DNA of 64,000 nucleotides. It comes from a virus. Positions 1-64,000 of the stretch are shown in pieces. The stretch spans positions 1 through 64,000 of IMG/VR virus record IMGVR_UViG_3300033997_000310; one strand, written 5' to 3'. Both the position numbers and the translations under genes were made by a program. Each line of letters opens with the position of its first letter. The first letter of the stretch is position 1. The notes beneath the pieces are model-generated. The model made no database searches and was not told where the DNA came from. It worked only from the letters and a program-made list of their open reading frames with translations.

Positions 1-93
1 GGGTCCGGTGCCGGGGCGTGGTGGGCGATGGTATGGGCGCACGTTCACGGCATGTTCGAATATCATTGCCGATTATGAGTCGATGGCGCATAT

Positions 94-196
94 TCAAAGG
101 GCGCCGCCGGGGAAACCCGGCGGCGCCCTGGACCGGGGCCGTTGGAAGCGGCTGGCCGGTTCTGGATCGGTCTGTAGCGGCAGCCCCGATCCACAT
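94..196 (-). ncRNA. Structured leader/sRNA: two hairpins followed by an intrinsic terminator
   Basis: Directly downstream of a sigma70-like promoter (230-202). Stems TGGATCGG/CCGATCCA and ACCGG/CCGGT, then a 14-bp GC stem (98-129) followed by TTT on the minus strand. Confidence 0.55.
98..129 (-). terminator. Intrinsic terminator
   Basis: Perfect inverted repeat AGGGCGCCGCCGGG-GAAA-CCCGGCGGCGCCCT; short T tail on the minus strand. Confidence 0.65.
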
Positions 197-201
197 TTAC
201 G

Positions 202-230
202 GTTATGGACTATTGTCATAACGCCGTCAA
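202..230 (-). promoter_or_regulatory. sigma70-like promoter with embedded ATG-N9-CAT operator
   Basis: TTGACG-17bp-CATAAC; palindrome ATGGACTATTGTCAT at 205-219. Confidence 0.7.
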
Positions 231-274
231 TGCCGATGTGCCGCTCACTGTTGCCGGTTCCAGAAAAAACCGGA

Positions 275-345
275 TTGCGCGTCGGGGCACTTCACCGGGA
301 AACCGGGCTTCCGACCCGGCTGCGTTGCGCCACAGCGGGCGCGGC
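275..345 (-). ncRNA. Candidate C4/CI-like antisense RNA
   Basis: Adjacent hairpins GCTG/CAGC and CGGG/CCCG. Their loop regions are near-complementary to the two loops of the 94-196 leader. Followed by a T-run. Confidence 0.4.
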
Positions 346-540
346 TGAGACCAGGGCTTGAACGGTGGGCATTGCACCCAGTCTCCGGGGTTATAGGAGG
401 CGGCCGGCCGCGTGGCGAGCGGGGACAGCTTTCAAGGCTGGACAGATACGCACCCTGGGAAAAGACGCGCTTGATACTGTGGTCCTTATGCCGCTTGGAA
501 CCTTTACGGGGACAGGGATTAGCGGAAGGCGGAGTATTGC

Positions 541-777
541 CTATTTCAATTCTTCCCTGAGATTGGAACGTTTCGCATCATCAAGCATGATCCAGGCCCG
601 CACAAAGGCAATGGCATAGGCCGGGGCCGGCGTCGCGTCATGCCGCCTGGACGGATCGGCAACCCAGCGGCTCACGGTCACGCCGTTGACGCCCAGCAGC
701 CGCGCCAACTCGCCCTGCTTTAGGCCGGCGGTCTTCAACAGGTCTGACAACTTGGGACGACTTAATTCAACTTTCAT
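541..777 (-). CDS. XRE-family helix-turn-helix regulator
   Basis: LKQGELARLLGVNGVTVSRW is a Cro/CI-type HTH; 78 aa. Confidence 0.85.
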   Translation of the reverse strand: MKVELSRPKLSDLLKTAGLKQGELARLLGVNGVTVSRWVADPSRRHDATPAPAYAIAFVRAWIMLDDAKRSNLREELK

Positions 778-801
778 GGCGTAACCTTTAATATGGGACA
801 G

Positions 802-810
802 TTATCCACA
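802..810 (+). promoter_or_regulatory. Consensus DnaA box
   Basis: TTATCCACA in the 40-bp AT-rich gap upstream of the HTH gene. Confidence 0.4.
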
Positions 811-817
811 GCTATAT

Positions 818-1240
818 TTAACCTTGTGCGCTTCGGCATGGAGCAAGGGCCGGTTCGTCGGCCGCCACGCCGTTCGCCTCGGCCATCTCGCGATAGCTGT
901 CGAACAGATCCACATCGCTGCTGACCTTGCTCATGTCGATGGCGCTCCGCATCAGTCCCAGCCGGACGGCCAGATTGTGTTCGGCACCTCTCAACAGGAA
1001 ACCGGCGCAGGTGGCCGGCTTCTCGCTGCCCGACATGTGGCAGGCGAATTTCCGCTGCGACATGTCATAGGCCGTGTTGGCGCTGTGACGATACGCTTCC
1101 GCCGGGAAGGCCCCGATGGGTGCGTCCCGTCGCCACGGGCACTCAGCGCACGGCTTGCGGCGATAAGCGTGGCCACCGCCATTCACTGTGACGACTTGGT
1201 GGTTCTTGTCGGCAGTGCGGATGTTGGTGATGCGGGTCAT
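818..1240 (-). CDS. Cys/His-rich protein, DUF6283-like
   Basis: PCAECPWR...FACH...CAGFL...HNLAVR motif pattern. Confidence 0.7.
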   Translation of the reverse strand: MTRITNIRTADKNHQVVTVNGGGHAYRRKPCAECPWRRDAPIGAFPAEAYRHSANTAYDMSQRKFACHMSGSEKPATCAGFLLRGAEHNLAVRLGLMRSAIDMSKVSSDVDLFDSYREMAEANGVAADEPALAPCRSAQG

Positions 1241-1446
1241 GCTGTGTCGGCCCTGCTGTTTGTGACGCGACCGCTCGCCGCGACGATATCCGACTGCCCG
1301 CCAGCACGCACCTTTGCGTATTCGAGCATCAGCCGATCCAGGCTGTTGGCGCCGTCCAGAGGATTGCCGTCGTCGTCCTCAATAATGCCGTCCCACCGGT
1401 TGGTGCCGGTGAGGTGGAGGATCATATCCAGCAGGTTGATCTTCAT
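1237..1446 (-). CDS. Hypothetical protein
   Basis: ATGA overlaps with both neighbours. Confidence 0.6.
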   Translation of the reverse strand: MKINLLDMILHLTGTNRWDGIIEDDDGNPLDGANSLDRLMLEYAKVRAGGQSDIVAASGRVTNSRADTA

Positions 1447-1759
1447 GGCCTCTGACTCCAGCTTCCGCACAGCCCATCTGGCTTGGCGCGTTCATATCCA
1501 TGGAAATCGCTCACAGCCTCGCACCAGGGCCGCGCTTCTCCGGCCCATTGGCGCGATAGCTGCGGCATGTCGCGCACTTGGCGCCGGCGGCCCGCAACTC
1601 TTTCATCCGCTGTTCGGCTTCTGCCATCTGGCGAAGCTGATGACGCTTTTTGCTGGCGCCTGGCTTGTTGGCAACGGCTGCCCACTCGCGCGGGAGCAGA
1701 TTCGCGGCCAGTTGCGACCGTGGGTCGTCGGTGATGGGCGGTTGGTTGGCGATGGTCAT
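1443..1759 (-). pseudogene. Zn-binding hypothetical protein with apparent frameshift near 1525
   Basis: The CATC motif is in one frame (stop at 1511). The remaining Cys residues (WCEAV...LCGSW) and the ATGA-coupled stop at 1443 are in another frame. Confidence 0.5.
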
Positions 1760-1776
1760 GGCAATTTTAACTTGCG

Positions 1777-1860
1777 TCAGGAGAGATAGGCCAGCACGAC
1801 AGCAAAGCCGATCCAGACGGCGACAGTGGTACAGGCGTAGTCGAGCGGGGTGCGAAGCAT
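1777..1860 (-). CDS. 27-aa single-TM peptide (not in ORF track)
   Basis: GGAGG RBS; MLRTPLDYACTTVAVWIGFAVVLAYLS fills the gap between operon genes. Confidence 0.55.
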   Translation of the reverse strand: MLRTPLDYACTTVAVWIGFAVVLAYLS

Positions 1861-1871
1861 GGTCGCCTCCA

Positions 1872-2204
1872 TCAAGCCGCAGAAGCGACGGCTTCCGCCG
1901 GCCGGAACACCCACAGCACGCCCATGCAGCACGTCTGACGCAGGAAGGCCGCAGCGCGGGCAATCTCAGCTTCGGACGGGCGGCCCAGGCCCAGAGCGCC
2001 GTGCGCATCGATCCAGGCATTCATGATCTGGTCAAAGCTGGCGCGCGGCACGCCGCGGTCGCTCTCGGAGCGGACGTTCGTCCAGCCAGCGGTATGCTCT
2101 CCCATCACGCCATCGCTGTGCTGCGTGACGATGATGCCGTCGCTGGTCTCGCACAGGAACGACGTCGGGAAGCGCTCGAACATGGGGTAGATGGCCTTGG
2201 GCAT
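1872..2204 (-). CDS. Hypothetical protein, first gene behind the 2240-2296 promoter
   Basis: GGAG RBS; start MPKAIYP. Confidence 0.65.
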   Translation of the reverse strand: MPKAIYPMFERFPTSFLCETSDGIIVTQHSDGVMGEHTAGWTNVRSESDRGVPRASFDQIMNAWIDAHGALGLGRPSEAEIARAAAFLRQTCCMGVLWVFRPAEAVASAA

Positions 2205-2239
2205 GATGGACTCCATTTGCAGATGGCGCGTTGTTAATG

Positions 2240-2296
2240 ATGGGAATATCTCATAGATTGGTGCGAACCGCAATGGAAAATATGCATAACGCATAT
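2240..2296 (-). promoter_or_regulatory. Leftward promoter with two ATG-N9-CAT sites and an ATATGC-N5-GCATAT site
   Basis: Palindromes at 2240-2254, 2273-2287 and 2280-2296; TTGCGG-17-GATATT. Confidence 0.65.
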
Positions 2297-2308
2297 ATTC
2301 ATCGCCGC

Positions 2309-2944
2309 TTATTCCCAGGCCTTGGAAAACTCCCGGTCCTTGAAAAGCGCCGCGATCCCGGTGATCTGCTTCAGCCGCAGCAACTCGTCGGGATCCATGC
2401 CCAGCTCCTTAGCAATGCGCGCGTCGTCCCAGCCGATCTCGACCATCTGAGCGACGATCTGCGACATCGGGGAGACGCCATGCTCGCCGCGTGCCCGGTT
2501 GTGCCGGATAGTGGCCGCCATACGGTCGGCAACACCGGCCTGAGCGGCGCGAATTGACACCACAGGCAGGTGGCCGTGTACCCGCTTGCGGATGCGCGCC
2601 GATTCCTTGCCGACGCGGTTTCGGTGGAACCCGTCAACCACTTCTCGGCGCTCCTCCACCGGCATGGTCACCACTGGCTGCGTGTAACCATCTGCATCAA
2701 TGCTGCGCTCCAGCAGCCGCATCTCAGGCGGGGCGACCGCGTTCGGGTTGTAGGCGTTGGCATGCACCGCGTCGCCAGGCACCCACAGCACCAGATCGAC
2801 CGGCTCATCGCGGAACGGGCTGACCTCGTGCAGCAGGGTGCGCACCTGGTTCAGCGCCTGGATGCGCTCAGCCAACGGCAACGCGCCGATCTCGTCGGCA
2901 AGCGCGCGGGCCCGGTCCATGAAGCTGGTGGAAAACAGGTCCAT
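2309..2944 (-). CDS. ibrB: IbrB/YbdM-like ParB N-terminal domain protein
   Basis: NAYNPNAVAPPEMRLLERSI, VVDGFHR, ATIRHNRARG motifs. Confidence 0.9.
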   Translation of the reverse strand: MDLFSTSFMDRARALADEIGALPLAERIQALNQVRTLLHEVSPFRDEPVDLVLWVPGDAVHANAYNPNAVAPPEMRLLERSIDADGYTQPVVTMPVEERREVVDGFHRNRVGKESARIRKRVHGHLPVVSIRAAQAGVADRMAATIRHNRARGEHGVSPMSQIVAQMVEIGWDDARIAKELGMDPDELLRLKQITGIAALFKDREFSKAWE

Positions 2945-2945
2945 C

Positions 2946-4133
2946 TCAAATCTCCGCGTATCTGCGGCGCACTTCGTCCTGTCGCTCCATTTCCCGCTTG
3001 GTCTGCGAGAAGGACAGGGACTTGCACCAGTAGTCGTTCTTGATCAGCGCCTTTGCGATCCGGCGCCAGCTCGGGGCCTTGCGCTGCGCCTCCAGATTCG
3101 GGTCGGCCGTATCCGGCACATCCAGCATGCCGTGGTCGGCCCACCAGCGCAGGAACACCTCGATCTTCTTCTGGAAGTGCGAACGGGTGACGGGCGGCAT
3201 GCTGTCAAGCAGGAATTGCGCGTAGCTGCGCCATGTGTGGCCCGCCGGCAGTTCCACGGTGCGGTTGCCCAGGATCGTGCCGCCGCAATACAGCGCCCCG
3301 AAATTCGCGCCGCTCACGCGGGCAACGACGCGGCCCCACGTCTCGGGCTCCAGCAGGTGGAACAGCCATAGGCCACGGCGCTGGTCATCGCCGTAGGGCT
3401 GGCAAATGCGCTGCTGGCTCAGCGGGACGCCGGCCATCTGCATCAAGTCGTAGATGCGGTTGTAGCTCCAGCCAAACCGGGCGTTGGCCGTCCAAATGTC
3501 CTCTGTCGCCCAGTCATAGATCGGGTAGGCGTTGAACAGGCCGGGTCGCACCTGCGTCGTCCACATCAGGTTATCCAACCTGGACTTCTTATCGTTCTTG
3601 AGGGTGCGGAACCGGTTCAGGCTTTCGTCGGCGCGGATGCCGACCAGACAGCATGTGCGCTGGCCGCCGGCGAACCACTCGCCAAAGGCGGGCACAAACT
3701 CCTCAAACTCCATGCCACGGCGGAAGAATGGATATGCGCTCTCGTCGCTGACGACGCCGGGCGCCGCCGGCAACTCCCGCACCCACATGTCCCGCGCACC
3801 AGGATCCCAGCACAGCCAATGCGGCTGGTGCGACGACGTCGCGTTGCGCAGGTGAATCGGCAGGCACACCCAATGGGCCCGGATTCCGGGCTGGGCCAGC
3901 ATCTCAGCTACATGGTCCATGGTGGACCGGTATTGCGCCTCAAGGTCAACAACCAGCACGTCCAACGGCAGCCGGCCGCGCTCGCGCGCCACCTTAAGGG
4001 CCAGATGCAGCATCACCGACGAATCCTTGCCGCCACTGAACGACAGATAGACCCGCTCGAAACGGTCGAACACGACCCGCAGCCTTTCCAGCGCTGCCTC
4101 GTAGACGTTCATAGGCAATTCACGCTTGCTCAT
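2946..4133 (-). CDS. ibrA: IbrA/YbdN-like PAPS-reductase-family PP-loop protein (DUF3440)
   Basis: SFSGGKDS PP-loop, GIRADESLNR, YPIYDW, QRICQPYG, KNDYWCK. Confidence 0.9.
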   Translation of the reverse strand: MSKRELPMNVYEAALERLRVVFDRFERVYLSFSGGKDSSVMLHLALKVARERGRLPLDVLVVDLEAQYRSTMDHVAEMLAQPGIRAHWVCLPIHLRNATSSHQPHWLCWDPGARDMWVRELPAAPGVVSDESAYPFFRRGMEFEEFVPAFGEWFAGGQRTCCLVGIRADESLNRFRTLKNDKKSRLDNLMWTTQVRPGLFNAYPIYDWATEDIWTANARFGWSYNRIYDLMQMAGVPLSQQRICQPYGDDQRRGLWLFHLLEPETWGRVVARVSGANFGALYCGGTILGNRTVELPAGHTWRSYAQFLLDSMPPVTRSHFQKKIEVFLRWWADHGMLDVPDTADPNLEAQRKAPSWRRIAKALIKNDYWCKSLSFSQTKREMERQDEVRRRYAEI

Positions 4134-5623
4134 ATTGTCCCCATGAATTGCTTTAGCATGGCCTCGGCCTTGCGTTTCGACTTCTCGGCCCGGATCACCG
4201 CTAGTTGGTCGCGGAACGTCTTGGCCGCGTCCTGCTTGTTGCCCAGGCAGCGCTGTATCATCCCCTCGATGCTGTCGCGGGCGACAAGGTCGATATGGGC
4301 GACGCTGTGCTTCTGCGTCGGTGCCTGAGTGCGGGCCTCGCACTGCCGGCGGTCGCGGCCCTTGAACGTGGTCGAATAGTGGATGTGATAGTTGGCCGCC
4401 GACAGGTCGAGCGCCCGCGCCGCCGTGGCTTGGTTCAGCACCAGCCAGCGGAACCCGCCGGCCTGGAACCGCTGGCGACGCTCGGTGCGATCCGCATCGC
4501 CGACGCGGCCATCATAGGTCTCGACGGCATCGGCCCCGAACCTGGCCCGCAGCGTCGCGGCGGCAGTGTCGACGCAGCCGGCATACTTGCACCAGACCAG
4601 CACCTGGCGGTCTGGCTCTATGCGCTCCGCAACGCGCAACAGCAGTTGAGCACGAGGGTTCGTCTCAATGTCGTCAAACAGAGATGCTCCAGGCTCAAGC
4701 GTGTCGTTATCCATCTGGACGATGCTGCGCCAGTTCCACATGAACCCGCAGGCGATGCGCTGCAGGGCGCTGAACAGGCGATAGATCGTCGCGTCGCCCC
4801 AATCAAAAGCCTCAACGTGGCATAGTATTCGCTTCTTCGCTTCCTCGTAGATAGTGCGCTGCCAATTCGTCATACTGAAGTGCTCTTCCGACCACGTCTC
4901 CTTTGGCAGGTCGAAGCATTCTTCGCGGCGCACCTGGAACACGTATGGAGCAATCTTTGCCGTGATGACGCCAATGTTCTTTCGGTGCGTCACCCGGCGC
5001 CGGCGGCCCGGCTCGTCGCTGAACTCCAAGTGGCGCACAGCGAATTGCCGATATGACCAATAGCCAAGGATCTTCGGCGACAGCCATGTGATCGGGGCGT
5101 ACAGGTCTTCGATGCCGTTCCCGATGGGCGTGCCATCCAAAATTAGGCGATATGGCATCTTCTCAGCCATTTGCATCAGGCGGCGCGTGCGGATGGCTCT
5201 GTGATTGGCGCACATGCCGGCTTCATCGACGATCACAAAAGCGCCGTTGGTAAGCTCTCGGCATACCTGGAAAATGCGAAGGCTTGAGCTCAACCCCTCC
5301 AGGCCGACGATGTACCATGTCGCCTCCGGTATCGTCCCTGGCTTGGTCTTGTCACCCATGACATGCACGCTGCTGCCGGGCAGGTGCTTCTCAACCTCCT
5401 CAGCAATAGTCTCCATGCTGTCTGTCGGGCAGAACCAGACAACGCGCTTGGCCCGCCCGGTCATCAGCCTGGGGACGGCCAGCTCCATGGCTGTGCGGCT
5501 CTTGCCCGTGCGCATGTCCATGAACAGCGCGCCGACCTTGATTCGGGACAGCTTCTCAACCGCCCGACGCTGGTGATCCATCAGCGGGAACATCGTCGAG
5601 AAGGTCGGGGTGGATATCGACAT
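4130..5623 (-). CDS. SNF2-family (SF2) helicase
   Basis: MRTGKS (motif I), VDEA (II), LDGTP (III), QCEAR (VI). Confidence 0.85.
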   Translation of the reverse strand: MSISTPTFSTMFPLMDHQRRAVEKLSRIKVGALFMDMRTGKSRTAMELAVPRLMTGRAKRVVWFCPTDSMETIAEEVEKHLPGSSVHVMGDKTKPGTIPEATWYIVGLEGLSSSLRIFQVCRELTNGAFVIVDEAGMCANHRAIRTRRLMQMAEKMPYRLILDGTPIGNGIEDLYAPITWLSPKILGYWSYRQFAVRHLEFSDEPGRRRRVTHRKNIGVITAKIAPYVFQVRREECFDLPKETWSEEHFSMTNWQRTIYEEAKKRILCHVEAFDWGDATIYRLFSALQRIACGFMWNWRSIVQMDNDTLEPGASLFDDIETNPRAQLLLRVAERIEPDRQVLVWCKYAGCVDTAAATLRARFGADAVETYDGRVGDADRTERRQRFQAGGFRWLVLNQATAARALDLSAANYHIHYSTTFKGRDRRQCEARTQAPTQKHSVAHIDLVARDSIEGMIQRCLGNKQDAAKTFRDQLAVIRAEKSKRKAEAMLKQFMGTI

Positions 5624-6841
5624 TGTCTGGTATCTCGACCTGAAGATGCTCGTGCATCAGTCGTTCGGGGATGGCGACGCCGAACCGCTCGGCCAGCCAG
5701 GGAAGATCGGAGGAGGCGGGACTGTGCGCGCCGGCCCAGACGAAGCGTTCCCTGTCGTCCAGCACCTCCACCACCGCATAGACGGCATAATCGCGGCTCG
5801 AATAGCCATTGCGGGTGAACTGGAACAACTCGACCAGTTTCGTGTGCTGCTTTGGCGACATCCAGTAGCGGGTGATGGGCCGGTCCATATGTTCGATCGG
5901 CACCAATACCCGCTGGTTCTTGCTGTTGCCCCTGGCATCGTGGATGCAGTGGCAGTAGCGCAACTCCATAGCCATGGCGGCGCCCGCCGTGTCAGCGAAT
6001 AGCGACCAGACCGCCGGGGTTCAGCTTTTGGAAGGGCAGCATCCAGCCGTGGTTCTCGCCCAGGAAGACGAACCCAGTGGCCGACGCCATATCCAGCGCC
6101 GCGTCGTCGCTGACTTCCTCCGGCACGCCGGTCAGGGCCAGCCGAATGTTGTGGCAGTCGCCATTCGGTCCCAGACGTTCCGGCGCCTTGGTCATCTTCT
6201 GCATCACCGTGGAGTTGCTGGCCATAGTCACGTAGATCGTGCGGGCGTTCATGGCAATTCTCGCTTGCTTTTGCGCATTGCCGCGGCCATGCGGCGTTTT
6301 TTACGCAGGTTGTCGTGATAGCGTCTTTTTCCGGTGGCATGAGCCTTTCCGCCCTTACCCTTGCGGCGACGCATCTTGGCCGCCATTATCTGTTCCGGGC
6401 CGCCGTCTTCCGCCGGCGCCCTGGCTGGAAACTCTGGCATATTCCGCCAGTCGTATCGGCGACGGTCCCGCATCAGGCGGCTACCAGCATTTCGTACGGC
6501 CGGACCTCCAGAGCCCGGTATGTCGAGTGCGACACGTCGCAGCCGGCATCGACGGCAGCCTTACGGGCCTCGCGCACCAGGTCCCGCAGCTTGGTCATTT
6601 CAGCGACGGCATCCTGATAAGCGTCGGCATCGCGGCGGGATCCGTTGAAGCTGAACTGCGTCAACCAACCACCGTTCTTGTCCTCCACCAGATAGGTGTA
6701 CAGGTCGCGCACGGCCTGATAGATGCGGCCGGCATCAGACGCCGCAGCGCAACGAGCGATGCGACGTAGCAGGCCGGAGTCCTCACCGCCGATCTTGGCG
6801 GAAATCTCGATGGCGGACAGGTTCATATTGAAGTTGGCCAT
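5556..6841 (-). other. Four small hypothetical genes (5556-5975, 5992-6252, 6249-6473, 6473-6841)
   Basis: Co-oriented, mostly abutting or overlapping ORFs downstream of the 6896-6949 promoter. Confidence 0.6.
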
Positions 6842-6895
6842 GTTGGCAATTCCCATTTGCAGATGGTGTCGGCGATGATCACCGCTCATGGGAAG

Positions 6896-6949
6896 ATAAT
6901 GACAATTTCCCATTGCTGCGTCAAGAGGAAAAATATGCAATGTGCATAT
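6896..6949 (-). promoter_or_regulatory. Leftward promoter with both operator types
   Basis: TTGACG(6924-6919)-17-CATTAT; ATGACAATTTCCCAT 6899-6913; ATATGCAATGTGCATAT 6933-6949. Confidence 0.75.
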
Positions 6950-7520
6950 AAATTTCTGGGGAAAATCGGCGGTTTTTGACTGGCCAGATTTTGGTGATTC
7001 TCGCGGCGAAATCGGGGCAAAAAGTGGGATTTTTCAGCCAATTGCAGGAAGTCATACTAATAAGAAATGTTGCGTGAATTCAATGCGTTAATTGTATTTT
7101 TATGCCGCGACATACTCTGTCGTCACAGCCACAGAGGTCTGTGGGTTTTTCACAGAGAATCACAGTGACCGATCTGGGGCCGAAAAGTGCGTTGTTTCTT
7201 GCCGTTTCCGAAAACGGAGACGCATAGAAACTATGAGGCGTACTAATAAGAAAGTATGAGGCATTTCAGGAGTTTGCGGAGATTTTGGATTTTGAACGGC
7301 GACTAAGAGACAAGACAGAGAGATAGATAATAGATTCCTCACTACGTTCGGAATCCCTCCCAAGAAGATTCTATTCCGCTTCGCTCCATAGAATCTCCCA
7401 AGGGTTCCGTCCGCGATTTTCGGTTTCGAGTGTCGGCCGGGCCGAGAGCGCAGCGCGTCGTTCAGCATCAGCGCAAACCAATGCTGGCATCACGGTCAGG
7501 AAGCAGGTATCTGGGAATGA
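6950..7520. other. AT-rich non-coding region with direct repeats and hairpins (candidate pac/cos site or origin)
   Basis: TACTAATAAGAAA x2 (7055, 7241); four or more inverted repeats; lies between divergent arms, upstream of the terminase genes. Confidence 0.4.
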
Positions 7521-7580
7521 CAAGGCCCGGCGTCGCTGGAACGACAACCGGGCCTCTGACCAACCGACGCATGAGACTGC

Positions 7581-8189
7581 GTGATGGCTGCCCGAACCAT
7601 GAAGAAAAAATCCCCCTATCGCAAGCCGCTTCCCACCCAGGAGCGGTTGAGCGAACTGCTGCGCTATGAGCCGGACACTGGTCGGTTTTTCTGGAAGGTC
7701 GATAGGCGGCAGTTTGCCAAGGCTGGCGACATCGCCGGCGGCCTCGATGCGAACGGGTATTGGGCTATCTGCGTCGATGGCGAGCTGTATCGCGCCCACC
7801 GCCTGGCCTTCGTGATCATGACCGGGGAATGCCCGGTGGAGATCAGGCATCGGGACGGAGACAGGTCGGACAATCGCTGGGAGAACCTGAGGAGGGCGAG
7901 CAACGGCGCCGGCCTTCGCAGCGACAACACCTCCGGTCACCGCGGCATTACCTGGAGCAAGCGGCGCCGCGTCTGGTGCGTGAAGATCCAAACCAAAGGT
8001 CAGGTCCACAACGTCGGGTCATTCGCTCGGCCCGAGCACGCCATTGCGGCCTACCGCGAAGCCGCTGAGAAGCACTTCGGCCCGTTTGCGGCTCACCTGA
8101 ACGACGATGGGCTGGACGTCAGTGCACTGGCTGACCAGATGGCCGAGAAGGCGTACTCGCGCAAACGCCGCCCCATCGTCTCCCCGTAA
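7581..8189 (+). CDS. HNH-AP2 homing endonuclease
   Basis: YEPDTGRF, AHRLAF, HRDGDRSDNRWENLR, NTSGHRGI...AP2 domain. First HNH acidic residue is degenerate (EIRH). Start may be 7599. Confidence 0.9.
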   Translation: MMAARTMKKKSPYRKPLPTQERLSELLRYEPDTGRFFWKVDRRQFAKAGDIAGGLDANGYWAICVDGELYRAHRLAFVIMTGECPVEIRHRDGDRSDNRWENLRRASNGAGLRSDNTSGHRGITWSKRRRVWCVKIQTKGQVHNVGSFARPEHAIAAYREAAEKHFGPFAAHLNDDGLDVSALADQMAEKAYSRKRRPIVSP

Positions 8190-8461
8190 AATCGACGCAG
8201 ACCCCGAAAATTTTGGCGCTGGTGAGTTCGAGGGCCTGAGAGTGCCACCCTGGTAGCTCAAAGACTGTCAAAGCCACTCCACGGTCAAAAAATCGAGGTC
8301 GTGCGAAATCGGGGATGAGGGTTTCTCTGGGCGAGGATGGAAAATAATCATGGTCAATGGCGGGGGCTTGGGGTAAATCTCGAATCGGCTCTCTGGGGGA
8401 GCCGGTGCGCGGGCAGGGAATGGTTTTCTGAACCGCATAAAAATCATCATGGGGTTTTCGC

Positions 8462-8938
8462 ATGAAGGGTGAAAAGCCGAAGCGGCTCAGGGGGCGGCCT
8501 CAGTTTGAACCTACAGATCAGCAGCGGGCCATGGTTCGTGCCAGTGTCGCCTATGGCATCCCGCATGACGATATCGCCGCGACCATCGGGAACGGCATCG
8601 GCAAGGCAACGCTGCACAAGCACTTTAAGACCGAGTTGGAGCGCGGACGCGCTGACTTCGTTCGCAGCGCCGGCAGCCGGCTTTTCGAGATCATGAACCA
8701 GCGAGAGAATCTGGCGGCAGCGACAACGGCGGCCATCTTCTTCCTCAAGACCCGTGGCGGGTGGAGCGAAAAACAGTCTGTCGAGCTGAGCGGGCCGGAG
8801 GGTGGCCCGATCCAGACGAGCGGCGTTCTGGCTGTTCCTGGCGTCACGGATATGGCCGCATGGTCGAAGCTGGCCACGGGCAGCGGCGCACCGAGCATCG
8901 TTGATGACACGCCTGACGGCGAAGCGAAGGGCGAATGA
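8462..8938 (+). CDS. terS: Terminase small subunit
   Basis: N-terminal HTH, AAIFFLKTRGGW, VELSGPEGGPI; directly upstream of TerL. Confidence 0.8.
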   Translation: MKGEKPKRLRGRPQFEPTDQQRAMVRASVAYGIPHDDIAATIGNGIGKATLHKHFKTELERGRADFVRSAGSRLFEIMNQRENLAAATTAAIFFLKTRGGWSEKQSVELSGPEGGPIQTSGVLAVPGVTDMAAWSKLATGSGAPSIVDDTPDGEAKGE

Positions 8939-8941
8939 TGA

Positions 8942-10375
8942 ATGTCTGCGGCGGCCCGAAAAATTGCAGAGCCGATTGCATGGGCGCCGCAAGAGGGTGC
9001 GCAGGTTTCGTTTCTGACGTGCCCGATATTCGAGGTTTTGCTTGAAGGCAATCGGGGCGGCGGAAAGACCGATGCGCTACTGATGGACTTCGCCCAACAT
9101 GTCGGCCTTGGCTATGGCGCGGCATGGCGCGGCATCCTGTTCCGCCGGGAATACAAGGAGCTTGGCGATGTGGTTGCCAAGTCCAAGAAGTGGTTCCGGT
9201 TGATCTTCCCAACGGCGCGGTTTCTTGAAAGTCAGGCCGACTACAAATGGCGTTGGCCTACTGGCGAGGAGCTGCTGTTCAGGACTGCCAAGCGGCTTGA
9301 CGACTACTGGTCATATCACGGCCACGAATACCCATGGATTGGCTGGGAAGAACTCACGAATTGGGGTTCGCCGGACCTCTACGAGCAGATGAAGTCTGTA
9401 TGCCGCTCCTCATCGGCCAAGGTGCCGAGGAAGTATCGCGCAACGACTAATCCGTTTGGGCCTGGGCATTCGTGGGTGAAGAAGCGATTCATTGATCCGG
9501 GGCCGGCAGGCTGCATCATTCGAGATAAGCAGGGGAACCTTCGCACCAGGGTTCACAGCGATCTGAACCAAAACAGGGTTCTTCTCAGCGCCGACCCGAA
9601 CTACCGCTCCAACATCGCCGCCAACAGCAACGAGGCGCAGCGCAAGGCGTGGCTTGAAGGGTCATGGGACATCGTGTCCGGCGGCATGTTCACGGACATC
9701 TGGGACCGTGCCGTGCATGTGCTGCCGCGCTTCCAGGTTCCGTCTTCGTGGCGCATCGATCGGTCTTTCGACTGGGGTTCTTCTTCTCCGTTTGCGGTCA
9801 TCTGGTGGGCTGAAAGCGATGGCACCGATCTGAAAATGCCGAACGGCCAGACAATGCGAACCGTCCGTGGCGACCTATTCGCCATTCACGAGTGGTACGG
9901 CTGGAACGGCAAGCCCAACGAAGGCCTTCGATTGCTGGCAACTGAGGTCGCCAAGGGCATCCTGAAGCGCGAACAGGAAATGGGGCTGCTTGGTCGGGTG
10001 AAGGCCGGGCCGGCTGACAACCAGATTTACCAGCGCATGAATGGCATGTGCCTTGCCGACGACATGAAGGCCGCTGGCGTGACCTGGATTGAATCCGACA
10101 AGTCGCCCGGCTCCCGCGCGTCTGGCTGGGAAGCAATGCGAATCAGGTTGGCGCAATCCAAGCCAGAAAAGCCGGGACTGCCACGGGAACGGCCCGGCAT
10201 GTTCCTTTGCGACACCTGTCGTCACGGCATCAACCAAATCAGCACCACGGCCCTGCATGAAACCAAGCAGGATGAAATCCACGAGACTGCTGAAGACCAC
10301 TGGCTTGATGCGGCCAGGTATCGAATTTTTCGCCGCCGGAGCACTGCCGGCAATATGCAGATCAAAGGGCTCTGA
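8942..10375 (+). CDS. terL: Terminase large subunit
   Basis: GNRGGGKT Walker A, WEELT Walker B, TTNP coupling motif, FDWG and EDHWLDAARY nuclease motifs. Confidence 0.95.
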   Translation: MSAAARKIAEPIAWAPQEGAQVSFLTCPIFEVLLEGNRGGGKTDALLMDFAQHVGLGYGAAWRGILFRREYKELGDVVAKSKKWFRLIFPTARFLESQADYKWRWPTGEELLFRTAKRLDDYWSYHGHEYPWIGWEELTNWGSPDLYEQMKSVCRSSSAKVPRKYRATTNPFGPGHSWVKKRFIDPGPAGCIIRDKQGNLRTRVHSDLNQNRVLLSADPNYRSNIAANSNEAQRKAWLEGSWDIVSGGMFTDIWDRAVHVLPRFQVPSSWRIDRSFDWGSSSPFAVIWWAESDGTDLKMPNGQTMRTVRGDLFAIHEWYGWNGKPNEGLRLLATEVAKGILKREQEMGLLGRVKAGPADNQIYQRMNGMCLADDMKAAGVTWIESDKSPGSRASGWEAMRIRLAQSKPEKPGLPRERPGMFLCDTCRHGINQISTTALHETKQDEIHETAEDHWLDAARYRIFRRRSTAGNMQIKGL

Positions 10376-10377
10376 CC

Positions 10378-11784
10378 ATGCCATTGGAAACCGTACATCC
10401 AGACTACGCCGCGCATTTCCGCCAATGGCAGCGCATCAGGGACTGCATAGCCGGCGAAGACGCCGTGAAGGCGGCCAAGGAGCGATATCTGCCGCGGCCA
10501 TCCGGCATGGACGATCCGATGTTCGACGCCTATGTCGAGCGGGCCTGCTTCTTCGGGGCCACGCGCCGCACGGTGCAGGGCCTGCACGGTGCCATGTTCC
10601 GCAAGGCGCCAGAGGCAACGCTGCCGGCCGGCGAGCGCTACGCCGCCCTGGTCGACAACATCGACCTGCAGGGCACGCCGCTGGACGTGTTCGCGTCGAC
10701 GCTGTGCTGGGAACTGCTGGCCATGGGCCGGGTCGGAATTCTCACCGACATGACGGCGGCAGGTGATCCCTACCTGATCATGTACATCGCGGAGAACATC
10801 ACCAACTGGCGGGAGGCCGACGTCGGCAACGTCCCAGTGCCGGACCAGTTCATCCTCATGGAGACCTACACGATCCCGGCGCTCGACGGCTTCGGCAGCG
10901 AGATCAAGAAGCGATATCGCGTCCTGGAGCTTGACGAAAACGGCCTGTATCGCCAGCGCATCTTTCAGCGGCCCGACCAGGGCGGTGAGTGGGTCGTGAC
11001 GGTGGTTGAGCCGAAAGTTCGCGGCAATCGCCTGAACACGATTCCGTTCAGCGTCCTTTCCCCGACGCAATTGCAGCTTGCCATCGAGACCAGCCCCATC
11101 AAGGAGTTGGTCGACATGAACGTCAGCCACTATCGCACGTCGGCTGACTTGGAACACGGCGCGCACTGGACGGCAACTCCGACGCCGTGGGTTTCTGGTC
11201 CATTCTCGGACGTACCGCCAGCCCTGAGTGTTGGATCAATGGCGGCATTGGTGCTGCCTGAAGGCTCCCAGGTCGGCATGCTAACCCTGAAGGGAGACGA
11301 CCTGGGCGCGCTGTTCAAGCAGCTCGAACAGAAGCAGGCCAAGATGGCGCAGCTCGGCGCCCGCCTGCTGGAAGACCAGAAACGCGCCGCCGAGACCGCG
11401 GAATCGAAGCGCCTGCAATACAGTGGCGAAAACTCCGTGCTGGCCACCATCGCCAACACCGCGAGCCGGGCCCTGACCCGCAACATCGGCTGGGCGGTGG
11501 AATGGCTGGGCGGCAACCCGGCGGACGTCGCTATCCAGGTCAATACCGACTTCTTCGACGCAACCATCGACCCGACGCTGCTGTCTTCCATGCTCGCGGC
11601 GGTGCAGGGCGGCTACATGAGCACCGACACCTTCATTTGGAACCTGATCAAGGGCGAACTGACCCCGCCGGGCAGGACGGTGGAGGAGGAGAAGGAGTTG
11701 ATCGAGATGCAGGGGCCGTCGTTTACACCGAACGTCGATCCCCCGCCGGCCGACGCCGACGCTGAAACGCAGCAGGTGGCGTGA
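10378..11784 (+). CDS. Portal protein (DUF4055 type)
   Basis: HPDY...YLPRP...YVERA, HYRTSADLEH, AETAES; follows TerL. Confidence 0.9.
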   Translation: MPLETVHPDYAAHFRQWQRIRDCIAGEDAVKAAKERYLPRPSGMDDPMFDAYVERACFFGATRRTVQGLHGAMFRKAPEATLPAGERYAALVDNIDLQGTPLDVFASTLCWELLAMGRVGILTDMTAAGDPYLIMYIAENITNWREADVGNVPVPDQFILMETYTIPALDGFGSEIKKRYRVLELDENGLYRQRIFQRPDQGGEWVVTVVEPKVRGNRLNTIPFSVLSPTQLQLAIETSPIKELVDMNVSHYRTSADLEHGAHWTATPTPWVSGPFSDVPPALSVGSMAALVLPEGSQVGMLTLKGDDLGALFKQLEQKQAKMAQLGARLLEDQKRAAETAESKRLQYSGENSVLATIANTASRALTRNIGWAVEWLGGNPADVAIQVNTDFFDATIDPTLLSSMLAAVQGGYMSTDTFIWNLIKGELTPPGRTVEEEKELIEMQGPSFTPNVDPPPADADAETQQVA

Positions 11785-12675
11785 TGGAGGCGGCGACGGA
11801 AGCGCCAGACATCTCCGGCTTCGGTTGGTGGCCGGGCGGGTATCTGCATCGGCATTGCTCGGACTGCGACAAGGAGTTCATGGGCGGAAAGCGCGCCGTG
11901 CGGTGCCAGGACTGCGCCACGGCGGCCATGCAACGCTGGAGCGACAAGAGGCAAGCCAGGCCCGCGCAGCCCACGGAGACGGCTCTGGAGCGCATCCGGC
12001 GCAAGGTGGCGGGCCGAACCGACCTGCACGACCGGGACAGCGCGGGCGCCATCGGGATCAAGATGGGCGACCTGCGGGCGCTCTTGACGGAGATTGAACA
12101 ATGACCACCGAACCCAACAAAATCCGCGTGTCCGTCGACAAGGACGATCCTGGCTATAGCCCGTTCGCGGTGTATTGCCCCGCATCTCTGGATGGGATGG
12201 AGCAGAAGCGGTGCATCACCGCTGACGAGGCTGCCGGCACCATTCGCCGCTATGTAACCGACGAGGACGGCAAGCCGGTGGTGGAGAACGACCACTTCGT
12301 GGCCGAGACCGTCACCGGCACCGTCGTCATCACGCTCCGCGAGAACGTCCCCAGCGTCGTCAAGGAGTGGTGGGCCAAGGTGCGGGGCATCTGACCAACA
12401 TCAACCGTCAACATCGCATCAGGAGAAAGCCAATGACTACCAAGACCATGACCATCGGAATCAAGATCGACACCGCCGGCTTCAAGCTGCCGTTCCTGGC
12501 AACGGCCTGCCTCTACGGCGCGGCCGTGCTCAACTGGATCGGCTTCAAGCGCATCACGTCCAGCAACGCCGCTGAATGGGCGGTGCGCCGCTTCCTGAAG
12601 GTCGACATCAAGAGCGATGGCGACCGCATGACCGCTCGGTTCGTGAAGCGCCCGCTGTTCCGGAAGGCTGCATGA
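11784..12675 (+). other. Three hypothetical genes (11784-12104 Zn ribbon, 12101-12394, 12433-12675)
   Basis: Coupled ORFs; first has CSDC...CQDC. Confidence 0.6.
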
Positions 12676-13196
12676 CGGCCCCGATCTCCATCATCGTCGC
12701 CGTCGGCCGCAACGGCATCATCGGAACCGGCAACCGCCTGCCCTGGCCCCGCATCCAGGCCGACATGGACTGGTTTCGCCGGCACACGCTCTCCACGCCC
12801 GGCCAGCCCGTCATCATGGGTCGCCGCACATGGGAGAGCCTGGGCGGGAAGGGGCTGCCTGACCGGTTCAACATCGTCGTTTCGCGCACCCTGAGTCGCG
12901 ACAGCCATGCCAACACCATCGTCTGTCGGACCATCAAGGACGCCCGCTGGGCGGCGCTGGACACGGCCAGACGGATTGGCGCGACTGGTGAGGCCTTCGT
13001 CATCGGCGGGGCCGAAATCTACCGGGCGTTCCTGCCGCTGGTGCAGACCATCTATTTGACCGAAGTGGACGCGGAGCCGGCCGGTGACGCGCGGTTCGAC
13101 TTTGACCGGGCAGGGTGGCGCGAGACGGTCGCTGAACAGCACGCGGCCGCCGGCGGGGCGCCTGCGTGCATCATGAAAGTGCTGGAGAGGGTTTGA
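12672..13196 (+). CDS. folA: Dihydrofolate reductase
   Basis: IIVAVGRNGIIG, LPW, DMDWF, VIMGRRTWESL, VIGGAEIY, GDARF. Confidence 0.95.
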   Translation: MTAPISIIVAVGRNGIIGTGNRLPWPRIQADMDWFRRHTLSTPGQPVIMGRRTWESLGGKGLPDRFNIVVSRTLSRDSHANTIVCRTIKDARWAALDTARRIGATGEAFVIGGAEIYRAFLPLVQTIYLTEVDAEPAGDARFDFDRAGWRETVAEQHAAAGGAPACIMKVLERV

Positions 13197-16100
13197 TTGG
13201 CGCCGCTTCCTCTTTGCCTATCTGCTGCGCCAATCGCATCCCGCTGAGGAACACCGTGGCGATGCACTGCTGAAACGGCAGACCGCCATTGGCCGCGTGG
13301 TTGAAGGCGTCCATGCTGAGGTTGGCCAGAATCTCCCGCGTCTCTGCATCAAACTGCACCGCGGTCAAACCGCCCGGCACCATGCCTGCGTCGATGCGGC
13401 ACCGGCTGGCTTGGGGCTCAAGGTGCTCTGGTTTCATGTCACGCCTTCAAGTTCAGCCATCATACCAACCACGCGGGAGCGGGCCTGCCTAAAGACCAGG
13501 GCGTCGGTAAAGAATTCCGCTTCCGCCTCCAGCTCCGTCAGGAGAATGGCGATGTCGTAAAGCTGGTCCATGATCGTGCCCATCATTCACCGCCTGATCC
13601 AAATCAGAAACCGCTGCCAGAACCTGGAGAGCGGGCCTTGCCCTTGCATCTCTACCCGCAGCGCCGAATTCTCGCGCCGCGGCGCTTCCGGATTCTTGAT
13701 GCCGATGCTTTCTCCGATTTCCCACGACACCGATGTTTGGCCGCTGGCAATCATGCCACCCATCGGATGCTGCATCAGGACGCTATAGTTGATGGTGTCT
13801 GGGATCGTGTATCGCCGCAGGCCCGGCATGCGCCACTCTCTGATCGTTCCATCGGAGGATACCACCCTTATCGGCCCCTCATTGTCGGGAACAATCCTGA
13901 CGCCAATCTTGCTTACTTCAATGGTGATCGTGCCCAGGAAAGGGCCTTTGGCGCTAGTCATCACTTCCCCCTATAGGCCGCGCGGACGGCGTTGGCGAGG
14001 CGCAGCAGCCGGAAGAAGCGGCTATTGGGCATCTTGACTGCCTGCGGCCAATGGCGCGCTTCGAACGGCCAAACCCCGGCATCTGAGCCGCGCCCACTGT
14101 CGATTGATACGACCTTCCTCAGCGTCTTGGCCCTTTTCACGTGGCTGCGGCGGCTCATATCGACCTCCATTCGCATACCGGGTCAGATGCGACGCCTTCG
14201 GCGTTTTCCGCCCAGCACATCCCGTCGGTCCAGCAATCTGGCGGCCTGTTGCACTGGTCCTCAACGGCCACCCGCGCCCAATCGCAGTCATCAAAGCCAG
14301 GGTTGATGCGCTTTGCCAGGAAAGAATGACCGCCGGCCGTGGTGACCATGACGGCGATGCCCATCGGGGGGAGGAAGGCGCGTTTGATCCGACGGAGTTT
14401 GCTCTGGCGGCTCATTGGCCACCTCGCGCTCGCGCAAGCACTTCACGCGCCTTTTCCATGGCCGCAAGCCGCGCATCGTCTCGCCCCTGATTACCATCTC
14501 CATCATCAATGATCTGCAACAATCCGTCTAATGCCTCATATAGGCATGGTGCCGCCGCAATCAGATAAGCGTCAGGCGCATCTACCCCACGGATATCGTA
14601 CCGGTAGACGCTGCCATCCGCTTTTGCCTGATCCATGCCGCGAACGCTTTTTTCACCGACCTCAAACATCAGGAGGTCTTTTGCATTTACCATCCTGTCA
14701 TGCGGCTGGAAAACCGGCTGCGCCCCGGTCATTCCCCATCGGCGGAACTTCATCACATACCGTCGGCCCCCGTGCCTTGTCGCCAGATACAGCGTGTTGC
14801 TTTGCGCATTGCCGAACCACTCCCACGGCCCGCGTGTAAATTCCGGTTCGCTCATCACGCACCCCCCTTTCCCAGCTTGGCGATTGCGGCGCGGGCGCGG
14901 CGAAAATCGCTGGGTCCAAACCAATCAACGATGCGGGTGTGGCTCATAGGGCCGGTCCATCCATCATCATCGACGTTGTTGGTTCCATACTCGGCAAACG
15001 GTTCCAGCGCCTCCCGCATCTCCCGGACCACGTTGAGCTGGGGGACGGGCGCGATCCAGTCCAGCTTGTCCTTGTCCTGCGCAATCTCGCTTCCGGCAAT
15101 CCAGACATCGCCGCGATTGTCAATTTCCGCTGTATTGGGGCCGTTGACGTCCTGAAACCAATACAGCCCCGGCTCCGTGGGCACAAAACGGTCGGTCATG
15201 ATGCTTCCCCTTGCAAATGGACGGATACCCAGATCGGGCCAATGTTGAGCACGCGGAACCATCCGCTATGTCGCTCGCTGAACAGCACGATTGGGGCCTG
15301 TCGCTGCACCCGCGCCTTGATCAGCAGGCGGCCAATACGGACGGTCACGCCCCAGCGCCATGGCCGGATTAGAAACATCGGACGGGCGTAGGTCATGATG
15401 CTTCTCCGTTCGGAAGAGCGCGAATACGGTCAATTGTGGGCTGCACAGCCTCAGCACAGCCATCCCATTTGGCGTCATAGCGGTTGGCATGGCGGGCGTT
15501 GACTTGGTACGCGACCAAATCTTTTTCGGCCTCCAAGAGAGCCTCCCGCATCTCCGCGTTCTCGCGGATCAGTTCGGCCATCCTACCGGGCGTCAGGTCG
15601 GCGGTCGGGACGCCAGCGCAGGCCAAATGCGCGGCGGCGGCTTCCTCCATCCATTCTGAAAGCTGTTCCCTGTCCATAATCACCCCTCCCCGGCCTGGGC
15701 CGGCTTGTCATCAGTCTCAGCAGCTCCGCGCATAGCGAAATAGGCCAGCGGAACCGGCAGCCCAACAATGCCTGCCACAAACGCTCCAAGCCCCATCCAT
15801 CGGGCTATGTGTTCGTGACCCAAAGCCAGCGCAAACAGCAGGCAGATGGCCAGCGATGCCGAAATTCCACCGATTACAAGGCTCCAGATCAATCGCATCA
15901 TCTCCCTCCATCAGAACGGGCGGGCGTATCGCACGCCGGCCAATTGCTCCATTTCCAGACGCCGCACGTCCGATGCGGCAGCGGTGGTGTCCTGACCGTG
16001 CCATTCGGCATCGCGAAGCCGCTGGCGCGCCTCCCGCAACGCGTCTTCTATGAGCGGCCATGACAGGTGGGCGCGGTTCATCGTTGCTGTTGCCCGCGCC

Positions 16101-16629
16101 ACGTCGTGCTTGTGCTTGGACAGCGCACGGGCAAAGCGCGGCGTGCCCGGCTCGCCCCACGGCACCGGGATAGCCATCAGCCGCTCAACGGCCTCCACAG
16201 CTTCACGACGGCTGTAATAGACCGCATCGCGCCGCACCACCTTGCCGGTGGCGCGGATTGTCACGATCCAGGTGCGGCGGTGCGGGCTTATCTTCAGGTC
16301 CGCGCTGGGGCTATCGGCAAACGGCTGAACGAAGCGGACGCGCATTGTGCCCGGCGCCCGCTTGGGGCGCACGTTTGGCACGATGGACCATGACGTGTTC
16401 CAGCCGATGTCGATCATTCCGCCTCCACGTAGCCATAAGCCACGATCCGTTGCCCAGCCAGCAGGTCGGCAATCGACTGAAGTTCGCCGCTAGACAGCGC
16501 CTCCGTGATTACGGAAAACTGTTCTTGCTGGCGGCCGGCGCGCAGGTATTCCACGGCAATTTCGCGCTTTTCATCATCGTTAAGATCAAGATCGTTCAAG
16601 CTAAAATCCGAAATTAGCTTTGCCATCAT
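13171..16629 (-). other. String of about 12 small hypothetical genes (13171-13437, 13434-13586, 13587-13964, 13961-14176, 14155-14415, 14412-14855, 14855-15199, 15196-15396, 15393-15683, 15680-15901, 15911-16417, 16414-16629)
   Basis: Contiguous, mostly ATGA/TGATG-coupled ORFs behind the 16658-16716 promoter. Confidence 0.65.
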
Positions 16630-16657
16630 CCCCTCCTGCGGCGCGCCGCTGTTGATA

Positions 16658-16716
16658 ATGAAAATATCTCATAAAACACCGCGCACCGCAACGGCAATTA
16701 TATGCAATCTGCATAT
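16658..16716 (-). promoter_or_regulatory. Leftward promoter with both operator types
   Basis: ATGAAAATATCTCAT 16658-16672; TTGCGG -35 at 16691-16686; ATATGCAATCTGCATAT 16700-16716. Same geometry as 2240-2296. Confidence 0.7.
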
Positions 16717-16717
16717 T

Positions 16718-17716
16718 TCAGAACGGCATGTCGGACTCGTGGATTTCCACGCCGTTAAACGCGGAGTCCAGGCCGTTGGGCCGGCCAACACCGCGCGGTC
16801 CGGTGGGCTTGTGATCGTCGTAAGCGCCTTCCATGAGCTTCACGAAGCTGGATTGCTGGCATAGGAAATCGAGGTTGGCCCGCCACTCGGTTTTCAGCCC
16901 GCGGCAGAACGAGCTGGCCTCCACCTTCTCCAGGGCGCACCGCCAGCCATCCAGGCCGCCGCACTCGCTCAGACGCTTGCGCAGGGCTATCCGGCGGGCC
17001 GGTGTTATCTTCTGCGCCTTGGCCAGTCCGCAACGCTCCGCGGTGGCGTTGTAGAGGCGCACGGCTTCTTCGACTGGATCTTCGCCCGGTTCGATCAACT
17101 GGCCGGTGGGTGTCAGGTCGAGCGGCGGATGGTCGCCACCATGTCCACTGGACGTCCGCTGGATATCCTCGGGACGCGATTCTGACGCCTCGTGGCGCGA
17201 TTCTGACGAGAGAGCATTTATGCTCTCTGATTCATGTTGGTTGTTAGTTGGTGGTTGGTAGTTGTTAGTTAGCTTAAGCGACCCTTCAAGCTCTGCTTGA
17301 GCGTTCGCTTTACCGGACGCTTGATCATCGCTTAAGCGATCGCTTGACGAATTGTCCTTATCAGTCAGCGACTTACGAGATTGCGTCTTTTTTCCGCCAG
17401 CGCGACCAGCGGCTTTTGCCTTTTCAATTCGGCTGGAAGCGCGATTCAATTCCGCCTCACATCTTTCGTTCGTGAGACGTCCGCGCACGCGCTTTATCTT
17501 CCCGCGCTGCTCCAGGTCGGAGAGAATGGGCACCAACTCATCGACCGTCATTCGGCATTCGTGCGCAAGGTCTTCATCGCTGTAATCCAGCGGCCGGCCC
17601 TCGCTATAGATCAGGGCGCAGATCGTGATGTAGACGCCGCGTGCCGCTGCGCTCAGGCGCTTGGTGCCGGCCAGCCATTCATCTGGATAAAAATCAATCC
17701 GGCGGATTTTGCTCAT
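16718..17716 (-). CDS. Phage replication initiator (DUF1376/YdaU N-terminus)
   Basis: FYPDEWLAGTKRLSAAARGVY...LTNERCEAEL; C-terminal FCRG...WRANLDFL...KLMEGAY domain; low-complexity linker carrying iterons. Confidence 0.85.
   Translation of the reverse strand: MSKIRRIDFYPDEWLAGTKRLSAAARGVYITICALIYSEGRPLDYSDEDLAHECRMTVDELVPILSDLEQRGKIKRVRGRLTNERCEAELNRASSRIEKAKAAGRAGGKKTQSRKSLTDKDNSSSDRLSDDQASGKANAQAELEGSLKLTNNYQPPTNNQHESESINALSSESRHEASESRPEDIQRTSSGHGGDHPPLDLTPTGQLIEPGEDPVEEAVRLYNATAERCGLAKAQKITPARRIALRKRLSECGGLDGWRCALEKVEASSFCRGLKTEWRANLDFLCQQSSFVKLMEGAYDDHKPTGPRGVGRPNGLDSAFNGVEIHESDMPF
17236..17350. repeat. Iteron array plus strand-asymmetric tract inside the initiator gene (probable origin)
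   Basis: GCTT-core repeats at 17272, 17295, 17307, 17319, 17330, 17342 (11-12 bp period) next to a G/T-rich tract. Confidence 0.65.
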
Positions 17717-18137
17717 GATGACTCCTATGCGGAGCCTGATGGCCATGCTGTCGCCCTTGGCCTCACCGCAGGGTGAGGGCGGGAGTACGCCCTAAATTCG
17801 GTGGCTCTTTCGAGCGAGCGACAGCATGACGATCAGGCTCCTATACCTACCCTGTCCCGAGGCCAATCGGGCAGTAACAGGATAGCCAAAGCCGCGCCGC
17901 ATAACAATATCTGCTCATGATCGCCATGAGCGAAAACCATGAATCGCGTTGTGGGGATGCCGCTTCTGCGGTACAAAGAAAAAGGCCCACCCGGATTGCC
18001 GTCCAGGTGGGCCAACTGGATCGAAGGAGTCAGCTTCGTGACCCAGCGCAGACATGATGGATTTACTCCATGCCGTGTCCAGCCGCAAACGAATTTTGCT
18101 CGTTCGACTCCTGAACCGCAGACCCGGAGTCCATGTC

Positions 18138-18899
18138 ATGAGCCTCAACATCGCCATCACCCAGCGCCAGGTCGGCGCCGAAACCGTCCAGACCGTCAAC
18201 GCGCGCGACTTGCATGCGTTTCTGCAAGTGCAGTCCGCATTCAAGGACTGGATCGCCCGCCGCATCGCCGACTATGGTTTCCAGGATGGGCGGGACTTTT
18301 GCTCATTTCTGAGCGAAAGCCAGGGCGGCCGCCCGGCCAAGGAATACGCGATCACCATCGACATGGCCAAGGAACTGTCGATGGTCGAGCGCAACGAGCG
18401 CGGCAAGCAGGCGCGTCAGTACTTCATCGAGTGCGAGCGCCGAGCCAAGGCCGCGCCGCAGATCGACCCGCTTCAGATGCTCAATGACCCTGCGGCCATG
18501 CGTGGCCTGCTGCTGAGCTACACCGAGAAGGTCATCGCTCTCCAGGGGCAGGTCGCCGCGATGCAGCCGACCGTTGAAGCCTATGACCGCATCGCCAAGG
18601 CCAAGGAAGGCGCCTGCTCCATCACTCAGGCGGCGAAGGACTTGCAGATGCAGCCGAGCAAGCTGTTCACCTGGCTTGAGGCCAATCGGTGGATCTACAA
18701 GCGCTCCAACAATTCGCGCTGGACGGCGTTTCAGGACAAAATCCAGAACGGGTTCCTTGAGCACAAGGTCACTGAGGTGAACCTGCGTGACGGTGACACG
18801 AAGATCGTCTCTGACGTGCATGTCACGCCGAAGGGGCTGGCCCGGCTTGGTCTGGCCATGGGCATCAAGCTGTCCGCTGTCTCTGGGGGTGCCTCATGA
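18138..18899 (+). CDS. ant: Antirepressor (AntA/AntB + KilA-C)
   Basis: VNARDLHAFL, DMAKELSMVER...ARQYFIECE, SITQAAKDL, VTPKGL. Confidence 0.92.
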   Translation: MSLNIAITQRQVGAETVQTVNARDLHAFLQVQSAFKDWIARRIADYGFQDGRDFCSFLSESQGGRPAKEYAITIDMAKELSMVERNERGKQARQYFIECERRAKAAPQIDPLQMLNDPAAMRGLLLSYTEKVIALQGQVAAMQPTVEAYDRIAKAKEGACSITQAAKDLQMQPSKLFTWLEANRWIYKRSNNSRWTAFQDKIQNGFLEHKVTEVNLRDGDTKIVSDVHVTPKGLARLGLAMGIKLSAVSGGAS

Positions 18900-19340
18900 A
18901 AGAAGAAGCATGGATCGACCTTCTCCCGCCGGCGGGCAGGGAATGGCGCGAAGCTTATGACCGCATCAAGGCGGCCATGGATACCGCTGCCGGTTCTGGG
19001 ATCGATTCCGACATTGTCGCGGATGCCGCCATGGCAGCGTTGGTGGGCTTTCTGGTCGATCAACATCACCTGGAGTCCGAGGTGGTGCGTCGCATTGAGG
19101 TTCTGCTGTCCGAATATCAGGAACTGCAGGGGCAGGGCGGGTTCGGCGGCGTGATAGATGAAGACGTCTGACATGTCAGAAGACGACACAAATATCCGCA
19201 TCCGGGCGGCGATTGCAAGCTACACCGCAGCGGCAACAGCCTCACCAGAAGCGGCGCGGGCCACGCTGGTGCGCGAGGGGATCTATCTGGAGGACGGCCG
19301 GCTGGCGCCGGAATATGGCGGACCTGAGCGGTCTTCCTGA
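18896..19340 (+). other. Two small hypothetical genes (18896-19171, 19173-19340)
   Basis: Coupled to the antirepressor gene. Confidence 0.6.
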
Positions 19341-19411
19341 CCCACATTCCCGCATTACGGCGGCCATCTCTTTCCAGCGATGGATACGGGGCCGTTTTCC
19401 ATTTCAGCCAG

Positions 19412-20715
19412 TTACCACCGCCCGGCTCGCCCCAACTCCCGCCACTTGGGCCGGAACTCCTCTGTGACACGGCAGTGGGCCGACCAATCGCCAGCGCACG
19501 CTTTCAGCGCCGCAGCCTCCTCTTGGGCCAGCAAGGCAATGCGGCCCGCCTTGGTGATTTCCAACTCAGTGGAGACCGCATAGCCTCTGGTCACGAACTG
19601 ACCGTCGGGTCCGATGGTGATCCCCGCTGCGGCCTGGCATGCGTCGCGCAGCTCTGCCCATGACCGATGTCCGACGCTGGTGATCTCGTTCCCATGCGGA
19701 CCCGTCAGCACAATCAGCGCCGCGTGCGCGGGCTGTTCCAGGGCATCGCCAGAAACCAATGTGGACAATTGCATCAGAAACTTCGCCAGCCGGGCGCGCG
19801 GGGTCTCCTGGGGTCGGCGGAAGTTGATGGCCACCACGTTGCTGCAGGTGACCGCCGGCGGCCGATCCAGATCGAGCTCGTCAGCCTGCACCGCTGGTGC
19901 GACCAATTGATGATCCAGCAGGGCGCGCATCGTCGGCTTCTTCACGCTGATTGGCACAGGGCCGAATGGGGACGTCCAGTGGCAACTCCAGCCGCAGTTC
20001 CAGACGCCCTTGCCGCCGTTTCTCAGGGAAAGCCTTCCGGGGCCATTTTTGGGGTCGCTGGGATTTATCTCCCGCATCGCCCACAGGATCGCTGCTTGGG
20101 CATCTGTAATCCGCTGCGGCTTGTAGAAGGGGCGCTCGGTGATATCGGCACGGTCAATGGTTACACCCATGTCGTCACCATTTCGGCCTTGTGATCTCGT
20201 TGCACCAGGCGATGGAGGTGCATGGCTTCTTGTCGGTCGGCACCATCTGGCGGCAGTGCGGGCACTCGACCTGGGTGGGCTCCGCCGGCGCTGGCGTTCC
20301 CAAGTTGATGGGGTAGGGAGGGGTTGGAAAGGCCGCGATGGGCTCGTCCAGCACCGACAGCTTTACCGACGCCACCTGACCGGCCGGCGGGCGCTGAATG
20401 CCACCACACAGCCCGCCGTCTTGCATCTCCGCGTAGGCCGCATCGAATGGCCGTTCCAGATCGTCAGCCATCGCCTTCCTCCTCGTCTTCAAAGTCGCCC
20501 ATGCAGCCGTCGTTGTCCTCCAGCTTGATGGTCAACGGGTCGCCTTCGTCACCAGCCAACACCAGCCGATCAGCCCATTCGTGCGCGCTGAAACCAGCTT
20601 CCCATCCGGGCCGGTGGTTGTCGTCCATCGCGTAGTGGTGCCCCTCGTCAAAGCCGACCGCCGCCAGTTCGCGCCGCACGTCCTCTAACCAACTCGGGAA
20701 TCCGGGGTCTGCCAT
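19412..20715 (-). other. Hypothetical genes (19412-20170, 20175-20471, 20464-20715)
   Basis: Co-oriented, closely packed ORFs; RBS seen for the upstream two. Confidence 0.55.
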
Positions 20716-20880
20716 TTCACTCTCCTCATCAACGCTCGCGCACTGGTCATGGTGCGGCCGCGCAGGCCAGCCTCAATCCGTGCCTCAAATGCCATCTGGT
20801 TCAACCTTTGGAACGTCTCCGACCAATCGTCATCACCGCAGCATGTGCAGGTGAATGTCCTTCTGAACGTCGTCGGCAGA

Positions 20881-21273
20881 TCATGCGGCCGGAACGACGG
20901 ATCCGAATCGGGAAGGGGCGGCGACACGATGCGCAGATCGGTGACGTCTGACACCGGCTCCACGCCCACGAACAATCGGCCCTTCATCGGCAGCATCTTC
21001 GTCCTCCACATCGACAATCTCGTACATGGTCCGACTGCGGCCCCTGGCCCGCAGCACGCGCAAGCGCACTGACCAGCCGCATTGCACCAGGTCATGCACA
21101 AGCTGGTTAATGGCCCTGGAAATGCACTGCTCAGCATCGACAGGCTCGTTGTCGTCGTAAACAGCCGATATCAGCTCGTCGATCGACACAGCCCGGCCGC
21201 GGCACTGGCACATCTTGCGCCAGATGGCCGCCTTCACGCGCCTGATGCGGCCGTTGTCGGAATACCGCGCCAT
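20881..21273 (-). CDS. Winged-helix (OmpR C-terminal-like) DNA-binding protein
   Basis: GRAVSIDELISAVYDD...CISRAINQL pattern. Confidence 0.6.
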   Translation of the reverse strand: MARYSDNGRIRRVKAAIWRKMCQCRGRAVSIDELISAVYDDNEPVDAEQCISRAINQLVHDLVQCGWSVRLRVLRARGRSRTMYEIVDVEDEDAADEGPIVRGRGAGVRRHRSAHRVAAPSRFGSVVPAA

Positions 21274-22696
21274 CACCGCACATCCATCGGGCAGTCGCAG
21301 AACGGACAATGGATCCGCTTCAGGCACGTCTCCTCGTCGTCGCCGCAGACTTTGCATCGCGGGCCGCCCAGCAGCCGCTTGTGGAAGATCAACAGCAGCA
21401 CGACCGATATCAGACCGGCCCAGCCCATCCAGCCCATGACTTCCTCCTCATTGCAGGTATTGCGACTCGCCGTCGTCCTCAAAGGCGCCAGCGTCGTCCA
21501 GTTCTTCAGTGTGGTCGGCCAGATCGCGCTTGATGGCTTCGTCCAGTATGGCGTCAAACGCGGGCCCAAGGCGGGTTTCATCAAAGCATTCGGGTTCATC
21601 GGCGCTGGTCATACTTCCTCTCCCATTCTTCAATGGCAGTGCGCATGTCGCCGCCAACTGCCCGCCAGTCTCCCCGCAGAGCCCTGGCATCGTCGCGGAA
21701 ATCACCCAGGCGCGGCGGCCTATTATCGTGTGATGGCCACCAGTTGAAGGCGGCAGCGAACCCCCGCAGGAAGTCCAGCAGTGCGCGCTTCATGATGCAC
21801 CAGCATGCGCAAGCCTGAATTGCCGAACCTCTTTCGGTGGCGGGTCGGCGCAGGCCATGGCGTAGAGGCAAATCACATCAATCGTGATTTTCAGGTCAGG
21901 CCAGCCAAGGCTCTGAAAGCCATTCAGGGCCGCATCAACAGGGATCATAACAAAAGGAACACTGGCAAAAAGCACGCGCAAAAACACGTGCGTCAGACGG
22001 AACCGAGATGCCCCATCTTTCATCGAGCTATGGCGCCACAACTTGATGGTGATAACGACAAACCACAGCATGTAAATGCCAAGAGATATAGCGATCCAGA
22101 TGGTGCCGACACCACTCAGCAGGCGCATGCCGTTGAAGATGATCACGCAAGCCAGCGCCGCATAATTGGCCTGGCGCGCGATTCCCCACTGCGTCCAGCC
22201 GAACATGCGTCCGCACCAGTTCACCGCCGGCTGGAACACGCGGTCGATCAGGAAGTCGTCAACGGCGCGCATGGATCATGGCCTCCATGATCGCCACCAC
22301 GGGCAGCAGCACCACCGCAAGCAGCACGGCCGCAATGAAGAAAGCGACGAGATAGACCGGCCATAGCACCGGCAGCAGGATCAGCCACCACGAGACGTTG
22401 ATGACGCCGCTGATCTGTAAGGCGACCAGGGCGACCGTCACGGCGATGCACGGGATGATGAGGTTTATCGTCTTCATGATGCTTCACAGCTTTTCGATGG
22501 TGTATCGCTCGATCTTGGCATCGGTGAAGTAGCGAACGTAAGTTCCGCCGACTTCGCAATGTTCGCGCGTCTCCAGGCCAACGTACAGGCCCCGGCCCTC
22601 TGCCTCGCCAACGGCGTCATAGAGGGCCTTGTGCCGGGCGCGGATTTCGGCGGCCAGTTCGGCGTCGGACAGCTTGGTCAGGTCGGTGGTGGTCAT
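21273..22696 (-). other. Six small genes including two membrane proteins (21790-22272, 22259-22477)
   Basis: Coupled ORFs with hydrophobic segments. Confidence 0.55.
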
Positions 22697-22718
22697 CTGG
22701 TGATTCCGTGCAGGTGGT

Positions 22719-22796
22719 TGGTGGGCGCGGCTGGATTTGAACCAGCGACCTAGGGGCTAGAAAACCCTTGCTCTAATCCTGCTGAGCTACGCGCCC
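22719..22796 (-). tRNA. tRNA-Arg(UCU)
   Basis: Cloverleaf GGGCGCG/CGCGCCC, loop TT-TCT-AG, A20 Arg identity base, TTCAAAT T-loop, encoded CCA; U31-C39 mismatch. Confidence 0.9.
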
Positions 22797-22827
22797 GTGG
22801 CCAGCGGCTTGCGCCGCCGGCTGCTGA

Positions 22828-23100
22828 TCAGTTCAAGGCGCCCTTCAACGTGGTCGACGGCTTGAAGTGTGGCTTCTTGTGGGCATCGACCTGCACACTT
22901 TCGCCAGTGCGCGGATTGCGGCGCTCGCCGGCGGGGACGTCCTTGACGGAGAAGGTGCCGAACGTCGAAATGCTGATGCTGCCGGAGCGGCGCAGCTCCG
23001 CGACGATACCGTCGAACACCGCATCCACCGCCTTCTTCGAGTCGGCCTTCGTCAGGCCGGTCTGCCCGGCCACATAGTTGACCAGATCGGTCTTGCTCAT
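22828..23100 (-). CDS. hup: HU-family DNA-binding protein
   Basis: MSKTDLV, FGTF, RNPRTGE, PHFKPS...LK; promoter TTGACG-17-TAGCGT at 23180-23152. Confidence 0.95.
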   Translation of the reverse strand: MSKTDLVNYVAGQTGLTKADSKKAVDAVFDGIVAELRRSGSISISTFGTFSVKDVPAGERRNPRTGESVQVDAHKKPHFKPSTTLKGALN

Positions 23101-23264
23101 CTCAGATTTCCTTGTGGGGTGGGCATTTCTGCCCCGTTGGGTGTGATTTCGACGCTATGCCCGTTCGCTCATTGCGTCAATGAAAAATATCCATATTTTT
23201 GTTGCGGGCACCGAAATTCTGTGCGCACCATCGGCCAACCCAACACCCAACATCGAGACTCAAT

Positions 23265-24956
23265 ATGAGCGACAATTCCAAGGACAAGGCGGACATCGCG
23301 GTCAAGTTTGAGCGCGAAGTTCTGCGCTGCGTGGACGGCCTGGCCGGCGCTGCGATTGACGGGCAGGGGGCCGCTGACCGGATCGGGTTCATCGACCATG
23401 TGATGAACCTGCGCAACACGGCTCGGCATACGGTTATCAACTACCCGATGCGGGACACGGACAGCGCCGCTCGCATCGCTGACCTGGAAACCCAGATCGC
23501 CAACAAGGACAAAGCGATTGCTACGGCGACTTCTGCGCTGCTGGCAGTGAAAACACCGGTAGACCAGCGCATCGAAACCCTGGCCCGCGAGAAGATGCAG
23601 GTCACGACGGTGCTGCGGGTGCTGGCCGACGAGGTTTTCGCGTCGGGACTGGTGCTGCCTGCCGACATTGAACAGCCGCGCGACGGCCTGTCACGCGCCT
23701 ACCACGATGCGCGGGAGATGCTGAATGGCCAGCCCGCTCACCCCGACGACATCGCCATCGACCGCTTCGCCGCCGCCATGAAGACGAAGATGGCCAAGAA
23801 GCGCGCCGATGGTCGCGGGGGCTGGGATGATCCGGCGCAATGCAGCACGGGCAGGCTGGCCGAGATGCTGGTCGATCACCTGCCAAAGGGCGACCCGGTC
23901 GATATTGCCAACTTCGCCATGATGCTTTTCCACCGCGATGGTGGAGGTCGGGCCCTGGAGCTGGCTGGCGATGCTGTTTGCATGGCTATCCAGCATGCAA
24001 AGAATTCGATCCACCTCTTCGTCCCCAACAGCGACTACCAGGATTTCCTGAAGCTGCGCGGGTGGGCGCAGGACAACGGCTGGCGCGGCTTCGGGATAAG
24101 CGGCTGCACCGCCCTGCAATACTGCCTGCGCGAGCTGACGGCGCGCGTCCGGCTGGAGGATGTGCCGAACCGGGCCGAGCAGCCCATGGCCATCATTCAC
24201 GACGACACGAAGGTCACGCTGGCCAGCTACTCCGACGGCCTGGACAGCATCGACCTGCATATCGTGGGCGTGGACGGAAAGTCACGCCGGCGCCGGTATA
24301 CGGCCGATGATATGAAGCCGGCCATCAACGACTTCACCAAGCCCATCCTGACCTGGAGCGATGGCGCCAAGGTCTTCGTCAGCAGCGTCAACAACGATCT
24401 GACGGACCTGCGGCTGCGCATTGTCTACCAGGATGGCGGCACGTCGATCCGGCGCTTTTTGATGGCCGACGACGCGGAGCGCGACACGGTTCCCGCCACC
24501 GCCATGCCGGCTGAAACCATCGCCTCCGCGCCCAAGCACATGACGCAGCAGGAATTCGGAAGTCTACGTCCTGGCGATGTAGTGCGGCGGGTCAAGGACG
24601 GGAAGACCGTCCGTATTCACAGCAGAAATTCGTGGAACGGATTCAGCGGGCACGCGGTTGATGATGGCTCGCCCTACGGCGTCAACCTGTATATCGGTTG
24701 GGCCTTGGTAAGTCGGGCCCGTGATGCTCAGCCTCACATGACCGAGAAGGAGTTCGACAACCTCCAGCCTGGGGATGTGGTTCTGGGTCTTCACAGCGGC
24801 AATGGCTATGTGATTGAGGCGCCAATCGAAGGTCCAAACGGCATCTACTACAGGGCTGTGCGCCGCACGCATGTGTCTAATCACCTGGAATGGGCCCTGG
24901 TCAGCAAGGCCACCCAGCCCCAGCCGCCGGTCTCCGGCACCAGCGACAACCTCTGA
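23265..24956 (+). CDS. Mosaic multidomain protein with two pairs of internal repeats
   Basis: Coiled coil; phage HPDD..RFAAAMK..KGDPVDIANFAMML domain; duplicated units ending in ADD and duplicated HMT..EF..L.PGDVV..WALVS.A units. Confidence 0.75.
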   Translation: MSDNSKDKADIAVKFEREVLRCVDGLAGAAIDGQGAADRIGFIDHVMNLRNTARHTVINYPMRDTDSAARIADLETQIANKDKAIATATSALLAVKTPVDQRIETLAREKMQVTTVLRVLADEVFASGLVLPADIEQPRDGLSRAYHDAREMLNGQPAHPDDIAIDRFAAAMKTKMAKKRADGRGGWDDPAQCSTGRLAEMLVDHLPKGDPVDIANFAMMLFHRDGGGRALELAGDAVCMAIQHAKNSIHLFVPNSDYQDFLKLRGWAQDNGWRGFGISGCTALQYCLRELTARVRLEDVPNRAEQPMAIIHDDTKVTLASYSDGLDSIDLHIVGVDGKSRRRRYTADDMKPAINDFTKPILTWSDGAKVFVSSVNNDLTDLRLRIVYQDGGTSIRRFLMADDAERDTVPATAMPAETIASAPKHMTQQEFGSLRPGDVVRRVKDGKTVRIHSRNSWNGFSGHAVDDGSPYGVNLYIGWALVSRARDAQPHMTEKEFDNLQPGDVVLGLHSGNGYVIEAPIEGPNGIYYRAVRRTHVSNHLEWALVSKATQPQPPVSGTSDNL

Positions 24957-24970
24957 CCGGAGCGCAAAGC

Positions 24971-25837
24971 ATGACCGACAAGAACCGTCGCCGCTATGGC
25001 GACAACGACAAGCATTTCGGCCCATTCACCTTCTGTCGCCACGACAAGCACTGGACGATCAAAGGAATCGAACTGAATTCCGGTGGACAGGACGATGATG
25101 AAGATGATGGCCGCAACGGCTGTCACCTTCTTCTGCACACCGCATGGTGGACACTGATCCTGGAACTGCCGCGCATCGTGCGTCCGAAACGCAAGTGGGT
25201 CGATTGCTCGAAATGGAACGGTGCTGGCTCCGGATATTGGGCTGAGAACGGCCGCGTGTATGGCTTCACCGTCAGCGATGGCTATTTGTCCGTTAAGTAC
25301 GGCGTGCAGACCAACGACAGCAGCACGGATCAGTCATGGGGATGGCTCCTGCCATGGACGCAGTGGCGGTTCGTCCGACACAGCCTGTATGGCCTGTTGG
25401 GCGAGCATGTGTGGACCGAACTGGAGAAGGGTGCCAAGCGCGGCATTGACCGGTACGAAGCGCGGCGCGCGGCGGAAGACGCCGTGCCCAAGGCCCTTTT
25501 CTCCATCATCGACTTCGATGGCCAGAAGATCACCGCCACCACCCATATCGAGGAACGTGAATGGCGCTTCGGTGAGGGCTGGTTCAAGTGGCTCTCGCTG
25601 TTCCGCCGCCCAAAGATTCGCCGTAGCCTGTCCATCTCGTTCGACAAGGAAGTCGGTAAGTCCAAAGGTTCATGGAAGGGAGGGATGGTCGGCACCAGCA
25701 TCGACATGCTGCGTGGCGAACTGCATGAGGCTGCCTTCAGGCGCTTCTGTGCAGAGGAGCATCGCTCCAAGGAAGGTCGCTACAGGGTAACATTCGCCGG
25801 GCCGATATCACCGATGCCAGCCCCTGTAACCGCCTAA
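24971..25837 (+). CDS. Trp-rich hypothetical phage protein
   Basis: GGAG RBS; long ORF with GC3-biased codons. Confidence 0.7.
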   Translation: MTDKNRRRYGDNDKHFGPFTFCRHDKHWTIKGIELNSGGQDDDEDDGRNGCHLLLHTAWWTLILELPRIVRPKRKWVDCSKWNGAGSGYWAENGRVYGFTVSDGYLSVKYGVQTNDSSTDQSWGWLLPWTQWRFVRHSLYGLLGEHVWTELEKGAKRGIDRYEARRAAEDAVPKALFSIIDFDGQKITATTHIEEREWRFGEGWFKWLSLFRRPKIRRSLSISFDKEVGKSKGSWKGGMVGTSIDMLRGELHEAAFRRFCAEEHRSKEGRYRVTFAGPISPMPAPVTA

Positions 25838-25849
25838 TCGGAGCGCACC

Positions 25850-26650
25850 ATGGACATCCTGATCATCGCCATCCAGATCGCCATATGGATTGGGTGCTAC
25901 TTCCTGGCCGGGAGTGTCGTAACCACTCTCATCCTGATTTTGTCCGATCAGTTCAATGGGCCGGACGTTTTATCGCCACTGAATATTCTGGTCACTATGG
26001 CTTTGTGGCCGCTGGCGTTCATCCTCGTGCTTGCTGGCCTTCACGATCACCTGATTGCCGCAATCAAACAACGCCACGGGTGGGCATGATGCACGCCTAC
26101 ATCTCCACCCGCCGGGCCGAAGCCCGCGCCATCCTCCGCAACCCGGCCAGCAGCGACAGCCTGCGCGCACTGGCCGCCCGGTTCCTCTTGCAATGGGGTG
26201 TTTTCTGATGCGCATGATAATGATCGCGGCCATGGCCGTTCTGCTGGCCGCATGCGGCGACCAGGACGTCGTCAGCAGACAAGTCGAGCCATTCGGTTTC
26301 CACGACGTAAAGTTCTCCAGCCTTCGTCAAGTATATGTCGATGGACAGCGGCGTATCTGTCGAGGCTTCACTGCGAAGTCAACCGCAGGAAAGGAGGTTT
26401 CCGGAGCTGCCTGTGCATCGGCGGGTGGGAATGGATTCTATCTTCACTTGGATGCATAGAAATGCCCACCGTCGCATCCCAGACCCAGGACATCATCGCC
26501 GCCATCGCCCGCCGCGCCGACACCCTGGAGCGGCTGGGATGCGATGAGACCATTGACCGGGCCGGCGGTCGCGCCACGTGCCCAACCCCCACCTTCTGCG
26601 CCGAAATCGGATGCTCCCGCGTCCGCACCCAACGAGACCGCAATGACTGA
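25850..26650 (+). other. Four small genes: membrane protein (25850-26089), 39-aa peptide, lipoprotein (26208-26459), Cys peptide (26462-26650)
   Basis: LAAC lipobox in 26208-26459; coupled ORFs. Confidence 0.6.
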
Positions 26651-27884
26651 CATCTTCCCCGATCACTGGTCACCTATTCAGCTTCAGCGCGCCACCAAGA
26701 TCCTCAACTTTCTGGTCGCCGCTTGCCACGAAAAGCGCCGCTGCCCGCCAAACGTTGAAATGGCGTCCACGCTGGTCATGCCGGAAATCGCAGTAGGGCG
26801 AGTCCTGCGCGATATGAGCGATGCAGGCATCATTGAAGTGCTGATGTACGGCACCAACTGGCGCCAGATCATCATCAAGGCTGGATCAAATGCCGGGCAG
26901 AAGACCGCCTCTCCGCCGTCTGGTAATGGGCAGCCGCGGCCCTATTATGCGACCCCGGCTGACAAATCCGTCATCAATCTCGAAGCCGTCATGAAGGCCA
27001 CTTGTGAGGCGTTCAGCGTTGAAGACGCCGCGCTTGCCGGCCGCGATCGACAGCCGCCGCTGGTCATGGCCCGCAACGTGGCATGCTGGGTGGCGTATCG
27101 CGGGTTGGGCGTGCCTGCCGCGATGGTGGGAAAGCGTCTCAACCGCGACCAGACCACAATCATGATGACGGCAAAGGCTGGCGCCGAGGCTTCGCTCACT
27201 GACGACGGGTTCCGCGACATGCTGGAGCGTGTGTCGGTTGCGGCCTGCAGGGCCATCGGCACCGTGCCGCCGGCATTGCCAACCGCTGACAGTCGCGGCC
27301 AACCGGCGCCTTCACACCAGGGCACGCCGACGGCCGATCAGATCGTCAACGTCATCCGTCGCTGTGCTGCACGCGGGCATGCGCTCCCGGCCCTTAAGGA
27401 CTTCGCCAAGATTGCCGAGACTTCCGTCGGCTACACCAAGATCGTGCTGCTGCGAATGCTGTCCAATGGCGAGGCGTCGCTGCGGCACGATCCGGGGGAC
27501 AGCTTCTATCGCCTGAAGGACGGCACCGAGGCCCGCGTCACCAAGGACACGATCCCCTTTGAGCGGCCGAACATGGAGCCGCGCCCGATCCCTCAGGTTC
27601 GAGGTGTGACGCCGCTGTCACCAAAGACGGCGCCTGAAATCACCACCATTCGCCGCATCCAGGCGGACCAGGGCCCACTGCCGCCGGCTCGCACCTGCCA
27701 GTGGCTCGATGGCGAGCCGCGTGATCGGAACTTCTGCGGTGAGCCAAGCCAGCCGGGCAGCAGCTATTGCGCAGAGCATCACGCCCGGTGCTGGTACAAG
27801 GCGCCGGGCAAGGCAACGGGCAGCGTGGAGACCTTCCACCTGTTCAAGCAGCACAAGCCGTCAGGGAAAGACGCGCGGTTCTGA
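26643..27884 (+). CDS. Chimeric regulator: wHTH + DnaA domain IV + HTH + GcrA-type Zn domain
   Basis: ATCEAFSV..LAGRDRQPPLVMARNVACW..VGKRLNRDQTTI (DnaA_C-like); TCQWLDGEP..FCGEPSQPGSSYCAEH (GcrA C-terminal-like). Confidence 0.8.
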   Translation: MTDIFPDHWSPIQLQRATKILNFLVAACHEKRRCPPNVEMASTLVMPEIAVGRVLRDMSDAGIIEVLMYGTNWRQIIIKAGSNAGQKTASPPSGNGQPRPYYATPADKSVINLEAVMKATCEAFSVEDAALAGRDRQPPLVMARNVACWVAYRGLGVPAAMVGKRLNRDQTTIMMTAKAGAEASLTDDGFRDMLERVSVAACRAIGTVPPALPTADSRGQPAPSHQGTPTADQIVNVIRRCAARGHALPALKDFAKIAETSVGYTKIVLLRMLSNGEASLRHDPGDSFYRLKDGTEARVTKDTIPFERPNMEPRPIPQVRGVTPLSPKTAPEITTIRRIQADQGPLPPARTCQWLDGEPRDRNFCGEPSQPGSSYCAEHHARCWYKAPGKATGSVETFHLFKQHKPSGKDARF

Positions 27885-27903
27885 CATTGTCGGCGGAATG
27901 TCG

Positions 27904-27935
27904 TTGCTGCGTCGGCGGCAATGAGATAATCTCAT
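27904..27935 (+). promoter_or_regulatory. Promoter with ATG-N9-CAT operator
   Basis: TTGCTG-17-TAATCT; ATGAGATAATCTCAT 27921-27935. Confidence 0.65.
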
Positions 27936-27972
27936 AATCGTTACGGCTATATGCAATTGGGGGGGCAGCGCT

Positions 27973-28680
27973 ATGGCGCATGAACGCAACAAGCCGCTTG
28001 GGCGCAAAGCCTATGGATCAATCGCCCACCTTCCCGGCAGTCGCATGGGGCCGGCAGACCATCACTGTCACGCGGGACAAGAGGCGATCTGCTTGATGAA
28101 GGCCCGCGACAAGCATGATCGGATTATCGTCACCGAAAAGCTGGACGGCAGCAATGTTGCTGTCGCCAAGGTCAATGGGGAAATCATGGCCCTTGGCCGC
28201 GCTGGCTTCCTGGCATCGTCATCGCCGTATGAGCAGCATCATTTTTTCGCGGCATGGGTTGATCGCAACCGCGACATTTTTTCTTCCCTGCTGAAGAATG
28301 GCGAGCGCGTCAACGGCGAATGGCTGGCCCTTGCACACGGCACCAGATACCAGCTTCCGCACGAGCCCTTTGTAGCTTTCGACATGATGGTCGGGGCTGT
28401 GCGGCTGCCCTGGGATGAAACCGCCAATCGGTGCCGTGAGCATGACATCGTGCTGCCCAGAGTCCTGAGCGATGGGCCGCCCTTCAACATGGATCAAATG
28501 CTGTCCGTGCTCGACGACAGCCCGCATGGCCCTCTCGACCCTGTTGAGGGCGCCGTATGGCGCGTCGAGCGCAAGGGTGCATTCGACTTCATGGCGAAGT
28601 GGGTGCGGCCTGACAAGCAAGACGGCAAGTACCTCACCGACATCACTGGCCACGAGCCGATCTGGCATTGGAGGCCGTAA
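27973..28680 (+). CDS. ATP-dependent RNA ligase (nucleotidyltransferase domain)
   Basis: EKLDGSN (I), GEW (III), AFD (IIIa), EGAVWR (IV), AKWVR (V); no OB domain. Confidence 0.85.
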   Translation: MAHERNKPLGRKAYGSIAHLPGSRMGPADHHCHAGQEAICLMKARDKHDRIIVTEKLDGSNVAVAKVNGEIMALGRAGFLASSSPYEQHHFFAAWVDRNRDIFSSLLKNGERVNGEWLALAHGTRYQLPHEPFVAFDMMVGAVRLPWDETANRCREHDIVLPRVLSDGPPFNMDQMLSVLDDSPHGPLDPVEGAVWRVERKGAFDFMAKWVRPDKQDGKYLTDITGHEPIWHWRP

Positions 28681-29426
28681 TGTCCTTCACCGTCCACTGC
28701 GGCGACTGCCGAACCATCATGCCACAGCATGGCCCGTTCGACATGATCGTCGCCGACCCGCCCTATGGCGACACCAGCCTGGAATGGGACCGTCACGTTG
28801 ATGGCTGGGAGGCGGTCGCCGCCTCTTGCCTCAAGCCAACTGGTTCCATGTGGGTGTTTGGCTCCATGCGGTTCTTCATGGCGACAGCGGACAGGTTCCG
28901 CGCCGCCGGGTTCCGCATGGCGCAGGACATCGTGTGGGAGAAGCAGAACGGCAGTGGATTTGCCGCCGACCGGTTCAAGCGCGTGCATGAACATGCGGTG
29001 CAATTCTATCTTGCCAATGCAGCATGGGGTGATGTGTTCAACGAGGTGCAGAGGCAGAAATACAGCGGACCTGACAAGCATGTTCGCCGTCGGCTTGCTC
29101 ACAGGGGTGACCATGTGGGCGCCATTGGACAGACTGGATATATTGATGACGGCACCAGGATTGTTCGCTCAGTGGTTCACGCGAGCAACCTTCAGGGGAA
29201 GGCTATCCACCCCACCGAGAAGCCATCTCCGCTGCTGGAAATCCTGATTCGGACCTCATGCCCGCCCGGCGGGCTGGTGGGCGATTTCTTCGCTGGAAGT
29301 GGTGCCGCTGGCGAAGCGTGCGCCATCTCTGGCCGCAACTACATTGGAACCGAAATCGATCCAGAGATGGCTGAGAAAGCGCGTGCGAGGCTTTCGCAGA
29401 ACCTGTTCTCAAGGGCTGCTGAATAG
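28680..29426 (+). CDS. N6-A/N4-C DNA methyltransferase, beta class
   Basis: DPPY...HPTEKP...DFFAGSG. Confidence 0.92.
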   Translation: MSFTVHCGDCRTIMPQHGPFDMIVADPPYGDTSLEWDRHVDGWEAVAASCLKPTGSMWVFGSMRFFMATADRFRAAGFRMAQDIVWEKQNGSGFAADRFKRVHEHAVQFYLANAAWGDVFNEVQRQKYSGPDKHVRRRLAHRGDHVGAIGQTGYIDDGTRIVRSVVHASNLQGKAIHPTEKPSPLLEILIRTSCPPGGLVGDFFAGSGAAGEACAISGRNYIGTEIDPEMAEKARARLSQNLFSRAAE

Positions 29427-29435
29427 GGGGAGTTG

Positions 29436-29789
29436 ATGGGAGACTCGGTTTTCATCATCCAGCGCACGGACTATCGCGACGCCTTCAATGCGGCTGAAAA
29501 GGCACTCGCGGCTTGCGGCATGAGCCTCGGTGCCATGCAGGCTGGCGATCCGGCCGGCATCATGTTCGGCGACTGGTCAATCCAGAAGTGGCGCAACCTG
29601 CGCCAGCATCATCGCCGCGATCTTCACGGCGTGCTGACCGGTGCTCGTGGCAGCAATACCATGACCATCACGATCAGGGGCGATGCCATTGCGTCGGTAA
29701 AGGGCCTGCGCGAAGCCGTGGATGCGCTTCGTGTCCTGTTGCTCACGAGCGATGCGAACCGGCGGGGTGAGCATCATGACGCCGCATAA
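29436..29789 (+). CDS. Hypothetical protein
   Basis: GGGGAG RBS; coupled to next gene. Confidence 0.6.
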   Translation: MGDSVFIIQRTDYRDAFNAAEKALAACGMSLGAMQAGDPAGIMFGDWSIQKWRNLRQHHRRDLHGVLTGARGSNTMTITIRGDAIASVKGLREAVDALRVLLLTSDANRRGEHHDAA

Positions 29790-30207
29790 ACAGCGCCTCG
29801 CCCACCGACCATCGCAGGGCCTCTATGGCGACTGCCACCGGACTTGCATTGCGTGCCTGCTGGACGTCGATCCGGCGGATGTGCCGCATCCATATGCCGG
29901 CGGCATGCTTGATGCGGACGAAGCCAACGCCGTCATCGACTCATGGCTGGGCAGCCTGTACGGCCTGCGACAAGTCCATTTCGCCTACCACGGAGAAATG
30001 GACCGCCAGCAAGTTCTGGACACCGTGAAGCACTTCAATCCGGGGCTGGCATTCATCCTGGGCGGAAGCAGCCGCAACGGCGTCGGTCACCTCGTCATCG
30101 CCCGCGACGGAGAGATCATTCACGACCCATCGCAGGACGATTCCGGGATCGTCGGACCGGCTCCGGATGGCTTCTGGTGGGTCACCATTCTGGCGAGGGC
30201 AACATGA
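29776..30207 (+). CDS. Papain/C39-like fold protein
   Basis: Q..GDCHRTCIA...GHLVI...IHDP Cys-His-Asp pattern. Confidence 0.5.
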   Translation: MTPHKQRLAHRPSQGLYGDCHRTCIACLLDVDPADVPHPYAGGMLDADEANAVIDSWLGSLYGLRQVHFAYHGEMDRQQVLDTVKHFNPGLAFILGGSSRNGVGHLVIARDGEIIHDPSQDDSGIVGPAPDGFWWVTILARAT

Positions 30208-30740
30208 ACCGCGCCGATATCGCCCTGCGCACGGCCCTGATGCGCAACGCCTACGCAGTGCCATTCATCGAGGCCGCTTTCCTGCCGCGACTGTGCTGGG
30301 GAATCGTGCGGTCCATAAAGCTGCATCCTGGCATTGATCCGGAGACTGCGAATACAGCCAGCCACATCATGGCATGCTTGGAACCGGCATGGATCGTGCC
30401 TATGGCCGCTATGGACCAGCGGCGCGCGAAACAGGCATTCAGCCTCTTGGTCGACACGATCAAGATTACCACCGATCAGTTCGCCGTCGGCGAGCATCGC
30501 AAGCTGGCGACGTGGGGCGCCACCATGGTCTTCCACCTGGGGGCAGCGCTGATCGACGCCGGCTATATGGCGCCGCTGGAGAAGGGCACTCCGCTCCAAG
30601 CTGGCATCGACGGCACGCTGCTGTGCGTGTCGGAGGCGGATCAGGAATTGTTCATGGCCCCGGCCCGCAAGCATGCGCGGCGGGTGCTGCTCCACCTCCA
30701 GGCGTTGGGCCTCTACAAGACACCGAGGTTCACGGCATGA
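30204..30740 (+). CDS. Hypothetical protein
   Basis: ATGA-coupled on both sides. Confidence 0.6.
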   Translation: MNRADIALRTALMRNAYAVPFIEAAFLPRLCWGIVRSIKLHPGIDPETANTASHIMACLEPAWIVPMAAMDQRRAKQAFSLLVDTIKITTDQFAVGEHRKLATWGATMVFHLGAALIDAGYMAPLEKGTPLQAGIDGTLLCVSEADQELFMAPARKHARRVLLHLQALGLYKTPRFTA

Positions 30741-31519
30741 CCAAGGCAGCCCGCACCAAGGACATTGACCTGCGTCTGTTCATCACGCACCAGCTACTGG
30801 CCTCCGGGATCAAGCGCGAGGACATCCGCCACGAGATTACCCTGGATCAGGCCAGCAGCGATGGCCGCGCCGACATGGTCGTGCTCGATGATCGCTGGCT
30901 GACCGGGATCGAACTGAAGTCGGGCAGCGACAAGCTGGATCGGTGTGCGACGCAGGCGGGCCAGTACGCGGCGCGGTTTGATCAGTCCATCTTGGTGGCT
31001 GATGTTCGTTTGAGGCCGCCAATGGTTGAATATCAGTCGACAGCATGGGATCGCGCTGAAAGGCGAAACGTTGACGTGGTGCGGCAGCGAAACCCGAGCA
31101 ACGATACCGGATTTCCCAGCTTGTATGCGGTCGAGCGCAACGCTGAGACTGGCGCGATTGAGTTTGTGCGTGACCAGAAATGGGGATGCGGCCTCAATGT
31201 AGGCGCGCCATGGCAAGAAAATGCTAAATTGGAGCGCGAGCAACGCCGTGGTCATGCGCCTATCGTGCTTGGCTCCATGATGTCACTGCTTTGGGCGGAT
31301 GAGGTCCGCGCCGTTGCATGTCAACTGGTCGCAGATGGCAAGATACCACCCGCTCCCGGGCCGCAACGCTGCGTCGTCATCCCGCATTTGCAAGAGCGTG
31401 CCAGCGTCGCCATGGTGCGCCCGCTGATCGTGCAGCGGCTCCGCACGCGGCGACTCAACAAATGGGAGGAGGCCTTCTGGCGCACCTTCGACGCACAGGT
31501 CCAGGGGGAAGCGGCATGA
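30737..31519 (+). CDS. sce7726-like PD-(D/E)xK nuclease-fold protein
   Basis: RHE...RADMVV...GIELKSGSDKLDR...Q...Y...FD. Confidence 0.75.
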   Translation: MTKAARTKDIDLRLFITHQLLASGIKREDIRHEITLDQASSDGRADMVVLDDRWLTGIELKSGSDKLDRCATQAGQYAARFDQSILVADVRLRPPMVEYQSTAWDRAERRNVDVVRQRNPSNDTGFPSLYAVERNAETGAIEFVRDQKWGCGLNVGAPWQENAKLEREQRRGHAPIVLGSMMSLLWADEVRAVACQLVADGKIPPAPGPQRCVVIPHLQERASVAMVRPLIVQRLRTRRLNKWEEAFWRTFDAQVQGEAA

Positions 31520-31725
31520 CCGAAGATTCCATCTCCGTAATCCCAGCACCCAGCGGTTGGTCAGTCCGCCGCCGCGGTGCTGCCCGCGCCATCCGGACCT
31601 TCAAGCGAAACGAGCGCGTGCTGGCCATCGTCTTTGCTGCCCGGCTATCGGAGCGGATGAAGCTGGACCTGTACGTCTTTACGACGGACGGGCAGATTGA
31701 GGCGAAGGTGCCGGCCGATGCGTGA
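31516..31725 (+). CDS. DUF2188-like small protein
   Basis: VIP..GWSVRRRGAARA...DGQI. Confidence 0.6.
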   Translation: MTEDSISVIPAPSGWSVRRRGAARAIRTFKRNERVLAIVFAARLSERMKLDLYVFTTDGQIEAKVPADA

Positions 31726-32510
31726 CAAGACGCATCACCCAGAAACCATTCACCGCCTGCGAACGATGCTCGCGGCTTGGTGCGGCGGCCCGCTGTCCGT
31801 GAAGCAGATGGCGCGGCTTACCGGCCTGACCGTCACCCATCCATTCCAGAACGCGGTCATTTCGCTGTACCGTACCGGAGAAATCGAGCGCGTGGCGCGC
31901 GGGGAATATCGGAGGAAGCTGTGAAGGTTGGAGATCGCCTGACCTATGTGGATCCACACCGACCGGACGACGCCACGTCTGGTGAGATCACCGACATCTT
32001 CGACGGGCCGGACGGCCAGCCCGCGTCATGCGTCGTGAAGGGCGATGACGGCCTGTGGCACGCCATCAACCTCACGCTCTGCACCATCAAGGACGGCAAG
32101 GAGGCCCTGCATTGAGCGCCGAAATCATCATCCCTGCCATTCGCCCATCGTGGCAAGACTGGATTGCGCAGACCTTCGGCGCGGCCCCGGCCATCACCTG
32201 CGCCGGAGGCATTGACCGCCGCATGATCGCTGAACGGATGGACAAGGGCGGGCCCTACATCGTGACCCGCTGCGTGTTTATCGTGCGCGGCCGGGCCTGG
32301 TGCTTTGTGCTGGGTGGCGATCTCGACCTGACCGCCGCCTACAACGTGGGTTGCGCGGTTGAGGTGCGCGACCCGCCGGTGGCCATTCAGAGGCGGCTGG
32401 CATCCATGACCGGCTCGCAGCGGGAAGCGAGCCTCATCAACGACGCGCCGTTCCCGTGGCGCTATATCGGCGCCGGGCAGAAGGTGGCGGAACTTGCGAG
32501 GATGAACTAA
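31718..32510 (+). other. Three small genes (31718-31924 wHTH-like, 31921-32115, 32112-32510)
   Basis: Overlapping start/stop codons. Confidence 0.55.
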
Positions 32511-33140
32511 ATGCAAATGCAGTTTAAGGCAGATCATGCCGATGCACTCGATTGGCTTCCGACAATCCAATCCCAATCAGCGAAGATTGTTGTTTTTGAT
32601 CCACCATATGCGGTTGGAACTCCTGTTCGCGGAAAAGAGGATGGGGCCGCTGGCAGTGTGTTTGGTCCACTATCATTTATGTCCAAGGCTCTAACGCAGT
32701 GCAGTCGTATCGTTATGCCTGGAGGTGTCGTTGTAATATTTGCCGATTGGAGAAGAATGCCGGATTTAGCATATGTTGCTACGACTGTTGGCTTGCGTGC
32801 ATCAACATGCATAGCATGGACAAGAAAGCGGCCTGGAACGGGCGGAATGTTTAGATCGGCATGGGACCCAATCCTGATCGCTTCCCGCGGTGTTGCTGAC
32901 GCTATTGATCGTGCGGCGATACGGAATGTAATTGAGGCAGACTACCCAACAAAACGCATTCATCCATATGAGAAGCCAGCAGAAGTCTTCCGGCACATTT
33001 TTCCCAGGATTTCTGTGCCAGGAGACCTTGTGGTTGATCCGTTTGCTGGATCTGGAGTGTCGGCAAGGGTGGCCAGAGAATTGGGGCTAAATTGGATCGG
33101 CTGTGATGTTGATCCACAGTTTGCGCAAGAGGCATCATGA
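32511..33140 (+). CDS. Second N6-A/N4-C DNA methyltransferase (lower GC)
   Basis: DPPY...HPYEKP...DPFAGSG; visibly AT-richer than flanks. Confidence 0.9.
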   Translation: MQMQFKADHADALDWLPTIQSQSAKIVVFDPPYAVGTPVRGKEDGAAGSVFGPLSFMSKALTQCSRIVMPGGVVVIFADWRRMPDLAYVATTVGLRASTCIAWTRKRPGTGGMFRSAWDPILIASRGVADAIDRAAIRNVIEADYPTKRIHPYEKPAEVFRHIFPRISVPGDLVVDPFAGSGVSARVARELGLNWIGCDVDPQFAQEAS

Positions 33141-34412
33141 ACCAGAACGTCCAGGCCACGACGCTGCCCAATGGCGTCACTGTCATCACCGACGAAATGC
33201 CGGGCAGCGGGATCGTGGCCATCAGTTGCGGCGTCGACGTCGGCAGCCGCGACGAATGCGACCGGCTGGCCGGGGCGAGCCACCTGCTGGAACACATGGT
33301 GTTCAAAGGCACGGCGCGCTATGCCGGCTCCGAGATCGCAGACATCATCGAGCGCGATGGCGGCTCGCTGAATGCCTGCACTGGCGAGGAAGGCACCGAA
33401 TACTCCGCCGAGGTGCTGGCGGAACCGGTCCCGGTCGAGAAAGCCATTGCCGTGCTCTCGGACATGATCTTCGCCCCGCGCCTGGATAAGGACGACCTGG
33501 AGATGGAGCGGGAAGTCGTCGTGCGCGAAATCCTGGAGGCGCAGGACGATGCGGATCGTCGCATGCACGATCTCGTAAAGCGATCCATGTTCGACGGCCA
33601 GTCCATTGGCCGCAGCGTCGCCGGCAGCGTCGAGACTGTGCGCGGCATCACCCAGGGCGACCTTCAGCGATTTCACAGCGCCCACTATCGCCCGCACCAC
33701 GTCATCTACTCCCTGGCCGGCGGGATAGACCATGCGACCGCTGTGGCACTGGTGGAGCGCGAGACGCGAAACGCGACCGGCCAGCACCAGATCAAGCGCC
33801 CGCCGGACCGGTTCAATCCGCAGTTCGTCACGGAGCCGGAAGGCCGGGATCAGATCAGCGTCAACGTGTCCTGGCCAGCACCGCACGCCACGCACCCCGA
33901 CTATCAGACGGTATTCACGATCAGTAACTATCTGGCATCGGGCTTCTCCGCGCCGCTGTGGAGGGCGCTGCGTGAAGATCGCAGCCTGTGCTACCACTTC
34001 TCCGCCCGGTATCGGCCGCACAGCGACGCGGGGTTCTTCAGATTCCATGCGCTGACGAGCGACGACTCCCTGGACGAACTGCTGCAGGTGGCTTCCGGCG
34101 AGATCATGGCCATGCTGGAGCGCGTTGATCCAGAGCGCCTGCGTCGCCAGTGCCAAGATGGAGATGTTCGGTCATCTCCAGTCCGCCTATGGCCGGGCCT
34201 ACTACACCGGGTCGCGCTATGCGGAAACCGGTCGCATCGTCACCTGCGCCGACATCATCGCTGACACGGAGGCAGTGACCCAGGACGCCATCCTGCGCGT
34301 GGCAGCCGAGATGTTTACGCAGCGCCCGGCCATGGCAGTGCAGGGGCCCTTCCGGCATGATCAGTATGCCACCGTCGAGGCGGCGTTTGGCGGGTGGAGG
34401 AAAGCGGCGTGA
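33137..34412 (+). CDS. M16 (pitrilysin-family) zinc peptidase with frameshift near 34150
   Basis: TTLPNG, VGSRDE, HLLEHMVFKGT, NACT. The homologous C-terminus (AKMEMF...EAVTQDAILRVAAEMF) is in another frame ending 34412. Confidence 0.85.
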
Positions 34413-34729
34413 CCAGGGTGGAATTCCCCATTCTCAAGCCAGTTGCCGGTGGATCCAAGAGCGTTCCATGGGCGTGGATCGAGCAATATCGGTCTGTCGC
34501 CATGCGCAACCATTATCAGACGCTCGAACGGCTGGCGGAAAGAGGTGGCCTAAGTCCGGGCGAAATATGGTTGCTCATCGCTGGTGTCCGTCCGTCCAGA
34601 ATGCCAAGAGATGTTTCTGCGGTACGTTTTCAGAACGTGATTGACCGGACCATAGAACGCTGGCGTCAAGATGCCAGCAGCGGTGAGCAAGGAGGCGACG
34701 ATGGCCAGCACGAACGAGCAAATTCTTGA
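34409..34729 (+). CDS. Hypothetical phage protein
   Basis: PW...A.RNH.QTLERLAERGGLS.GE motif; GTGA-coupled. Confidence 0.65.
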   Translation: MTRVEFPILKPVAGGSKSVPWAWIEQYRSVAMRNHYQTLERLAERGGLSPGEIWLLIAGVRPSRMPRDVSAVRFQNVIDRTIERWRQDASSGEQGGDDGQHERANS

Positions 34730-35660
34730 AGAGCAGGTAAGGCACTCCATCGGCCTCCAGCGACTGGCCGGCGGCACCGTCAAGGACATCCTGGCCCTGC
34801 TGGCAAAGGTAGACACCGACATCGTTGCCAAGATGCGCGAGTACGAGATCGAGGGCCGCAGCGAGGCCGCCCGACGGCGGCTGCAACGCATGCTGGAGGC
34901 CGTGCGCGAGATCATTCAGGAAGGCCACTCCGAGCTTTACCCGCGCCTGCGTGACGACATGTTCGAGCTGGCCAAGTACGAGGCTGAGTACCAGCAGAAC
35001 CTCTTGAGCAGCACCGTGCCGGTGGCCATTGACGTCATCAAGCCGTCTGTCGAGCAACTGACGGCCATCGTCACGCAGCGCCCGATGCAGGGCCTGCTGC
35101 TGAAGGATTGGGCCGCCGGCCTGGAATCCGACAAGCTGAAGCGCGTGGAGCAGGCCATCAACATCGGGTTTGCGGAAGGCGAGACGATTGACGACATGGT
35201 CCGGCGCGTCCGCGGCACTCGGGCGAAGCAATTTCGGGATGGCGTGCTGGATATCAGCCGGCGGAATGCGGAAGCCGTGGTTAGGACGGCTGTGGCCCAC
35301 ACGGCGCAGTCGGCGCGGGATGACTTGTTCGCGGCGAATGCAGACCTCATCAAGGCGGTGGCCTGGAACAGCACCATTGACAACAGAACCTGCGTCGTCG
35401 CGGGAACGATGGTGATGACGCCAGATGGTGAAACCCCCATCGAAAGCCTCACGCCCGGTGACAAAGTGATCGGAGGATCTGGAGTTATTCGCTCCGTCCT
35501 GCATACCGACACAAAGAAGGTTTCCGAACTGATGAGGGTCAAGCTATCGAACGGCGTCACGATACTGTGCACACCTGATCATATGTTCAGAACCGAATCA
35601 GGAAATTGGCTTCCGGCACATATGATGATGTCTGGTACGAAGTTGTCAGCCAAGCTATAA
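34701..35660 (+). CDS. Minor head protein (Mu gpF/SPP1 gp7) N-extein fused to split intein N-half
   Basis: AGGAGG RBS; AEAVVRTAVAH...WNSTIDNRT, then CVVAGTMV (block A, Cys1 at 35391) and CTPDH (block B), then TAA. Confidence 0.92.
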   Translation: MASTNEQILEEQVRHSIGLQRLAGGTVKDILALLAKVDTDIVAKMREYEIEGRSEAARRRLQRMLEAVREIIQEGHSELYPRLRDDMFELAKYEAEYQQNLLSSTVPVAIDVIKPSVEQLTAIVTQRPMQGLLLKDWAAGLESDKLKRVEQAINIGFAEGETIDDMVRRVRGTRAKQFRDGVLDISRRNAEAVVRTAVAHTAQSARDDLFAANADLIKAVAWNSTIDNRTCVVAGTMVMTPDGETPIESLTPGDKVIGGSGVIRSVLHTDTKKVSELMRVKLSNGVTILCTPDHMFRTESGNWLPAHMMMSGTKLSAKL

Positions 35661-35729
35661 TGGCCGAACCCCCACGGCGCTGGTAACGCCATGGGGGTTC
35701 ATACCAACCACGCTTTGTAGGAGCGAGGA

Positions 35730-36836
35730 ATGGCGGGACAAATAGTATCAATCTGCGCCACATGCGCAAATGAATTTGTCCGGAGTGGCGGCAAATCCGG
35801 GAAATTCTGCTCTGTTGATTGTTACAGGAAATCCCAAAGGTCTGGGGATTATAAGCGCGGCCCAGGTCCATTGAGGACGAGAAGGCCATGCGCGACCTGC
35901 GGTGAAATTACCGTAAGAAACCCTGCCACCGACAGGCACGGAAACAAGTGTGACAAGGTTTTCTGCTCTCGCGCCTGCTATGATCAGCATAGGTCCAATG
36001 CGATCAAGGCCAGAAAAGTAAACTGCGCTCATTGTGGTGTCGCATTCTCCCCAGGATCTGGCAATGGATTTAAGTATTGCTCTCATGAATGCAGGGTTGA
36101 GCACAAGCGTCCAAAGACTGTCATCTGCATAAATTGCGGGTGTGAATTTTGCGCAATAAAGCGCATGAAGAGACCAAATAACAGAATTGAGTTTATTTCT
36201 GTATCAGGCGCAAAAACCTGCTCGAAAGAATGTAATTTGGCGTGGATCAGCAACAATGAAGAGAGAAAGAAAAAGATTGGCGATGCGTTCCGTGGGCCAA
36301 ATCATCCGAACTGGCAGGGCGGGAAATCGTCACTTAACAACGTATCTAAAAGAGGTGCTAGTTGGGAGAAGATAAGGAAAAAGGCACTGAAGAGAGACAG
36401 GCACAAATGCGTTGACTGTGGCATCAGCAACGACCAGTGCATTGAAAAGTTTGGTCGCGGCCTTGATGTAGATCATGTCGTTCCATTCCACAACTTTTCA
36501 AAGTTCAAGGAAGCAAATAGATTATCCAATCTGCAATGCAGATGCAGTTCATGTCACAAGCGCGCCGAAGCCAAGCGAAAAAACGTACAAATGGTGCTAC
36601 CATTCCAGGACAGTGCGAAACGCAGACACAAGGGCGGGCATCGTATGGGCGAAAAGCATCCTAAAGCGAAACTTACATCTGCCCAGGTCATGCAAATCAG
36701 GAAAGAGCACGCTGATGGAGTTTCAGCGCAAGAGCTTTCGCAGAGTTACGGCATCAAAAAGTCAAATGTGCACGCTATAATTAAGGGGAAGACCTGGAAA
36801 TGCCTACCAATATCACCGTCGAACACGCCGAATTGA
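35730..36836 (+). CDS. Free-standing HNH homing endonuclease with four Zn-finger repeats and C-terminal HTH
   Basis: 4x CxxC...(F/Y/T)CSxxC, NHPNWQGG, CVDCG..DVDHVVP..N..NL..C.SCH, GEKHPKAKLT..HTH; low GC. Confidence 0.9.
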   Translation: MAGQIVSICATCANEFVRSGGKSGKFCSVDCYRKSQRSGDYKRGPGPLRTRRPCATCGEITVRNPATDRHGNKCDKVFCSRACYDQHRSNAIKARKVNCAHCGVAFSPGSGNGFKYCSHECRVEHKRPKTVICINCGCEFCAIKRMKRPNNRIEFISVSGAKTCSKECNLAWISNNEERKKKIGDAFRGPNHPNWQGGKSSLNNVSKRGASWEKIRKKALKRDRHKCVDCGISNDQCIEKFGRGLDVDHVVPFHNFSKFKEANRLSNLQCRCSSCHKRAEAKRKNVQMVLPFQDSAKRRHKGGHRMGEKHPKAKLTSAQVMQIRKEHADGVSAQELSQSYGIKKSNVHAIIKGKTWKCLPISPSNTPN

Positions 36837-37336
36837 TAACGCTCGATGAGCCTGTTGATGTTTTCGACATCCAGGTTGATGTTGATGAAAGCTTTGTCTG
36901 TGGCGGCATTGTTCTAAGCAACTCGTCCATTTGCAGGACTCGTGACAGCCTGCAATACACACCTGTGGAGCATAAGCCAATAGGTCACAGCGTTCCCTGG
37001 CTCCAAGGCCCGGGTCGGTCTCACTGGAATTGCCGATCCAGCAGCGTCCCGATCACCAAGTCATGGCGCGAACTCGGCATAGACGAAGACGAATTGCCGA
37101 TCACCACGCGCGCCTCAATGGACGGCCAAGTGCCAGCCGACATGACCTACAGCGACTGGCTCAAAAAGCAGCCGCGCTCCGTGGTTGACGAAATCCTGGG
37201 TGAGAAAAAGGCCAAGCTGTTCCTCGACGGCGGCGTCACCCTGGATCGGTTCGAGGATCGCGCCGGGAATGAACTCTCGCTCAAGGAATTGCGCGCCCGC
37301 GAGGCTGAAGCCTTCCGCAAAGTCGGCCTGTCCTGA
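36800..37336 (+). CDS. Split intein C-half fused to minor head protein C-extein
   Basis: 41-aa IntC ending VFDIQV..ESFVCGGIVLSN, +1 Ser, then SICR...HWNCRS...RASMDGQVP...TYSDWL (gpF C-terminus). Confidence 0.92.
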   Translation: MPTNITVEHAELITLDEPVDVFDIQVDVDESFVCGGIVLSNSSICRTRDSLQYTPVEHKPIGHSVPWLQGPGRSHWNCRSSSVPITKSWRELGIDEDELPITTRASMDGQVPADMTYSDWLKKQPRSVVDEILGEKKAKLFLDGGVTLDRFEDRAGNELSLKELRAREAEAFRKVGLS

Positions 37337-37409
37337 AAGCGCGCGTTTTTGGACAAGACAGAGCAATGGATTTCTTCCATGGTTGGTTCATCAACCACGG
37401 GAGATTTCC

Positions 37410-37703
37410 ATGCTCAATCGCATCGCCGCCTGCATCATTGCCGTCACCATCGCCGGGCCCGCCCTGGCACAGAGCGTCCAGCCGGTCACCAGCATCGGGA
37501 TCAACCAAGTCGTGGCCCCGCTGGACATGGAGACGGCCCGCCAGCTCGTGACCTACGTGCGCCTGAATGGCCTGCAATGCCGCGTGCCGGACATGATCCG
37601 GCGCTGCCTGCTGGAAAGGTGCTTTGAGGTCAGATGCGATCTGCAGTGGACTTATACACTCCGCGCTACGCCCACGGGCGGGATCAGCATCCAGGCTGAG
37701 TGA
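37410..37703 (+). CDS. Secreted/periplasmic protein
   Basis: Signal peptide ending ALA; operator at 37366-37380 upstream (moron-like). Confidence 0.65.
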   Translation: MLNRIAACIIAVTIAGPALAQSVQPVTSIGINQVVAPLDMETARQLVTYVRLNGLQCRVPDMIRRCLLERCFEVRCDLQWTYTLRATPTGGISIQAE

Positions 37704-37857
37704 TCGCGGCGCCGTCAAATATGGACGCAGCGCCCACACTGTCTGAACAATGTGTTGTTGCGATATGTGCAGTGCGCGGTTAATGGCATTAAACCGCAGG
37801 CATTGTCCATATAAACCGGCGGTGATTTGGTTTATTCAGTCACCACCGGTCAGGCTA

Positions 37858-38385
37858 TCAGGCGGCCAAATCAAGGTTAACGTATTCGCTCCACTGAGCC
37901 ACGGCGGCTTGCCGATAGGCTTCAGCGGCATCATTGATGTCGGAAAAACAGCCAAGCTCTTTGACGCGCTTACCAATTGTAATTTGTGCGCGCCATTTAC
38001 CACTCTTTTTGTGCCAGCTAACGCCTTTGATCCCTGATTTATTTCTACTGCTTAACGTCTTATTTACCTCATTCTCTGCCCTGGACGCTGGACGAAGATT
38101 TGACCAAGCGTTGTTGCTGGGGTTACGGTCCTTATGATCAATTTCATATGGGCACGATCCAGTCATCCAGACGAAGGCCAATCTATGGGCCGAATACATC
38201 GCATCACCAATACCGATAAGCCGATAGCCGTCCGGCCTGTTATACCCGGCCACGTCGCCAGCGCTGACACGTCGACCATTGCCAGCCAGCCACCGGAACA
38301 TTCCTGTATCTGGATCGTAATGCATCAGTTTCCGCAAGTGCTCTTGCGTAGGAAGCTGGGCAGGCGTATTTCTGCGCTTAGTCAT
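37858..38385 (-). CDS. HNH-AP2 homing endonuclease
   Basis: YDPDTG, AHRLAF, IDHKDRNPSNNAWSNLR, NKSGIKGV; own promoter TTGATG-17-CACAAT (38481-38453). Confidence 0.92.
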   Translation of the reverse strand: MTKRRNTPAQLPTQEHLRKLMHYDPDTGMFRWLAGNGRRVSAGDVAGYNRPDGYRLIGIGDAMYSAHRLAFVWMTGSCPYEIDHKDRNPSNNAWSNLRPASRAENEVNKTLSSRNKSGIKGVSWHKKSGKWRAQITIGKRVKELGCFSDINDAAEAYRQAAVAQWSEYVNLDLAA

Positions 38386-38507
38386 TTGCGGCTCCTATAA
38401 GCCCGGTGATCAGAAAGGCCGGACACCGCAGCAACGGTTCCGGCCTTTCGCCATTGTGCCACATGCACATAGCATCATCAACACCACGAACGAACTTACC
38501 TGCTTCT

Positions 38508-39401
38508 CTACAGCCGATAAGCCCTATCGCTGAACTTGTCCTTGCCTCCGATGCTCACCACCTGCGCACGGCACCGGCTGGCAGCCAGGAACGCTGACTC
38601 GGCCTCAGCAGCTTCAGCGGTTGTCATATCTCGGAACCACGCCTTGGGCCTTCCCGCCTCACCAGCAGACCAGCGATATCCGCGAGCCTTCAGCGCATCC
38701 TTCATCTCAAACGGGGAATGCACCGACCACACCCGATAGGAAGGCCGCCGGGCTGCGTCCAGCAGCGCCTGCATCACCGGACGGCCCGAGACGGGTAGCG
38801 TCTGCGCCAACGCATGCACGACCGCCTGGCAGTCGTTCCCGGCCCGGTGCGCATCGAAGAAAAAACCCAACCGATAGGCGATGAAGGCCAGCTTCTGCGA
38901 CTCGATGCCTTCCGCTTTCCAATCCACATCGCTGACGCTGCATGACCAGTGCTTGGCTGCGAAGCATGGAAAGCGCCGCTCTACCTTAGGCCTGTCGAAA
39001 TCGGCGTTGTGGGCGATCACCAGATCGGCGGCGGCGCACAGCGATTCCACCAAGCAGTCATCGAACCCCAGACCGCGCACCATATCGTCCGTGATGCCGG
39101 TGATGGAGACGATTTCCGGCGACAGTGGCACGCCTGGATCCTCGAACATTGATAGCGGCGTGCCCACCTCAAAGATGCGACCCGTCGTCGGACAGAACGA
39201 AAAGGGCAGGGCGCCGAACTCGATGATGGAGGCGTTTTCCTCCAGGCCGGTGGTCTCGGTGTCGATCACGAGGCCGGTCTTGAACGGTTCGCCGTCGCCG
39301 CGCTCGTGATAGCGGTCAACAGGCCGGAACCGGCGGACGACGCGGAAGTCGCCGGTCTGTTCCAGAAGGTCGATGCACTGCGGGATCGTGATGCTGGTCA
39401 T
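38508..39401 (-). CDS. DEDDh 3'-5' exonuclease (DnaQ-like)
   Basis: IDTETTG, AHNADFD, HRAGNDC. Confidence 0.92.
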   Translation of the reverse strand: MTSITIPQCIDLLEQTGDFRVVRRFRPVDRYHERGDGEPFKTGLVIDTETTGLEENASIIEFGALPFSFCPTTGRIFEVGTPLSMFEDPGVPLSPEIVSITGITDDMVRGLGFDDCLVESLCAAADLVIAHNADFDRPKVERRFPCFAAKHWSCSVSDVDWKAEGIESQKLAFIAYRLGFFFDAHRAGNDCQAVVHALAQTLPVSGRPVMQALLDAARRPSYRVWSVHSPFEMKDALKARGYRWSAGEAGRPKAWFRDMTTAEAAEAESAFLAASRCRAQVVSIGGKDKFSDRAYRL

Positions 39402-39743
39402 GAGTCTTGATATCCCTGCCACTTGCCCTGTTCCCAGGCGCGAAATTGCGATTCCGAATAGCCGCTCGGAATTTTTGGCGATTGCCCGTCGCCAAGCTCA
39501 TGGTTCGTCGCTTGGCGATACCCATTCCAGAACGCCTCGTGTTCAGGGCTTCCGTGTTCGTAGTCCATCGCTGGTGTCCTTGATTTGATCCCATGCATCT
39601 TGCCACGACACCTCGCCGCGCCTGACCTCGCATGGTTGTTCGATATCGCCGCCGCTGAAACAGCCGGCCCCAGCATGAGAGGCAATATAGAGCGGGCAGT
39701 GGTGCATTTCAGCGTGTGGGCAGCCAATGGCCATGACTAATCC

Positions 39744-40130
39744 TCAGAATGCCGGCGCTTCGCCATTGGCGATGGCAAGCAGGGTTTCCGCGTGGCACGG
39801 AAGGCCGGGGGCGCACCAGCAGGCCAGATCGCGCCCGCGAAGATGCTTCCACACGTCGGCCGGTGTCGGAACCGGATCAATCATACGCGAGTGGTGGGGG
39901 CCGGGCGTGGTGAGATCCAGCCGATACAGCTCCACGGCCTTGGCATTGGCTTCCGCCTTGCTGGTGAATGGCCCATGGTGGCCGCTGCTGGATACCCACC
40001 ATGTCCCATCCCAGACATCTCGCCAGACCTTCCACGGGTTTCCCCATCGGCTGCCCCGCCCGACATAGATCGCATCTTCCGGCATCTGCCAACCCTTGGT
40101 GCGGCGACGCTGTATGCGTTTAGGCTGCAT
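39744..40130 (-). CDS. DUF4326 protein
   Basis: YVGRGSRWGNP...LRGRDLACWC...CHAETL. Confidence 0.85.
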   Translation of the reverse strand: MQPKRIQRRRTKGWQMPEDAIYVGRGSRWGNPWKVWRDVWDGTWWVSSSGHHGPFTSKAEANAKAVELYRLDLTTPGPHHSRMIDPVPTPADVWKHLRGRDLACWCAPGLPCHAETLLAIANGEAPAF

Positions 40131-42087
40131 TGGTAGCTCCCGTCTTGATCGACGGCAACGGCTCCACCCGCTGAAAGAACACGGCCAGCGCATGCTCTGC
40201 CCGGCTGCATCCGTCGCACCCAGGCGTGTGGTGGAGATTTGCTTTCCATGCGTCCGGATCAGCGGCGTTTCCGCACCCGCGAGCTTGATCGTATGCCCAT
40301 GACACGCGCGGCGTGGCCGGTCCTTCGGTAAAGCAGGCTGGGCTAGATGTCGGAATGTGCATCATCACTCCTTGCACGCGGCCGCCCAGATCATTATGGG
40401 CACGCAGAACCAGAGGCCGGCATAGAAAAAGGCGCGCACGCCTGTGACGGCGCCGGCCAGGATCAGCAGAACAGCGACCACGACCATGATCGTCAGGATG
40501 GTGACGCGGTTCACGATTTACCTTCCAGGCGGTCGGCTTCGGCGTTGATGGCCTCCTCAATTTCTTCCCACTCGCCGACGGTTTCATCGCCGTTGCCTGG
40601 ATAGACGGTTTGCCCTGTATCCCACTCAACGTGTCCGAATTCCTCCTGATAATCTTCACGTCGCTTGGTCACGATGGCGGCGGCGAGGCGCATGCCTGCT
40701 GCTTTGGCTTGCACTTCGGTCATCATCGGGGCCGGCGGGGCGGCGGCAATCATGGCGGCACACGCCGCGCTGTCGCTCATGTCCGTAGGCCGTGGCTCGT
40801 CGTGAAAATGATGCCCGTTTTTTACCCGCCAGAATGCGCCGATCATTTCCGGCGGGATTCGCGCCGGCACCAACCTCCACCCCGCCGGCAGGACCGCGAT
40901 TGGCGCGGGCTGGGGTTCGATGGCGGACAGGATGCGGCGCTCGTAGTTGGCCTGGGCGGCGGCTTTGGCTGCGTCTTGGCTTTCGCATTCCGTGATCTTG
41001 AAATCCTTCCCATATTCCAAAACCCAGACGATTGGACTTGCCCGCACTGCGCCGTAGGCATAGACCCGATAGCCCAGACCGCTGCCAGCAGCGTATTCGT
41101 ATGATCCAAAGTTTTCCCACACCAGCGACTTGACCCGAACGGCCCCGGCAAGCGCCGCGTCCCGTTCGGCCGTCAGCCGGGCAACATCTGCCCGCAGACT
41201 CTCCATCGTCTCCATAATCAATCCCTTTCCTGTCGAGCCCAACTTTGCCGCTGGGCGTGCATCATCTTGGCGGCCTCGAAACGATCTTCGGACCAGCCGT
41301 TGCCGACCGGCGGGTTGAGCGCGTCGATTGCCAGTTGCCTGGCCGCATCCCGTTCGGCGGTCAGACCCTCGACCTGGGCGCGCAGGGCGTCGATGGTGGA
41401 TCGCAAGCGGAATAGATCATTGGAGAACGTCGGGGCAGGCCGGGAAAAGATTTCGTCCAGTTCTTCCGCCGTCAGGGGCTTGTGGTCAGACATAGCGAAC
41501 CCTCCTATGAGGTGAAAGGCTCAACATGCACTCCAGGAAAGTCGCCAGCATCAACAGCGCGGCAACGCCTGCAATCTCCACCGCGTTGGGGGCGGCGAAG
41601 TACAGGCCGGTGAAGATCAGGAGTAAGATCCTGACGATCATGAACATGATGCGCATCATTGCTCTCCTTCGGTGATGGTGGACGATCAATTGGGCTCAGG
41701 CTCGCGGCCACGTATCCCGGCAGCCCCGGCAGCGGCGATGGCGTTACGAGCTATTCCCTGCAAGTGATCTGCGCTGTTCGCTATTGAGTACGCCATCCCA
41801 GACAGCCTGTGGCCCTGCGCTTCCGCACGCCGTTTCATTGCGGTAAGCGGATTGGCGATTTCTTCCAACGCCTCCAGCGGCCCCGCCGCCGCCTTCTCGC
41901 GCTCGGCAAACAGGGCGATTACGGCGCGGGCCATGTCCTGAAACGTTGCGATGTATGAAACCGGAAATACCGAAATCGGATGATCCGGCTCCTTTGTCCG
42001 AAATGTCGAAAGCATCACTTCCGTCACCAGTTCCACCAGATCGGCGGGCGGCACCATTTTGGTGGCGTCAACAATATGGTCAGTCAT
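40120..42087 (-). other. About six small hypothetical genes
   Basis: Coupled ORFs; two share an LTAERDAA coiled-coil segment. Confidence 0.55.
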
Positions 42088-42725
42088 TGCTTGAACTCCG
42101 GCCATGCGCCGATTTCGGCTGCGGTGAGAAGGCGATACGATCCGTCGCTGAAACGAACCGCATCGGGCGAATCGGTGATGGTGACGTCCGGCCATACGGT
42201 GGAGACGCGGATATCGGATCCCGTTGCATCGTCGCGGTTCATCGCCCAGATCGGACTGGAGACATATTCGCCACGGCGGTCACAGTGGTCGGCGTAAAAC
42301 CGGAAGCCGATGGGCACCGGCTTTATGTCAGCAGCCGGCGGGAACTTCGCCAAATACCACGCGGCCAGGCCGGTGGCGTTCTTGACGCCGACCTTGGCGT
42401 AGGCCCGCTGTGCCGCCTGCTTCACGGTGAAGATGTTGGCGCCCAATTCCCTCGCTATCTCGTCCATATACTTGCCCTCCGCCAAAAGGCGGGCAATATG
42501 CAGGTCGCGGTCGGAAAGCTGGACGTCGGGGGCGTCTTCCATCGGCATGCTCATGATCCTGGGCAGGCAAGTGCGGCGATCGATCCCCAATTTGGCCATG
42601 GCGTTCTTCATGACCGTTTTTGCCGTGCGGACGGACCAGCCCATGCGTCGGGCGATCTCCTTGTCCATCAGGCCCCGGGCACCGAGGATTGCGACTTGGT
42701 GTTCGCTAGGCTGGAGGCGCTTCAT
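42084..42725 (-). CDS. Tandem LuxR-type HTH regulator
   Basis: Two repeats of L...E/D......A.G...EIA..(M/L)....TV/AK......AK(L/V)G. Confidence 0.85.
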   Translation of the reverse strand: MKRLQPSEHQVAILGARGLMDKEIARRMGWSVRTAKTVMKNAMAKLGIDRRTCLPRIMSMPMEDAPDVQLSDRDLHIARLLAEGKYMDEIARELGANIFTVKQAAQRAYAKVGVKNATGLAAWYLAKFPPAADIKPVPIGFRFYADHCDRRGEYVSSPIWAMNRDDATGSDIRVSTVWPDVTITDSPDAVRFSDGSYRLLTAAEIGAWPEFKQ

Positions 42726-43081
42726 GTCGGCACCTTCAGATATACCGCTTCCCAGGCAGCAATCAGGCGGATCTCAAAATCCTTGATCGCGCCGTCAGCC
42801 AGAAGCTGGTCTCGGGTTATGCCGTAGAATTCCAGGCTCACCCAATTATCGGCATCTGCTTGGCCAACCATCTCAACGCTGATCGACTCAATGCGGAGAT
42901 CGCCATCAATGTGGTCGTATGCCCAGACGTTGATGTAAGTCTTGTCATTGCAGTGGCATGGGCTGGCGTCTACGCTGCGCTGGAAAAGCATCGGATGAAG
43001 GTCGAAACCTTTCGTGCGGCGACCGTGATTCCGATAGCCGGCGTTGGTCAGAATGGCGGTGATTTGGTCAATGGTCGTCAT
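42722..43081 (-). CDS. Hypothetical protein
   Basis: ATGA-coupled on both sides. Confidence 0.6.
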   Translation of the reverse strand: MTTIDQITAILTNAGYRNHGRRTKGFDLHPMLFQRSVDASPCHCNDKTYINVWAYDHIDGDLRIESISVEMVGQADADNWVSLEFYGITRDQLLADGAIKDFEIRLIAAWEAVYLKVPT

Positions 43082-43557
43082 GTCGGCACCTCAAAGCCCT
43101 CCGGCGGCGTCCAGTTCCAGATGCGCTGGAAACCCTTGGCGGGAATTGGGGTGGTCAGTTGTTGCACATCGCGCAACAACCAGCCAAACCGGCCATCATC
43201 CCAGTCGCCGACCGCCAATTCTTCGGCGGACAGGGTGGAGCGGATGTCTTCAGCACGATGGACGATGTCGATGATGGCGGTGGCGACCACGGCGCCGCGC
43301 GGAAGGCGATTCCAGTTCTCCAGCGCCTCAACCTCACCAAATCCAGCAGAGAGCAAGGCGTTGCCGATCACCTCAACGACTTCTGACGGCAATCGTTTCG
43401 CTCCTTTCAGAAGGTCGTCGGCGTCCCGAAGTGCCGCATGGATGGCAATCCGCTTACCGATCATGGCCTGGGGAGGCTTCCAGCCGCGCGTCTCGTAATG
43501 CTTCACGCCAGCGGCGATCAGTGAGGCGTAGGGCTGCCAGAGGGTGATTGCTCGCAT
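43078..43557 (-). CDS. ASCH domain protein
   Basis: AITLWQPYASLI..GVKHYETRGW, IAIHA, KGFQRIW. Confidence 0.9.
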   Translation of the reverse strand: MRAITLWQPYASLIAAGVKHYETRGWKPPQAMIGKRIAIHAALRDADDLLKGAKRLPSEVVEVIGNALLSAGFGEVEALENWNRLPRGAVVATAIIDIVHRAEDIRSTLSAEELAVGDWDDGRFGWLLRDVQQLTTPIPAKGFQRIWNWTPPEGFEVPT

Positions 43558-43564
43558 ATCGCCC

Positions 43565-43807
43565 TCAATGCAGCAGAAAGTCAGCAGGCGTCGGCGGGCG
43601 TGGCGACAGCCGATCCGGTGAGACGTTCGTCTCGACACGACGGTCGGCCAGCAACACGTCGTAGAATTCCTTGCCATTGCCGATGGTCCTGGCGCGAACC
43701 TGGCCCGCGTGCTTGCCGTCCACCATGGTGTCGATGCACCATTCCGGCATCGCATCGAGAACCCGCATGTTTCCGTGAGTGCGCGTCTTCATCATTTTCT
43801 CCTTCAC
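43565..43807 (-). CDS. Hypothetical SH3-like protein
   Basis: Coupled to the ACP gene. Confidence 0.5.
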   Translation of the reverse strand: MKEKMMKTRTHGNMRVLDAMPEWCIDTMVDGKHAGQVRARTIGNGKEFYDVLLADRRVETNVSPDRLSPRPPTPADFLLH

Positions 43808-44061
43808 GCGGCCTGCCGGCCAGCGCCGTGCTTGACCGCGATGTCGATCAACTGCTTCACCGTCATCTCGGGGAAGCTCTCCATATCGCAGTCCGGGATT
43901 TCGATCCCGAACTCCACCTCCAAGGCGATGGCCAGCTCAACCGCATCCAGGCTGTCGCAGCCCAGATCGTCCACCAGCGTGTCATCGTCTTCCACGGGAC
44001 GGCGGTCGAACCCAAGTTGGGTGGAAATGACGTTCTTGATGTCGCTGGCGACGTCGGACAT
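43804..44061 (-). CDS. acpP: Acyl carrier protein
   Basis: DDLGCDSLDAVEL..ALE.EFGIEIPD, with the phosphopantetheine Ser intact. Confidence 0.92.
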   Translation of the reverse strand: MSDVASDIKNVISTQLGFDRRPVEDDDTLVDDLGCDSLDAVELAIALEVEFGIEIPDCDMESFPEMTVKQLIDIAVKHGAGRQAA

Positions 44062-44096
44062 TGGCTGCTCCCCGTTCGTGCGTGATGATGGAAATC

Positions 44097-44148
44097 AGGT
44101 TATGATAAAAATCCATTATCAGCAACACGAATAATGCAAGAAATCCAT
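44097..44148 (-). promoter_or_regulatory. Leftward promoter with two ATG-N9-CAT sites
   Basis: TTGCTG-17-TAACCT; sites 44102-44116 and 44134-44148. Confidence 0.7.
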
Positions 44149-44257
44149 AAAATTTAACGCGCGGCGCGCCTGCCTTGATGATACGCAGGACGCGCGCTTG
44201 GCTGCACAGTCAGCCTATCTCTTGAAATAAGCTTCTGTCGGCTATATACTGCCCACC

Positions 44258-44656
44258 ATGATCAGACGCTACGCCAAGAACGCAGGGGCCGTATTTTCGT
44301 TGAAGTACCACATTGTGTGGTGCCCGAAGTACAGACGCTCCGTACTCACGCCGCCTATTGATGGTCGGTTGAAAGACGTGCTCGGCGAAATAGCGTCCGA
44401 ACACGGCATGACGCTTCACGCAATGGAAGTTATGCCCGATCATGTAAGCATCTTCGTGGACGCCGACCATACTCTTAGCGTCGCCGAGATCGTCAATAGG
44501 TTTAAGGGACGATCCAGCCGCGTTCTTCGCGGCGAGTTTCCTTCGCTGCGGTCCAGACTCCCAACGCTCTGGTCTCGCAACTATTTTGCGGCAACAGTTG
44601 GCGGCGTGTCGGAAGAAACTATTCGCCGCTACATCGACAACCAAAAGGGCAAGTGA
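44258..44656 (+). CDS. tnpA: Y1 HUH transposase with altered HUH motif
   Basis: YHIVWCPKYRR, KGRSSR, LWSRNYF, IRRYIDNQ; DHVS instead of DHVH. Confidence 0.92.
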   Translation: MIRRYAKNAGAVFSLKYHIVWCPKYRRSVLTPPIDGRLKDVLGEIASEHGMTLHAMEVMPDHVSIFVDADHTLSVAEIVNRFKGRSSRVLRGEFPSLRSRLPTLWSRNYFAATVGGVSEETIRRYIDNQKGK

Positions 44657-44659
44657 CGA

Positions 44660-45805
44660 ATGCCGGTTCTGAGTTACAAGTATCGCCTGTATCCGACACG
44701 CGCCCAAGGTGATGCGTTGACGGCGATGCTCGGCTCTTTCTGCGAATTGTACAATGCGGCCTTGCAGCAACGCATAGAAGCATACCGCCGTCAGGGAAAA
44801 ACGCTTCGTTATATTGACCAGGCCGGCGAGTTGAAGTCAGTGCGCGCCGTTGACGAACAGATGGCTGGCTACAGTTACAGTGCGGAGCAGCAGGTATTGC
44901 GCCGGCTAGACAAGGCATTTTCTGCTTTTTTTGGACGGATAAAAAAGGGAAAGGCTGGCTTCCCACGCTTTCGCGCCAAGAGCATGTTTGACAGTGCCGA
45001 ATTTAGGTTCGGTGACGGACTGACGATTCGGAAGACTGGAAAGCTTAGGGTTGCCGGAATTGACGGAGAAATAAAGGTAAAATGGCACAGAGATATTCCT
45101 GTTCGAGCAAAGATTGGCGCGGCAGTAATATCCAGATCATGCGGCAAATGGTACATATGCTTTCAGATCACCATGCCAGACGCTTATGGACCTTGGCCCG
45201 ACAAGGGAGCGGTCGGCATCGACATGGGTCTGTCGAACCTGATCGCCACATCGGACGGCGAGACGGTGCGGACGCCGCAATTCACCAAGGATGCGGTCAA
45301 GAAGCAGCGCAGGCTTCAGCGTAGTCTCGCGCGCTGCAAGCGGGGCTCCAAGGGGCGGGCAAAGGCCCGGCGTAACCTTGCGCGGCACAGCGCCAAAACG
45401 GCTAATCGCCGCAGGGACTTTGCGCACAAACTTTCCCGCTCCTTGGTAGAACGCCACAGCACCATAGCGGTTGAGGACCTGAACATCACCGTATTGGCCC
45501 GTGCGATACTTGCCAAGTCGGTCCATAATGCCGCGTGGGCGCAGTTGCTGGGGATGATCGGATACAAAGCCGCAAATGCTGGTGTTCGGGTGATCGCCGT
45601 CAACCCACGGGGAACAAGCCAAACGTGCCCGGAGTGCGGAGCTTTGGCCGTCAAAAAGCTTGCGACCAGAGTTCATAACTGCGCAAATTGCGGCTGTGTT
45701 ATGGATCGAGATGTTGCGGCGGCCATGGTTATACTTAAACGGGCGCTTTCTGAAATGGGGCCGGGACACGGCCTTGAGACGATAAGTGGGCGGATTGCCG
45801 CGTAA
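44660..45805 (+). CDS. tnpB: RNA-guided endonuclease TnpB
   Basis: YKYRLYPT, GIDMG, VEDL, TSQTCPECG..CANCG, DRDVAAA; RuvC D-E-D intact. Confidence 0.95.
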   Translation: MPVLSYKYRLYPTRAQGDALTAMLGSFCELYNAALQQRIEAYRRQGKTLRYIDQAGELKSVRAVDEQMAGYSYSAEQQVLRRLDKAFSAFFGRIKKGKAGFPRFRAKSMFDSAEFRFGDGLTIRKTGKLRVAGIDGEIKVKWHRDIPVRAKIGAAVISRSCGKWYICFQITMPDAYGPWPDKGAVGIDMGLSNLIATSDGETVRTPQFTKDAVKKQRRLQRSLARCKRGSKGRAKARRNLARHSAKTANRRRDFAHKLSRSLVERHSTIAVEDLNITVLARAILAKSVHNAAWAQLLGMIGYKAANAGVRVIAVNPRGTSQTCPECGALAVKKLATRVHNCANCGCVMDRDVAAAMVILKRALSEMGPGHGLETISGRIAA

Positions 45806-45886
45806 CTTGTCTCAGAAGCCGCTTGCTTAGGCGGGCGGAGTTGTCACGGCATGGCGCATTTTTTCGGGCGCGGCTATCATCGTGTC

Positions 45887-46132
45887 ATGACGAAACGATT
45901 CACGGTCATTGATGGGGGAGATCAGCCGCTCGCGGGAACGCGGCGGGACCGGAAAAATGATGCTGTCATGGTGCTGTGCCGCGTGTGCGAGGCTGACACC
46001 GGAGTCGCCACCGCCGTTTGGCTGCCGGCCAGGATGGGCGTCATGGAGCGCAAGGGCGTCACCGAGGGTGGCACCGACGCGCTGGTGTGCGCGCACTGTC
46101 TTTCAAGAGGCAAGGTCAGCATCGCGCCATAG
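45887..46132 (+). CDS. Small Zn-ribbon protein
   Basis: CRVC...CAHC. Confidence 0.6.
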   Translation: MTKRFTVIDGGDQPLAGTRRDRKNDAVMVLCRVCEADTGVATAVWLPARMGVMERKGVTEGGTDALVCAHCLSRGKVSIAP

Positions 46133-46219
46133 ATTTGCTGTCCAATTTTCGGCAATATCTGGACAACCATAGCGCGCCCCAACCGTGCATCATGGGATTT
46201 CCTCATTACGGAGATTCAC

Positions 46220-47020
46220 ATGCTGTCCACTTTGCTCCAGACTGAATTTCGCTGGCCAGCCGTGCCGACAACGGTGACTGTCGCCTTCATGGATGCGTCC
46301 GGACCAGACTATCCCATGGCCGGGTTTTCGCCGTTCACGGCGGCTGAGCGCGCCGCGGCGGTCAGCGCGATCGAGTATGTCGGATCTGTTTCCGGCATCA
46401 AGGTGCAACTGCTGGCCGATGGCGCCAACGCTGACATCGAAATCGGCTGGGCCACCCTGAATCAAAACGAGTGGGGCGTGACGCACCTCGACGAAACGAC
46501 GCAGCAGTCGGAAATATTCCTGTCGGCAGGCATGCGCGGCGGCCTCCAGATCGGGCCAGACCTGATGGGGACGCGCATTTTAATTCATGAGCTTGGACAT
46601 GCTGTATTTCGGTTGGCGGACATGCCTGGTGATGGAGTGTCAAACCCGCCGGCCACGCACCTTGATTATAATTGGTTGGACAGCACCAAGTTCACGCTCG
46701 GCGACCGCATGGTCATCACCAACGCCTATGGGGCACCTACGCCTGGTGCCGCGTGGTTCGATGCGGAATGGTATGTCGCCAAGTATGCAGACGTGCGCGC
46801 CGCTGTGCAGGCCGGCTACTTGACCGCTCAGGATCACTGGAACGCCTATGGCTGGGCTGAGGGCAGAGATCCGAGCGCGTTCTTTGATGCGTCGGAATAT
46901 CTTGACGATAATCCTGATGTCGCGGCGGCGCACGTCAATCCGTTGAACCACTATTTGCAGTACGGCCAATACGAAGATCGCGCGCCTATCATTGCCGCAG
47001 GATGGGACGGAATTTTCTAA
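46220..47020 (+). CDS. M10/serralysin-like metalloprotease domain + two FD..Y...PDV...H(W/Y)..(Y)G..EGR.P repeats
   Basis: ILIHELGH; C-terminal repeats; operator 46192-46206 and GGAG RBS upstream. Confidence 0.7.
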   Translation: MLSTLLQTEFRWPAVPTTVTVAFMDASGPDYPMAGFSPFTAAERAAAVSAIEYVGSVSGIKVQLLADGANADIEIGWATLNQNEWGVTHLDETTQQSEIFLSAGMRGGLQIGPDLMGTRILIHELGHAVFRLADMPGDGVSNPPATHLDYNWLDSTKFTLGDRMVITNAYGAPTPGAAWFDAEWYVAKYADVRAAVQAGYLTAQDHWNAYGWAEGRDPSAFFDASEYLDDNPDVAAAHVNPLNHYLQYGQYEDRAPIIAAGWDGIF

Positions 47021-47110
47021 TCCATGCACAATTGATATGGTACAAAGAACAAGCCGGGCGGCGCGCTAACGCCGACCCGGCTTCACTGCAACGGCATTCG
47101 GGGCCGCACA

Positions 47111-47638
47111 ATGTCCAAAGATGCTATACGTGCGTCAGGAATTACACAAGAGAAGCTTAAACAGATTATTTCATACGACCCGTCAACCGGACATTTCACT
47201 TGGCTTGTCCGCAGGTCGTGGCGCGTATTGCCTGGAATGAGAGCCGGCACGATCAATTCATCTGGTCATAGACAGATTAATATCGGGAAGTGTTTGGTAT
47301 TGGCTCACAGGCTTGCCTGGTTCTACATGACTGGAAAAATTCCAAATGGGGAAATTGACCATAAAAATAGAAACAGAGATGACAATAGGTGGGATAATAT
47401 TAGAGAGTCCACTAGATCGACAAATTGCGCAAATAAGGAAAAGCCTGCAACAAACACAAGCGGCTTCAAAGGTGTCAGCCTACATAAACGAACAGGAAAA
47501 TGGCAGGCGACAGTAAAGGTAAACGGAAAAGTGAAATATATTGGCATGTTTGCGGACAAAGTAGAAGCCGCTGCCGCTTACGCTAAAGCCGCAAATGAAG
47601 CGTTCGGCGAATTCGCATGCACTGACTCTGCCGCTTAA
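47111..47638 (+). CDS. HNH-AP2 homing endonuclease
   Basis: YDPSTG, AHRLAW, IDHKNRNRDDNRWDNIR, NTSGFKGV; low GC. Confidence 0.92.
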   Translation: MSKDAIRASGITQEKLKQIISYDPSTGHFTWLVRRSWRVLPGMRAGTINSSGHRQINIGKCLVLAHRLAWFYMTGKIPNGEIDHKNRNRDDNRWDNIRESTRSTNCANKEKPATNTSGFKGVSLHKRTGKWQATVKVNGKVKYIGMFADKVEAAAAYAKAANEAFGEFACTDSAA

Positions 47639-47841
47639 ATCTTCGACTCAACCAGCTTGGCCTTGCTGAACCACTCGTCATCGCAGATCGGGGCTGCGTC
47701 CGGGTCTGCGTCAATGCCGGCCTGGATTTGCTCGTCGGTGATGGCGTCAATAGCACGCAGGCGCTGCTCGCGCGTGGCCAGTTCGTCGGGCGTCATCTCG
47801 GATTGCGGCTTCAGCGTGCGGCGGATGATGGTCTCGGACAT
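47635..47841 (-). CDS. BrnA-like antitoxin N-terminal region only
   Basis: IDAITDEQIQAGIDADPDAAP..DEWFSKAKLV then stop; GGAG RBS. Confidence 0.6.
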   Translation of the reverse strand: MSETIIRRTLKPQSEMTPDELATREQRLRAIDAITDEQIQAGIDADPDAAPICDDEWFSKAKLVESKI

Positions 47842-47856
47842 AGTGTTCTCCGGTAA

Positions 47857-48359
47857 CTGAGTGGTGCCGGGATGCAATCCCCGATCTCTTTCGCCTTGCG
47901 GCTACTCTACCGGTGAGCCGGGTGCGTGAGGTAGCTGTTCTCACCTTCACCGCTCACCCCAAAAGCCCCAGCCGGCGAACCGGTCTGGGGCTGGTGCTGA
48001 TCCCGTCCGACGCCAGCGACGCCGATGGTGCGGTCAGTTGGGATTTGACATGCGCGAGTTCCGACAGGGGGTAATCTCTCGGCCTTTTTGCTCTGCACTC
48101 AAACCATGCGCCGTGTCGACCCGACGACTTCCGGCCTTTCGCGCCCGGCAGCGTCCTGTCTTGCCCCAGGCGGGTTGATGCTTTTGCCCAAAGGCACCAG
48201 CGCATCTACTGGCTCAGCCACCTCACGGTGACCTCGTAGGCTATGCCTGACCCGAAAGGCCCAGCCACGGCTTTACGTGGTCTGGGCCTGGGGCCGGCGT
48301 GGCGGGGGCTTCCGCCGGCTGCAACGCGGCGCCGGGGCAGGGCGTGTACCGCGTTGTAT
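47857..48359 (-). ncRNA. Large structured RNA candidate A (GOLLD-like)
   Basis: Many nested helices, UUCG and GNRA loops, loop-E AGUA/GAA, probable pseudoknot; starts right after tRNA-Pro CCA. Confidence 0.7.
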
Positions 48360-48437
48360 TGGTCTGTGCGAAGGGATTCGAACCCCCGGCCTCTTGCGCC
48401 CAAGGCAAGCGCTCTACGCTGGCTGAGCTACGCACAG
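48360..48437 (-). tRNA. tRNA-Pro(UGG)
   Basis: CTGTGCG/CGCACAG, CTTGC-CT-TGG-GC-GCAAG, GGTTCGAATCC, A73, CCA. Confidence 0.93.
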
Positions 48438-48440
48438 AAA

Positions 48441-48920
48441 CTGAATTGGTCGGGCCGGCACTGTCCGCCGTGCGCTGCCTCAGGTTGCTCTGGAATTCAT
48501 TTATCCGGCCATACAGCCGAACCCAGCCAGTGCGTCCCCGTGAACAGATTTTCCCGCCGACCAAACTCTTGCCCGAAGGCAAAACCGTTGCAGGGCTTCC
48601 ACCTGCTGCTCGGCAACTCCTTGCCTATCTGAGGGGTTCTTTCCGTACCACCCAACAAGACGGCATCTGCGTCCGACTGCCCGACCCGGATTCCGTCACC
48701 ATTAATACCAGCGGATTGGATACCGCATGAATGGGCCGTGCTATCCCCCGGCGAGGATGCGAGTTGCCCATGCGGGCGAAAACAGAAGGCATTTTACCGT
48801 CATACCCAGGACGTTAGAGAAGCGCGGGTAGCTACTGAGACCGCCAGCCATTCTCTATTTGTTGTGGCCGTTCCCGAGAGGTAATTGCCACTTGCCATAG
48901 ATAGCGCTCCATGGCGGCGT
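48441..48920 (-). ncRNA. Large structured RNA candidate B
   Basis: Long-range helices, UUCG hairpin, T-loop-like GGTGGAAGCCC; fills the space between tRNA-Met and tRNA-Pro. Confidence 0.6.
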
Positions 48921-48997
48921 TGGTAGCAGGGGCCAGATTTGAACTGGCGGTCTCGTGGTTATGAGCCACGCGAGATGGGCCGCTTCTCTACCCTGCT
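48921..48997 (-). tRNA. tRNA-Met(CAU), initiator-like
   Basis: AGCAGGG/CCCTGCT, CGTGG-CT-CAT-AA-CCACG, A11-U24, CCA. Confidence 0.9.
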
Positions 48998-49005
48998 TCA
49001 GACCT

Positions 49006-49075
49006 AAAAGACCGGTCGACGACCTGTCGAGCGCCGACCGGTAAGTTTTAGGGAGGAACGTCCAAAGACGCTACG
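49006..49075 (-). ncRNA. alpha-r8 (suhB/MmgR)-like sRNA
   Basis: 5' hairpin CGTC-TTTG-GACG, then TTCCTCCCTAAAACTT, then terminator ACCGGTCG/CGACCGGT + TTTT. Confidence 0.7.
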
Positions 49076-49081
49076 CAACGG

Positions 49082-49110
49082 AAGGTATGAAATGACCACA
49101 TAAAGCGCAA
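49082..49110 (-). promoter_or_regulatory. Promoter of the sRNA/tRNA/ncRNA cluster with operator
   Basis: TTGCGC-17-TACCTT; ATGAAATGACCACAT 49087-49101. Confidence 0.65.
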
Positions 49111-49413
49111 GGATAAAAATTCATCACGGCGCGATTTTTTGGGATGGACGCTCGAGGCCGGCTGTGATCGCGGATTTCTTGCCGCCGCTCACGCCATGCG
49201 CACAACCTTCCCGTAATGAACAAAGTCAATATAGCCGAACGTCAACAAAATCGAGTTGTAATTGGCGAAATTTGCACTAGAGTTTGCGTGAGTTCCGAGT
49301 CGCGCCCAACTTGCGGCAAGGATAATGATAAATACTCATGACGCTTTCGGGGTGGCCCCGGCGTCAATTCAGGCTCCGGCAGGGCCGGCGCTCAACCGAA
49401 CCAGAGGTTCCTG

Positions 49414-50325
49414 ATGCTCGCTCCCAACACCACGATCTCGAAGACCAATGCTCTGCGCCACGGGGTGGCTCGGATGGCCCTGGTCACTGGCAATCCTCAC
49501 TTGCGCGCTGCGTTCTTCGATGGTGGCGACGGTGGGGAGGGCGACAAGAAGGCCGATCCGACGAACGATCCGGTCGTCCAGGCACTGATCGCCAAGGCCG
49601 TCGAGGATGCGACGAAGGGTCTGAAGGGCAGCAAGGAAGAAATCCTCACCGAGAAGAAGCAGCTCAAGAGCGAATATGATCGCATCATGGGGCTGGTCGG
49701 CGGTGATGACGGCCTGAAGCGCCTGGAGGACCTGCGCAAGAAGGCCGAGCAGGATGAAGAGTCCAAGCTGATCGCCGACGGCAAGGTTGATCTGGTCATT
49801 GAGCGCCGCACGAACGGCATGCGCGAGAAGCATGGGCAGCAAATCCAGCAACTCGAAAAGCGCGTGAAGGACGTGGAGGCCGAGCGTGACCAGGCCGTCC
49901 AGAAGCTGATTGGCTACAAGACGAACCAGCAGTTGCTGGTGGGTGCGGACGAGGCCGGCGTGAAGCCCGAATATCGGGCAGCGCTGATCTCGCTGGTTCG
50001 CGACCGCGTCAAGCTGGCCGACGAGGGCGGGTCCGATGTTTTCGAGGTCTATGGCGAAGACGGCATCAAGGCGTACAGCCCGAACAACAGCGCCAAGCCG
50101 ATGAGCGTCACCGAGTTGTTCGACAGCCTGCGCGACAAGATGAAGGACGCCTTCCATCCGTCAAGCGGTGGCGGTGCTGGCGGCGGGAGCAAGGCTGCTG
50201 TTGATGGTGCCAAGAACCCGTGGATAAAGGGCCAGCATTTCAATCTCTCTGAGCAGGCTCGCATCATCAAGCAAGACCCGGCGGCGGCAAATCGCCTGAA
50301 GGCAGAAGCCGGCATCCGGGGCTGA
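49414..50325 (+). CDS. Capsid scaffolding protein
   Basis: Coiled coil, SSGGGAGG linker, NPW...FNLSEQARI C-terminus; upstream of MCP; start uncertain. Confidence 0.85.
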   Translation: MLAPNTTISKTNALRHGVARMALVTGNPHLRAAFFDGGDGGEGDKKADPTNDPVVQALIAKAVEDATKGLKGSKEEILTEKKQLKSEYDRIMGLVGGDDGLKRLEDLRKKAEQDEESKLIADGKVDLVIERRTNGMREKHGQQIQQLEKRVKDVEAERDQAVQKLIGYKTNQQLLVGADEAGVKPEYRAALISLVRDRVKLADEGGSDVFEVYGEDGIKAYSPNNSAKPMSVTELFDSLRDKMKDAFHPSSGGGAGGGSKAAVDGAKNPWIKGQHFNLSEQARIIKQDPAAANRLKAEAGIRG

Positions 50326-50425
50326 GTTTCGAGGGTCGCGGGGCGGCTCTCATCAAGACCACCAATTCCGGTCCCCTGGGGGGTCCGGGCAGTAGCAACC
50401 CAAAACCCCCTTTGTGGAGACCAAG

Positions 50426-51412
50426 ATGTCCGTCACGCGCATCTCGGACGTGATCGTCCCGGAAGTGTTCACCCCGTACATGATCGAGCGCACCGCCGAG
50501 CTGTCCGCCCTGTGGCAGTCCGGTATCGTCGATCCCAACCCCGAGTTCACCTCCCTGGCCCAGGGCGGCGGCAATGACGTCAATCTTCCTTTCTGGAAGG
50601 ATCTGACCGGCGACTCCGAATCGGACGATGACGATCCGTCGAACCCGGCCAACCCCGCCAACATCGGCTCCAGCTCCGAAGTCGCCCGCAAGCACTTCAA
50701 GCGCAAGGCCTGGGGTAGCGCCGACCTGGCTGCGTCGCTGGCCGGCGATGATCCGATGCGCGCCATCGCTGATTTCGTGGCCGAATGGTGGACGCGCGAC
50801 ATGCAGCGCAACGCCCTGCTGCCCGCCCTGACCGGTATCTTCGCCGGCCCGCTGGCCAGCACCCATGTGCTGACCAAGGCGACGGAAGACGCCAATACGG
50901 CGCCGGACAGCGCCTTCATCGGCAGCGACAACGTGATCGACTGCGCCAACCTGCTGGGCGACCATTGGGAGCGCGTGACCACCCTGGTCATGCACTCCAA
51001 GCCGTTCTCGCGCCTGCAGAAGCTGAAGCTGATCGAGTATGTTCCGCTGTCTGAGCAGAACATCCAGGTTCCGTTCTTCCTTGGCCGCCGCGTGATCGTC
51101 GATGACGGCTGCCCGGCCGTGAATGGCAGCGCCAGCGGCAAGAAGTACACGACCTACCTGTTTGGCGCGGGAACCATCGCCTATGGCGAGGGCACGCCGA
51201 AGGTGCCGACCGAGACCGACCGCGACTCCCTGGCCGGTATCGATTATCTGGTCACCCGTCGTCACTTCTTCCTGCATCCGCGCGGCCTGAAGTGGGTCGG
51301 CGCCGTCGCCGGCAAGACCCCGACCAATGCCGAGCTGGAATCCGGTTCGTCCTGGAGCCTCGTCTACGAGGCCAAGAACGTGCCGATCCTCAAGCTGGTC
51401 ACCAACGGCTAA
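50426..51412 (+). CDS. Major capsid protein
   Basis: TRISDVIVPEVF, NLPFWKDL, DPMRAI, MHSKPF, VIVDDG, HPRG. Confidence 0.92.
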   Translation: MSVTRISDVIVPEVFTPYMIERTAELSALWQSGIVDPNPEFTSLAQGGGNDVNLPFWKDLTGDSESDDDDPSNPANPANIGSSSEVARKHFKRKAWGSADLAASLAGDDPMRAIADFVAEWWTRDMQRNALLPALTGIFAGPLASTHVLTKATEDANTAPDSAFIGSDNVIDCANLLGDHWERVTTLVMHSKPFSRLQKLKLIEYVPLSEQNIQVPFFLGRRVIVDDGCPAVNGSASGKKYTTYLFGAGTIAYGEGTPKVPTETDRDSLAGIDYLVTRRHFFLHPRGLKWVGAVAGKTPTNAELESGSSWSLVYEAKNVPILKLVTNG

Positions 51413-51418
51413 GGGCCT

Positions 51419-51442
51419 GACGGCTCGCTTCGGCGGGCCGTC
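51419..51442 (+). terminator. UUCG hairpin after MCP
   Basis: GACGGCTCGC-TTCG-GCGGGCCGTC; weak T tail. Confidence 0.5.
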
Positions 51443-51469
51443 TCCTTATCGGCACAAGGAAGTCTCGCC

Positions 51470-52012
51470 ATGACGTACCGCAACAAGACCCTGTCCGAGC
51501 GCCAGCTTGCCAATATCGAGCTGCTGACGGACTCCTCCGGTGGCACCGAGGTGACTGAAATCACCTCCAAGGTCGGCATTTATGTCGTGCCGCTGTTCAT
51601 CAACCTTGCCGAAGTTACCGGCAACGGCGACGTACTGACGACATACACGCCTGGACACAAGTTCAAGATCCTGGCCGTGGACTTTGCCGTTGCAAAGGCC
51701 GTCACCACCGCCTCCAAGCGCGCCGACTTCAATCTGGAGATCGGCACGACGAACGTGACCGGTGGTGTCGTCAGCGTCACCAGCGCCGCTGCAACGCCGA
51801 TGGGCAAGGTCATCGCCGGCACGGCGGTCACTGCCGCCAACACCGGCAGCGCCACCGATACGATCTCGGTCGAATCGGCCAGCGTCACCGCGCACGCTGA
51901 AGGCAATGGCTGGATCCTGATCAAGCTCCAGAACATGGACACGGTCGATGCCGTCGCTGCGCTGTGCGGCAAGCTGAACGACGTGATCTACGGCGCGCAG
52001 AAGACGGCGTAA
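51470..52012 (+). CDS. Probable head decoration/virion protein
   Basis: Thr/Val-rich beta protein right after MCP. Confidence 0.55.
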   Translation: MTYRNKTLSERQLANIELLTDSSGGTEVTEITSKVGIYVVPLFINLAEVTGNGDVLTTYTPGHKFKILAVDFAVAKAVTTASKRADFNLEIGTTNVTGGVVSVTSAAATPMGKVIAGTAVTAANTGSATDTISVESASVTAHAEGNGWILIKLQNMDTVDAVAALCGKLNDVIYGAQKTA

Positions 52013-52048
52013 CCCACGCCTCCACCTCTTTCAGAAGGATACCGGGCC

Positions 52049-52456
52049 ATGGCCCTCGAAACCGAAGCCTCCCTCACCCAGGACATGCCCTACACCAACG
52101 GCGCCCACGAGCGGGCCCTGGTGCAGTTGGCGGGGTACGAGGATGTCACCGCGACCACGACCACCCAGGCGCTGCGTGTCGATATCTATCAGACGCGCAT
52201 CACCGCTGCTGCCGTGTCCAGCGTCGCCACGCTGCCCGCCGGCACGTTCCCCGGCCAGCGCAAGGTCGTGACCATGCCGGCCCGCGCCGGCAGCGTCACA
52301 TTTATCCTGACCCCGAGCGTTGGTGTGACCTGGAAGCAGGCGAACGGCACCGACGACAGCGCCAGCGTCACCTTCGACGCTGCCGGTGAGTATCTGGTGG
52401 TGCTGTGGGATGGCGCTAAGTGGGTGAACCAGTCCACCAACGCCACCGTCGCCTGA
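52049..52456 (+). CDS. Probable virion protein
   Basis: ATLPAG..GQ...L.WDG..W beta module; position in head block. Confidence 0.55.
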   Translation: MALETEASLTQDMPYTNGAHERALVQLAGYEDVTATTTTQALRVDIYQTRITAAAVSSVATLPAGTFPGQRKVVTMPARAGSVTFILTPSVGVTWKQANGTDDSASVTFDAAGEYLVVLWDGAKWVNQSTNATVA

Positions 52457-52516
52457 CCCTGAACAAGGGGCGCCACCCCAACATGGCGCCCCTGAATCCC
52501 AACGGAGCGGAAAGCC

Positions 52517-52882
52517 ATGTCTGCCACCGGCCATAACTATCGCCGCATCATGCTCATGCGTCGTGCGGAGCAGGAGCGCCAGCGCTTGGCGCAGGAAGCT
52601 GCCGCTGCCCAGGAAACGGAGGCGAGCGACGAAGGTGCCGGCGCTCAAGGCATTCCATTGGAGGGCGCTGATCCAGGCGTGATCCCCTCTGCGCCCGTAC
52701 AAAACAGCGGCGAGATTCAGGCCGCCGATGCTCCGCCATCCGTCAACTACGCCGAGTTCACGAAGGTCGAACTGAAGAAGATGGCAGACGAGCGCTTTGG
52801 CCTGAAGCTGGAGCCGGCGATGTCGAAGGGCGACATGATCGCCGCCATTGAGGCCGCGGCCTCGAAGTCTGAAGGCAACTGA
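52517..52882 (+). CDS. HeH/Rho-N-like domain protein
   Basis: TKVELKKMA..G......SKGDMIAAI. Confidence 0.6.
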   Translation: MSATGHNYRRIMLMRRAEQERQRLAQEAAAAQETEASDEGAGAQGIPLEGADPGVIPSAPVQNSGEIQAADAPPSVNYAEFTKVELKKMADERFGLKLEPAMSKGDMIAAIEAAASKSEGN

Positions 52883-52884
52883 TC

Positions 52885-53184
52885 ATGCCTACCGCCTACA
52901 TCGAGGAATTCGATGCCGCCTACCGGGTGAATGGGGACGTCATTCCGACCGTCCCCGGCACCCTCATGGCCAAGCAGAAGGTCGCCATCGCCGGCACGTC
53001 TGCACAGTCATCCGCGCTGGCCGCCGGCACGCGCATCGTGCATCTGTGCGCCGATACCGATTGCCTGTTCCTGGTGGGCGCCAACCCGACCGCAGACGCC
53101 AACAGCCGCTATCTGCCGGCCAAGGTTCCGCGCCTGATCTCCGTCGCTGGCGGCGAGAAGATCGCCGTTATCAGCATCTCGTAA
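52885..53184 (+). CDS. Hypothetical virion protein
   Basis: GANPTA...YLPA...GEKIAVI. Confidence 0.55.
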   Translation: MPTAYIEEFDAAYRVNGDVIPTVPGTLMAKQKVAIAGTSAQSSALAAGTRIVHLCADTDCLFLVGANPTADANSRYLPAKVPRLISVAGGEKIAVISIS

Positions 53185-53198
53185 CCTGGGAGGCCAGC

Positions 53199-53708
53199 GT
53201 GGCGTTCACCGCGGAAGACGGCACCGGAGTCACGGGAAGCAATTCCCTCGTGAGCGTTTCCGCTGCCGACACGTACTTCAGCGACCGGAACAACACGACT
53301 TGGGCCGCCAAGACGACGGCGCAGAAGCAGGCTGCACTTCTCGAAGGCACCGCCTACCTTGAAGGCACCTATGTCGGCCAATGGCCTGGCACGATCCTGA
53401 AAGAGACCCAGGGACTCTCCTGGCCGCGTGAATACGCCTATGACCGCGACCGCCGCGAACTGACCGGCGTCCCTGTTGATGTGCAGGCGGCTGTGTGCGA
53501 GTTGGCGTTCCAGTCCTTCTCCGGTGCGCTCGCACCCTCCACCAACGGCGCCAAGCGCGTGAAGCGCATCAAGGGCGGTTCGGCTGAGATCGAGTACGAG
53601 ACCAGCAGGGGCGGCACGGCCCGCGAATATCCGTTCGTGACGCGGCTGCTGTCGCGCATCCTGTCCGGTCCCGGCGGCACCTACAACATCGCGCTGCGGA
53701 GGGTCTGA
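53199..53708 (+). CDS. Head-tail adaptor (DnaT-like family)
   Basis: EDGTG...NS.VS..AD.YF..R, QGLSWPR, VP.DV.AA.CELA; GGAGG + GTG. Confidence 0.85.
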   Translation: MAFTAEDGTGVTGSNSLVSVSAADTYFSDRNNTTWAAKTTAQKQAALLEGTAYLEGTYVGQWPGTILKETQGLSWPREYAYDRDRRELTGVPVDVQAAVCELAFQSFSGALAPSTNGAKRVKRIKGGSAEIEYETSRGGTAREYPFVTRLLSRILSGPGGTYNIALRRV

Positions 53709-54097
53709 TGGGCTTGCTTGCTGACTTCTCCGACGGCATGGCCGAACTGTTCACCGCGCTGGAAGACCTGGCATTCGTCGGCACGGTCACGCGCACGGTC
53801 CCTGGCACCTATGACCCGGACACCGGCCCGACCAGCACCACACTGACGTCGTCGTGCAAGATCGTCTTCGATACCAAGCCGGACACGAACGACACTCGCC
53901 TCGTTGGCCTGGAGATCCTTCCGACCGACGAAAAAATGCTGCTGCAGGGCCTGACCTTCAAGCCGAACGAAGGCGATACCGTCACCATCACGGCGCGCGG
54001 TGACGGCACCTCAGTCAGTGACCAGCCGGTGCGGCGCATCATCTTCGTCGATGACGTCATTCAGAGCGGCGCGCTCTATTCCGTGGTGGGGCGCTGA
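53708..54097 (+). CDS. Head closure protein
   Basis: GTYDPDTG motif; position after adaptor. Confidence 0.7.
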   Translation: MGLLADFSDGMAELFTALEDLAFVGTVTRTVPGTYDPDTGPTSTTLTSSCKIVFDTKPDTNDTRLVGLEILPTDEKMLLQGLTFKPNEGDTVTITARGDGTSVSDQPVRRIIFVDDVIQSGALYSVVGR

Positions 54098-54558
54098 TGC
54101 CGGGACTGGACTTCGCATATCGCCTCGGATGGAAGGCCTACATCACCCTGGTCTGGGAAATCGTCTGGGACCGGTTCTGCTTCATGTGGTGGCGTACCGA
54201 GACGAGGTCGGCAGAAATCGTGTTCGGGTCCGTCGCCGCGCTATGGGCTGCCCTACTGTTTCACGCGGATACCGCGTCCGCCAAGCATCTGTCGTCCTAT
54301 CTGGAGACCATCGCACCGGCCGGCGTCTGGCAATGGCTGCTGTTTGTCCTGGGTGGTGCGCAGTGCGCCATCGCCTGGTTCAAGCAGCGCTCGCTGATTC
54401 CGCTGCGGCTGTTGATCTGGATGGCCAGCTTCGCGACGTGGTCCTACGTCATGCTCATCAGCTTCCTCGCTGTACCGCCAGCGCTGATTACTGCTGCCGT
54501 CGCTGCTGTGCTGGTCTTCGGCTCTTTCTGGGCTGTCACTCGAACGGGGCGTGGGTGA
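54097..54558 (+). CDS. 4-TM membrane protein (holin-like?)
   Basis: Four hydrophobic segments. Confidence 0.55.
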   Translation: MPGLDFAYRLGWKAYITLVWEIVWDRFCFMWWRTETRSAEIVFGSVAALWAALLFHADTASAKHLSSYLETIAPAGVWQWLLFVLGGAQCAIAWFKQRSLIPLRLLIWMASFATWSYVMLISFLAVPPALITAAVAAVLVFGSFWAVTRTGRG

Positions 54559-54561
54559 TGC

Positions 54562-54900
54562 ATGGAAATCCTGTCGCTCTTTCAGAAGCTCGGCCCGGAA
54601 TGGCTCACCGGCGGCCTGTTCGCGGGCGTGGCCATCTTCGCCCTGGTGCTGCAACTGAAGCGCATGAGGCAGGACGACAGCCGGAACGACGCAGAGGTGC
54701 AGTTTCGGGGCGACCTGTTCAAGCAAATCGCGGAGCAACGGGCGGAAATCAAGGAACTGAAGGAGCGCGCCGATCGGTTCGCAGACGAGCGCAACAAGGC
54801 CTTGCTGGCCGCGGCCGCCATGGAAGCATCCAACAAGGAACTGGCGGCACAGGTCGGCGGCTTGCAGGCGCTGCACGACATCCGGCGGGGAGATAAGTGA
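54562..54900 (+). CDS. Single-TM + coiled-coil protein (holin/antiholin-like?)
   Basis: N-terminal TM then heptad repeats. Confidence 0.55.
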   Translation: MEILSLFQKLGPEWLTGGLFAGVAIFALVLQLKRMRQDDSRNDAEVQFRGDLFKQIAEQRAEIKELKERADRFADERNKALLAAAAMEASNKELAAQVGGLQALHDIRRGDK

Positions 54901-55307
54901 TGCCGTCCGGTACTTTCGCGCTTGATGTATCTCGCTGGGTCGCCAAGGCCAATGGCAACACCGATCTGGTGTTGCGCAAGATCACTTTGGACTTGACGCG
55001 GTCGGTCGTGATGAAAACGCCTGTCGACACCGGCCGTGCCAGAGGTGCGTGGTCCGTGTCCATCGCGACCATTCCGCCATATGAGGTTAAGCCGGAAGAC
55101 AAGAGCGGCGGCAACGTGCTGAGCAAGGCTGCCGGCACAATCAACAGCGAGGTGAAGGCTGGCCAGGTCATTTACCTCACCAACACGCTGCCGTACATCC
55201 TGCGCCTTGAGGAAGGCTACTCAAAGCAGGCCCCGGCCGGCATGGTTGGGCTCACGCTGCGTGAATGGCCCGGCATCGTCCGCACCAGCACGGCGGGGCT
55301 GCCATGA
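54900..55307 (+). CDS. Neck protein (HK97 gp10-like)
   Basis: TPVDTGRAR, PYILRLEEGYSKQAPAGMV. Confidence 0.9.
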   Translation: MPSGTFALDVSRWVAKANGNTDLVLRKITLDLTRSVVMKTPVDTGRARGAWSVSIATIPPYEVKPEDKSGGNVLSKAAGTINSEVKAGQVIYLTNTLPYILRLEEGYSKQAPAGMVGLTLREWPGIVRTSTAGLP

Positions 55308-55735
55308 CCGCGCTTCGCATCGCATCCGCCATGGAAAAGCGCCTCAAGAGCCTATCGCCCGCACTGCCGACGAAGTGGGAGGGCGCGCAATACACAGCGA
55401 CCGCAGGCACCGCATGGCAGCGCGCCACCGTGATGTTCTCCGACACGCGGGCCTTGGGTGTGTTCGGCGAAGCGCCTGAGGAATGGACCGGGTATCTGCA
55501 CATCTCGCTCAACTACCCGAACGGGCAGGGCGCACAGCCGGCGCGCACGCGTGCAACGCTTCTCTGCGGAGACCGGGACAATGGCGTTCAAGGCCACTTC
55601 TATCGCGGTCAAGTGCTGATTGAGGGCAACACCAAGGTCACGATCTATCAGCCGATCATCAAGACGGGCGATGACTCTGACCCGCTCTGGTACTCGCTGC
55701 CCGTACACATCCCTTTCCTCGCTCACACGATCTGA
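55304..55735 (+). CDS. Tail terminator protein
   Basis: G...I...YP.G.G, F.RG, W..PV.IPF; position. Confidence 0.75.
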   Translation: MTALRIASAMEKRLKSLSPALPTKWEGAQYTATAGTAWQRATVMFSDTRALGVFGEAPEEWTGYLHISLNYPNGQGAQPARTRATLLCGDRDNGVQGHFYRGQVLIEGNTKVTIYQPIIKTGDDSDPLWYSLPVHIPFLAHTI

Positions 55736-55747
55736 CGGAAGGAAATC

Positions 55748-56041
55748 ATGGCCACCAAGCGCAAGCCCGTCGAGCCCGCCACCGAGATCGTCGCGCCGCC
55801 CGCCGATGTCAACATCGTCGTGAGCGCACTGAACGCTCTGTCCGAAGCGGCATCCTCCGGCAGTGCATGGACACCAGATGTAGCATCGCTGTATCAAGAT
55901 GCGGTGCAACTTGCGCAGAAGCAGGCGAAGGCGCTGGAGCGTATCGCAGGTTTCGAATTTGCATCCGACGCGCCACCGGGCCCAGCCCACGCTGCGTTGA
56001 ATGCAGTCCGCAAGATCGCCAGCGACGCCCTGGGGGCGTAA
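55748..56041 (+). CDS. Hypothetical protein
   Basis: AAGGA RBS. Confidence 0.55.
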   Translation: MATKRKPVEPATEIVAPPADVNIVVSALNALSEAASSGSAWTPDVASLYQDAVQLAQKQAKALERIAGFEFASDAPPGPAHAALNAVRKIASDALGA

Positions 56042-56108
56042 CGGCAACCCAACCCGCCGGTGGCAGGGCCATCGGCAGCCAACACCCCCAATCTGAAGGA
56101 CGTTCGCC

Positions 56109-57320
56109 ATGACGATCGCAAAGGGCATTGCCAAGCAGCTCATCTACAAGAAGGAAACCACGTTCGGCACGCTGGCCGGCGCGTCCAGTGCGCAGCGCCT
56201 GCGCCGCACGGAATCGACGCTGAACCTGCAGAAGGACACCTACCAGTCGGCCGAAATCCGCAGCGATTATCAGATCGCCGATTTCCGCCACGGTGTGCGT
56301 CGCGTCGCCGGCAACGTGAATGGCGAGTTGAGCCTGGGGACCTATAAGGACTTCATCGCCCATGTCCTGCGCCAGGATTGGGTGGCCGGTGTCTCCAAGA
56401 CCAACAGCGATTTCACCAGCGTGACCAGCGACAGCGGCACGAAGACCTTCACTTTCGCCAGCGGCAACCCCATCACCGAGGGCTTCCGCGTGGGCGACGT
56501 GATCCGGTGGACGGGGCTGGCGGCGACCGCCAACAACAGCCGCAACATGCGGATCACCGCGCTGACCAGCACGGCCATCACCGTGGCCGAAAGCATCACG
56601 ACCGATGCCAGCCCGGACAGCAGCTTCACGGTTGCGGTGGTCGGCAGCAAGGTCATGGTGCCTTCGACCGGCCACACCGACACCAGCTTCACGTTCGAGC
56701 ATTACTTCTCTGACCTGGACAAGACCGAGGTCTTCACGGGCGTCAAGGTCAACACCATGGAGATCGGCCTGCCGGCAACCGGCATGGCGACCATCAACAT
56801 GGCGATGATGGGCCAGAACCGCACGCTGGATCCCAATGGTGACGGCTCCGCGCCGTACTTCACCAGCCCGACCTCCGAAACGACCACGGCTATCCTGGCA
56901 GCGGTTAGCGGCGTGCTGCGTGTCAACGGCGCCGACAACGCCGTCGTGACCGGCATCACCATCAACATCTCTGGCAACATCACGGGCGATCCGGTGGTCG
57001 GCTCCAACCTGATCCCGAACATGTTCACCGGTCGCGTGAACGTCACCGGCAGCTTCACCGCCTATTTCGATGGGCAGTCGCTGGACGAGGCTTTCGACGA
57101 CGAGTCCGAGGTCTCGCTGCACTTCATGCTGACCACCGCCGATGGCGAGCCGAAGCCGTTCCTGGCTGTACATCTGCCGCGAATCAAGTTGGGCGGAAAC
57201 GACAAGAACGACGGTGAGGGCGGCCTGATCCAGACCATCCCGTTCCAGGCGCTTCTGAAGCCGACGACGAGCGGTTTCGACTCTTCAACGATAATTTTCC
57301 AGGACAGCAGCGTGTCCTAA
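56109..57320 (+). CDS. Major tail tube protein
   Basis: KKETTFG, SAEIRSDYQIADFRHG, VTGSFTAYF; insertion domain. Confidence 0.9.
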   Translation: MTIAKGIAKQLIYKKETTFGTLAGASSAQRLRRTESTLNLQKDTYQSAEIRSDYQIADFRHGVRRVAGNVNGELSLGTYKDFIAHVLRQDWVAGVSKTNSDFTSVTSDSGTKTFTFASGNPITEGFRVGDVIRWTGLAATANNSRNMRITALTSTAITVAESITTDASPDSSFTVAVVGSKVMVPSTGHTDTSFTFEHYFSDLDKTEVFTGVKVNTMEIGLPATGMATINMAMMGQNRTLDPNGDGSAPYFTSPTSETTTAILAAVSGVLRVNGADNAVVTGITINISGNITGDPVVGSNLIPNMFTGRVNVTGSFTAYFDGQSLDEAFDDESEVSLHFMLTTADGEPKPFLAVHLPRIKLGGNDKNDGEGGLIQTIPFQALLKPTTSGFDSSTIIFQDSSVS

Positions 57321-57417
57321 CCGAGATGCCGGCCCCAACCCGGCATGAGTGTCTGCGCAGACTTGGGGGCGGGGAGTTGGGCCCCGCCCCCTTCAACCCA
57401 CCCAACGGGAAATCATC

Positions 57418-57804
57418 ATGGCCTTCGACATTTCCGCTGCCAAGCAGCTCGACACCGCTGAATACACCGTCATCCACCCGGCGACGAAGGATGAGACGGA
57501 ATGGAAGATCACTTTCGCCGGCCCGAGCCATCCCAAGGCCGTCTCGCAGCGCAACGCCATGCTCCGCAAGGGCCTGGTGCGCAGCAAGAACGGCGGGCGC
57601 GATCTGAAGCCGAACGTGGTCGATGAGGAAGCCGTCGACTTCATCGTCGATCGCATCATCGGCTGGACCGGCGCGTCGCAGGAGTTCGAAGAGGAATACG
57701 CCAAGTCGCTGCTGATGAAGCCGGAATATAGCTGGCTGCGTGGCCAGTTGAACGTGTTCCTGAACGACGACGCGTCTTTTATCGGCAGCTCCGCGACGAA
57801 CTGA
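57418..57804 (+). CDS. Tail assembly chaperone (G)
   Basis: IIGWTG...WLRGQL...SF; lies between tube and TMP. Confidence 0.85.
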   Translation: MAFDISAAKQLDTAEYTVIHPATKDETEWKITFAGPSHPKAVSQRNAMLRKGLVRSKNGGRDLKPNVVDEEAVDFIVDRIIGWTGASQEFEEEYAKSLLMKPEYSWLRGQLNVFLNDDASFIGSSATN

Positions 57805-58175
57805 TCGCCTACGCGGAGCACGAGTTTGCCCTGTCGGTGGAAACCGATGGGGCAACCCTCCGGAAGCACCTGGAGAGCGTGGAAGCGCAGACAGGCAAGC
57901 GACCGGCACAGTTGGATGGCCCCGAGTTCCCAACCGGGGTGGAGTATCTGTGGGAGTGGTACTGGCAGCTGCGTCGCCACAACGGCGGCAATGGTTTCGG
58001 GCCCGGCCCGATATCGTGGAGTGAAATCGACGCTTGGGCGAGAAGAACCGGGGCAGACCCGGCCCCCTGGGAGTTGGAAGTGATCTCTGAACTGGACGCC
58101 GCCTATCTGAAACAGCAGGCGGTTGAACGGAAAAAGAATGACGACCGACATCGCAACGCTCGGGATCAAGGTTGA
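57780..58175 (+). CDS. Tail assembly chaperone T segment (probably reached by -1 frameshift)
   Basis: -1 frame open from TCTTTTATC: YRQLRDELIAYAEHEF...YLWEWY.QL...PISWSEIDAW...WELEVI.ELD. Confidence 0.75.
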   Translation, partial: YRQLRDELIAYAEHEFALSVETDGATLRKHLESVEAQTGKRPAQLDGPEFPTGVEYLWEWYWQLRRHNGGNGFGPGPISWSEIDAWARRTGADPAPWELEVISELDAAYLKQQAVERKKNDDRHRNARDQG

Positions 58176-61100
58176 CACCACGCAAGCGGCACGCGGGGCC
58201 AGTGACCTTGAGCGCTTCGAGGAAAGCGCCGGGAAAGCCGGTCGGGCGGTCGACAAGATGGAGAACGAGGTCAACTCCATTCTGGGTCCGCTGCGTGCGC
58301 TCCAGGGCTTGTTGGCTGGTGTCACTGCGGCGCTTGGTATCCAGAAGCTGATCGAATATGCCGACACATGGAACCTGCTGAACGCGCGCATCAAGATCGT
58401 CAGCCGCTCAACGCAGGAGTTTGTCACGGCGCAGCGAGAACTGTTCCGCATCTCGCAGGAAACCAGAACGGCACTGGAGGGCACGGTCTCGCTCTATACC
58501 CGCGTCGCTGGCGTTGCGCAGCGAGCAGGTCGGTCGCAGGTCGAGGTGCTGAAGTTCACCGAGACCGTCAGCAAGGGACTCCAGGTCTCTGGCGCATCTG
58601 CGGCCGAGGCGCAGAACACCATTATCCAGCTTGGCCAAGCGCTGGCCAGCGGTGCCCTGCGTGGCGACGAGTTCAACTCCCTGCGTGAGAATGCGGGAGC
58701 CCTGGTGCAGGTGCTGGCTGATAACATCAAGGGCGTCGACGGCAACATGGGAAAGCTCCGTGAGTTCGCGGAGCAGGGCAAGCTGACGTTCGACGTGATT
58801 TTCAATGCGGCGCTGGGTGCTTCGGCCAAGATCAATGCCGACTATGCACAGCTTCCGGTAACTGTTGGCGCGGCTTTTACGGTTCTAGAAAACGCCTTCA
58901 TGAAGTTCGTCGGTGAGGTGGACAAGTCCACCGGCATCACGGCGGCTCTGTCGTCTGGACTGGTCTCGCTGTCAAAGAACCTGGATCTTGTTGCCGCATC
59001 CCTGGCAGGCTTGGCCGCCGCCGGCATCGTCGCCAGCCTGGGCACAATTATCGGCCTTATCCGGACAGCCACCACGGCCACCATCGCATGGACGGCGGCG
59101 CTGGCAACGAATCCAATTGGACTGCTGGCCGTGGCAATCTCAAGTGCTGTCGCGGCGCTGGTCTACTATCGAAATGAACTGGTGAATATCGGCAACCAGA
59201 CCGTTCGTGTCGGCAATGTGATCTCTGCCGTGTGGACGACCATTGCCGCCCCGATCGAGGCCGCTGTGAAGTGGCTGGCCGCAATGGTGCGCACACTTGC
59301 AGCGCTTGCGGCTTTCGACTTCAGCTCTGTTGGTCGCGGCCTTGGCGATGGCGCACAGGCCATGAAGGGCGCGGTATCAGATATCGAAAAGGCGTGGTCC
59401 CGTATGAACCTGCGGCCTGGACGCGATATGGGCCGCGACTCGGTCAACAACACGCCGACACCGGTCGCTGGTGTCGATCCTGCGGAGGTGAATGACAAAG
59501 AGCAACTGGTCAACGCCATCGAACGCATCATCGGCGCCTACGACAGGGAAAAGAAGATTGCCTTCGAGGTGGCCGACGCGCGCAAGCATCTGAACGCGGC
59601 GATGGAGGCCGGTTCCCAGGCACTGAAGGACCAGATCGCGGCGGCCGGGGGCGTCGATTCCATCCTGAAGCGGTACGAGGCGCAGCTTCGTAGCAACACG
59701 ACTGCGGTCAAGCAGGCCGACGCCGTCACGCAGGCATTCAAGGACCAGATCGATGACGTCAATCGTTTCTTGGCGGATCAGGCCGGCGGACTGACCGAAG
59801 CCGAGAAGGCCTACCAGCCCTATGCGGCTCAGATCGAGAAGCTGAACGACCTGCTGGCCAAGAAGGGCGTCACCGACCAACAGCGCATCGCTATCCAGGA
59901 GACGATCAACAAGCTGGAGTTGGCCGGCCGCGTCGCCATGGAAGATGCCAACGCCAAACTCCAGCGCCAGATCGATCTGCGCACCCTGGAACTGAATAGA
60001 CTGAAAGAGCGCAACGGGCTCATGTCTCGCGTCGTCGCCGGCGGCTCCGATGGACTGAAGGCTGGCGTGGAGTTGGAGGCTAAGGTCACGCAGTGGCAGA
60101 TCGACGATGCCATCCGTGGCCTCACCGATAGCCTGCGTGATGCGCGTGGGCAGATCAGCGAGACCAATCAGGCCATCATCGACGCCACCGAGGCGGAGAT
60201 GAAGCGCAATGCCGTCCTTGAGCGGCAGGCGCAGATCAACGGCCTTGCACAGACCGCAGCCGACAGCCTGGGCAACATCTTCACGCGCATCCAGTCCGGC
60301 GATTGGGGTAGCGTGGCCGAGGGCGTCGGCAAGTTCGTCACCGATTTCCAAACGCTTGAGAAGAAGACGGGCTCAACTGCCGGTGCCTTTAAGGAGTTGG
60401 GCGAAAACCTGCTGAAGTCGGCAGAGGCTGGCAACGCGCTGGGCAACATGCTGGGCAGCCTGTTCGGCCGGTCGGCGGCGGAGCAGAAGAACGCGCAGAA
60501 GGGCGGCGCCATCGGCGGCACCGTTGGCAGCTTCTTCGGAATGAAGGGGGCCGGCGCCTTCGTTGGCAACATCATCGGCGGCTTCTTCGGTACTTCCAAG
60601 GCCATGGAGCGCGCTGCGCAGAAGGCTGCCGACGTCGCCAAGCTCAACGAACAGATCGACAGCTTCCTCCAGGCCGCGTCGTCGGCCACCGATATGCAGA
60701 AGCAGCTCACGGCTTTGGATGCTCAATTCCAGTCGTTGCGGCGCGAAGCCGAGCGCTTGAAGCAGCCGGTCGACCTGCTGACGAAGGCCTATGAGGCCCA
60801 GCGCAAGAAAATCCTGGACGCCTTCGGCTCCGGCATCGACGAGCTGATCGACAAGTATTCCGGCCGGCAGGCGATGGCTGACCTGCGGGCCCTGCTGAAA
60901 GTGCAGGAGCAGCGCATCAAGGACGCGTTGGTGGCGGAATACGATCTGGGCAAGGTGCGTCGGGCCAATGCGCTGGAACTGGCTGATTTCTTCTCCAACC
61001 TGACCGAGGATCAGCTTGCCGCTTTCGGCGATCTGGTCTCCGCGCTCGACCGGGTGAAGGCCCGCATCCGCGACCTGACCACCACCATCACGGATCAACT

Positions 61101-63186
61101 CGACAAGCAGATCGACACCGCCAAGGAACTGGCGTCGGCCGCGCGCCAACAGGCGTCCGCCTTCCGTCAGCTTGCCGTGTCCCTGCGCGAACAGATCCTG
61201 GCCAACAAGACTGGTGACTTGTCGCCTCTGTCTCCGGGCGACCGCTTCTCTGCGCTCAACACCGAATTCCAGCGCCTGTTCGGCCTGGCAATGGGCGGTG
61301 ATCAGGACGCGGCCGGCAAGCTCGGTGACGCCGGGACAAGCCTTTTGGAGGCTGCCAAGGCAATGTATGCGACCGGGCCCGAGTATGTCGCCATCTTCAA
61401 CCAAGTGCAGGAAGCGCTGGCCAAGACGGCTGAGGTGGCCGATGTGCGCGCCACGGCCCTGGAGCGCATTGCCGATCTGGCGGATACGCAGGTGGTGATT
61501 CTTGAGGCCATCCGTGATGTCCTTAATACCGACCTTGGGCAGCCAACGGCCGACGCCATCGCCGCGGCGATCGCCGACGGCGTGCTGACGGTAGGGGAAA
61601 TCCAGGGTATCAACACCAAGCTGGACGAGCTTGGCCTGAAATTTGCTAACGTGACCGGCCCGGCCGCCGACGCGGTCAAGTCCGCGATCGAGACCCTGCG
61701 GCAGCAGTTGGCGCCCGGCGTGCTCACCGATGCGCAGAAGGCGGCTCTCACGACAGGTCAGCAGGCTATCGCCGACGCGCTGAACGGGTTCAAGGCCCAG
61801 CAGATCGACGAATACCGCAAGGCACTCATTGCAGCCGGCGACGCCATCGGGAAGATGCAGAACTTCCTCCTTGATCCGAACGGCAAGATCCCGGCTGCAA
61901 TCGAGGCCGCGTTCAAAGGCGCAGATATTCAAGCATCGCTGGCTACCGGCATCGAAACCCTGTTCAACGACGCCCTGGGCGATGCCTGGGAGGCGACGCC
62001 CCTCGTTGTTCGCGCCGATCAGACCTTGGCCCAGGCCGTTGGCCAGTGGACGGCGGAAAACCTGTCGACCCGCATCACCAGCCAGTTCGGGGAGGCCATC
62101 GCCAACTGGGCGACGGGTAGCGATCCGCGCACCCTGGTGCAGCGCGTGGACGAGGTATTCTCGCAGGCTATTGGTGACGAGACCGGAAATTGGCAGGGCA
62201 CGCTGAAGTCCCTGCTGGATCAACAGTCTCCGCTCGTGCTGAACCTTCAGGCGCTGACCGCACAAATTCCGCTGTTGATCGATGCCCTGAAGAATCAGGC
62301 CGCGAACGACAATGCTTCCGGCGCCTATGACGCTGCGATGCAGGCGTTCGTCAACCCGATCAAGAACGCGGCCGTCGGGGCGGTGAACAGCATCGCCAGC
62401 GTGCCGATCGACAAGCCTTCAGGCGGCAAGAACAACCGCACGGATCTGAGCGTCAATATCGCTTCCGGGCTCCAGCAGAATATCGGCGGGAACGCACAGA
62501 ACGAGGGCAGCCGCCAGCGCGCAGCAGAGCTTGGCAGCATCATGCAGACGCTTGGCCAGCAACTCGAGATGCTGACTGGCGGCACGCTGGGGACGATCCA
62601 GGTTCGCGCGGGCGAGGACACGTCCGGCTATCGCGTCGGATCGATCGACCGCATGGACGCCTATGACGGCAACGCCCATGCCCAGATCATCTCGGGGTTC
62701 ATCAACGATGCGATCAAGTCGCTGTCGGGCGGCAACGTCGAGGCGATCAAGATCCTTCAGGGCACGGACTTTACCGACATCACCGCCGGCTTCACGAACG
62801 CGGCTGCTGAAATCTACAAGCTTTTGAATCCACCAGCTTTTGCCGCTGGCGGTATGCATGCTGGCGGACTGCGTTTGGTCGGTGAAAATGGGCCCGAGTT
62901 GGAAGTCACTGGCCCTGCCCGTTATTTCAGTGCGTCGCAAACGGCATCGATGATTGATGGAGCATATGGCGCCGTAGCCGGCCGCAGCCGTGGGCAGGCG
63001 GTTACCGATCCGGCCCTGCTGTCCGAGCTGCGGGCCCTGCGCGCAAGCAACGAGGCCATGGCGGCGGAACTGTCCGCCTACCGGAAGGAGCAGGCGGAGC
63101 GAGACGGCCGGATCATCCGGAGCAACGAGGCAATGGCGGCGGACAGCAAGCGCCAAGCAGGCCAGGCAGGGGAGCGTCGCCGCTGA
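58138..63186 (+). CDS. Tape measure protein (1682 aa)
   Basis: QLGQALASGALRGDEFNS domain; C-terminal FAAGG..GGLRLVGENGPEL. Confidence 0.95.
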   Translation: MTTDIATLGIKVDTTQAARGASDLERFEESAGKAGRAVDKMENEVNSILGPLRALQGLLAGVTAALGIQKLIEYADTWNLLNARIKIVSRSTQEFVTAQRELFRISQETRTALEGTVSLYTRVAGVAQRAGRSQVEVLKFTETVSKGLQVSGASAAEAQNTIIQLGQALASGALRGDEFNSLRENAGALVQVLADNIKGVDGNMGKLREFAEQGKLTFDVIFNAALGASAKINADYAQLPVTVGAAFTVLENAFMKFVGEVDKSTGITAALSSGLVSLSKNLDLVAASLAGLAAAGIVASLGTIIGLIRTATTATIAWTAALATNPIGLLAVAISSAVAALVYYRNELVNIGNQTVRVGNVISAVWTTIAAPIEAAVKWLAAMVRTLAALAAFDFSSVGRGLGDGAQAMKGAVSDIEKAWSRMNLRPGRDMGRDSVNNTPTPVAGVDPAEVNDKEQLVNAIERIIGAYDREKKIAFEVADARKHLNAAMEAGSQALKDQIAAAGGVDSILKRYEAQLRSNTTAVKQADAVTQAFKDQIDDVNRFLADQAGGLTEAEKAYQPYAAQIEKLNDLLAKKGVTDQQRIAIQETINKLELAGRVAMEDANAKLQRQIDLRTLELNRLKERNGLMSRVVAGGSDGLKAGVELEAKVTQWQIDDAIRGLTDSLRDARGQISETNQAIIDATEAEMKRNAVLERQAQINGLAQTAADSLGNIFTRIQSGDWGSVAEGVGKFVTDFQTLEKKTGSTAGAFKELGENLLKSAEAGNALGNMLGSLFGRSAAEQKNAQKGGAIGGTVGSFFGMKGAGAFVGNIIGGFFGTSKAMERAAQKAADVAKLNEQIDSFLQAASSATDMQKQLTALDAQFQSLRREAERLKQPVDLLTKAYEAQRKKILDAFGSGIDELIDKYSGRQAMADLRALLKVQEQRIKDALVAEYDLGKVRRANALELADFFSNLTEDQLAAFGDLVSALDRVKARIRDLTTTITDQLDKQIDTAKELASAARQQASAFRQLAVSLREQILANKTGDLSPLSPGDRFSALNTEFQRLFGLAMGGDQDAAGKLGDAGTSLLEAAKAMYATGPEYVAIFNQVQEALAKTAEVADVRATALERIADLADTQVVILEAIRDVLNTDLGQPTADAIAAAIADGVLTVGEIQGINTKLDELGLKFANVTGPAADAVKSAIETLRQQLAPGVLTDAQKAALTTGQQAIADALNGFKAQQIDEYRKALIAAGDAIGKMQNFLLDPNGKIPAAIEAAFKGADIQASLATGIETLFNDALGDAWEATPLVVRADQTLAQAVGQWTAENLSTRITSQFGEAIANWATGSDPRTLVQRVDEVFSQAIGDETGNWQGTLKSLLDQQSPLVLNLQALTAQIPLLIDALKNQAANDNASGAYDAAMQAFVNPIKNAAVGAVNSIASVPIDKPSGGKNNRTDLSVNIASGLQQNIGGNAQNEGSRQRAAELGSIMQTLGQQLEMLTGGTLGTIQVRAGEDTSGYRVGSIDRMDAYDGNAHAQIISGFINDAIKSLSGGNVEAIKILQGTDFTDITAGFTNAAAEIYKLLNPPAFAAGGMHAGGLRLVGENGPELEVTGPARYFSASQTASMIDGAYGAVAGRSRGQAVTDPALLSELRALRASNEAMAAELSAYRKEQAERDGRIIRSNEAMAADSKRQAGQAGERRR

Positions 63187-64000
63187 TGGCCTTCTCCCCC
63201 GCCTTCCTCGACCTCATCGCCCAGCCGAACGCCGTCCGCTCCTATCTGGTGACGGTGCAGCCCTATGCAGTCGTGCGGGCCAGCATGGCGCAGGTGGCCA
63301 GCGGCAACCGCCTGACGGCCGCTGCCGGCACCTTCAGCACGATGAAGCCATGGGACACCGGCCTGACCCTCAGCCGGCCCGCGACAGGCGATGTGACCAT
63401 CGGCATCAGCGACGTGGCGGACGACGGCTCATGGGTGCAGGTCACCGGGGTGACGCTGAGCAATGTCGCCGCAGCCACCTGCACCATCAGCGGGCTGGTC
63501 GACCGGTACTTCAGCACGGGCGGCTACAACACGACGCCCACGGACACGCCGGCCAACCGCCATTACGAGGATGGCGTTGAGAACGCGCTGTCCTTCACGC
63601 GGACGATGTACGACGGCACCAAGATCGGCGGACGCTCTATCCCCGGCCGTGGCGACATTGTTCTGCATAACCTGAATGGCCGGTTTGATGGCTATCGCTC
63701 GTGGGGCTGGGCAGGGCGCCGCGTCACGGTAGAGCTTGGCGCCACCAGCTTCGCGCGCAACGAATTTGGCGTCATCTTTGTCGGCGTGACGGCCGGCGTA
63801 TCGCTCTCCGACGATCGGTTCTCCATTTCCGTCCGCGATCTGACCGAACTGCTTAACCAGGCGCTCTATGCCCCCCGCTATCGCGGGACCGGCGGGTACG
63901 AGGGCGGCATCGACCTGCTGGATCAGGTCAAGCCGATCTGCATCGGGAAGTGCCAGAACATCGAGCCCGTGCCGCTGGGCATCATCGACGGGCGGTTTAC
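63186..64000 (+). CDS. Tail tip protein, truncated by window end (not in ORF track)
   Basis: TGATG-coupled ORF MAFSPAFLDL...YFSTGGY...Y.GTGG.EG...KPICIGKCQNIEPV, open to the end. Confidence 0.8.
   Translation, partial: MAFSPAFLDLIAQPNAVRSYLVTVQPYAVVRASMAQVASGNRLTAAAGTFSTMKPWDTGLTLSRPATGDVTIGISDVADDGSWVQVTGVTLSNVAAATCTISGLVDRYFSTGGYNTTPTDTPANRHYEDGVENALSFTRTMYDGTKIGGRSIPGRGDIVLHNLNGRFDGYRSWGWAGRRVTVELGATSFARNEFGVIFVGVTAGVSLSDDRFSISVRDLTELLNQALYAPRYRGTGGYEGGIDLLDQVKPICIGKCQNIEPVPLGIIDGRF

Follow-up and report, generated by a model that had tools for sequence, protein, structure and literature searches.

The sole MuF/gp7-type gene of a phage with a 114.8-kb genome is divided into two genes by a cassette consisting of two intein halves and an HNH nuclease gene. 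"The window" denotes the whole 64,000-nucleotide stretch of DNA that was analyzed; its features are listed in Table 1. The locus is very probably a "fractured gene" for the MuF head-morphogenesis protein, in which a composite selfish element appears to have entered at the conserved motif D-x-R-T/S-x-x-C (slash, insertion point). Judged from its sequence, this element in all likelihood combines a class-1 intein of the gp41-1 type, split where endonucleases are usually inserted, with a Zn-ribbon HNH gene that stands free between the two halves, and the MuF protein is most likely re-joined post-translationally.

Table 1. Features of the split MuF locus in the window
Feature	Position	Strand	Basis
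N-fragment gene (ORF1): MuF N-extein (230 aa), IntN (89 aa), TAA	34701..35660	+	ORF
N-extein, ending ...WNSTIDNRT	34701..35390	+	phrog_241, E 1e-76
IntN, 89 aa: Cys1, block A, GGSG, LSNG....CTPDH (block B)	35391..35657	+	Hint_2, TIGR01445
Whole inserted cassette (IntN, leader, HNH, IntC), 1,532 bp	35391..36922	+	GC drop, recurrence
TATAAT hexamer that includes the stop codon of IntN, candidate -10 box	35656..35661	+	conservation
GC-rich hairpin in the HNH leader, without U-tract	35666..35700	+	folding
Small hairpin, 3' arm carrying the HNH Shine-Dalgarno (SD) sequence AGGAG (35719-35723)	35711..35725	+	MFE structures
Free-standing HNH homing-endonuclease gene, 368 aa	35730..36836	+	PF01844, phrog_1271
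C-fragment gene (ORF3): IntC (41 aa), MuF C-extein (137 aa), TGA	36800..37336	+	ORF
IntC, block F VFDIQV, C-terminal VLSN, net charge -9	36800..36922	+	alignment A4
C-extein, beginning SSICRTRD..., with H-W-N-C-R-S	36923..37333	+	phrog_241, E 9e-52
MuF junction DNA as it would read without the cassette, ...GACAACAGAACC / TCGTCCATTTGC...			

A preliminary description of this DNA had read ORF1 as a MuF N-extein followed by an N-terminal intein half (IntN) and a stop codon, and its coordinates hold. Translation probably begins at the ATG at 34701, which is preceded by AAGGAGG 6 nt upstream and is shared by the database protein P0038; a longer frame opens at 34671. The TAA stop codon (35658-35660) follows IntN residue 89. 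In a profile search, ORF1 residues 6-242 corresponded to positions 5-240 of phrog_241, and TIGR01641 and PF04233 matched the N-extein over just their first ~75 positions. IntN scored above the cut-offs of both Hint_2 (33.8 vs 28.4 bits) and TIGR01445, intein_Nterm (27.5 vs 24.5 bits), and among solved structures the gp41-1 intein (6QAZ/6RIZ) is closest to it. Cys1 at 35391, within block A (CVVAGTMV), and the Thr and His of T-x-x-H in block B (CTPDH; alignment A3) are invariant among 25 homologues, and the window IntN keeps every column that is invariant across this set. Its net charge is +1 (family range, 0 to +9).

The C-fragment gene (ORF3) starts, as had been noted, inside the 3' end of the HNH gene in a different frame, its ATG at 36800 lying 37 nt ahead of the HNH stop; in seven other loci this overlap amounts to 4-52 nt. 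An SD-like AAGGGGAAG at 36783-36791 precedes the start. The C-terminal intein half (IntC) ends in Ser-Asn at 36922, and the residues from +1 onward are SSICR. In alignment A4, the terminal Asn is invariant and the +1 residue is Ser or Cys in 11 of 11 sequences (Ser in the window); E11, V21, D23, I24, F32 and N41 are the invariant IntC residues. In the profile search, TIGR01443 aligned in register to IntC residues 20-42, but scored 12.3 bits, under the cut-off of 15.6. In A4, ten of the 11 sequences, including that of the window, matched this profile at E<=1. The penultimate residue of block G is Ser in the window IntC alone and His in the other ten, and block F reads DESF instead of DHSF.

It is unlikely that the intein halves of this phage are splicing-dead and act as a dimerization module only, leaving the MuF halves as a non-covalent heterodimer like Aeh1 NrdA/mobE (PMC3045599). 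Such a loss would fit the penultimate His-to-Ser exchange of this one copy (a two-base change from a CAY codon, assumed ancestral), the absence of the block-F His and the intein_Cterm score under threshold, and strong charge complementarity would still drive association of the halves. However, the window intein has kept Cys1, TxxH, the terminal Asn and Ser+1, whereas their loss would be expected in a dead intein. The penultimate His of block G is common among class-1 inteins, not universal; the Npu and Ssp DnaE inteins lack it, yet splice, and rapid splicing is known from DnaE inteins that have Ser or Ala in its place. The Ser in the window IntC is therefore a caution rather than a refutation.

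The two exteins meet exactly on phrog_241, with ORF1 ending at profile position 240 and ORF3 (residues 42-177) covering positions 239-365, and a whole-length match is reached solely with both halves combined. Uninterrupted homologues, which the preliminary description had suggested looking for, were found, and in the alignment they read LDxRT-SSxCR across the split point of the window, so that joining the exteins would give the canonical gpF/MuF motif. C45, H75, C78 and R79 of the C-extein are invariant across homologues. Taken singly, neither MuF half reaches the cut-offs of Pfam and TIGR, as the split divides the domain near position 75, and the PF04233 profile gave zero matches over the whole genome, split copy included. 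The genome-wide MuF search was performed with phrog_241 in its place, and detected no further MuF copy anywhere in the complete genome of 114.8 kb.

The portal gene (DUF4055) is located at ~11.1 kb, 23 kb from the window MuF gene, and a role of the latter in head assembly of this phage is therefore assumed from family membership. In the loci L084, L086 and L094, the split MuF lies directly 3' of the DUF4055 portal gene. We regard it as very unlikely that insertion of the nuclease gene merely broke MuF and that the ORFs are leftovers of a dispensable or decaying pseudogene. The genomic setting would suit such decay, since the gene is distant from the portal and capsid genes, has methyltransferase, peptidase and nuclease genes as neighbors, and is followed 520 bp downstream by a second free HNH gene. 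The halves are, however, full length and stop-free, each provided with an SD and a start codon of its own; none of the residues invariant in the family has been lost from exteins or intein, the gene is the only MuF copy of the complete genome, and the layout is maintained in seven other loci and dozens of protein clusters. The further possibility that MuF is really one continuous ORF, disguised by an assembly or sequencing artefact, is practically negligible. Nothing favors it apart from the origin of the window in a metagenome assembly, and it is contradicted by a Logan contig (second assembler, probable source run), which is identical over 34600-37400 at a depth of ~88 and without variants, as well as by the occurrence of the stops at the same place in seven independent loci.

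Between the MuF halves lies, as described before, a separate gene whose HNH protein comprises four CxxC...CxxC Zn-ribbon repeats, an HNH core and a C-terminal HTH-like tail, and matches PF01844 (22.6 bits, cut-off 21.4) and phrog_1271 (E 4e-25). His249, Asn263/267 and His276 are invariant in eight cassette copies, as are the HNH-flanking Cys4 (C227/C230/C272/C275) and three of the four Zn-ribbon repeats. The leader elements reported earlier (-10 box, hairpin, ribosome-binding site) were all recovered. TATAAT occurs three times in total on the + strand of the 64-kb window; it is present at the position in question in six of the seven loci with an intergenic gap, the seventh having TATAAA, and would constitute the -10 promoter box of the HNH cassette. 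A -35 partner was not found, and a sigma-70 scan of the + strand gave no two-hexamer promoter. The GC-rich hairpin was not called by a terminator scan; its folds had z of -3.7 to -4.0, and for the 90-nt fold with z = -3.7, 1 of 200 shuffles folded equally well; hairpins of unrelated sequence occupy the same place in L085, L086, L089, L094 and L106. The small hairpin containing the SD has counterparts in L085 and L094 (GACU..GGAGUC hairpins) and in L086 (CUAUUAGGAGUAG), and by analogy with published fractured genes (PMC2677866) it may exert translational control on the HNH gene. No consensus structure emerged from the leader alignment with RNAalifold, and an Rfam search gave no match.

A degenerate DNA pattern search identified the three-gene module of N-fragment, HNH gene and C-fragment in seven further loci, among them a prophage of Moraxella boevrei DSM 14165 and a MAG of Nitrosomonas, in each case within diverged MuF genes. 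The HNH proteins of these loci are homologous (36-45% identity, E down to 1e-75), and the relative frame of the HNH gene differs among the eight loci. Such recurrence, with the nuclease gene in varying frames, speaks for a fractured gene that is functional and mobile. Of the 150 best IntN cluster representatives, at least 43 are MuF N-fragments ending at the common split point, and the N-fragment ends of the 25 aligned and 43 counted homologues gather in one split region; given dozens of diverged protein clusters with one split site, the element represents a family and not a one-off. IntN identity among relatives is ~30-80% (mean 44%). The inteins are closer to each other than the exteins are (44% vs 25%), and intein-extein tracking is weak (rho 0.21). 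The cassette is compositionally foreign to its host gene: GC falls at both splice junctions, and GC3 is 0.60 in IntN and 0.51 in HNH, as against 0.84 in the N-extein and 0.73 in the C-extein. Split IntC regions carry net charges of -7 to -12 across the family, compared to +1 to -8 in the same region of six contiguous alleles; in the window pair, the -9 of IntC is complementary to the +1 of IntN, with the same polarity as in gp41-1 (bioRxiv 10.1101/546465).

Locus searches with single queries gave a different yield. The HNH protein alone retrieved no loci in genome contigs or viral contigs, ORF1 alone retrieved one relative, which is uninterrupted, and the C-fragment alignment retrieved 80 loci, every one uninterrupted. 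When 50,697 deposited phage records were searched with IntN, no match within a MuF or head-morphogenesis gene was among the best 40 of the 87 matching records. Two candidates were rejected, namely a Pseudomonas Yuavirus "head morphogenesis, GIY-YIG" arrangement, where the GIY-YIG gene is located upstream of an intact MuF gene, and a Vibrio "coil containing protein", whose IntN-like match lies in one contiguous protein of 900 aa.

The database also contains contiguous alleles (P0098, P0105, P0142, P0169 and P0075) at the same D-x-R-T/C...HN/(S or C) site, whose splicing blocks are homologous to those of the window intein; L087/P0098 is a contiguous mini-intein at the insertion site of the window. 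No similarity to the HNH protein of the window was detected in these contiguous MuF alleles, be they mini-inteins or inteins of ~400 aa. These alleles bear on the origin of the cassette, which could have arisen by invasion of a mini-intein by a free-standing HNH gene or, improbably in our view, from a once-contiguous HNH-containing intein that fell apart through stops or frameshifts. Decay of this kind could explain why IntN and HNH of the window share one reading frame, parted by a TAA and a TAG, and in-frame HNH inteins are known in phages (bioRxiv 10.1101/2025.01.02.630785). It is, however, at odds with the variable relative frames across the eight loci, with the conserved leader (TATAAT, hairpins, SD) and own ATG of the HNH gene, with the free-standing nature of its relatives in deposited phages, with the existence of a contiguous mini-intein at the identical site, and with the lack of HNH similarity in the large contiguous alleles.

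In the mechanism that we propose for the fractured MuF gene, the two precursors would be made separately, and the strongly acidic IntC would capture the neutral-to-basic IntN to form a HINT fold. Cys1, Ser+1 and the terminal Asn would then perform trans-splicing, yielding a MuF protein of 367 aa, joined at ...DNRT-SSICR..., and releasing the intein halves. The HNH enzyme would cut cassette-free MuF alleles site-specifically during co-infection, and repair would copy the entire cassette; such homing is suggested by the sporadic distribution and foreign composition of the cassette. The HNH gene would be expressed from its own leader, with TATAAT, the 5' hairpin and the SD-sequestering hairpin, and the C-fragment would be translated from its own SD within the HNH 3' end. 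More speculatively, and with the odds rather against it, the cassette may form one coherent mobile unit of wide distribution with its own expression logic, in which trans-splicing gates the timing of head assembly. The stop codon by which the intein is split would come from the -10 box of the nuclease gene itself, and the nuclease 3' end would provide the SD of the C-fragment and, in some copies, a second TATAAT; with C-fragment output tied to the promoter and timing of the cassette, mature MuF output would be tied likewise. Trans-splicing would then serve to time head assembly instead of neutrally mending the damage done by a selfish element, and in that case MuF could rank among the commonest hosts of natural split inteins.

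With this locus, the range of naturally split inteins reaches beyond replication and nucleotide enzymes to include a protein of virion assembly. The gp41-1-like split inteins of the family, with Cys1 and Ser+1 (or Cys+1), supply candidate orthogonal pairs for protein ligation, and the window copy offers a natural penultimate His-to-Ser variant for comparison with the other copies. With one homologous HNH gene, the eight loci lend themselves to a clean test of the model in which a free-standing endonuclease invades a mini-intein. With respect to annotation, the MuF halves and the HNH gene are at present unnamed or called separately.

The preliminary description had named no earlier report of a split intein in this host gene known to its author. 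We found no published description of a split intein in MuF, but contiguous MuF inteins and a PolB gene split by HNH have been published, and the novelty claim was too strong. Contiguous inteins of COG2369, i.e., MuF-type proteins, were described by Novikova et al. 2016 (PMC4760082), and inteins with non-canonical endonucleases occur in minor-capsid proteins (IPR006528) of actinobacteriophages (bioRxiv 10.1101/2025.01.02.630785). They share the host family with the window, but are single polypeptides, and the IntC-equivalent region of contiguous MuF alleles is less acidic than the split IntC of the window type. In the PolB gene of phage MIJ3, for which the evidence is bioinformatic only, a free-standing HNH-type endonuclease gene likewise lies between IntN and IntC of a phage gene; there, however, the host is DNA polymerase B and the first intein residue is Ser, instead of MuF and Cys1 (PMC6892783).

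A phage gene split by an HNH gene is also known from Aeromonas phage Aeh1, where, as cited in PMC2677866, the essential nrdA is divided in two by mobE, the genes are co-transcribed, and a leader hairpin and promoter box control the endonuclease, as is proposed for the window. As studied in PMC3045599, Aeh1 nrdA has no intein and its halves join non-covalently, whereas the window carries intein halves.

The closest counterparts are the fractured genes that Dassa et al. 2009 (PMC2677866) reported from GOS metagenomes (gp41-1, NrdJ-1, IMPDH-1, NrdA-2, DnaE, ligase and terminase loci). They have the same order of an N-extein plus IntN gene, a free-standing endonuclease gene and an IntC plus C-extein gene, are split at the endonuclease-insertion site with an IntN of 88-105 aa and an IntC of 33-54 aa, and are of phage origin; gp41-1 additionally has an acidic IntC and the same charge polarity (bioRxiv 10.1101/546465). 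An endonuclease leader with a hairpin and a promoter box, and the overlap of the endonuclease 3' end with the downstream start, all of which have counterparts in the window, were already described for fractured genes in 2009. Differences concern the endonuclease (GIY-YIG or Vsr-like there, HNH with Zn-ribbon repeats here), the host (DNA-metabolism or packaging enzymes, as opposed to a head-morphogenesis/minor capsid protein) and the promoter box (T4-type TATAAATA, compared to a TATAAT that contains the IntN stop codon). The MuF case is real and recurrent, and is a new example of the known fractured-gene layout rather than a novel type of element.

The MuF gene of the window, coding for a head-morphogenesis protein of the SPP1 gp7 type, is divided into two ORFs with a separate gene between them (see table below). 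ORF1 encodes an N-extein of 230 aa with the C-terminal end ...WNSTIDNRT, followed by an N-terminal intein half (IntN), and is separated from the HNH ORF by a spacer of 69 nt; ORF3 begins with a C-terminal intein half of 41 aa (IntC; VFDIQV ... VLSN), which is followed by SSICRTRD...HWNCRS. The ORF listing and the raw sequence bore out all coordinates which the preliminary description had assigned to the split gene. In phrog_241 (PHROG family 241, head morphogenesis), residues 6-242 of ORF1 correspond to profile positions 5-240 (E 1e-76) and residues 42-177 of ORF3 to positions 239-365 (E 9e-52), so that the exteins abut without a gap. Uninterrupted homologues, proposed beforehand as a check, were found and read ...LDxRT-SSxCR... 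across the junction, in agreement with the abutment in phrog_241. No other MuF copy is present in the complete genome. Between the two splice junctions, the GC content falls to 45-52%, as compared to ~63% outside, and GC3 amounts to 0.84 and 0.73 for the two exteins, 0.60 in IntN, and 0.51 in both HNH and IntC; the cassette of IntN, leader, HNH and IntC is compositionally foreign.

Features of the split MuF gene and its surroundings (window positions)
Feature	Position	Strand	Remarks
Portal gene	~10.3-11.8 kb		DUF4055 match 11095-11508
RNA-ligase-like gene	27973-28680		between portal and MuF
DNA methyltransferase paralogue 1	28668-29426		between portal and MuF
DNA methyltransferase paralogue 2	32511-33140		low-GC patch, between portal and MuF
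M16 (insulinase-type) peptidase gene	33137-34264	+	Peptidase_M16 and M16_C; immediately upstream of MuF
ORF1, best start	ATG 34701	+	AAGGAGG 6 nt upstream
IntN	89 aa, Cys first at 35391	+	block A CVVAGTMV, block B CTPDH
ORF1, stop	TAA 35658-35660	+	ORF listing, raw sequence
Leader hairpin	35666-35700	+	fold z -3.7 to -4.0
HNH ORF	35730-36836, 368 aa	+	ORF listing
ORF3, start	ATG 36800	+	different frame from HNH; 37 nt before HNH stop
Second free-standing homing-endonuclease gene	37858-38385	-	HNH_3 and AP2; phrog_99, E 8e-63
RNase_T exonuclease	38508-39422	-	grouped with the genes of the portal-MuF region

The parent IMG/VR record, of which the window covers the first 64 kb, comprises 114,801 bp, with direct terminal repeats and a completeness rating of 100%. 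All sequencing runs containing the window stretch derive from one subsurface-metagenome study. A contig of the probable source run, obtained with a different assembler, is identical over 34600-37400 at a depth of about 88; it represents a second assembly, possibly of the same data, rather than an independent sample. Since the stops recur in this contig, they are not assembly noise, which argues against one continuous ORF.

IntN cleared the curated thresholds of both Pfam Hint_2 and NCBIfam intein_Nterm, and its nearest solved relative in profile searches was gp41-1 (E 7e-13). IntC is in register with intein_Cterm, but at 12.3 bits stays below the cut-off of 15.6; in an alignment of 11 IntC sequences, 10 match this model at E<=1, the window copy among them. 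The middle ORF exceeds the Pfam HNH cut-off and also matches HNH PHROGs, as expected from the earlier assignment of a separate HNH gene between the intein halves. The window IntC ends in L-S-N, as opposed to H-N in all ten relatives, and its block F has DESF in place of DHSF. A penultimate histidine is likewise missing from the Npu and Ssp DnaE inteins, which nevertheless splice well, so that the L-S-N end lowers confidence to a modest degree. The main rival explanation is based on these residues, L-S-N and DESF, namely that the MuF halves might assemble non-covalently, as in Aeh1 NrdA (PMC3045599). The split-intein interpretation of the MuF gene is supported; splicing and homing are inferred.

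When IntN alone was searched against 1.84 billion cluster representatives, 1,914 matches were obtained at E<=1e-3. Among the best 150 of these, at least 43 are MuF N-fragments, i.e., proteins of 300-340 aa consisting of the MuF N-extein and a C-terminal IntN. Alignment of 25 N-fragments revealed the common junction motif T-L-D-x-R-T followed by C, strictly invariant only at Asp, the -1 Thr and Cys1; GGSG, LSNG....CT.DH and one Trp are conserved too, and most chains end only a few residues apart. C-fragments bearing IntC are represented by the database proteins P0002, P0004, P0008, P0018, and P0029. The same insertion site also holds contiguous alleles, comprising a mini-intein (P0098, locus L087) and larger inteins of ~400-460 aa (P0105, P0142, P0169, P0075). 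The central ~300-aa inserts of these four show no similarity to the window HNH and, read in the sense frame, lack any Pfam endonuclease domain; antisense Vsr-like endonuclease genes have been suggested in such large contiguous inteins (bioRxiv 10.1101/2025.01.02.630785). The net charge is -7 to -12 for split IntC (window, -9), 0 to +9 for split IntN, and +1 to -8 for the 40 residues that correspond to IntC in six contiguous alleles. An acidic IntC corresponds to the polarity of gp41-1, opposite to that of DnaE (bioRxiv 10.1101/546465). Across 903 N-fragment pairs, identity is 25% for the exteins and 44% for IntN, with a weak correlation between the two (Spearman 0.21). This pattern fits a putative movement of the intein between diverged MuF genes; stronger constraint on the intein would add to the gap as well.

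Searching IMG/VR and GTDB genomes with a degenerate DNA pattern for G.S-x21-LSNG....CT.DH identified the full module, in which an N-fragment closed by a stop and an HNH ORF of its own are followed by a C-fragment that begins at, or within, the 3' end of HNH, in seven further distinct loci (L084, L085, L086, L089, L092, L094, L106). Their HNH proteins share 36-45% identity with that of the window (E down to 1e-75). In the alignment of all eight, the catalytic His/Asn/His, the Cys4 site flanking the HNH core, and three out of four Zn-ribbon repeats are invariant; L094 lacks the first repeat. The HNH frame relative to IntN and IntC varies by locus, which rules out a design in which the parts are fused by read-through or frameshifting. 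In L084, the HNH ORF begins 47 nt ahead of the N-fragment stop (7388-7434), and spacer, TATAAT and hairpin are absent, so that this cassette is a variant lacking the conserved leader. L103, from Moraxella boevrei DSM 14165 (NZ_KB903772.1), is identical to L092, and L106 belongs to a Nitrosomonas communis MAG; in both the cultured gammaproteobacterium and the betaproteobacterial MAG, the cassette is located in a prophage-like region. The Moraxella N-fragment ORF has only 200 aa, with just the last ~100 N-extein residues matching those of the window, and the C-fragment ORF has 405 aa; judging from these sizes, the extein architecture differs or is damaged. A DUF4055 portal gene is located directly 5' of the split MuF gene in L084, L086, and L094; in the window, it lies 23 kb from the only MuF gene. 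The M16 peptidase, which has no PHROG match, might act as a protease in head maturation or processing. The second homing-endonuclease gene lies 520 bp downstream from the MuF C-fragment, in a low-GC patch of its own.

Of the seven loci that have a spacer, six carry a perfect TATAAT at the N-fragment stop or shortly behind it, and L106 has TATAAA; the hexamer includes the TAA stop in the window and in L085, L086, and L089. The C-terminal residue of the 43 split N-fragments is Leu in 19 and Lys in eight cases, which would fit a stop embedded in (C/T)TA-TAA-T. The hexamer is rare: the 64-kb window has three copies on its + strand (two of them within the cassette), and L086 and L089 have a single copy each. 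A hairpin of unrelated sequence follows seven to ten bases after the hexamer in each spacer locus, and is succeeded by a Y-U-A-M-C-C-A motif, a small SD-bearing hairpin, and AUGGC. Since no -35 element, U-tract terminator, Rfam family or RNAalifold consensus was found in the leader, we only infer a promoter and translational control. A purine-rich SD-like motif is present 7-12 nt upstream of the C-fragment start, within the HNH coding sequence, in all eight loci. A second GCTATAAT at 36776-36781, 18 nt upstream of the C-fragment ATG, coincides with the HNH codons A-I-I, and TATAAT is found at the equivalent position in L094, the other copy with an HTH-like HNH tail; it may be a separate C-fragment promoter, or due to chance from the Ile-Ile codons.

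A full-text literature search yielded no paper that describes a split MuF intein, in line with the preliminary description, and none of the top-listed IntN matches (40 of 87 matching records) in 50,697 deposited phage genomes is located in a MuF gene. Inteins in MuF-type proteins are included in a COG2369 listing (PMC4760082), and minor capsid proteins of actinobacteriophages contain inteins with non-canonical endonucleases (bioRxiv 10.1101/2025.01.02.630785). The window locus has the same layout as the fractured genes described by Dassa et al. 2009, in which the endonuclease 3' end overlaps the downstream start, and leader hairpins occur in 15 of 16 loci, plus a late-promoter box (PMC2677866); the window leader follows this design with a different box. 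The endonucleases reported there were GIY-YIG or Vsr-like, HNH being predicted, but not seen (PMC2677866), while an HNH gene between split-intein halves was reported in PolB of phage MIJ3 (PMC6892783). The new aspect is the host protein class, and the family is well populated.

Follow-up and report, generated by a model that had tools for sequence, protein, structure and literature searches.

The 483-nt spacer between two phage tRNA genes contains, on comparative evidence, a real feature of about 172 nt that is predicted to be a conserved folded RNA (48587-48758, minus strand). We consider it probable that this is a small stable phage non-coding RNA (ncRNA) from an uncatalogued family, about 170-190 nt long, which would derive from a minus-strand tRNA transcript and be released by tRNA processing. 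The window, i.e. the whole 64-kb stretch of DNA analysed here, is the first 64 kb of the 114,801-bp IMG/VR virus record IMGVR_UViG_3300033997_000310, which has direct terminal repeats and was assembled from a subsurface metagenome.

The spacer belongs to a stretch of about 1.5 kb (47880-49380) that is non-coding, as the codon-position GC periodicity present in the flanking genes is absent there. Moreover, no ORF of the spacer has a Pfam or PHROG match, in agreement with the preliminary description, which had seen no credible ORF. Since both tRNA genes lie on the minus strand (Table 1), the order in the RNA is tRNA-Met, the 483-nt spacer and tRNA-Pro. The location given beforehand, between these two tRNAs, was right, the gap being at 48438-48920, but the plus-strand reading and order were wrong, the RNA being on the minus strand. 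The complete minus-strand order is a suhB/mmgR-like sRNA, tRNA-Met, the spacer, tRNA-Pro, a second spacer with a skipping-rope-like end and a small ORF. As the sub-threshold sRNA carries a terminator-like hairpin (49016-49030) and abuts tRNA-Met, the tRNA gene begins directly after that hairpin, which is the only minus-strand terminator-like site in this region. A promoter search around the RNA cluster gave no clear candidate. The tRNA unit is on the minus strand and the neighbouring genes are on the plus strand; thus, the unit is antisense to its neighbours. Given the TnpB-type gene and the HNH endonuclease just to the left, the RNA cluster sits in a mobile, accessory island between head genes.

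Table 1. Features of the RNA cluster and its surroundings (positions in the window; core features are named in the sense of the minus-strand RNA)
Feature	Position	Strand	Remarks
TnpB/IS605-OrfB-type transposase	44660-45805	+	OrfB_IS605 and Cas12f1-like TNB domains; left of RNA cluster
HNH_3 endonuclease	47111-47638	+	Weak sub-threshold AP2 match; left of RNA cluster
Small ORF	47635-47877	-	Clear codon periodicity, no Pfam/PHROG match; directly downstream of RNA cluster
Skipping-rope RNA match	47860-47954	-	Sub-threshold, 28.3 bits vs 36.7, E 6e-4; 3' end of second spacer
tRNA-Pro (UGG)	48360-48437	-	ARAGORN; Rfam RF00005, 61.6 bits; downstream of spacer in RNA sense
Spacer between tRNA-Met and tRNA-Pro	48438-48920	-	483 nt
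3' flank of spacer	48438-48586	-	No conservation or family detected; MFE z = -0.97
UUGCC-UUCG-GGCAA hairpin	48569-48582	-	Just 3' of core; absent from L068 and L070 alignments
Conserved RNA core	48587-48758	-	About 172 nt; homologues in pRlX5 and L070
T-loop hairpin H6, GCAGG-UGGAAGC-CCUGC	48590-48606	-	Loop GGUGGAAGCC; trio form GCNGG-UGRAAGC-CCNGC
Junction GCA	48607-48609	-	Directly 5' of T-loop hairpin; invariant in trio
Hairpin H5, GGCAA-GGAG-UUGCC	48612-48625	-	In homologues GGCC-CGAAA-GGCC and GCCA-GGAG-UGGC
Junction UCAGAU	48627-48632	-	Conserved in trio; family consensus CAGAG/CAGAU after equivalent hairpin in most members
Hairpin H4	48634-48653	-	First of 3' domain; compensatory changes in trio and family alignment (helix 1)
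Invariant 33-nt block	48663-48695	-	CGGAAUCCGGGUCGGGCAGUCGGACGCAGAUGC; identical in three sequences otherwise about 25% diverged
Variable hairpin Hb	48696-48737	-	Length and sequence vary across homologues, pairing preserved
Hairpin Ha, AUCCUC-GCCG-GGGGAU	48743-48758	-	Same in all three homologues
5' flank of spacer	48759-48920	-	No match in phages/plasmids, no Rfam match at E<=10; MFE z = -1.09
tRNA-Met (CAU)	48921-48997	-	ARAGORN; Rfam RF00005, 61.7 bits; upstream of spacer in RNA sense
suhB/mmgR-like sRNA	48998-49078	-	Sub-threshold, 27.3 bits vs cut-off 41; abuts 5' end of tRNA-Met
Head scaffold	49414-50325	+	Right of RNA cluster
Major capsid protein	50414-51412	+	Right of RNA cluster

The sequence of the spacer, taken alone, does not support structure above chance. 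The preliminary description had proposed a structured RNA of about 480 nt with long-range closing stems and a pseudoknot. All the complementarities that it listed are present letter for letter (48446-53/48557-64, 48612-19/48761-68, 48659-63/48797-801 and 48815-21/48851-57, together with the UUCG hairpin at 48569-82, the GCACTG/CAGTGC pairing and GCAGG-TGGAAGC-CCTGC), but they are no commoner than in shuffled sequence. Indeed, the spacer contains 3 perfect 8-mer complementary pairs against 2.0 +/- 1.8 in dinucleotide shuffles and 8 perfect 7-mer pairs against 8.2, and the whole-spacer MFE z-scores (minus strand -0.11, plus strand -0.43) are ordinary. A cmscan of window 47300-49500 with Rfam, at gathering thresholds and at E<=10, left the spacer empty, tmRNA and ribozyme models included; the matches at E<=10 were the two tRNAs and the skipping-rope-like and suhB-like RNAs, all outside the spacer. 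The group I intron, RNase P and GOLLD/ROOL models, among which a relative had been suspected, gave no match even at E<=10, and neither an ARAGORN call nor an RF00005 match at E<=10 pointed to a tRNA or tRNA pseudogene inside 48438-48920. With stems at chance level, a shuffle-like folding energy and no Rfam match, a 480-nt ornate RNA is unsupported.

What stands from that proposal is a structured ncRNA punctuated by tRNAs and belonging to no Rfam family, of which only about 170 nt are conserved. The long-range closing stems and the pseudoknot each have a partner that is not part of the conserved core and has no equivalent in the homologues: 48612-48625 is a local hairpin with its own covariation and its supposed partner 48761-68 lies beyond the core, the pseudoknot partner 48797-801 of 48659-63 lies in a flank without homologues, and the stems 48446-53/48557-64 and 48815-21/48851-57 are both in such flanks. 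The UUCG hairpin, just 3' of the core, is not kept in the homologues either, and is possibly a 3' protective hairpin. The two flanks, of about 150 nt each, have no homologue and no statistical sign of structure (z about -1 to +0.9). Covariation thus supports the local hairpins within 48587-48758 and lends nothing to the long-range pairs or the pseudoknot; the T-loop-like hairpin GCAGG-UGGAAGC-CCUGC, already noticed beforehand, gained comparative support, since it covaries from A-U to C-G.

GOLLD and ROOL are known to adjoin tRNAs in phages. The element resembles them as a phage or prophage ncRNA of the kind often adjoining tRNA genes, but they measure 500-800 nt and have different conserved cores, in contrast to the roughly 170 nt conserved here. 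A large ornate RNA of this type or a large ribozyme, about 480 nt long or about 1.06 kb with tRNA-Pro embedded, might be expected from the non-coding character of the entire 1.5-kb stretch and from the adjoining 500-nt segment 47860-48359, whose MFE z-score of -2.6 contrasts with that of the studied spacer. We nevertheless judge it very improbable: besides the silence of the Rfam models and the chance number of stems, conservation stops at 48587 and 48758 in both homologues, which leaves the long-range partners in unconserved flanks. As for a single 1.06-kb RNA, the two spacers are dissimilar, and no homologue is common to both sides of tRNA-Pro.

The homologues came from searches of plasmid and virus collections. 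In a BLAST against plasmids with the 1.55-kb region as query, the single non-tRNA match was plasmid pRlX5 of Rhizobium leguminosarum TP16, which is 75% identical to window 48589-48758 (E 2e-17); this copy, at NZ_CP140867.1 684434-684594 on the plus strand of the record, occupies the intergenic space between divergent genes, next to a gene for a C-5 cytosine methyltransferase. A search with a 20-mer of the most conserved block added a third copy, with 74% identity, in IMGVR_UViG_3300022932_000060 (L070), between the large terminase and portal genes and on the strand of these genes. The three loci have nothing in common outside the approximately 170 nt, and conservation has sharp boundaries at 48587 and 48758. 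With the pRlX5 copy as query, BLAST gave no further matches among plasmids and phages. The 5' blocks were also used in exact-pattern scans, with ATCCTCGCCGGGGGATA, a two-anchor pattern and three fragments of the 33-nt block; these returned only L070 and chance matches, and a metagenome scan yielded the L070 contig again and seven chance matches. Across all collections searched, the full-length element is therefore known from three replicons, with one copy in each. Capsid relatives in IMG/VR and GTDB genomes (L002-L065) share at most 53% identity and showed no tRNAs and no similarity to the spacer; the closest capsid relatives, at 73-77% identity, were found only in Logan assemblies. Among sequencing runs, the stretch was found only in the probable source sample, and no RNA run is listed as containing it; a comparison with three runs returned the source contig unchanged and, from the other runs, tRNA matches only.

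The consensus fold of the trio (RNAalifold) favors the minus strand, with -49.9 kcal/mol and 13 compensatory pairs against -36.0 kcal/mol and 6 compensatory pairs on the plus strand. The minus strand is also that of the tRNAs in the window, and it corresponds to the strand of the flanking genes in L070. Scored on the same three-sequence alignment from which it was derived, the trio structure has 93.7% of its pair cells paired against 36-49% when the 3' partners are slid, and 13 compensatory pairs against 1-4 in the slid controls.

These comparisons bear on the idea that the spacer is non-functional filler and that the 170-nt similarity is hitch-hiking DNA, e.g. a recombination scar or mobile-element remnant without RNA function. 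Such an origin would suit the accessory island with its TnpB-type transposase and HNH endonuclease, the rarity of the full-length element and folding energies no better than those of shuffles. However, neutral DNA diverged by 25% would not hold 33 and 17 nt invariant nor compensate changes in hairpin arms. Moreover, more than 100 contigs carry the 3' hairpin motif, with each of the four Watson-Crick pair types represented (see below), the element is present once per replicon and the spacer is not repeated elsewhere in the genome. We therefore regard filler as highly unlikely.

A small-protein gene, present or former, is another way in which the stretch might be conserved, and the L070 contig gives it some substance: a 114-aa ORF (4100-4444), whose start overlaps the preceding ORF by ATGA, covers the element there, and its frame is also open from stop to stop in the window. 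In the window, however, no start codon occurs in this frame until the middle of the element; in pRlX5 a stop breaks the frame, and the 5' block there belongs to another one. The three copies have no open frame in common. The frame of the 3' block differs as well (SSRWKPC in the window, QQVKALH in L070), as does the reading frame of the 33-nt block relative to the other blocks. This 33-nt block, moreover, shows no synonymous change across 11 consecutive codons. Together with the lack of codon periodicity and of any Pfam/PHROG match, these data leave a protein-coding explanation a next to negligible chance.

The core divides into two halves. The 5' half, of about 85 nt, consists of an invariant hairpin (Ha), a variable hairpin (Hb) and then the invariant 33-nt block. 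Ha sits in an invariant 17-nt block (48742-48758) and contains a U-G pair, whose plus-strand equivalent would be C-A, and the Hb helices (3 and 4 of the trio structure) have changes on both sides in 5/7 pairs. The 3' half is a three-hairpin domain, H4-UCAGAU-H5-GCA-H6, in which the first junction reads UCAGA(U/G) across the trio.

The 3' domain has a much wider distribution than the full-length element. In IMG/VR, a search pattern based on the 3' block, with three positions left free (GCAGCNGGTGNAAGCCCNGCA), found the H6 hairpin motif in 108 contigs, against 12 for a mirror-image control of the same composition (9-fold enrichment). The two free stem positions, which make up the middle pair of the stem, are Watson-Crick in 75 of the 81 copies fetched (A-U 27, C-G 27, G-C 18 and U-A 3), and 77 copies have G or A at the free loop position. 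Because the search pattern had GCA as a fixed element, finding this triplet in the family matches is uninformative by itself. Upstream of the motif, most copies have two hairpins separated by CAGAG or CAGAU. A short example of a family member is L133:1727-1817. A covariance model based on the trio recovered the family copies. In the family alignment, 94% of the cells are paired, compared with 31-43% for slid partners, and each of the ten H4 and H5 pairs has changes on both sides; this alignment was fitted to the model and about half of its rows are gapped in H4/H5, so the family is heterogeneous. The window's copy has the layout hairpin - CAGA(G/U) - hairpin - GCA - GCNGG-UGRAAGC-CCNGC - A that defines the module and scores 53.3 bits (E 2e-12) against the family model R2, which was built from 81 copies including the window's own, the search pattern itself being derived from the window sequence. 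No credible second copy was found in the 114.8-kb genome, where the next best scores were 18.6 and 12.7 bits. As judged from these alignments, the three-hairpin T-loop module is an uncatalogued family with no fitting Rfam entry, and a literature search found no description of the motif.

The surroundings of the family members differ. In six contigs, the module lies within a tRNA array and ends 8-9 nt before the next tRNA, often reading ...GCACCA. Contigs L098, L143 and L109 have arrays of 18-23 tRNAs in about 10 kb, where a module of about 90 nt with a GCACCA end fills one slot. In three contigs, the module is 55-145 nt from a phage-encoded permuted tmRNA gene; these two-piece genes (L096:1954-2271, L099:5567-5921 and one in L127) are on the same strand as the module, and the tmRNA scores in these contigs are 141 and 97 bits for RF04321 and 147 bits for beta_tmRNA. 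In Aeromonas phage phiA005, the module lies in a gap without annotation, and the genes for tRNA-Thr and tRNA-Met follow about 90 nt downstream. The majority of the other copies lack a tRNA in their vicinity; thus, tRNA-linked processing is not general in the family. A shared downstream gene family, as expected of a cis-regulator, was not found among 10 family loci.

Other RNAs were observed near some copies. Three contigs of one subtype carry the Burkholderiales-2 RNA motif above threshold (L087:6245-6311, L122:1410-1476 and L159:4420-4493), 0.4-1.6 kb from the module and on the opposite strand. Immediately downstream of the module in L146, a sub-threshold isrK-like match (3174-3262, minus strand) scores 29.9 bits against a cut-off of 50. 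In L070, ARAGORN calls a 97-nt 'tRNA-Arg(GCG)' with a good T-arm at 4941-5037 (plus strand), 636 nt downstream of the element. At its gathering threshold, the tRNA model of Rfam does not report this RNA, which may be tRNA-like or an unusual tRNA with a long arm.

The loop of H6 has a close parallel in twister-sister ribozymes. In the twister-sister crystal structure, G29-C37 closes the loop and U30-A34 is the T-loop pair (PMC5660989); G35 and U36 are extruded, and an adenine of loop L1 is inserted between A33 and A34 by intercalation (PMC5660989). The P4 loop of twister is similar (PMC6154101). The sequence at 48590-48606 conforms to the SL4 T-loop pattern G-U-G-N-A-A-G-Y-C, the RF02681 consensus being GCCgGUGCAAGCCcGGC, and the loop letters are GUGGAAGCC in H6 and GUGCAAGCC in twister-sister. 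H6 would thus have, like the twister-sister P4-SL4, a G-C closing pair, a U...A T-loop pair, a GNA triloop and two extruded bases. As in twister-sister, the T-loop hairpin is preceded by another hairpin in a multi-helix junction, and both RNAs occur in phage DNA.

The remainder of the element is unlike twister-sister. It has no P1-L1-P2 arm, its junction strands are UCAGAU and GCA, and it possesses an extra 5' half of about 85 nt with invariant blocks. The L1 internal loop, in which GCAAG stands opposite GCUCAU and which includes the C-A cleavage site, is absent from the trio alignment. RF02681, whose gathering threshold is 34 bits, has no match at E<=10 in window 47300-49500 and none at E<=1 in 19 other family loci; the best family member, L104, reaches 22.1 bits (E 0.025), below that cut-off. 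The strands flanking H4 are (C/U)UGU and UCAGAU, and a permuted twister-sister formed through a P2-like helix around H4 was rejected, the mean being 4.29 against 4.20 with shuffled partners; such a helix is present in a subset of members (L142, L156, L158 and L164). As read from its sequence, the element carries a T-loop of the twister-sister type, and its membership in these ribozymes fails on the other defining features.

A self-cleaving ribozyme, as a rearranged relative of twister-sister that cuts the tRNA-sRNA precursor into pieces, appears unlikely on these grounds. Its T-loop hairpin would dock on the UCAGAU/GCA junction or on the 33-nt block and so form the active site. The proposal draws on the identity of the H6 loop with the SL4 loop GUG(C)AAG(C/U)C, which builds the active site with loop L1 in twister-sister (PMC5660989), on the one sub-threshold match, on invariant single-stranded blocks of a kind typical of catalytic cores and on the clustering of self-cleaving ribozymes in phage regions (PMC10085705). 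Against it stand the missing matches, the missing GCAAG/GCUCAU loop between P1 and P2 and the P2-like pairing around H4 that is no better than with shuffled partners. T-loops are, moreover, generic tertiary modules, which twister, RNase P and tRNA also use, so that the presence of one is no proof of catalysis.

The module also resembles parts of a tRNA. Its T-loop hairpin shares with the T-arm a 5-bp stem and a 7-nt loop with U at position 1 and A at position 5, and many family members have A-CC(A/U) after this hairpin, as at a tRNA 3' end. Unlike in the T-arm, the loop reads UGRAAGC rather than UUCRANY; the acceptor stem and the anticodon arm are missing, neither ARAGORN nor RF00005 detects the module, and AAC, not ACC, follows in the window's copy. 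There is some chance, which we put low, that the T-loop module forms the core of a class of functional RNA that is carried by many phages and not yet described, either with a new ribozyme architecture or as a mimic of the top half of tRNA. In the first variant, the T-loop of twister-sister and twister would be reused in a new self-cleaving architecture; in the second, the T-arm-like hairpin with ACC(A) would engage host tRNA enzymes, e.g. the CCA-adding enzyme or RNase P. In that case, the 172-nt RNA of the window would be a more elaborate member of the class, extended by an effector domain.

The species 1 and species 2 RNAs of phage T4 are small stable RNAs encoded in phage tRNA clusters. The element of the window resembles them as a non-tRNA RNA gene between tRNA genes of the same strand, probably freed by tRNA-processing enzymes. 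A link to T4-type species RNAs was not upheld, since BLAST with one family member found only two Aeromonas phages and no T4-like phage.

For the small stable ncRNA that we favor, the element would be co-transcribed with tRNA-Met and tRNA-Pro; host RNase P and the 3' tRNA-processing enzymes would excise the flanking tRNAs and free it, and the RNA would then be trimmed back to its stable structure and act in trans during infection. By analogy with the same loop in twister-sister, H6 (G-UGGAA-GC-C) should be an organiser of the compact fold, which it would lock by taking up an intercalating purine from a conserved single-stranded segment. The invariant blocks, likewise by analogy, are likely to be a binding or active surface for a host protein or RNA. 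This reading is supported by a core conserved in three unrelated replicons in which all flanking DNA is different, and by invariant blocks of 17 and 33 nt that adjoin hairpins with compensatory changes. Counting against it are the restriction to three full-length homologues, the MFE z-score of the core alone (+0.63), the lack of a clear promoter and the 114-aa ORF over the element in L070.

Phage tRNA clusters have long been known to carry stable RNAs other than tRNAs, without known function, and we know of no biological role for twister-sister ribozymes. Our analysis replaces a vague structured RNA of 480 nt with a defined element of 172 nt and a predicted secondary structure, for which a homologue is available in a cultivable bacterium, on plasmid pRlX5 of Rhizobium leguminosarum TP16. 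It also ties the element to a hairpin module carried by more than 100 contigs of uncultivated phages and covered by no Rfam family. If the module were catalytic or tRNA-mimicking, phage biology would gain a widespread class of RNA; if it were neither, it would still be a clean example of the reuse of a T-loop module.
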